Assembly: GCA_003693705.1 (NCBI GenBank)
Contig: RBZT01000514.1
Coordinates: 1-38,937, forward strand
From: Polymyxa betae A26-41
Taxonomy: Eukaryota; Protista; Endomyxa: Phytomyxea
DNA: 38,937 bases
Reading direction: 5' to 3'
Under the pieces are notes generated by a model that was not told the origin of the DNA, ran no database searches, and was given only the letters and a program-made list of their open reading frames with translations. Position 1 is the stretch's first letter; each line of letters starts with the position of its first letter. Of this stretch, positions 1-38,937 are shown one piece after another. Position numbers and translations under genes: made by a program.

Positions 1-259
1 ACAAACTGAAAATTATAAAATTCTTTTAAAGGAAATGAGACTAACAAATGACATTTATAATATAAATAGTTATAATAACGTTCTTGATTTAGGAACGACA
101 AGTATAACTATACCAGAAAATCAATATAATGCGACCCAGTTTATTGATTACATCAATGATAAAGATAGCGTCTCATTATCAATAACTGCTTCTTATGATA
201 GTCAATCACGAAAATTATTATTTCATAATAACACTGGAACCAATTACACATTAACATAG
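1..259 (+). mobile_element. Endogenous viral fragment: partial minor capsid (penton) gene of Polinton-like virus/virophage type, open at the left edge
   Basis: Frame open from nt 2: QTENYKILLKEMRLTNDIYNINSYNNVLDLGTTSITIPENQYNATQFIDYIN...ITASYDSQSRKLLF. This follows the penton pattern Y-x-hhL...N-x-hYNI-x3-NN...ITIP-x-(G/N)-xY...h-x-Y-hN...(Y)D-x3-K-h-x-F. No introns. GC about 26% over nt 1-240 (62/240 counted), with a sharp switch at about 259. Confidence 0.65.
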
Positions 260-1560
260 GACGACCGTACGATCGATTTCGTACGCGACACGATATCAGC
301 TGGGGTTTTATTGGCGATCCATCTAACAGTGTTCAACCATTCATGGAGAGCCCATTCGTCCTCTTCACAAGATAATTCAGCATATTTGCCTGGAAAAATG
401 ATACTCGAGAGCAGGTTTCTTTTACATGCAATTCATCTCTTGGTTTTGGGTTCGTCATCCTGCCTAAGAACAGTTCAACTGCCTTCGATTATGGAAATGC
501 AACTTCATGCAGGCTAAAGCCAGCCTGCGTGATTATGGAAGCTTGTTCAGGCTGATTCCAGGCTGTAGGTAGGTTGAAGTTTGCATGGGAGTTGGCCGGT
601 TACAAGCTTTGATCCTTTCTAACAGACCTTAGCAGCTAAATCACTTTCAGCTTGTGGAATCAGAAGGAATGATTCTATGTTGCAAACGATCAGCGTCGAT
701 AAACAGTACAAGAATTGATTACAATGAATCTCTCTTTGATAGCTTTCCAAAGTCTTCGCTCCATGCCTATCAAAGCATCAATGGATGCTTGCAGAACTTG
801 ATGATCGCTTGGTCTCCATACGATCCCCATCTTAACCATTCCGCGTATTCATTTCCAAACAATAATGCAAATTAGAGCCTATTTCAAGCCAAATACGCAA
901 CAAACACCATCTTGGAACTTAATGCCAACTAATGCAGCACGAACTAAACCCGGCCACTATAAGTGAAGAGGAGCTCGACCTCACCGGCGTATGGCAAAAT
1001 CCCAGCTAAAGATGAGCAGGGTTGGTATCGCACCTTGCTCATCCCATACAATAGAATCCTGCTGACCTGTTGGGCGACAGTTAACAAACAGACAACATAT
1101 CTGATCAGATAGAATGACCTCGTTCTTATCATCGATCGATTCAGAAGCCCCAGCTTGTCACAATGGGCATCCCATTCACCTCTTGATTATTGAAGGCGTC
1201 TATTTAGGCCATCGTGATAGGCTGAGAGCACCATTGTTGCTACCTTCATGATGTTAGAGAAAGAAGAAGGCAGGTTTTATGGAGAGCAATGAACTGACAA
1301 AGAGAGACGAGATTGGCCGTAGAACGATCGAAATCGATTGAAGCAAATGAGATCGATACACGCAGCAAGAATTCAAAACGTTCAGTTTGGCCATTATCGA
1401 CGATTTCATGTTGCTGAAAGTTCTGTCAACCAGTAAGCATTGTCAAGCGTTCTCGCTGTTAATAATGATTCCTGCAAGAATAAGTCTATAAAGGGTCGAC
1501 GCCATCACTACCTGTCGAGCGATCCTCTTCTACATGAACTTGCTTACATCATGGAATTGA
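260..1560 (-). pseudogene. Possible decayed protein-coding sequence, unassigned
   Basis: Minus-strand frames give protein-like stretches broken by stops (SSFSNIMKVATMVLSAYHDGLNRRLQ*SRGEWDAHCDKLGLL; GKYAELSCEEDEWALHEWLNTVRWIAN) and some GT..AG pairs, but no continuous model could be built. Confidence 0.2.
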
Positions 1561-1697
1561 ACCAAAACCCAACCAGGAAGTTCAGTAATTTACTTTAAAT
1601 ATTAACGGATTTCTGTAACACATATTTGAACTGTCAGCTATTTCCCTACAGAAATCCATTCAGGGAAAGTCGCGGCTTTTGAACCAGGCGATGATAA

Positions 1698-2373
1698 TTA
1701 CGGGTTCAAGGCGTTTTTTGATTCGATATCAAACTCCAGTATGTCGCAGTCAAGGTCGAGCTGTTGTGGCCCTGTAACAAGCGCTGATGACACAACCGAC
1801 GCCTGAGTCTTGCGATGCGTCTTCATATGAGTGACCAGATTCGATTTCTGCGAGAACTGTTTTCGACAAAGGCGGCATTCGAACGGCCTGTCGCCCGTGT
1901 GCGTCACCATGTGCGTCTTGAGATGATGTCGCTGGGCGAAACGTTTCTCGCAGATCTCGCAGACGACCGGCTTCTCCCCGGAATGGATACGAATGTGCGT
2001 CTTCAGATTACACAGCTGGCTGAACTGCTTGCGGCAGACTTCGCATTGGTACGGCCTGTCGCCGCTATGGACTCGCGAATGCGACGACAAATGGCTTCGT
2101 TGCGCGAAAGATTTGTTACAGACGTCGCAGAAGAACGGCTTCTCTCCGGTGTGAATACGAATATGCGTTCGAAGCACCGACGGGTACTTGAAGCTACGTT
2201 GGCAGTATTTGCAAACCAGCCCAGAGAACGAGATCAAGTCAGATGATCCCGAAACAGGTGTGAGCAAATCGACGGGAGACGGGACTGCGCCGCCCTCCTA
2301 TTCAAAGTCAGCATAGTCGAAATCCAATGACGAGCTAGATCCTTACCTCTTCATACTTGGTTGCGAAGCACAT
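1698..2373 (-). CDS. C2H2 zinc-finger protein, 5 tandem fingers (paralog of 14356..14937)
   Basis: Five C-x2-C-x12-H-x3-H fingers with TGEKP/SGDRP linkers. Exon 1 2373..2347 (MCFATKYEE), 49-nt GT-AG intron 2346..2298, exon 2 in frame with ORF 1698..2267. Confidence 0.93.
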
Positions 2374-2686
2374 GACAATGGCCAGCAAATACAGGCACCA
2401 ATAAATCAATTACGAAGCCGACCTTCAAATAGAAAAGACACGGTATATCGATGTGCGCGGCACAGTGTCCGTGGGAGAAACCGATCCGAAAGCGGCTATA
2501 CCGTCGCTGAGTCGAATGATAACGATATAGGACTGGGCCTGGGAGGAGCAGCCCCCAGTCACCGTGGAAGAAAACTTTATGCGGCGGAAGCGACGCGACC
2601 TCCTCGCGCGACTTGACAGATCAGACCAGAGCGTTCTAGTTAGTCAAACTTGAACCTTGGTGGTGATTGGTCGAGGCGGTCCTGGG

Positions 2687-3626
2687 ATGAGCTCGGCAAC
2701 GTCGTTGGTCCGTCGCTCGTACGTAACCGCCGCGTTCGTTCGAAATTTCGCTGCGGATCGATCCTGTGACGAGAGGCAGGTTGTTGGTTGACTGTCACAT
2801 AGTGAAAGTTTCTACTCCAAACCGAGCCGAAACTGTTGAAACGCCCAGCGGCCCTACCCGCTTCTTTCAGCGTGTGGTCATACTCACTTTATTGTCGAGC
2901 TACTTACCGTACTTCTCCGAAGTCCAATAGCAATACAGCATCAAATTCGACGACCAGGTATTCAAGATTCACGACTATGGCATCGGGGCAATTCTGTTAT
3001 CGAAGTTGCCCCCTCTTTGCTAAGTCGTTGACATTCTGACGGATCAAGAATGTTTCAGCTGATTTTATCAGAGAATAAACTCAAAAGATTTTTAGACAAG
3101 GTCGAACGCGATTTTTGTTCACGCAAAACGGTCGCACAAATTTAATCGCGGCAGACTCTGGGATTCTTGCAATAGTTCCGCAGCAATCTGGGATGTTATC
3201 GAATCGTTAAAGATTGAGTAACTATCACTTACAGAATTTTCACAGCATTCGCTGACGTTTGACATTCAAAAGCATTGAAAATGAACTGCGCATTTTAGTT
3301 TTTTAGTCAGAAAATGACGAAACCAAATGAGTCGTGATAGAAATTGATGAAACCTTTACCTTTCAGCGGCCTGTCTGACTTTGGCCTTTCTTATCATTTT
3401 CGTTGCTAGTGAATGAGTCAACACAACCGCGAAACACAAACGACCCGGAAAGAGAACAGGATTTTGAAGCTGAAAAAATGAATTTGAATTCGTTAAGCAT
3501 GAATCACAACCACGTATGTACTTCCTCAAATCAAGTCAGTCGTATTGCTAGATTCTTCATCAAACTAGCGGTGTGGAGTCAGAATATAAGGCCATCTTTG
3601 AAGGGCAAATATTTGAATGCCAATGA
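2687..3626 (+). pseudogene. SPO16: SPO16/PTD (C1orf146)-like ERCC1-type meiotic ZZS subunit, apparently disrupted
   Basis: Spliced model (introns 2719-2779, 2877-2930, 3005-3048, 3131-3175, 3218-3272) gives ...RSLLVDCHIV...FQRVQYSIKFDDQVFKIHDYGIGAILLSK...NKLKRFLDK/RSNAIFVHAKRSAAIWDVIESLKIDIENELRILVF*. This is colinear with human SPO16 as recalled ([26 protein letters not shown]...KIEKFINIHQNSFLVL...[23 protein letters not shown]). It needs a frameshift near 3100 and has in-frame stops at 3304 and 3328. The 3' end is uncertain. Confidence 0.6.
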
Positions 3627-3784
3627 GAATGTTTTACATAAATATGTTCCCATTCAAACCTTGCGATCGTATTATGAATACAGACAGAACGGATATGTCG
3701 GTACGATAAATTGGTCTGGAGACGGTTGCTGCACACTTGGCCATTGATGAAATCATTGTGTCAACACGATACAGAAGCAAGCAT

Positions 3785-4015
3785 GAAAGATAAACCCAAG
3801 CTCCAACACACAAGGTGAATGATCGTTATGCAGAAGAAGGGGAAGATTGGGCAATAGCGCCATATAGTATTGACCAGAGGCATGCGGCGTCCCTATCAGG
3901 AAAGATAAACCCCAAGCTCCAACACACAAGGTGAATGATCGTTATGCAGAGGAAGGGGAAGATTGGGCAATAGCGCCATATAGTATTGACCAGAGGCATC
4001 CGGCGTCTCTATCAG
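3785..4015. repeat. Tandem duplication, 2 x about 115 bp
   Basis: 3785-3899 and 3900-4015 (GAAAGATAAACCC...CTATCAG), differing by one indel and a few substitutions. Confidence 0.95.
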
Positions 4016-4047
4016 ATGAAGGTCTTGGGTAACATAGACACTGCTTG

Positions 4048-4107
4048 CTCATGAGGGCATTCCCATCTCATCTCTCCCTCATGAGGACATTCCCATCTCA
4101 TCTCTCC
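4048..4107. repeat. Tandem duplication, 2 x 30 bp
   Basis: CTCATGAGG(G/A)CATTCCCATCTCATCTCTCC twice, ending 4 nt before the SHOC1 ATG. Confidence 0.95.
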
Positions 4108-4111
4108 AGAG

Positions 4112-7100
4112 ATGGTGACGTTTAACTGGTCAGCGCCACTAGGTCGCTCTCTTCGCCAGCGTCAGATTATTGATGTGTTACCGTATCCCAGCATCCAGGA
4201 TTCTATAATCGAATGCCGACATGATCAGTCTTTGGAATTGGAAGAATTTGAGATTGACATATCTTTCATTACTTTCAATGGTGATATTTCACATGTGTTT
4301 ACTTCTATGCAAGAAAAAACATGTGAGGATATAACATTCGAAGATCAAAACATCGAATGTGATGACGAGGACATTTTGATGTTGGATGAGCCAATTCTAA
4401 AGGACGCTTTAGAAAGCTGCAAGGGCTTCGTCGATGCAGGAAATTTCAACTTTGTTGAGCATCTCAAAGAGAATTCTGAGAATGACGGCGACAGCCTGAA
4501 CTTTAAGGATTTGCTTCCAGCTTCCAATCGTACCTTCTTCAACATCGACTTCCATTTAGAAACAAAGCTGGAAATTCAAGATACTGCTGCTGAAATCAGA
4601 ACCTTGCAAGAGCCCGTTTTTCTCGATAAAACGCCGGAAGTTCTGCAAGCGATACCGGGCTTGGAAGAGCAGGAAATCGACTCAATCACATTCAATAATG
4701 ATGCCTCAACATCATTTGCTTTCGCTTTCGGCATTATCGCTGATCAAGAGTCACCTTCAGGCGACTATGAGATTCAAGCACTGATCGACGAAGGTTTAGA
4801 CAATGAGGTTGTTGCAATTGAAGAAGTTATTTTTCCACCATATTTCAGTTCCATTCTCCAAAACCAATGGTTAAATATCGAGCCAGAGATTGATATGATA
4901 GAAACCGGGCGGAGCTTTCCTCAGGCGATCATACTAAGCCCAGCAGATTATCATCGATTACTGAAGCGAATATTCGTCAAGATACAGGTCATTTTCCTTA
5001 ATCGGTTTTCATGCTCTGCAATGTTTCGTATTAATATTTTTACCTGTAGTTCTACAATCCGGCCACTCCTGAACTGCTTGACGTTCCTGATCTCCCAACT
5101 GCTGTACAGCAGTATGTCGGTCCTATCGAACAGTTTCAACTCCATTCTATACCTGCTGCTGGATTTGATCTGAAATCGATTCTCGCCGATCCATACTTCA
5201 CGTCATGTACTGAAGCACAGGTTCTTCAAAGAATCATCCAAGAACTAAAGCAATGCCTGCCGAAGCGTTCGGTGCCTTTTTGTAATCGACCCGAAAGGAT
5301 ATTTGAAGAATTCGAAAACGAATCGAGCGATCGATTCTTTGCGCCTTTACTCCAAGTCGCAGATCATGCCAGTCCTTCTGCTGGCACTTGTCGTAGTCGT
5401 TCTTTGGTATCTCCATGCTCTTTTGCTCAAGTACGTGGCTCTGTACAAATATCGCCGAAACCAGTAAACAATGATCTGTCCATACATTGCCAGTCCAGTC
5501 GTAAAGCAAAGAAACCCAAGCACCACACTCTGGATGATTTCATTGCATTAACCACAATGCCGAAAATCATTGCCGAAGCTCCAGCCATTTCTGCAAGAAT
5601 TGAAGTAAGCTCTTGATAAAGCAAGGTTTCATCGCGTGCTGAAAAACTTGCCCTCAGGACATCAAAATCGGCCGAAGTAATGCGATTTCAGATGCAGTAG
5701 ACCTATTTCGCTATGCTGCCTTACCTTGTACCGAAAACTTGCAAATGGCTAACTATCTTCAGCCAGATGATTCTTTATTCAGAGTGACTGCAGAATGTTC
5801 TAAGAACCTATTCAAGCGGGTTTTGTCTCGACTGCGTCAATTTGATCGGAATGACGTCAAACTGTTCAACGACCTGTGCGATATCGCCCAGAGTGCTCTT
5901 GTCTTCGCTACCTTGAGACGTCTCGTCGATGTATTAATCTTTTCGGGAATCACCCTTTGCCTAAAGCAGCTCCACTTCGAGATGCGAAGAACAGAATTAC
6001 AAACGATATTGAGGTTCCACTTGAACTCCCATTGGACGGGAACGTTTCAAGAGCTATGCTCCAGGTTGGAATTGCTATTCCAAGAAGTTTGTCAAGGAGA
6101 CATCCATGATCATCCGAAGATCGATTTCTTGCTTGAACAAAGAGATCCTGGCTCTATTGTTTTAGTCAATACTAGAGCCCTTGTTCCGATATTGTTAGTT
6201 TCGCTTTCAAGCATAGGTAATATTTACAAGTCTTTGATTCCAGCATCTCATGCTTGCTTCAGATCCGCAGCTAAACATAGTTGCATATGATGAGCATATC
6301 GACGACCTCATGGGAATTGATTTTCTGCTTGCTTATCAGGAAGAAATTTATCGCCATGATAAGTTTCCCTGGTCATCTTTTAGGAAAGTTATTTTCTACG
6401 ATGTAAAAGGTCGGTCTTGTCTCGAAACTTATTGACTCGAGAGTAGGGTGAACCCAAAATTCGGGGAGAATACTTGCAAGAGTTAATCGAAGATGGACGA
6501 ATATCTAGCATAGTGTTACAAGTTGATGAGAAGCAATACGAGTCTTCTAGCTCATCAGAAACTGAAAAGCATTCTGTTAGCTTATCCACAAATCGATACA
6601 TCATTGCTTGTGCAAGCATTACAGAACAGGTATGCTATTCCTATTTTCAGATCATCTTCAAAAAAATTTCGTCGTTGAATAGCGAAGTGCTGCTTGATTT
6701 GGTTAAGTGAAATCGCAGAACCTCGACATTTGTGAAGGCTTGCTTGCGCAAAGACCAGATCTTGAAATCGTTTGGCGCGAAAAGAACATTCCTGACATGT
6801 CATTTATAACAGGCATATCGTCGATCGTGATTTTGACTGCCATCCCTGGAACAGATGAAGCTGAATCGTTTATTTCATCGATTAGCGATCTCTACGTTCA
6901 GTACCAAAACGTCACTCTAATTGTCATTCACGATGCAGATTCCGTTGTTCAACCAGACTTCGTCCAAGTTCAAATGTGGTTCGCTGCAGGTCTAGCAAGT
7001 TCAAGAGTAGGGTTCCTGTGCGAACTTATATTCGTCACTACTCTCGAAGAGATCATCAAAATATTGTGCAATGATGTATCTGATCAAGCGCCGATGTACG

Positions 7101-7557
7101 ACATCGCGCCTACCCCCTCTGAACAGGAAATGTTTCTTTCCTCGTTTCCATCAATCAACCCAGCTGTGGCTTCAGAAATGATGCAACGTGCTCACAGCTT
7201 GACAAGACTGCTTTCCGCTTCATTAACTGAATTGAAGTCGTGGTTCCCAGATCTCAATCCGGTAATATACAGTTCCTTTGCCATTACAATACGCTAATAC
7301 GATTGCAATAGATTTCAATAGAGCTGTTCTACAATCTCAGCCATGCAGAATTCGAGCAACCTCCACTGGCTGTCGTCAGGACCAAGTTGACACCGCCGAA
7401 TTTACCTGCTACTCAAAGTTTTACCAGCGGCGGGTCTAGACGCTCTCCTGAACGTTCCGGATCCGGAAGTAAGCGAAGGAAACCGCCCAGCAATAATCAT
7501 ACGCTGGAGGATTATTGGGGACCCCCTTCGAAGAAATCTTCGGCGGCCCGAACATAA
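4112..7557 (+). CDS. SHOC1: SHOC1/ZIP2-like XPF-domain meiotic crossover protein (about 1033 aa, 7 exons)
   Basis: Exons 4112-4987, 5050-5604, 5658-6216, 6263-6402, 6447-6629, 6719-7261 and 7312-7557 join in frame through GT-AG introns. The C-terminal region has a degenerate XPF fold (IIACAS...LEIVWRE..PD) followed by the SHOC1-type HhH signature EMFLSSFPSINPAVASEMM...SLTRLL...ISIELF. The true 5' end could be further upstream. Confidence 0.8.
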
Positions 7558-7673
7558 TCAAGCATGCAATGCATAGTTATTTATCATCACAGCGTTTTTT
7601 ATCTTGATATACATAAGAGATGGCATCGATCGAATCCTGCAATGATGATATCGGTTTCACAGACGAAAAGACA

Positions 7674-8790
7674 TTAGCTGCTTACCTGTGAGATGCCGTT
7701 ATCTGCTGCGAATTTTTCAACCGGGACTAATCGCATTTGCCCATCTTCATCGTAGCTTGACACGCTCTGCGATGGATCAGCGCCATAGCGTAGCAGTAAG
7801 CTAACAATAGCAAATGAACGCTGTCTCAAGATTGCAATTTGCAGTGGACAATGCCGTTCCTCGTCTAGTTTATTCGGATCACAACCTGCCATGGCAAATA
7901 AGCGACGTTCTGACGATACGATCTAAAAACCATTTTGCAATAGTGATTCTACAATCTGAAGCGATGCGGAAATTGAGATAGCATAATGCAGTGGATCGCG
8001 ACGCTTCACATTTTGAAGCTCGATTCCATGAGTAATTACACATTGTAAAACCTGAGCGTCATCATATTTGATGGCCTCAAATAGCAACTGCTCCAGAATC
8101 GTTCTGGCTTGATCTTCAAGGTCATACAAACGAGCTATCACCATCAAACTCGATTCTTTCGCACTTGGCGATCGTTGAGGCTTGACATTTCGCTGCAATA
8201 GCGCCGATATGTAAGGACGGGAATGAACCATATTTAATGCCAAATCAAGCAAAGAGCCATCTCGGAAAGCCCTGTGCGGTTCTGCTCCAGCACACAGCAG
8301 TCTCTCAACCACACTTGCTGCCCTCCTGTAATGAACCACAACCTGAATCCGGCTCAGTTGTGATTTGCTGTGCTAAAACATTTCGCAACCGCCAAAGGAA
8401 AATTGCCATCAGCATCGGTGTGTTCGAGATCAGCCCCTGTCATCAACATTAAGGCATCTTCATGAAAGCAACAGACAATCACATAACCCGAAATTGGACG
8501 AAATCTAATCCTAATTATTCCACAATAACAATGCTACGTCAAGATAATGGAAAAATCTCAATAGAAAAAAGTCTTAATTCAATTTCAAAAGCACATGCAA
8601 GCGATCCAACCTTCAGCAATCGCACTATCTACAGCATCATCCAATTCAGAAGGCCATATCCCGAAGCACGTTCTCCCATCGCAGACTCGCGATCGATTGC
8701 CCTTCAGTAGGTCCAGTAAACGATAGGATGCGGTGTGCTGCAATCCTTGACGTTGTCGTCGCCGCTGCCGTACGATCTTCACGACTTCGT
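7674..8790 (-). CDS. Ankyrin-repeat protein (multi-exon, 5' end uncertain)
   Basis: GADLEHTDADGNFPLA|VVV...VERLLCAGAEP, DPLHYAISISASLQIVESLLQNG, and CDPNKLDEERHCPLQIAI...IVSLLLRYGADP. Confidence 0.8.
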
Positions 8791-9313
8791 TATGACTATT
8801 GCCGTTCTCAAATCGTACAGATTCTGGACGTTTTTGTACAACAACCCGATTATCAAGCTGGAATTCTGTTCTGAGGCGATGATTTTAACGAAAGCTGGAT
8901 CTCATACGATATCGTCAACAGTCAATGCGCCGTCCTTAATTGTCGTATCTGGGCGAGGCGGCGAGCGGCAGATGGTACGCAAGGGCCAGCGTCGGCCAAC
9001 GGCTTGGTCGAATGGGTCGACTCGCCGGGTCTGGGTTGTTGAACCCAGCCGCCTCCCGTACATTCGTCTTGATATGGTTATGCCGCAGCCGCTCTAACTC
9101 GACATTTCACTATCATCGGCTCCGGTCTCTGTAACATTCACATCGAAACAAATCATACTGCCGACGACAAAAAAATCTTTTAAAAGTCGCGATATTCATT
9201 TTTCATGCAGCAGCGGTCAGGAGATAAATGCCAGAGGGAACGAAACCCTAAAAGAAGACGTTTTCCCGGCACGCGCTTACAATTGATCGTCATAAGGTTT
9301 CATAGCTCTAATC

Positions 9314-10364
9314 ATGGCATCCAAGGACAAAAAGAAGAAAAAAACGGATGGCAATGAAATAGGATATTGAACGTCATTCATTCGATAAACAAAGTGGCTA
9401 GACTAATATGTTTTTACAGTAAATGCTTCATTATCATTCCTGGCCGATTTCTACCACGAGATTGTCAAGAAGCAAGGCGGCGGCCCGAACGATTCGCTCC
9501 CACCTTGGATTGAATCGATCATGCAGCAATCCGACCCGAGCGCCATACAGGTCGGTACAAAGCCCCGCCGTCCTCTTGATTCCCTTCTGAAAGCGATCTT
9601 GGCATCAGGCAACCCTGGACGGCATCCTCGCCGACACCACCATCAAGACGCTTCGAGATTTCATCGCCGATCTGCCGTCCTCGAATCCGGCTGTGCCGTT
9701 ATACATTCGGTCCCTGCTGTTCTGGCGGGCAGTACGGCGCGAATCCCCGTCCTGGCTGGCGCTGCTGACGTGCTGGCCCGAATCGCGAGCCCTGATGAAC
9801 CTCGCTCGTCTGCATCTGTTCGATTGTAATCTGGGACCTGCATCGGTCGCAGTCCTCGCCCCATTTCTGCAACGAGCGCCGGCGCTTCGCGAGCTGAACC
9901 TCGACCATAATTCGGTACGCTTTTGCCCAACATAACTCGAAAGCAGCAACGTCACAATAACGTTGCCTCCAAGGAACTCGCCGACCCAAAAGCATACGCC
10001 GTACTGGTCCCGGCGCTGAGTCAGCTGCGGCACGCTGACCAAGCTCAGCCTGACCTATTGCCAGTTGCCGGAGGGCGCCAGTACGACGTTGGGCGCTCTG
10101 ATCGAGGGTGCCGTCGGCCTCGAGGAGCTTGATCTGGAGGGAAATCGTCTGCAAGACGGCGGTGCCCGCCATCTGGCCGAGGCCATCATCCGGAGCCAAC
10201 CCGACGCCCGTCTCCGCCTCCTCAACCTGTCCGATAACGGGCTGCAGGGCGCCGTACCGGTCCAGCTGGCGCTTCGGACTGCTGCCCAGACACGGCACGT
10301 CTGCATCGCCGTCCACGACGTGTTCCGATTCGATATGGTGGCGAGACCGACCCCAGACACGTGA
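9314..10364 (+). CDS. Ribonuclease-inhibitor-type LRR protein, with an apparent frameshift near 10020
   Basis: LARLHLFDCNLG, LRELNLDHN, LTKLSLTYCQL, LEELDLEGNRLQDGGARHLAEAI, LRLLNLSDNGL. Exons 9314-9350, 9420-9550, 9609-9914, 9974-. The first intron must start with GC. Confidence 0.8.
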
Positions 10365-10387
10365 GTGGGCCAGTACGGCAATGTTTA

Positions 10388-11106
10388 TCAGGCTTCTTGC
10401 GGGTTGGTTTCGAGATTGATGGAATTGCCGAACTTGGCATACAGGACGCCTTTCAGCGAGATCATCTCCTGATCGATCAGGGCGATCTGCGACTCGGTGT
10501 CTTCCGTCTCCGATTGCAGGCGTTCGCGAAGGCGCTCGACATAAGCTGTGGCGTCGTCCTCGGTCGATTCCACGAACACCGACCCGAATTTCAATAGCAG
10601 GCCGTCGTCATCCATCACCATCTCAACAGCAGAGGCGGCATCATTCAGGTTCTCAAGATGCTCCTAGACAAACTTTCAGTATGGCGATACATCTTTCCAC
10701 AAATGAAAGACACTATAATAAGCACAAGCAAAGGAACACTCATGGCTTGAACAAAATCAAAGGAAGACATTGAGAGACTTTCTGAAGAAGCAACGAATTT
10801 GATAAAGGTGACAAATAAGCTCTAATAGAAATAGATAGCTGCAGAGGGAAGGAATCTCTTTACAAACTGATATGTTTTTTTGGAATAAATTAAGAAGCGA
10901 AGTCGATAAACAAAATACTTTCTGCTTTCTCAGCTGATCTCGAAGCTCTTCAATCTTCAGGTTGAGCTGCCCGAACCGATTGATGCGCTTCTGGTCGTCC
11001 CAGGTGACATCCTGATTGGTAGGTTCAGCACCTCCCCTGCCCAGACCCTGTAATCGCCATTATCAGAACACTCATCGCTAGATGTTAACCAGCGTACCGC
11101 TTTCAT
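10388..11106 (-). CDS. PFDN4: Prefoldin subunit 4 (GIM3)
   Basis: DVTWDDQKRINRFGQLN...LENLNDA...LKFGSVFV...LKGVLYAKFGNSINLE. Exons 11106-11098 (9 nt), 11047-10919, 10663-10388. Confidence 0.95.
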
Positions 11107-11648
11107 GATGGATTACTTGCTGAAGTAAGACGGACGACGCCACGCAATCGTGAGCCCCGACGGCGATTTTCTCACAAAAATTTCCGACTGTTTTCTCACC
11201 TGCAGCAAAGAAGACACTAACAAATAAATACCAACAAAAGTTCAATTAAAATTTGCAATAACTGGAAGGCATTTATTAACGAAGCAAAACGCGATTCTGC
11301 ATAGACAGCATAGAATTCGCAATCGCTTCATGGATATGAATCGTCCATCCTCGCCTGACGACTATGACTGCGGCTGCTTTGCATCGAAACTGTGAGTGCA
11401 GAATGCGTCTGGGCAATCCCGAATCTCGGGACGGATGCGAAGGTCAAGGTAGTCTGAGATCGCGTCGCTGCACTCCGGCAGGTTTCTGTTTCTATCGGAA
11501 TACGAAATAAGTGAGGTGGCGGCGCCTCTTGCCCTGTCGCCTCGGTTCGGTACTTTGGCCTTTCCTCTTCTCTATCTCCATCTCATTCCGCTTAATTTGA
11601 TCGCCACCGTCGTCCCATCAGTCCATTTCGTAGCGGATTCGCCCAAAC

Positions 11649-12834
11649 ATGTCGTCCTCAGCACCTGCTCCCGATGCCGCTAAGGCAGGCGCTCCAGTAA
11701 AACCGGCGAAGAACCCATACTGGACGGCTGCCCAGCCGTTCGTCCTCGGCGGGTATCATATCCCGCTCTGTTTAGAAATGTGATTGAAGAATTGACCGTT
11801 GATAGTCTTTCCGGGATGATTGCCACAACCTGCATCCAGCCAATCGACATGGTTTGGTAGTATTGTGATCAATTGGTCCCGTGGAGCTTAGCATCATTCC
11901 CAGGTTAAAGTGTCGATTCAGCTTGAAGGAAAAGGCGGCATCACCAATCCATTCGTCATGTCACGCAAGTTGATCGCTCAGGAAGGCGTTTCTTCGCTGT
12001 ACCGCGGTCTATCTGCCGGCCTGCTTCGTCAGGCGACGTATACAACCGCTCGTATGGGATTATTCTCAACATTCGCTAACGCCATGTAAAAACCGCATCG
12101 CTCTCCGATTTTTGCTGAAGACGATGAATTTAGGAAGGATGAAAATGGCCAGATCACTTTCGCTAAACGTTCGGCTGCTGGTTTAATCGCTGGTGGTCTG
12201 GGCTCTATCATCGGCAACCCATGCGATCTGGCTCTAGTCAGAATGCAGGCCGATGCCGGTTTACCGAAAGCTGAACGACGTAACTACAAGAACGTTGTTG
12301 ATGCTTTGGTTCGTATCGTCAAAGTCGGTGATCATTTGCCTCAAATAAAAGTTTTCTTTTTTTCTCAACCTGATTTAGGAAGATGGTGTAGTAGGTCTCT
12401 GGTCTGGTTCCTTGCCTACCGTTCTTCGAGCAATGTCGTTAAACATGGGTATGCTTGCCACATACGACCAAGCGAAAGAGATGCTTGAGCAACAGTTCGG
12501 TAAGAGCGGATACACGACGTTTGCTGCATCGGGTGTGGCCGGTTTCTTCGCCTCGTTCATGTCGCTGCCCTTCGATTTCGTCAAGACCCGTATACAGAAA
12601 ATGAAACCGGACGCTCAAGGCAAAGTCCCCTATTCTGGCCCATTCAACTGTGCTGCCGTTGTCATTCGAGAAGAAGGCCCATTTGCATTCTACAAAGGGT
12701 TTTCAACATATTACTGTCAGTTTTTTTTTTGTAGTTTTATCATTTCGCTGATTTCTTATTTAGTCCGTATTGCTCCTCATGCAATGATTACATTGTTGGC
12801 AGTTGAGGCACTGAAGATCGTCATAGGTAACTAA
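11649..12834 (+). CDS. Mitochondrial 2-oxoglutarate/malate (DTC/SLC25A11-type) carrier
   Basis: Three carrier motifs (QPIDMVKV, NPCDLALVRMQAD, LPFDFVKTRIQ), plus GLSAGLLRQATYTTARMG, RAMSLNMGMLATYDQ and RIAPHAMITL. Several short introns. Confidence 0.95.
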
Positions 12835-12897
12835 GTGGCAATGGAATGATATCAAAATGTTAATAGCGCCTTTATACAATGTCAAATGCTTGGTTCT

Positions 12898-13380
12898 TTA
12901 TATTTGATTGTGTATGATCTTGTTTATCCTTCCATGCAAATCCGCGTGTTGTTGGTTCTGTCTTTTGCATTCTTTTAGCGCTTCCAACAGCCGATTGTTA
13001 CGCTGTTTGGATTCGTTAAGAGCCGCAATAACCTGCTTGTTCTTCTCTTCAACATAACCTTGAGCTGTGCTGGATTCCGCGAACGCCATTTCTGACACCA
13101 TCTCGCGTCGCATTCGCTCCAGTTCAGCTAACGTCCGAACCTGCGTGCGATTCCATTCCTCTGCTCGCTGGGTTAAAATCTGGGCAACATCATCCAGCTC
13201 AAGCGCCTTTCTTATTTCATCTGCGGACATTGTGATCTTGGCAACGTCATTTTGCACGAGATTCGGTCGCTTCTGATCGTCGTCTTCGTGGTATCGCTTT
13301 GCAGTGCTCTCAGTGTATGTTTGCGATTCTGAAGATTTAACCTGTTTTCGGCCGGTTTTTGGTTTGCTGATGGAAGGCAT
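12898..13380 (-). CDS. Hypothetical coiled-coil protein, 160 aa
   Basis: Intronless ATG-started ORF with a basic N-terminus and a heptad-rich C-terminal half. It fills the space between two genes. Confidence 0.7.
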   Translation of the reverse strand: MPSISKPKTGRKQVKSSESQTYTESTAKRYHEDDDQKRPNLVQNDVAKITMSADEIRKALELDDVAQILTQRAEEWNRTQVRTLAELERMRREMVSEMAFAESSTAQGYVEEKNKQVIAALNESKQRNNRLLEALKECKRQNQQHADLHGRINKIIHNQI

Positions 13381-13473
13381 ATTAAATAATTAATGAACTG
13401 TAATCGGAACCTGACGACATCATGTAGGTCAAGGAATTTTACTGATTATTCACGAGATTAATGGTTAATGGCC

Positions 13474-13968
13474 TCATGCCGGGGGCAACGTCTCGTTGGA
13501 CGCCGAGTTCGATTTCGGGACGGCGCTCTCATTGAACACGGTCGGCAGCAGATTATGTCTCGAGTAATACAGGACGCCGGCAGCGCCATGCAACGTGAAC
13601 ACGAGGAAGGCGGCGAACACGGACACGGCCGTGAACGCAGCCGGCAGCGCACGGGCGTACTGGACCGCCCAGGTCAGCAGGATCTGCCCGGTGAACACAA
13701 TGGAGGCCAGGACGACGCCAAACGCCATCTCGGTTCGCAGCGGCAGATGGACGATGAAGGCGGTGAGGGCGGCGGCCGCTGCGATCGTCAGGAATGACGT
13801 CCAGACCAGGTAGAATCGGACGGCGCCCGAGATCCAGCTTTGGCTGGATGCCGCCCAGGTCGAGATCGCCAACGCCGCTGTGAACGCATCGGTCGCGGCC
13901 AGCAAGCCGACCAGCGAGTGTGATTCGATCTTGCCGGAACTCCAAAGATTCAGAATCGTGGCCGACAT
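13474..13968 (-). CDS. Hypothetical 4-TM membrane protein (MARVEL-like topology)
   Basis: Four hydrophobic segments and GC-rich codon use from MSATIL. The ORF extends to 14202, so the start is uncertain. Confidence 0.75.
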   Translation of the reverse strand: MSATILNLWSSGKIESHSLVGLLAATDAFTAALAISTWAASSQSWISGAVRFYLVWTSFLTIAAAAALTAFIVHLPLRTEMAFGVVLASIVFTGQILLTWAVQYARALPAAFTAVSVFAAFLVFTLHGAAGVLYYSRHNLLPTVFNESAVPKSNSASNETLPPA

Positions 13969-14355
13969 CGTTGTCTGTTTGTTCTGCAACACAGCCAGGC
14001 GGGTAGGCGGGCAAGCAACCAGTCGTACTGGATCCAGAACAAAAAGGGGCCTCTGCGTGCTCAGCTCAGCGACTTGCTTGCCGTTACCCGTTCTCTGTAT
14101 CGTAATGATGTGCTGCTGTAAGAGGCCGAGCTGCGGTAGAGGCGAAGCGTCGGTCATTGCTGATCGAAGCGGGAGCCAGTACGAACTGCATCGTAGCGCC
14201 ATTTCATATATGCGTTACCGCGGCCTGCGAATCGATCATTTTGAGTCCCAGGTTGACTTCGTTTGCTTTTGACTAGGTTTAGGGTTTACAAGACTTGGGT
14301 AGAAATTGTTTTTTTTTCTTTTATCTGACAGCAAATATATTAGATATGCGACCGG

Positions 14356-14937
14356 TTAACTTAGGAATGAAGTCGGTGATGGCGGTCGCTGCTGTAAGCA
14401 TGTTTTGACGTCGAGGATAGGTTCGATATCAATGTGATCACGATTTCTATGTAGGCGAATGTGCGTGATCAGATTCGACTTCTGCGAGAACTGCTTTCGA
14501 CAGATGACGCATTCGAATGGACGGTCGCCGGTGTGCGTCATGAGATGGGTCTTAAGATGATGTCGTTGTGAGAACCTCTTGGCGCAGATCTCGCATGCCA
14601 GCGGTCGTTCGCCGGTGTGAACGCGAAGATGTGTCGTCAGATTGCATTGCTGGCTGAACTGTTTCTCGCAGATGCCGCACCGGAACGGGCGGTCGCCATT
14701 GTGAATGCGAATATGGGCGATTAGATGGCTTCGTTGTGTGAACGCTTTGTCACAGAATTCGCAAGCGAAGGGACGTTCCCCTGTGTGAACTCGGGCGTGC
14801 GTCGTCAAGATCGATTTGTACCGGAAGCATTTCCCGCAGATCGGGCAGGCATGGGGCTTCTCGTCGGTCTCCATCATTCCGGCCTGAGACGAATCATAAA
14901 CTGACGTTGTTTTGGGCTTCTCGTCGGTCTCCATCAT
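14356..14937 (-). CDS. C2H2 zinc-finger protein, 5 tandem fingers (paralog of 1698..2373)
   Basis: Five canonical fingers with TGERP/NGDRP linkers. The N-terminus carries a duplicated MMETDEKP. Confidence 0.93.
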   Translation of the reverse strand: MMETDEKPKTTSVYDSSQAGMMETDEKPHACPICGKCFRYKSILTTHARVHTGERPFACEFCDKAFTQRSHLIAHIRIHNGDRPFRCGICEKQFSQQCNLTTHLRVHTGERPLACEICAKRFSQRHHLKTHLMTHTGDRPFECVICRKQFSQKSNLITHIRLHRNRDHIDIEPILDVKTCLQQRPPSPTSFLS

Positions 14938-14969
14938 TCCGGCCTGAGACGATTCATAAACTGGCGTTG
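14854..14969. repeat. 60-bp tandem duplication spanning the ZF start codon
   Basis: GGGCTTCTCGTCGGTCTCCATCATTCCGGCCTGAGACGA(A/T)TCATAAACTG.. at 14854 and 14914. Confidence 0.95.
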
Positions 14970-15794
14970 ATTAGGGTTTGGGATGCCTGCTTTGAGTTCG
15001 ACGCTGGATTCCCTTCGTCGTTTTAGGTGATCGTTGACAGTCAGTTCGGGCCCCAGTCGGCCAACGTTACAAACGACAGTGCGCGCCAAGCGCGACAGTC
15101 ACAAGATAACGGTTCCACAGTTGGGCTGATGGGGCCTGGCTGTGCTTACCGGCACCCCTTTTTAACCAATATCGTTGAACGCTTCATCATTCACTTCAGA
15201 ACGATGAACGGCGATCGGGCTGACCTTAAAGGGTACGGCATTGCGTGCGCGGTTCTTTCACTGGATGGTCGACTGTCTGATCATGAATTGCCGGGGAGGC
15301 GCCGACAGAAATTCGACGCTTACCCTAGGCCCTTATCTATCTGGTTCGCCTTCGCTGCAGCCACGACTCATGCACAAAGGGATGTAGGTCGTTTTCCGAT
15401 TCGCTCTCGATTGCAGATTAGTAAGCAGTGCCTTATTTGGAATGTATTTTGCGATAACAGTTTCTGTTGATAATTAGATTGTATATTTATTACACATAAT
15501 AAAGCTGATCATTTTCATTGTTTCGGACCTATTTGAATTAATGAAATCATTCCCATCTTTTAGTTGTGAAGATGTCAACCACTTAACGGCATTCTGGTGA
15601 TCGGAAATTCTCCTTTTAAAGTTGCCAGATAGAGAGATAAAAGTATGATAGATGGGGTGTATTCCTGATAGTTCTGGAACTTCGCCGGAATACCAGAACT
15701 GGTCTAAGTGGCACTACTGCCCGTTGATTATATAACAGCAATTCTAGACAATTGTATTTCATTATGCAAGGTTCAATCTATTATAAATATATTG

Positions 15795-17457
15795 TTACAC
15801 AGATAAGGCTTGATCCACATCCTGATTATCAACAGTTGTTGAAGCAGCAGACGGCTGATTCTCGACCAGCGGCACAGCTGGACTAGCAGCATCACAGCAA
15901 CAATCGACCTGTTTTTGACGTTCATGTATACGCCGATCGAGTTCTAGAAGCTCAGCGTCCAACGAACGCGCACGTCGACGCAGATGCTGCTCGCGCTGCG
16001 CCAGTTCAGCGGTGAGAAGAGTTTGCCATCCGGAATGTGCCACACAATCCGCTCGTCGTTCATTGCAGAACTTGATCATCTCAGGGGTCTTCGGCAACGG
16101 AATCAGCCTTGAATAGTCGATGTCGGCCATGGCGAATGGATAAGCGCAAATCAGGCTTGGCGCCGATCCATCCAGATCGTCCTCATTTTGCCAAACTTCT
16201 TCAAAGCCGTTCAACAAATCCGAAACGAACGATTGGCCCAGATATCTTGCCGCCAGAATCCCGTTTCGTTTTTGCAAACATTCGTCGATATGCTCGCAAT
16301 ACGACGTCGTCGGGATGTCACCCTTGCACGACAAGCACAGCGACGACGACACGATTGGTAGGACGGCGTCGTCTGAGAAATCGTCACTCCTATGACAGAT
16401 CTCGATATCAATCGATGCCAATTGCTCAAAGCGAAGCTCCAATGAGCGACTCCTGGCGTGAGCAGAGGCGCTGCTGATCAGGCCCTGGCAGAGGCGAACG
16501 ATCTGGAGCGAGATCTCCGCATCCGTCCGAATGCGCTTCAGCTTCATGATGATCTGCTGATCGCGATCGTTCGGATCGTCGGCTTCAATATCGTCGAAGT
16601 CGTAGCCGGGGTCGTCGGCTACCATCAGCAGCGATTGCCGGGTATCACCGTCCTCGCTGGTTAGATCGATATCGCTGTCCAAGGCGGGGATGTCTGGGCC
16701 GGTCACCAGCTCGTCAGAGAGACGAGACGCCAAATCCCGGACAACAGCCATTCGGCGCTTGAGCGTATCCGGCGACATCATCGCCGAATACGATTTCGTG
16801 GACGATTGCGGCAACGAGATCATGCCTCGTTTCCGCTTCTTCTTTGGAACGATGCCCTCAGTAGTGCACGTCGGGCCTGGAGCAACATACTAAGATGCAA
16901 GAATACAACAGGCCCATGGAGCTGAACATACAGGTATAGAGCTGCATTCGCATGGCCTGTTGGGTTGTAATTCCAACACAATCGGGATGGAACCATCCAT
17001 CACATCGATCACATCCGATCATGAATTTATCAGCTTGATATGGCTTCCGGCATATGCAGTACAGCTCATCACCATGCACCATCTGACTCGAATCCTATCC
17101 AATATTCATCAAATCAAAGAACAGTTTAAAAATCCAGAGCATCAACAAGTAATGAAAAAAGTGATAAAGTCTGTCACTTACAGCAGTTATGTAGGCTCCT
17201 CGACTAGTATCAGATGTCTCACTGGCGTCATCAGCAATCGCATTAGCAGCAGCTCGAGAATTCGGTGGACGACCTCGTCTTGGCGGACGACCTCGCGGTC
17301 TACCTCGTCCCCTTGAACTTCTCGCCTTTGGTGACGACGTCCCATAATCATTGGACTGCGGCAGGCGTCGTTCCCTTTTCGGGCGAATTGTTCCAGACGC
17401 CAAGATAGGCTCGAAATTGGAATCGACGGGCGGATCGGTCTCTACAGATCCCGACAT
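15795..17457 (-). CDS. CXXC1: COMPASS subunit CFP1/SPP1-like: AT-hook(s) + PHD finger + Set1-interacting C-terminal domain
   Basis: PHD LYCICRKPY..FMIGCDRCDGWFHPDCVGI...YT|CPTC after splicing. C-terminal ICAYP...FCNERRADCVAHSGWQTLLTAEL plus a coiled coil, typical of Cfp1/Spp1. N-terminal RGRGRPRGRPPRRGRPP. Confidence 0.85.
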
Positions 17458-17651
17458 GCCGCCCTGATAATATTATAGAGCAGGAATGAGTTGATAAAAT
17501 GCCAGAATGGAACGAATCTCAGCACATCAGATTGATAATGCCCAAGACAAACTTGAGGATATATAATACACTGACTGCGGCACCAGCAACAACCTTACTG
17601 AAAACAAACTGCGCGCACTTTTAAACAAATTCATTTCTAGAATCCGGCTCT

Positions 17652-17837
17652 GGAAAAATCAACAAGTTGTTTTCTCACTTACCGATTGCGCAAATTAGCC
17701 ACTCTTTTTATTCATGGGATTGATTATTTAAAAATTCTGGCGGCTAGAAAAATCAACAAGATGTTTTCTCACTTTTACCAGTTGCGCAAATCAGCCACTC
17801 GTTTTGTTCATGGGATTGATAAACTTCTGGCGGCTAG
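17652..17837. repeat. Diverged tandem duplication (about 93 bp x 2) of the subtilase 3' end
   Basis: GAAAAATCAACAAG.TGTTTTCTCACTT..TTGCGCAAAT.AGCCACTC..TTCATGGGATTGAT..TTCTGGCGGCTAG occurs twice. The right copy contains the subtilase stop codon. Confidence 0.9.
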
Positions 17838-20800
17838 GACAGCTGCATCTTCTGGAGCTAATCGCCCGATTCCTACACTTGGAACTTGTTTTTGAGACTC
17901 TCTCGGTTTTATACACTGAAGCATAGTTTAATGGATTGCCTGGTACACTGAATAATTTCGCCCTTACCCGTGCACATGATAGAATGCAAACGATCACTAT
18001 GGTTGCAACAAGCGCACCGAATAGGAACATGTTGCCAACAATAGGATCATACCAGGGCGATGAATCTGAGCTTTTGTCCTCTTCAAATTCGATGTCCATG
18101 AGATCGACAGGGAACTCTCTCTTGACCTGCTCGCAAGATTGATTGAGATCGACAACTGCAACCTGTCCTAAACGGACATCAGCAATCTAGTCATTGCTTG
18201 AATTATTGATAAGGTACCAGTTATGAGTAAAGTATACGGCTGTGGTGCCTGGTGTAAGCTCGTAGCTGTGACCCGAACTATAACTGCATTGGATGATGTG
18301 GCATCGGTCAGCTCGATTCGCTCAACTGTATTCACACGATCCGGACCGTCCAATCCGTTCGCTTTGCAGAACTCAGACAACACAAAATGGCTGCCTATTT
18401 TCTCTTACGATGAATTGGTTCCGAGAGCTTTGTCGTGTTGGTTGCTGGGTTCTTTTTCTCATACTGCACCTGCAAATCTGCAATCCGTCGATATCACATC
18501 ATTATCATCAAAATCTGTACGATTTACCTAAATCATTGACAATGGCAACAGCGCTGAGTGGAGCAGCAGGATAATCAGTCCAGACTAAAGTGAACCGGGG
18601 TAGATACTTAACAATTGTCAAAGCACCGAATACAGAAAATAAACTTGCTTACTTTTTTGCTGTTCCCGAGAATGCAGACTTTATATTCATGATACTGTCC
18701 AGGGGTGTTGAATTCAGGATCTCGATATGGTGCCTGTTCTTTATAACCAGCAATGAACAACTCGAACCGAGATTGGCTTGTAAACTTCAAAACCCTATCC
18801 AGCTGCGTTCGGCCAAATCCCTGAACGATGCTAAGAATTTGGTTTGCTTCTAAAACTATCAATACCTGGACAAAGTCGGGAGTCGGCCTCAGAGGACGGT
18901 AATCATGATCCAATTGATTTCCGTAATCCCTGAAGCCTGTCAAGGCGACAGCTCCAGCTACTACGTCGATATTAGCAAGAGCGAAAAACTTCCAAAAGGT
19001 GGGTATTTACCTGCAACAGCTTTGAGCAATGCTGCCGATGGATTGAATGCCACTCCAGTTCTCTTGACACCTGTGGGATAGAATCCTTCTGCAAAGTATT
19101 GTCTTACCAATGCTACATCATCTTACACACCAGTTTTGAATGCCGATCATTACAAAAAATCACCTAAAGTTGAGGCCAAAACCGGGGCCGACATTGATGT
19201 CCCAGCATGAGCCAGTAGCAATCTCGATATCTCCAGCTCACAGCTCTCAGCCTGATCAGGTGCGTTTTTGGCCGAATAAATGTAGTAGCCAGGAGCGACG
19301 ACGTCCGGTTTTATACGACCGTCTGCAGTTGGTCCCATTGAAGAGAAGTAGGCCTGTAATAAACCTGAGAAAGGTTGATAACAAAAAAACCAACCAGACC
19401 ACGTCGTTTTCGGTGAGACGGGTATTTTTCGAACGAGCTTGTTGGCAAACGTAATAGTTCGGCGAATATCCGGATTCACAGAACACCTCTTCGAACGATT
19501 GTGCTGAAGAAACCGAAGCGCCAACGCATAGAGCGTTCTGAAGAACATTCAGCTCAGACGAGACCCGGATTTTCAATAAACCTTTGCATTGCCCGGACTG
19601 GAAATCTGTTTCTCCCCAAGTGTGCCATTATTCCCAGCAGCGAATATCGGAAGGAAATCTGCACAGAGCTTCAATAGAAACGCTAAACCACCCAGAATGC
19701 CAGACCTTTATGCTCCCATGCGAATTTATCAACATCGACTAAAGTTGCATGTTATACATAGAATGTGACACTGAATAGCTCTGTGGCTTACATGCATCGA
19801 CGTTATATAGAACTGTTGGGCTCCCCCAAGAGTTGCTGTGAATTCGAGCTCCAGCCGCATAACTGTGCCCCATAATCAGTAAAACTGATTTGGTTTACTT
19901 TGATGACATACGCCCAGCCGAAATAAGACTCATCCAGCACTTTCGGAATATTAAGGCCATTCAACACTTCTTTCTCGGATATCTATCGAGAAGTTATTTC
20001 AATGGCAGGAAGCAGATCAACGTTGGTCAAATACGTCGAAAAATGCCAATTTCGCGTCCATAGCAATGCCTAAGTAGCGTCAATAGTTAGCCAGTATTTG
20101 GGTCAGATAGCAGCCTGACCTGAGAACTGGTCGATGGTCCTAAGCTTGTCCGACTTATAATCCCATGGCTTTCCGACCAGCGTCCCAGCTACATGCGTCC
20201 CATGGCCATCCCTATCGGCGAGATCAGAATTCCATATAACGCGTGATAGACAAGCGGCTAACAATACGGCAGTGTGTTCTGTAAAAGTGACATATTGCAC
20301 AATTTTTCTGTGATTCGGATTAAACGAATCACCAGAAAAGCTGTTAGTGTTGTAATGGACAAAAGGAATCGGCCGCTCAGGATCGTGCTGGAAGCCCATC
20401 AGAGGATTAAACGAGCTTAAAATCCGGTAACCTACAAAGAAGCAATGATCGGGATCCAAACCCGTATCACCGCATCCGATGATCTGATAAAAAAATTCAG
20501 GATTTTTTACTTGGCGGGAAAAAAAGCGACCTGTCCAGATCCTGATAGCTCTGATAATGCTGAGGGCATTAAATCAGACCTTCGATTCCCATACTATAAA
20601 GATTTCAATGAACAGCACAGAGAGAGAAGGGGATGTTCCCTTACTCGAGCAATCTTGTCAGAGTAATGATTTAACTTCTGTCGGAATGGAACGAGATAGA
20701 GGTAGATAATCTCATTTCTCAGAGACAGTTCAGACAGAATCAAATCATAAGTTGTTGGCGATGCTTTGAAACAGACTTCAATACGATCCTTTGACAAAGA

Positions 20801-21459
20801 ATTCACCCGAAACCCTTCAATTCCGTCAGAAAGGGTTTGTTGCAAAGTAGCTGACAGCAAAGAGCCGTCGTCCGCTACATGCATCACCATGACGCAAAGC
20901 GACGCGAATTGCCAGTCATTCTGCGGCAAAACGCCCTTTGAGTGCCAAACAATAGTTGGAAATGTATCCTACTGGTTCGAGATGAGGACGAAGATCCGGG
21001 CTGTATTTATCTGAAGGAAGTAGGGGTCCAATCCAGTGAACTTCCTCCAAATTGACCAGGAGCATTGCGATGGATATCCGGCAGCGCATAATGTAGGCAT
21101 TCTCGGGGATATAATACAAAATGGATACCTGGTGACGCTCCTCAAATATCCTGATTTGAGAGGGTGACAAAGCCCGATGAAACTGGATTAAATGGATGCT
21201 GATAGGGTCATCGAAAGAGCTCGATGATTCCTGTTCAAACATCAAGACTGATTTCCAAAGTGTTTCCATTGTTACTAACATCATCAAGAGCTTGAAAATA
21301 TTCTGCCGTCGGAACCTTTGCCGTATCGATCGTTCTCGATTTCAAATGGATTCTGTTCGGAAGCAAACTCTCACAAGCTATTTCAGGGAAAGTGATTGTG
21401 ATTATCATTGCTACCGAGACTATCCAATTTCCGATATACTTCGGCATTTTCAAGAACAC
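17791..21459 (-). CDS. Subtilisin-like S8 protease (Kp43/TagC type) with signal peptide, propeptide and C-terminal TM anchor
   Basis: Catalytic D (ADTGLDPDHCFF), H (DGHGTHVAGTL), oxyanion N (FAAGNNG) and S (AGTSMSAPVLA). Also SSMGPTADGRIKPDVVAPG, PSAALLKAV, QGFGR, NTVERI and APQPYTL. TM segment FLFGALVATIVIVCILSC. Confidence 0.93.
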
Positions 21460-21661
21460 GGTTGCAACTGAACACGAGAAGAAGCGGAAATATTTGAAGA
21501 GCAGTTCATCAACGACGAGGGTCCTTCATCGAAGATATCTGCAGTTGCAACTTGCCAAGACAACAGTCAGTCTCAGATGACCGCCGGCGACGATTCTCAT
21601 CATTCATTGTTCTCGAATCAGATTTGCATACCACGAGAGGCATTCTTTATCAGCAAAGACA

Positions 21662-24600
21662 CTATGATGACCAAGTCAGCGCTTTAACATACGAATATGG
21701 TTTAGCAGGGCACACTTCCTCGGCCGCATGATTTCGTAAAACAGATTTCGACATTGCAAAAGACACAGTACTGGATGGTAAAGCGTTGAGAGATGTTGAC
21801 AAAATCGGGTCATCTATCTCCAAAGGATCGCAATGGAGGTTCCAGGAAAGGAATGATTCTGTTGTGGCTCGGTTATCGAGCAAAACCTTCGTCTGACAAA
21901 ATTGCTCTTCATGGCACAAAGCGAAAAGCTTCTTCAGTTCCTCGTGGCTCATGCCGCAAACGTTATTTTCTTTGCCGTCAACGACCCTAAAAATGCACGT
22001 TGAGCGAATTTGTTTACCGGAACTCCCAATCTGACATCGATAGTTCTTGTTTGGTTAGCTGTCGCTGAAAAATCTTTTCGTCTATGCCGCCTGTAGTAAG
22101 AAGCCTATATATAATACATGGACACTGTTGGCCATCTCTCCAAATACGCCCCATTGCCTGTTATGCCATTACTTTAAGTCTCGCATGCGTTGCTGTGAAT
22201 AAAGCTGTAATCATTACCTGCTCATCTGTCGCCGGATTCCAATCGGGATCAAAGAGGATCAGACGCGAAGCTCCAATCAGATTAAGGCCGCATCCGCCAG
22301 CCTAGGCTACGATAAGTTTCGCTTTTGAGATGCCCATGAAGTGAGCACCTTTGCTGACAGCAGAAAAACAGTTTGTGGGCAATCGGGAGAATTGAATTTC
22401 GTAACTAAGGACTGCCTAGTCTGGGCAGGAGTAGATCCGTCCAAACGTAAAGTCTTCCATTGTTTCGATGCACAAAGCTTATCGATAACAGTCAACGTCT
22501 GTGTGAAGTTGCTAACGATAACTGAGCCATGATCAATCTGCTGTCGAAGATGCCACGGTCGCCAAGACCGACCAGTTTTTAGCGAAGGTTGATGCGAATG
22601 CATAGCCGTCAATATTGACTCCAGAACTGCCAATTTACCAGAATGTTGCGAATCGACAACTTCACGATCATAGCAGGTAGGAAACTCATGTTGGTTCTCT
22701 GACTTATAGAAAAGCGAAGGGTCATTTACAAGTTTACGAAGCGCAGTAATATGCATGAGAGCTGCAGCGACATCAGAAGCGTTAATAACGTTAGACACAA
22801 CTTGGGATGTCACGTAAGTCTAATTAACGTGTCAGGGTATAAATGCAAACAAATATCGCCAGTACAGAATATAACTTCACTTGCAAGTCTGACAGCTTGC
22901 AGAATAAGACGCATTCGGTTTTGGGAGGAAGATATTTTGAAAGAACGCTGGAAGTTCTCCGTAAAATAAACGATGACGTCAGTTTCTGAAATCATCAAAG
23001 GCTTATAGACGGCATTTGAGAGGAGATGTAATGATACTTGTAACATATCTGCCCTCTTTTGTCCAAGAGCAGTTTCCTCGTGAGAACAACCAGATCCTGC
23101 TTCTCTCCACGCGACAATAGGCTTGATGAAATTGTTTCGGAAAGATTCTAGGGTCGAGAGAAGCCCTGGGTTGACAAAGGAACACATTGCATAAAGCTCA
23201 TCAAGCTGGTTCTGAATTGGAGTTCCCTAAGAATATTAAACGTTGAATGAGGCAGGATGGATCTAGGCAATACAGTAATAATGAGTCTTCGTTTGGCTCC
23301 AACATCCTCTAAAGCGGCTATCGTTTGATTCCCTTGTGCATTCTTAAGACGATGCCCTTCATCACAAACAAGAAGCACCCCTTTCTGAAGAACTCAGTAA
23401 ACTGTTTGACGTCAGAGCAGGATGACTGTTGGTACTTTTGATGAAGATAGAGCACTTAGATCTTTCGCGAACTTGCGGCACATTTCTGAATGCATCTAAG
23501 TCAACCGACAGCATTGCACTTGACAATCAGAACCATAGCTGATTATGAGAACAGGCCATTTTGAAACTTTGACGAAATCCTGGATAATTTCCTTTTGCAA
23601 TTCAGACTTGAGAGAAGATTGCATCGACAAAATCTGAATGCGATAGTCCCCGACCCATTTCTTGAATTCATTGGCCCAATTGTCAACCAAAGAAGAAGGG
23701 ACAACTACGATGGCCCGAGAAATTACAGGCCCTGATGGTCCATCTTTCAGTAATGTCCAAATAACTGAAATACACTATCAATATTTAGTGGCCAGCATGA
23801 ACCGTTCCGATTCAGCTACCTGTAAGGTCTTTCCCAAACCCATTTCATCAGCAAGAATGGCACCATAATGGTTGGGGTTAGTTACCCCTGTCAAACAATT
23901 GTAAAGGAAGAGCACCCCTTCACGCTGGTGAGGTCTAAGGCGATCTGAGAGAAAAGGACTGCAAAATCAGTTAAGCAATAAATGAGACACAAACTTACCA
24001 CAGTGTGACATATCTGGCATTTGAAGAATGGTCGTTCAAGGGCTTGTAAAGCACTAGAGCGTTTAAAGCGAATGGGTTGTTTCTCGAATTGGTAACAGCC
24101 TTTTGATGAATAGCATTATTAGTAGAGTCTAAGGAACAATAGCTGAGCACAGTACGTTGTTAGCGCTGTTCTGAAAATTTTGTTGATCAGCGTTTCCTTT
24201 GTTTGCCATGATATGTAGTGTCTTCGAAGTTTGCTTCTGGTCATCTCATTAGCTTCAGCAAATATCAGATAAATTTTTTCAGAACCTTTCGAGCTGGAGG
24301 CTGATCGTTACCAGAAACTTGTGAGGCAATAAAAGCGCTGCCAGATTCGTACTCAGAGAAATCCATAATTTTGTCAACTTCGACATCATAACTGCCGCAT
24401 TCGACCTTTAAAACGATAATCAGCATCCGCACAAACAATATCATATTATGTTTTGTACTTCAGAACCCTGTCCAAGTTCACAGACGCCATTCAACAGCTT
24501 GGATGCTAATTGCTTTCCGAGCTCATTGAACAAAGTAAAGGTATTTCCTTTTCGAATTAAAATACCATCGCAGTATGACTTATGCTTTTTGTTAGATCGA

Positions 24601-24886
24601 GCACAAAAAAATCTGAGGAAATCGTTCACATACATTAGCGGAACGACATAGCTTCATCATACATGCGGTATGCCAAAGGTTTTATAGAAGTGTTTGTTGA
24701 TACCGAAGTGTTCGAATTCTTTGGCATTATTCTGCTAGCAGCAGTTCCAGAAACGGTCGTTCTAGGTGGACAGAATTTCTTCTTCACCCTAATAGACCCG
24801 CCATCCTGCGGTTTTTGGATGTCAGCAGCCTCCAAAGCCGGTCTCTTCTCCGGATTTCGAGCAGCGATGATGGCACTTCTCCTCAT
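21662..24886 (-). CDS. RAD54B: DNA repair/recombination SWI2/SNF2 ATPase RAD54B (RDH54-like)
   Basis: N-terminal MRRSA..KKKFCPP and CDGILI motif. Helicase motifs [103 protein letters not shown]. Many introns. Confidence 0.93.
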
Positions 24887-25143
24887 TACACCAGAACTAT
24901 CCACGAAGCAATAAGGCATGAGTCCAAATGACATTTAAAGATGATTCTATCTACCACGTCACTCCACAACCGGTATCGTAGACCAGACTGAACCCTAGTC
25001 GCAAGTTCAGCTATAGTGCAATTCAATCTCTGCAGGGCTCCTATAATTCGTCAACAAAACAGGATGTGTCATCTCATGGCGGAGCCCTATTAGAGGTAGC
25101 GCAACCCCTTCATATCGATTATCTGATATCGGTTATTTTATTA

Positions 25144-26406
25144 TTAGGTACTGATTTTTGCCTCGATATATGAAACAAACCCTTCGAATGAGGTTGACGA
25201 TGTTACTGTTGATCCGTTTGTATTGACCTGGAGATCGCTGCGATCGAGCGCCCTGCAAGAGGTTCGTCGGGAACACTAGTGGAAATGAACGAGAACCATA
25301 CCTCGCGATAGCTGAATAGATTGGAGCTCCTTCTATCGACATGGCAAACCTGAAATCTATCGGCTCCCCATTTGACAATGAATTTTCAAACTGACCAGCG
25401 GAAATAGAGTTCAGGACGGGCACGTTCTATCAAGAAAGCTGTGCAAAGAATACTTCCTTCTATACCCTGGGACATCAATACTGTATCATCACGAATCTCA
25501 CATGCATAAAAACACTTTTTACCTGATTCAGTTTTAGCAGCCATCTCTCTGACTTTCTTGCAACTGCACGGTTGAAGTTCTGTGCAAGTTTTTTCTGAAG
25601 TTGCCGTCATGAATTGCGAAAGAATGAGGAAACGCTGTCGAACCGATTGGCAGAAAGACTGATGGCCAACAACAGCATCGTAACTGCATGATGCTTCACC
25701 CGTCTCCTCAAACCTCATTAACTGAGGCTGTGTCTATATATCAGATCGATTCTGAGATTTGAGTTCAGGTTCACCTTGTCTTGGTTTTCCAAACAGGCAA
25801 ATGAAACTTTAGCCTGGCGTGGCAGAGAAGAAACCTCACAAATGTCCCCGCCGACGTAAAGCTGCTGAAGATCGGGACTTAGCAACTTGAACTCTCCTAT
25901 TTACCCAAATCTTATTACAACAAACAATGATCAGAGATGGCGCTGGCGACCTAAATTGACCGAAACCTTTTCACGCTCGTTGAACTGTCGGACTGATTTG
26001 CCGATACAAATCTAAACTGCATAAACGTACAGTTGTGAATGAATCACATTCAAACCTCGTATTGCCAATAATGATCCTTCTTTGAAGTTTGAATGCAAAC
26101 AGACTGCAGAGCTTGGATTAGATTCCTTTCAGAAAGGTTGTCACTGCTATCGTTCTGCATCTTCTTTTGATCAGTGGCGGAAACAGTTTATTTAGGTAAT
26201 ATTACCAAGTCGGTTACAGATGTCGTACTGGCCTCCATCTCAACAGAGCAAGTAATGTTATTTTGGCCATGTAGGATGGAAACTTTTGCATGAGATGCTT
26301 CCCCATCCCCAACAGGGAACGCAACGCTACGAGAATCGCTGAAGTGTCCAAGCGCATGGGCCAGGACGACCTGCAAAACCAGGCCGATTGCATTCACTTT
26401 CCACAT
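25144..26406 (-). CDS. OS-9/ERLEC1-like ER lectin (MRH/PRKCSH domain)
   Basis: Signal peptide MWKVNAIGLVLQVVLAHA. Spliced C..DHYWQYE|ICIGKSVRQF...LG..QLYVGGDICE...RQAKVSFAC...EE..SCSYDAVV..QSFC matches the MRH motifs. The last exons are less certain. Confidence 0.8.
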
Positions 26407-26462
26407 GTTTGTGACTGAACGCCGGCAGTCAACTGGCAATGAATAAAAACATGTATTTTGGT

Positions 26463-29400
26463 CTATAAAGAATAACTTGTAGAAAGTGATGACTGCACTG
26501 GCAGAGAGCAGGTTTGAAACAATGCTTTCCATTGGGTCTCGTCCATTGAGGCCTTGAAGGAATGAAGCATACCCCCAAACAGATGGATTAAATCTGCAGG
26601 CGCTTGACGCCACGAAGCAATCGCTGCGCAAAACTGAGCAAATACACCTATCGACACATTGACAACTGAATTGCAACTAGTTTTGCCAAATTTACCTAAA
26701 ACTGCTTGCGGATTCGTTTGGCATACAGTCATCATGCCTTTAAAGGCACTAACCTTCTCGTGATCTTCCCGGTAATGACTGAGATGATAACACCAAGGTA
26801 GAATGAATTGATCCAGTTGCGCACCGACTTCAACTGGACATGCACTTCCAAGCCTAAACAGATGATCGATATTTGGAACAAGTAGCAGGAATAGCTCTCA
26901 CCTGGCAATAGTTATGGAGAGATTTTCCGCTAACCTTGCAGTAACACGAGGTCCGGTTAGAATTGGAATGATCCGGTTGAGTATCGGGGCAATCGAAGGA
27001 GCCAGATCGGCGGCCGGCAAGCTGTGCGAGATTTCGCCGACGGCCCAACTAGCGTTGTTGCAAACAGCGACGTAGTTCCCGTCAAGATTGGCCAGAATCA
27101 TCTGCATGAACTGATCAAGGTGAGGGCGTAGAACAGGCATCGCATATCTAATGTAAAGTTAAACCAAAACTCCATAATCATGGGAAAACTTCAGCAGCAT
27201 CGTACTTTGCCATATCGCCAATCAAAGCGACAGCTGACTGACGAATTTCTGGAGATTGATCCCGAGAGCATTGGAAAAGGCACTTGAGCAAGCGTTGGTC
27301 GTTTGAACCAGTTAGATTGAGAGATTCGGATTTGAGGCCTTCAACAAGACCGGAGAGTAGGTCCAGACAGCACACAACAAATTCTTTGTCAGGATAGTCG
27401 GCTTGCGCTACAACAATGCATAAGCCTCATAACAGATAGGTGGTGGACGCGTACGATCGTGTGTCGCTCTTTCAATTGCTGCTAAACATTGCTCGATAAT
27501 GGCAATGGCACGCTGGAATGTGACTGATGCCCACGGCAGGAACTGAGTGCCCAAAGCCTAAAGACGCCAATCAGAACGGCTTGACTTGAACGAAAGGGAA
27601 ATAATGCAAACCTGAGCTATATATGTGAGACATTCCAGCAATGGATACATGGAAGGGTCGTCGTCACGTGTCATGTTCCATTGCGACATGATACGATTCA
27701 CAAGTGCCGGGATCAGCTCCATATGCTGAGCAAGAGCCTTCCCACACGAATCTGCCAACGATCCAATGGCGTCATAGAGCAGCAAGCGATTCTTGGTTTG
27801 GTATCTAACAGCAGCCACTTAGCATTCACCCAGTTTAGGGAGAGAGACAATACTTGTCGAAAGCAAAAATCAAGTTCTGTACAATTGGAGAGAGATAGGT
27901 GGCTATCATAGGTCCAGCCTCTTCGGTGAGAATAGCAAATGAGGAGCAGGCTGCTTCTTGGACCTGGCGGCAACTCAGAACGTTTCTGAAGGAATCGGAA
28001 CGCGACATTACCTTCTTATTACGATCCAGAATTCGGGCAAGAACCCCATGCAGAGACGATTCGAGGATTTGGGGCGTTCGCACCACCCAACGAGCGAACC
28101 GAGAGAGCGTCCAGCAACAAATGCTGCGGACGAGCGGGTGTGGATCGTGGGCCATGAGTTGGATTAGATACGGGATCAATTGAGGCAGATGCGCCTCGAG
28201 ACCTGAGAAACATCCTTCAGCGATGGCTCCCAGGCTCAGAACGCCACACTCTCGAACACGCCAATCTTGCAGGTTGCCAAGATTCGCCTAAACAAGTTCA
28301 GCGCGACATCCAACGACACTGACATCCCTAAACCTGAAGCAAAGGGAACAGAATCGGAAGCAGGTTGTTCTGAAATCTAGTCGATAGTTTATCAAGAGCG
28401 GACGCCGAACATTTGCGAAGATTCCACTCAGCTGCTAATCATGAAAATATCAGAGTTGAGATCTAATCATGCTAAAGGCGTTATACCGTCTTCATCATCG
28501 TCAGATAAGCTGTCATCGGAATCAAAAGAACCGGCCATATGATCAGCCACGTCCTGCATGGATCCTCCTGAACAGAACGACCAAGTTCAGCAATGTAATG
28601 TATAAAGATTCGAAACAAAATGATCACGTGGATTGTGGAATCTCGGCCGGATGTCTTCAGGACGATCTGGGACGTTCTCATTGTCGACCTGGGCGCAGCT
28701 GAGCACGATCGGGTCGTCGTCGCTGTAGATCATTCCTGTCTCATTTCAGCAACATGACCATTGATAAGAGCTAATGGATTAACCTTTCATCAACGTGGGC
28801 AGAATTACGTTCATAAACGGAAACAGCAAGGCGAAATCGTACTCGTCGGAGCTACAATAAATATTCCAAAACTCATTCGCTTCAATGCTGACGGAACTAT
28901 CTGGATCCGAACTACAGCAAATCATGAACTCGATGACCTGTTTCATGCTGTCTTTGATGATTCCATATCGAACCTCCAGAAGAATGCAGAGAGATTGACA
29001 GATCTGCCTGCGAATATCTGATGATCGATCGCGGGTCAGGTTGAATAACGCGCCGAGATATGCATCCAAGCGCATGAAGAGAGCCTAACGCCAACTGAAT
29101 CGCATTACGGTGCATCCATCCAAATCACACCGACTTTAGGCATGTTAATCAAGAAGCGATTCAGAGTTAAAAGAGCCATGCAGCGAAGTGACTCGTCCGA
29201 ATGGGCTAAGAAATCGATAAGAATGTTCACCATGTCGGTAATGACACCAGCTTCCTGATCGCCCAACTCCCCGATCCGCACAACATCGTCTGTGGCATCT
29301 TCGACAATTTTTGATAAAGCGCCCAGCGCTCCCTGTAACGCATTTCAAAAATAAATTCTCTCTCGAAAAATTCGTTCACATCAACAGCACCAGCATGTAG

Positions 29401-29923
29401 TGGTGATTTGATAAGTGAGCAGATCGACATGATCATAGGACACAGATTCGTCTTTGCACCCTGGAACCGGATTCAGACCATCCATTCGAGTCAAACTTTT
29501 CACAGTAACTTTGATAGCGATTGTAGCTAATACTGTCCCAGCAGTCCTTCGAATGTGGACACTACTGTCGCTAAGAGATTTCATCGCCTCTGCTTGAATA
29601 TACTCCAACCCGCTACAATCAACATATTCTTAAATTCAGTATGATTTAGCTTGTCGGCAGTCCTACACGGCGCTCGTATTTCCATAGTTCTCTCGAATGT
29701 TGTTTTTCAACATAAGGCCTGCTCGAGCCCGAACGTCATTGGTGACTTCAGCGGAGCACATAATCCTTGATAAATAATTGTTAAATTCCGGATGTATTTT
29801 TAGCTCCTCGAATCGTCGATAGATGGCCTGATGTTGGGTATTGTCAGCTGTACAACTGTCCCGAAGGAGCTGGAACAGCTGGGCCATAGCATCGGCATTG
29901 GGAGTCCATTGGCCAGTCACCAT
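26463..29923 (-). CDS. TNPO1: Transportin-1 / importin beta-2 (KAP104)
   Basis: WTPN...PEFNNYL...RAGLMLKNN, IRRTAGTV, EANEFW, the H8 acidic loop, WNLRKCSASALD, LVRSICCWTLSR, RILDRNKKVQEAACS, YQTKNRLLLYDAIGSLAD and VCNNASWAVGEI. Many introns. Confidence 0.95.
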
Positions 29924-30303
29924 TTCAGCGGCGCCAGCAAGCCAGGTCAAATCCGGAACCTACCGGAGCCAGCCAGACTGAAGGGAAATTGAATGGCGAC
30001 AGTTGGTATCGGGAAGGTGATGACGAATCCTCGAGAAAATCCAGGAGATGGGCGACAAACAACGGAAGACGCTGACTCCGCCACGGACCCTTAGCGCGTC
30101 AACATTGCAGTTGCCAAGGGTCGCATCTCCAACGAGTCCACGACCAAGAGCTAACCATACTGTACCGACCTCTCCTAGTCGTCGTCGATTCCCCTAAGAT
30201 CCCGCTGTTTACTCGCTTTCAAGTTCGAATTCTGTAGACCGGCCGGGTTTTTCAAAGCGATCTTCGCGGCCTGTCTGGGTTCAATATTCCTAATCGCTGA
30301 GTA

Positions 30304-33300
30304 TTATTTGAAATGATAAGGCTTCGTTCTGGCTAGATCCTGATTATGCAGCATTCGTCTGGATTTCAATCGTTCGTTACTTGATGAAAGCCGCTGCTCT
30401 GCTGACTTCAATCCTCCAACTGCTATCAGGCTGGGCGCTGTGTGGCATTGTTTCGACCTTGATTCGCGGATTTTTGAGGGCAGCACATCTTGGTCAAGTT
30501 TAAAGTGGCGTAGTCCTGTCGTTGCATTCTTTTGAACAGTGCCCAGCTGGCGGGGATCAATGCTATCTTGCGTTAAAGCAGCGATATTGTTGCATCTCCA
30601 GGCCAATATTCGCTCCTGAATTACCGAATCAGTTTGATTCAGAATTTGTTGAGCTTCTTCTAATCTCATTTTCTTATGATGCGATAGATCCAGATTTACT
30701 GGCCATAATCCCTGACTGCCATTGCCAATCTCGTACAATTGGACACCAAGATCGTCAAAAATCAGTAGCCGCCCTAACACGGTAACCAAAGCAAAGTAAA
30801 CAGGAGATTCAATAATGCTTATCGATCGAGCAAGAAAACTGCTGTCGTTCTCCTGTTTCCAACTAGGGGCAATACAGAGCTCGACGTACGTACGTCTATA
30901 CTTTGAGTTTGAGTTAGTTGATTCTTTGATGTTGCTTTTTCTCGAGGCCTCAATTACTGACTCAAGATCAAATCTTGCGAGTGCTCCTGTACCCAACATT
31001 CACAGAAAGTCGCACGCTTTGAACATGTACCTGAGGAGTATCCTGTAAATATGCATTGAAGTGTCGGACTGAACGCAATAGCAGCCAAATCACAATCTGC
31101 ACTAAGATGGCCGAGTAGCGAGAAATCACATTTCCGGTCTATCCTGTACACGCATGATTCACCTTTGCTGAATGAGACAACAGCAACGTCTGTATCATGG
31201 CAGAAACAAATGGACGAAATGCTAATGTCTTTGGACCCTACAATCAGTAATGCTGAGAACGTTCCGCTAGCATTGACCTTCCTTCCCTAGCTTACTAGTT
31301 CTTCTCAGATCTTTAAATGGATTAGTTGTACTGCCTCGGTTAATGTCAAATAGAGCAATGCCTGACAAATTTGACCAAAGAATAACTTGTAGCTCTGTGT
31401 TTCCAAATGCCAGCTCGATTCTTGATGCCGAAGATACCATTTCACGATAAATTATGGTATCACTGAGCAGTACATCTCAGCAATTTTTTCGTTTGCCGTA
31501 TAAATCTACATACTTCTCTTGGTTCAATACCCTGACTTCCGTCGCTGTTATTGTAGCGATTCGTTGTGGACTGGATATCCAAGCTATGTGCAGAATTTCA
31601 CCATTTGCCTTGGCATGCTTTTGCAGGCAGGACAAATTGGCACTGTTATAAACTGTGAGTTGACCTAAGTTCTTGTCAAGGACCGATCTAACCGAACACA
31701 CTTGTCATACCGTCTCATGATCCAACCGCTATTCTTCTCTCTAACGGATCAAAGCATATGGTTGCTATATCTGATGCTGTTGTAGCAACAGAATCCACCT
31801 CCAGTTTTCCCGTTAGCATATTCCAAATTTGCAAATGGTTTTGTGAACAAGCTATAAGTGTATGGTCTAGCTTGTTGTACAGCACCACCTGATACGCATG
31901 TTCCTTTTTTGACAAATTGGATAACTCGGCTTCAATAAGGATCATATCACCTCCTGTGAATGGTTCAAAGGAGGGAAGATGCTACAATGCAGTAGACCTT
32001 CATGGAAAGCTGCGATCGAATCATTGATGATACAGACGCTTGTTAAATTGACCCCCAAAGTTATGGTTTGTAAGCACAAAAAGGAATTGTTATCCCATAA
32101 TTTTACAACTCCATGAATATCAGCTGTTACAATATTTTCAGACAATTCTAAGACACCTATATACAACAAGGAAGCCCCATGCCCTTTAATCTGAGTATGC
32201 AAGTCCATAAGCAAGTCCCATCAAGGCATAAAAAATACGTTAAACAGAACATCTTCGCTGTAGAGATTCCAAACGCACATGCATGAATCTATTCCTGCAC
32301 TCAATAGCAGACGAGTTCTAGGCGACATTACTGTTTTTGTTTGGTAAGCTGACATATGCTACAAACTGAGTGCTCTTATACCAATTCCGACAATGCCATG
32401 CTGATGCCCATGCTTGTAGCATCGCAAGGCACTCCCAGTTATGACATCCCAGAGGCGAACGCTTGAATCCAAACTGCATGAAAATAACAATCTTCCTTCG
32501 TTAGTGTAGCCCATACTCGAGATCGCAGATGAATGTCCCTGGCGATTACTTTAGTGACACGCCGTTGCATGGCAAAGCAATCCTCATAAACCTTAAACAG
32601 CATCAACAACTGATCATTTCGCGGTTCTGGGTAAACGTGTTTCCTATAAACCGATAGTCGCCAGGTAGATATATCACCATTATCGAATCCAATAAACAGT
32701 ATATCTTCATCTGGTGAATATAAGAATGCTGTAATCTCCATTGGATTAGTAACAGTCTGAATTATGTTTTTCCAGGAACTCACAATATGCGATGTGAATA
32801 CTCTTTCAAGGCATACGTCTTCAGCGTCCAGCGGAAATGTCTAAAGACATTGGCCAACGCCAAAAACCAGTAAATTATATTTGGTTCCTGATGTGCTCTT
32901 TCCGACATAAATCATGACATTGGAGCCAGCAGGGACATCGCAACGCCATCGTTTTGCTTTTACAGAGCCAGCTGTAATGGTCAGGAATGAGATGGCGCTT
33001 CTGAAGAATATCAGGGTGAACCAAATCTTAATAAGACGACAATTACTTACGATCCTGTTTCTTTAACAGCAATATTATTCTGGGACATTGCGGTTGAAAC
33101 TTTGTCAAGTCCTTTGCGATGAAACACCATGACAGGCGATCGTTTGTAGTAGCACAACGAATCAACGAATTTGGAAGTAGACACAGCTTCTTGATACCCA
33201 AGAATAACCGCCAGCAGCTCATCTTTACAAATAGTCCTATCACCGTTGATATCTGTCTTATCAAACAACTCCAAAAGAGCACAAACTATCATTAATGGCC

Positions 33301-33761
33301 CAGTATCTACAATTGCGCCAAAGCTTGGAAAACCAGACGAGTCTGTGAGAACCAGTTGCAGAAACAGAGTTACAAACTGGATTAGATTTAGCTTGCCACC
33401 ATTGAATGTAAATGTCTCAAATATCGCATTCATATTGCCTTGATGAATGAGGTTCAGAAACCCACTTGCAATTCGCCGAGTTTCTAATTTGAATCGAAAG
33501 TAGAGGGTGCGGCTTGAAAAAGGGATACTATTCTCTTCATGGTGATTCCGCCACTGATCTGAAACGACATAGGCAATCGCCACGTCTCGTATCGATAAAT
33601 CCCGACGATGATCGTTGTCGTGCGGCTGGCGACAGGGATGCATTGATACGCTGCCTCCTTATGAAGATCGAGCGTACCATCTTGCAATCGCTCTCGCTCT
33701 CTGAACCAAACCATTCCATCTTTGCGTCCAGGCCATCCTCTCTGATTGCCCAGCTGGACAT
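30304..33761 (-). CDS. EF-hand + WD40-repeat protein (WDR49/EFCAB8/WDR64-like architecture)
   Basis: EF loop ELFDKTDINGDRTICKDELL followed by WD repeats (IGFDNGDISTW, SAGIDSCMCVWN, KGH..VTADIHGVVKLWDN..CLQT, LGH..FSP..IFTGYSSG). Both ends approximate. Confidence 0.8.
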
Positions 33762-34117
33762 CAGTCAAACTTGGTTTCTATGATCGAACCGCATATGCGC
33801 TTAACGTAAACTACTGTATTAACTCATCATGGCACTGCTTCATTGCTTGAAAATTACATAAGACAATGGATATAAAAACTAAGAGACGCGTAAGCTCAGT
33901 CATTTGGGGATCGTAGACAAATCGGCACTGCAATACAGTCTCAAATCCTACCTCTCTCCTGTCCACGTCGTCTGGTCGGAGCCCAACCCCGCGTCAGAAA
34001 AGTAGGTCGAGAATCGGCAGTCGGTTTGCAACAGACCCACAGTCAGAAATCATTCATCCCAGTCGACGTGCCGTCTGAGCGAATCATCACTGTTAACGCC
34101 CCGGGACTTGGACAGAG

Positions 34118-34155
34118 TATTTAAGCCTTCCTGATGCCCTGGGATTCTTCATTCC
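34118..34155 (+). promoter_or_regulatory. Candidate core promoter of the CBM18 gene: TATA-like TATTTAAG about 30 nt before an initiator-like TCATTCC
   Basis: TATTTAAG at 34118-34125 and TCATTCC at 34149-34155, about 50 nt before the ATG. Confidence 0.35.
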
Positions 34156-34205
34156 CCAAAACAAACGCGTTCGTCGACATCACTTTCGAATAACTATCGG
34201 GAACC

Positions 34206-35274
34206 ATGAAGTCGTTGCTGGCTGCCTCCGCCATCACCTTTGCCTTGATAAACTTTATCCAAGCTCAGCCATGTGGTCCATATTCGCAACATCAGATATG
34301 TAATGAGACGGATGAACCCTGTTGCTCTGCGGTAAGACAAGGCACTTTGGGCTCAGCCCAATAACATTTTGTTCAGTATGGTCAATGTGGATCTTCTGAT
34401 TTGCATTGTAAATGGGCGGGACGATACCAGAACAATAACCAGACAGCAGGATCGTGTGTATATACTCCATGTTCTTCAGCGAAAGACTGTTGTGATAGAA
34501 ACACTGGGTATGGTAACTGAATCCGCTCAAAAAATGAACTCACTGTTTGGAACTGCAGCATCTGTATGTGGAACCCGGACGGTCGAGCTGATGAAAACAA
34601 CTTCTGTCATGGCGGTGGCAATTACAACAAAAAGGAGTATGATATTCAACAGACATCGCAACCAGAAGCAACGACTTCAGCATCAACCCAAACTTCTGCA
34701 CCGACAACTTCCCCCACTTCTTCCCCTCGGCCGACCACAATGAAGCAAACCAGCAAAGCCACCACCACGCCAACTACTTCAGCGGCGCCCAGTAGCAGCG
34801 CCACGACGGCTCCCACTACCAAGGCNNNNNNNNNNNNNNNNNNNNNNNNNNNNNNNNNNNNNNNNNNNNNNNNNNNNNNNNNNNNNNNNNNNNNNGGCTC
34901 CCACTACCAAGGCAACAACATCGCCATCCACTTCAGCGGCGCCCAGTAGCAGCGCTACGACGGCTCCGACTACCAAGGCAACAACATCGCCAACCACCCA
35001 AGCCACCACCACGCCGACAAGTTCACCGGCGCCCACTAGCACGCAAACTTCGTCGCCAGCAACATCTCCAACTACTAAGCCGACTCAGAAGCCCTGCAAT
35101 GTAGATTGTCCACCACAATACTGCCACGATGGATACTGCAAGTACCCAAAGAGTTGCTACTATGGCAACTGCTCAGACGAAGACGACGATGGATACAGCG
35201 GGGCAACGTTTGCAAATCCATTATTGGCAATCACCATTGCCATAATTTGTTTGACAGCTACATTTGCAATTTGA
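34206..35274 (+). CDS. Secreted, probably GPI-anchored chitin-binding (hevein/CBM18) mucin-like protein
   Basis: Signal peptide MKSLLAASAITFALINFIQA, then CGPYSQHQICNETDEPCCSA|YGQCGSSDLHC (hevein signature; intron 34332-34376), a second Cys-rich module (intron 34508-34558), a Thr/Ser/Pro repeat stalk, a Cys-rich motif and a hydrophobic tail GYSGATFANPLLAITIAIICLTATFAI*. Confidence 0.85.
34775..34995 (+). repeat. 66-bp coding repeat (APTTKATTSPSTSAAPSSSATT) containing a 70-N assembly gap at 34826-34895
   Basis: GGCTCC(C/G)ACTACCAAGGC at 34808, 34896 and 34962. The same sequence flanks both sides of the gap. Confidence 0.9.
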
Positions 35275-35383
35275 GTAATACACTGAACTGAAAAATATCC
35301 CAAACATTGTGTAGTTTTACGGATTTGGAAGCAGCCAGCAATTTTTGATCGAAAAATCCCTTGAAAACGCCATTCATTAATTC

Positions 35384-35644
35384 TTATTCGGAATCTTGGT
35401 TCTGGAATCTAACGATCATGTCTTCGAACGATTTCTTCATCAAATTTTAGACGGGGTCAGCAATGAACAACTGCAAGATACGTACTCCTTGGTTATGATG
35501 CTGCCAGAACTGATCAAAAACTGAATTGAATATCCGCTCACCAATAACACCGGCAGCGATGATTGTTGTGACATACACAGCATTTCGTCTCATAAAAACC
35601 TCATAGATGTTGTTAAGAGAAGAAGAACCCGGTTTAACAGACAT
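35384..35644 (-). CDS. QCR9: Cytochrome bc1 complex subunit 9 (UQCR10)
   Basis: IYEVFMRRNAVYVTTIIAAGVIGERIFNSVFDQFWQHHNQG|KSFEDM, with one intron. Confidence 0.92.
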
Positions 35645-36080
35645 TAAGCGTTGCTGGGAGCGAGAGTTAAGCGATGACCGCATACCAGCTGGGACGCGAG
35701 CCAGGATCATATTCGAATAGAAACGACAGAATCTATTCGAAGGTCGTAATCCAGCAATACAGAATGATCAACGATTTGAATAAGGCCGCGCACAGCACCT
35801 TGAACTTGACCTTATCACACTTCAGTCTTCACACTTACCAGCCTTTCCTTTACAAATACATAAAAACCGGCTTCTAAGATTGCATCGAGATACATCAAAA
35901 TGTATAGTCTCCGCCTTCTGCTAATGACAAATCGAAGAAGGTAAGAATCGAAAAGATTTTACGCCGGTCGAAATTGGACTGATAAACTTTAATGCAAGTT
36001 ACACCCAGCCCCATTAGCATTCTTAATCATAATTTGTAATGACCGATTCAAACTCTATTCTGACTCGATTTTGGCGAACT

Positions 36081-37112
36081 TTACAAAGTATCAACCCTGC
36101 TCTGGACGTCTCCGTCTGCAAGCAATGGAGCATTTGGACAGTCAGCCTTAGATGCCCTAAAAATAAAGTGTTGCAGAATGAATAGCAAGTCAAAAACCAT
36201 CGATAGGCAAGCGAGAAAGAGTTTGGGAGAATTTGTTTCGAGTATTTCTGCTGAGCCTAAACAAGTCTTAACATGGATTACATGGCCTGAGGTTGTTTCA
36301 CCTTGATTGTATGCATCCACACATTGCTGTAGCAAGGATCGGATTCCGCCTGAAAGATCAAACAAAACGTTACCCAGCGACCAATGAATTGTAGATTTCA
36401 GTCTCCAATTCAACACTACTTGAGGTATGTATTTAACTGTAGTGATAAACACTTTGGCTGCCCCGAAATATGTTATAAATGAAGTGCCAGATTCGGCGCC
36501 ACTCTCGGGAATCCAACGTAGGTAACCAAATGCAGATGCAGCAGCAAGCACGATGGGAACAATCCAAAGCATAAAGATTATAAAAACATGCAGCTTGTCT
36601 GTATAGGTTCTGATAGACTTCGTATGGAAACGTCCATAGCAAAAACATTGAAAAATAGTGATTGAAGTAACCAGGAGCGCATGAGCAGAAAAAGCGATAT
36701 CGTTAATGTCAACTGATCTCGGGCGAACATATAGAAACGTCGTCCAGCTAAATATCAAATAAAATGCAAATCCAGTAAAATTATAGGCAAGAAAGTGCAC
36801 AGATAAGCCGGAGAGGCGCGAACGCCGATGACGATAATTGATGATAATCTGCGGGTAAAAACTCACCGACCTAAGTGAAGTCAGATTGGATGATCAACGA
36901 GATACGACATTCAGACCATGCTATAAAATACGACCAGCCTAAGATGGCGCTATCAGTGAAAGATTTTGATTTACCATATTATGTGGAAGGCACTACTGGT
37001 AGGCAGGTCATTAAATATCACGGCTTATTAGGTAGTGAAGGGGTAGGAACCCCCCTTTAGTACCGGTAAATGACGTTGCTAACATGGACAGGAACGCAGC
37101 CTTCTCTTCCAT
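36081..37112 (-). CDS. CTNS: Cystinosin-family PQ-loop transporter
   Basis: LGWSYFIAW|SVSFYPQIIINY..GLS..F..YNFTGF, VDINDIAFSAHA, KVFITTVKYIPQVVLNW..KST..WSLGNVLFDLSGG, FDLLFILQHF, and a C-terminal PLL (dileucine-like) motif. The start is inferred from a spliced model. Confidence 0.92.
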
Positions 37113-37355
37113 TCATTTCCAATTCCCGGTCTGATGGAACCAGGAACCGTCGTCGTCTCCTACTCGTTGAACTAAATTGGGGCGGATTGAGGAGATACAT
37201 TGAAAAAGCTACTATCCGCTTCTTCAACGTGCAAGAACTGGGAACTGGCACCTAAGAACATATCTCCATTTATTTATCAAGCTCAATCTCTAGCTTTCTA
37301 TCATGTGAAGGTGCCATCGACCGCTACCTAAACTTAAGCTGGACTTTCTCAGATC

Positions 37356-38005
37356 ATGCCGATATTACGAAAAGCAAAAGCTAGAATGAAGTGTCCGAGT
37401 TAAATGAATTCGGTTGTATTCCAAAAAGCGCTGCTTCAGATTTGTGTGCTCCAGGCGATTGGTGCTCGTAAACAGAACTTGGCAGAAACTGGATTTATTC
37501 CAGTACATGCCTATACCGCAGGGATTTCAACGTTCGACACGGGCTTGAATGCCGTCGGTTTGCCTTTCAACAAATTCATACATTTAATTCCGTATTAAAC
37601 ATGCCAAAGACAATCCCTCGTGCTGCCGTTCTGGGCTCGTTCCATCCCAAAGTCTTACAGGATGAGGATCGGGAATTTCACCAACATGAAATCCAAGAGA
37701 AAGCCCAGGCTTGGGAACAAATTCAGACGAAACAAGGCAAGAGTGTCGGATATCCTCGTGAAGGGTATCAGGAGATGCTGCCAGAGATACGCCCAGAAGA
37801 CACTATACTCGTACCTGAGAACGAGCAGGATGTCTGGGGACGGACGCCTGATAATCCAGTAATTCCACCTGCCGGAATGCCTTTCGATGCCTCCCAGGCA
37901 CGAATCAGTGGTCTCTTTCCGCGATCGCGGCAGAGCCCGGGCGTAGTGCCCGCCCCAGGGCTCCATCCTGAAGCGCCGACTGCTCGAGTTCGAGGGCTTC
38001 AGTAA
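37356..38005 (+). CDS. Hypothetical protein (spliced; ORFs 37404 and 37601 probably one gene)
   Basis: Protein-like 134-aa terminal exon joinable to AIGARKQNLAETGFIPVHAY... through a GT-AG intron. No family recognised. Confidence 0.55.
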
Positions 38006-38708
38006 TTTTTCAACTTAGAGCAATATAATAATATTTCGCAGCCGTATATTCAGACGAGTCAATACGACGAATGTAGATGGGAAAAGGCCCAGGGCATTTA
38101 TTCGTTCATTTTACTCTATGGAACTCAGGCTCAAAATGCGATGGACGTTTTTCATGGGATTTACATCAAAGACAATGAACATCGATCAACGAATATTCCG
38201 TTTTGGCGCTGTCGTAATTAATGGACACCATATAGTCTCTAAATCTCTAAGTGCAGAACCTATCGATATTCAGCTCCACTACATGAACGGTGATTCTATC
38301 TTCTACTGACTTTTGGTTGGTTTGGTTTGGTTTTTTCGAATTTTCAACGCCTACTGGTATACTGGCGAAAAGGCGGCACAATATCCCTCGAGGACTGGTG
38401 GTTCATCTCCTACTTCTTGAAATTCTACTGACTTTCTTACTTACTCTTCTCCGAGCTTTTACAGCAATGATGAGCGCCACAGCCACATATGCTCGTGGTA
38501 ATATCTGGGACGGGCTCATGGTCGTTGTACTGTGGACATCAACTAACAGCGACATAATCTTCATTGTCATCATCACTGGAACGATCCAGGCAACTAGCTG
38601 GACGCTCTCCTGGCCGTCCGTAAACAAACTGGCGAGCTTGCTAATTTGGGCTCCCCTCTACGTGAGAGATCGTCTCGGTAGGTAGGTAGAAGGGGATCCT
38701 ATCAAATA

Positions 38709-38739
38709 GTTGCACAATAAATGTGCAACCGGTTGCACA
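38709..38739. repeat. Perfect 18-bp palindrome within three alternating GTTGCACA/TGTGCAAC motifs
   Basis: GTTGCACA at 38709-38716 and TGTGCAACCGGTTGCACA at 38722-38739. Confidence 0.85.
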
Positions 38740-38937
38740 CTTAGCAGGTTCATTTTTCGATTCAAAACCTGAATAGCGTCGTGCTGGACCAATCGCCTTT
38801 CAATAATGATTATTCTAAAGCGAAACGTTTTCTCACAAACCAAACGTTGTTTGGCATTTGCTGTTGATTTCTTAAATTGTTAGCAAAACGAAACGTTCTG
38901 GATCATCGCGCCGGTATTGAAGCTGCCTTCCAAACAA

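Follow-up and report, generated by a model that had tools for sequence, protein, structure and literature searches.

Zip2/SHOC1 proteins, whose partners are SPO16 and ZIP4, are required for class I crossovers. The GDXnERKX3D nuclease motif is missing from Zip2 and SHOC1, and Spo16 orthologues elude HHsearch even among yeasts (PMC5859969). In yeast, ZIP2 is repressed by the antisense transcript RME3 (PMC9680404). In plasmodiophorids, meiosis is thought to take place in plasmodia, before the formation of resting spores (PMC4471660). The locus of Polymyxa betae described here contains an intact SHOC1 gene, preceded on the same strand by a short stretch that we tentatively interpret as the remnant of a SPO16/PTD-like gene. 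The window analysed is one entire contig of 38,937 nt, and the genome searched comprises 27,085,814 bases in 1001 contigs; the published draft of the species has 27,085,946 bases, 1,001 contigs and 45.1% GC (PMC6328671). The RNA evidence consists of contigs from four public runs of two studies, representing at most three samples; these contigs are unstranded except for intron polarity, drop rare forms, and derive from root-infection RNA whose life stage is not given.

The SHOC1/ZIP2-like gene occupies 4112..7533 of the plus strand and is comprised of seven exons (4112-4987, 5050-5604, 5658-6216, 6263-6402, 6447-6629, 6719-7261 and 7312-7533), whose joined sequence stays open from the ATG at 4112 for 1033 aa. 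All six introns (4988-5049, 5605-5657, 6217-6262, 6403-6446, 6630-6718 and 7262-7311) are of the GT-AG type and coincide with joints in the RNA contigs, bearing out the intact 7-exon gene that the first-pass annotation had placed on this strand. The ATG at 4112 is presumably the start; it is taken from the open frame, and the RNA contigs are broken there by spacer repeats. Specifically, the spacer contains two recent tandem duplications (3785..4107; 116 nt x2 and 30 nt x2, 96% alike), and the 116-nt repeat (3785-4015) interrupts the contigs, which end at 3970-3997. A transcript that keeps intron 4 would reach a stop at codon ~720. The sense splicing of SHOC1 was found in root-infection RNA, and meiosis-specific expression is not implied by those runs.

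The identity of this gene is carried mainly by exon 6 (6719..7261, plus strand), for which Pfam, homologues and Foldseek point to an XPF/ERCC4-like pseudo-nuclease domain and the beginning of a helix-hairpin-helix pair. The exon matches the Pfam family PF17825 (DUF5587, SHOC1 family) at an E-value of 1.8e-7 (29.3 bits, cut-off 25) and a 1158-aa UniParc protein (P0001), presumably a plasmodiophorid transcript product, at 32% identity and an E-value of 5.7e-24; it also matches a piece of fish SHOC1, whose protein cluster is clearly PF17825. Its predicted fold (pLDDT 67) gives archaeal XPF, FANCM-FAAP24, XPF-ERCC1 and Zip2:Spo16 as top Foldseek matches, with E-values of 2e-4 to 1e-2. A sequence search of the PDB with exon 6 returned no match, and another database protein, P0002, was rejected as a bacterial chance match. 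Like SHOC1/Zip2/C9orf84, the Polymyxa protein is long, ends in an XPF-like domain with a helix-hairpin-helix pair, has no helicase and is single copy; here too the GDXnERKX3D motif is missing, with no ERK..D in exon 6. It differs in that its N-terminal 800 aa match no family. The PF02732 profile finds XPF and MUS81 on other contigs and nothing at SHOC1. With PF17825 above its cut-off, the P0001 and fish SHOC1 matches and the XPF-like fold, the earlier assignment to SHOC1/ZIP2 holds, and the data support an intact, ordinary and expressed ZMM gene. By analogy with Zip2/SHOC1, the encoded protein, as part of a ZZS-like complex, most likely binds to branched recombination intermediates but does not cleave them.

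Upstream of SHOC1, a putative SPO16/ERCC1-like remnant spans 2687..3305 of the plus strand, proposed from blocks read directly and a marginal collinear score, and with weak splice donors. The candidate exons are 2687-2718, 2780-2876, 2931-3004, 3049/3059-3130, 3176-3217 and 3273-3305, none of which has RNA support. The blocks RV/QYS, GIGAIL, KLKRFL, NAIFV, W and NELRIL lie in this order on the plus strand between 2871 and 3297, separated by GT..AG stretches of 44-61 nt, which is the local intron size. A hidden gene with five introns had been claimed here; the ordered blocks and the GT..AG gaps between them are real, but the five introns do not yield one protein owing to a frame break at 3095..3105 of the plus strand, seen by direct reading, model enumeration and an RNA contig. 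KLKRFL (3077-3094) and NAIFV (3105-3119) are 10 nt apart and in different frames, and an exhaustive enumeration from the ATG at 2687 (GT/GC-AG, introns of 20-150 nt) found 0 splice models holding both in frame. With five introns, translation ends at codon 69 if the strong acceptor 3058 is used, and the weak acceptor 3048 defers the stop to codon 109. Open models arise only when KLKRFL or NAIFV is dropped, five of the six blocks then being kept; a single open reading frame with a complete ERCC1-like domain is absent, as 0 splice models carry all blocks. An assembly error is excluded, since an RNA contig of run X4 (2346-3187), the sole run spanning the site, is identical to the genome across the break, with 0 differences and 0 gaps. 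With a frameshift in the upstream model, the proposal that both halves of the meiotic dimer stand here as a gene pair does not hold in the form given. A 120-codon open frame at 3385..3747 (plus strand) may be the tail of the remnant; its frame is not that of the candidate exon before it, and it matches no family. SHOC1 does follow on the same strand, with its ATG about 0.8 kb beyond the last block (3303 to 4112), and the ~0.5 kb given previously is reached only by counting the tail to ~3590.

In the four runs, the transcription seen over this stretch goes in the opposite direction. A spliced non-coding antisense transcript or long 5' leader covers 2347..3714 of the minus strand, as indicated by CT..AC joints that follow the minus-strand GT-AG consensus; its introns, 3188-3232, 3470-3521 and 3596-3659, are all good minus-strand GT-AG introns. 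No plus-strand joint was seen within 2687-3760 in the contigs of the four runs, although contigs cannot prove absence. The transcript leads to a C2H2 zinc-finger gene with five fingers (1698..2373, minus strand; Pfam zf-C2H2), which has its ATG near 2373 and an intron at 2298-2346, the latter deduced from the loose end of a contig at 2346 that matches 2268-2297. Before this gene, the spliced minus-strand RNA contains no ATG frame over ~40 codons, and a minus-strand coding gene over the upstream stretch was rejected, as no long frame appears after splicing. Only in run X4 do the antisense RNA and the zinc-finger transcript form a single contig; the other three have a zinc-finger contig that stops at 3048-3079 and a separate, thinner one over 3153-3714. 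The antisense RNA may therefore be either a long zinc-finger leader or a separate non-coding RNA starting in the spacer. Antisense transcription thus spans the candidate locus from end to end in the same samples in which SHOC1 is sense-spliced. An operon-like, co-regulated pair had been suggested but is not supported, for the four runs show sense joints for SHOC1 and only antisense joints upstream. The arrangement resembles RME3-ZIP2 and RME2-IME4 of budding yeast in having a spliced or long antisense transcript over a putative meiotic gene, and differs in that the Polymyxa antisense covers the SPO16-like stretch, not SHOC1, and is maybe a mere neighbour leader.

Our preferred, still tentative, reading is that the 0.6-kb upstream stretch is what remains, after decay, of a small ERCC1-family gene rich in introns, SPO16/PTD-like by elimination, and that it probably makes no protein. 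The ERCC1, XPF, MUS81 and EME1-like genes are all located elsewhere (contigs C839, C68, C648 and C931), so that the stretch is orthologous to none of them; a recent copy of SHOC1, ERCC1 or another locus was also rejected, the stretch having no DNA similarity elsewhere in the genome. With SPO16/C1orf146 (PF15162 SCRE), PTD and yeast Spo16 it shares small size, the order of strand and helix blocks, short motifs seen by eye and the lack of a visible nuclease motif; unlike them, it has no single open frame, sense mRNA or significant match. In favour of this reading, the blocks succeed one another as the strands and helices of the ERCC4-like fold do, and most pieces fall into the expected order in the best collinear chain on the genome's ERCC1 and XPF. 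In a collinear chain test, for which five references were tried with exons picked by eye and after the fact, the exons scored P 0.047 against the genome's own ERCC1 and P 0.073 against XPF relative to random frames, and P 0.07 and 0.15 relative to shuffled pieces; this similarity is suggestive at best, marginal and not significant after five tries. Two blocks align by eye without gaps to Arabidopsis PTD (sequence in PMC9957857), although the alignment of the second has to span the frame break; their hand-summed BLOSUM62 scores of ~17 and ~16 are close to, and no higher than, those that random pieces attain. Against a remnant stands the loss of SPO16 beside an intact SHOC1, which is unexpected unless another copy exists.

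It is also quite possible, if somewhat doubtful, that no upstream gene ever existed, and that the blocks arise by chance, across three frames of a divergent promoter or non-coding leader, and were read with a SHOC1 partner in mind. Shuffling of 2687-3760 gave an open GT-AG model of at least 120 codons in 85% of cases (n=40), so an open spliced model alone is no evidence; nevertheless, the longest observed open model, of 263 codons, exceeds those of all 40/40 shuffles. On a small splice-site matrix built from 11 RNA-verified introns, with the verified ones scored leave-one-out, the six proposed donors stand at random level (mean percentile of 0.55 among all GTs versus 0.92 for verified introns), the acceptors reach a percentile of 0.56 versus 0.72, and yet a branch-point motif precedes 4/6 acceptors against a background of 23%. 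A codon model placed the candidate exons at P 0.18-0.31 relative to random open frames and, having low power, could not separate them from SHOC1 exons either. Chance also accords with blocks that require two frames and with RNA spliced only in antisense; it fits less well with a block order that matches the fold and with the marginal ERCC1/XPF chain scores. Every homology search was blank: exon-wise searches of the stretch against Pfam, Atlas and its own genome, insensitive for exons of 10-40 aa, found nothing beyond self, and the PF15162, PF17949 and PF08631 profiles, in a search weak for short diverged exons, had no match in the genome. Such blanks favour chance at first sight, but they are expected for Spo16 and refute neither reading, because Spo16 escapes HHsearch even among yeasts. 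SCRE-bearing protein clusters are already present in oomycetes, which makes a protist SPO16 less surprising and means that SPO16-like SAR proteins are not new to databases.

A working, meiosis-restricted SPO16 is unlikely. Such a gene would be active in sporogenic plasmodia only, through an intact allele or a shortened transcript (one that skips to 3101 or uses 3117-3183), and otherwise be repressed by the antisense RNA, for which the repression of ZIP2 by RME3 is a precedent (PMC9680404). The open models with five of the six blocks, the presence of SHOC1, DMC1-like and MER3-like genes in the genome, and RNA contigs that drop rare forms from runs of no given stage all leave room for it. However, every open model lacks one of the helices or strands at the core of the fold, the donors 3005, 3117 and 3131 score poorly (percentiles of 0.24-0.39), and the frame break is identical in genome and RNA; moreover, the sampled RNA already contains spliced SHOC1, which means that the two loci are not switched together. 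The fuller version, a functional SPO16 head-to-tail before SHOC1, expressed in meiosis only through an unusual splice form or an intact allele, held off by the zinc-finger antisense leader and conserved as a pair in plasmodiophorids, is less likely again. Searches for the loci of relatives via SHOC1, P0001 and a nearby prefoldin gene, among homologs and metagenomes, yielded nothing but a transcript contig from Polymyxa betae itself, and P0001 has no contig. We regard as very improbable a remnant of another XPF-ERCC1 member, whether of the FAAP24 type or an ancient, incomplete duplicate of the domain of SHOC1. The FAAP24 profile (PF17949) being without a match in the genome would suit such an origin, and family members are hard to distinguish at such distance; chain scores against three SHOC1 domains are nonetheless at the null level (P 0.27-0.89), and the absence of similar DNA elsewhere likewise speaks against it.

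The stretch, which we infer to be a decayed SPO16-like gene, carries at least one frame break, observed directly, together with weakened splice donors. In the contigs of the sampled stages it shows no sense splicing and is covered by antisense non-coding RNA directed toward the zinc-finger gene. Such a remnant probably yields no protein, and the partner of SHOC1 would then be encoded elsewhere or have been lost.

The intact, spliced SHOC1 adds molecular support for meiosis with class I crossovers in plasmodiophorids, a group with a little-understood sexual cycle (PMC4471660). Should the upstream stretch be a true SPO16, it would form a linked SPO16-SHOC1 pair, and no report of adjacent SPO16 and SHOC1 genes was found in the literature searched; this adjacency is a lead, not a result, as it depends on the putative SPO16 identity. 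The breakage of a true SPO16 would in turn raise the question of whether SHOC1 acts on its own, pairs with a different protein or relies on a SPO16 that has moved elsewhere. On its other side, SHOC1 is flanked by a convergent ankyrin-repeat gene (7636..8460, minus strand; Pfam Ank) with a minus-strand intron at 7637-7685, the transcript of which meets the 3' end of SHOC1.

The RNA contigs assembled from the four public runs reveal two forms of the SHOC1 transcript, which differ in intron 4 (window 6403-6446, 6478). This intron is spliced out in two runs and kept in the two others, and the form that keeps it meets a stop at about codon 720, ahead of the XPF-like domain.

Upstream, the minus strand at window 2347-3714 carries a three-intron spliced non-coding RNA, a long leader or an antisense transcript, which contains many upstream ATGs and is located 5' of a C2H2 zinc-finger gene. 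Two such genes with five fingers each, at window 1698-2297 and 14356-14937, both on the minus strand, resemble each other and are separated by 12 kb. At the contig end, an AT-rich open frame occupies window 1-290 and is followed by about 1.3 kb without a long open frame.

Downstream of SHOC1, a minus-strand prefoldin-4 gene and an overlapping plus-strand LRR gene (window 9420-10749) share one transcript contig, which aligns to the window with a single gap, near 9973-10749. Less than 20 kb from SHOC1 lie a weak CpG_bind_C (CXXC1/Spp1-like) match (window 15795-16823) and a SNF2-type helicase (window ~21600-23500) that appears RAD54-like by eye.

Elsewhere in the genome, RAD51-like, DMC1-like, and MER3/HFM1-like genes were recognized by translation during the scan of helix-hairpin-helix matches, at loci L010 (contig C882), L012 (C70), and L011 (C271), respectively. 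A genome-wide search returned 52 RING-finger matches. Several of them fall on contigs C83, C360, C655, C770, and C920, where the open frames that hold them are 92-105 codons long; these matches perhaps represent a repeated element or an expanded family.
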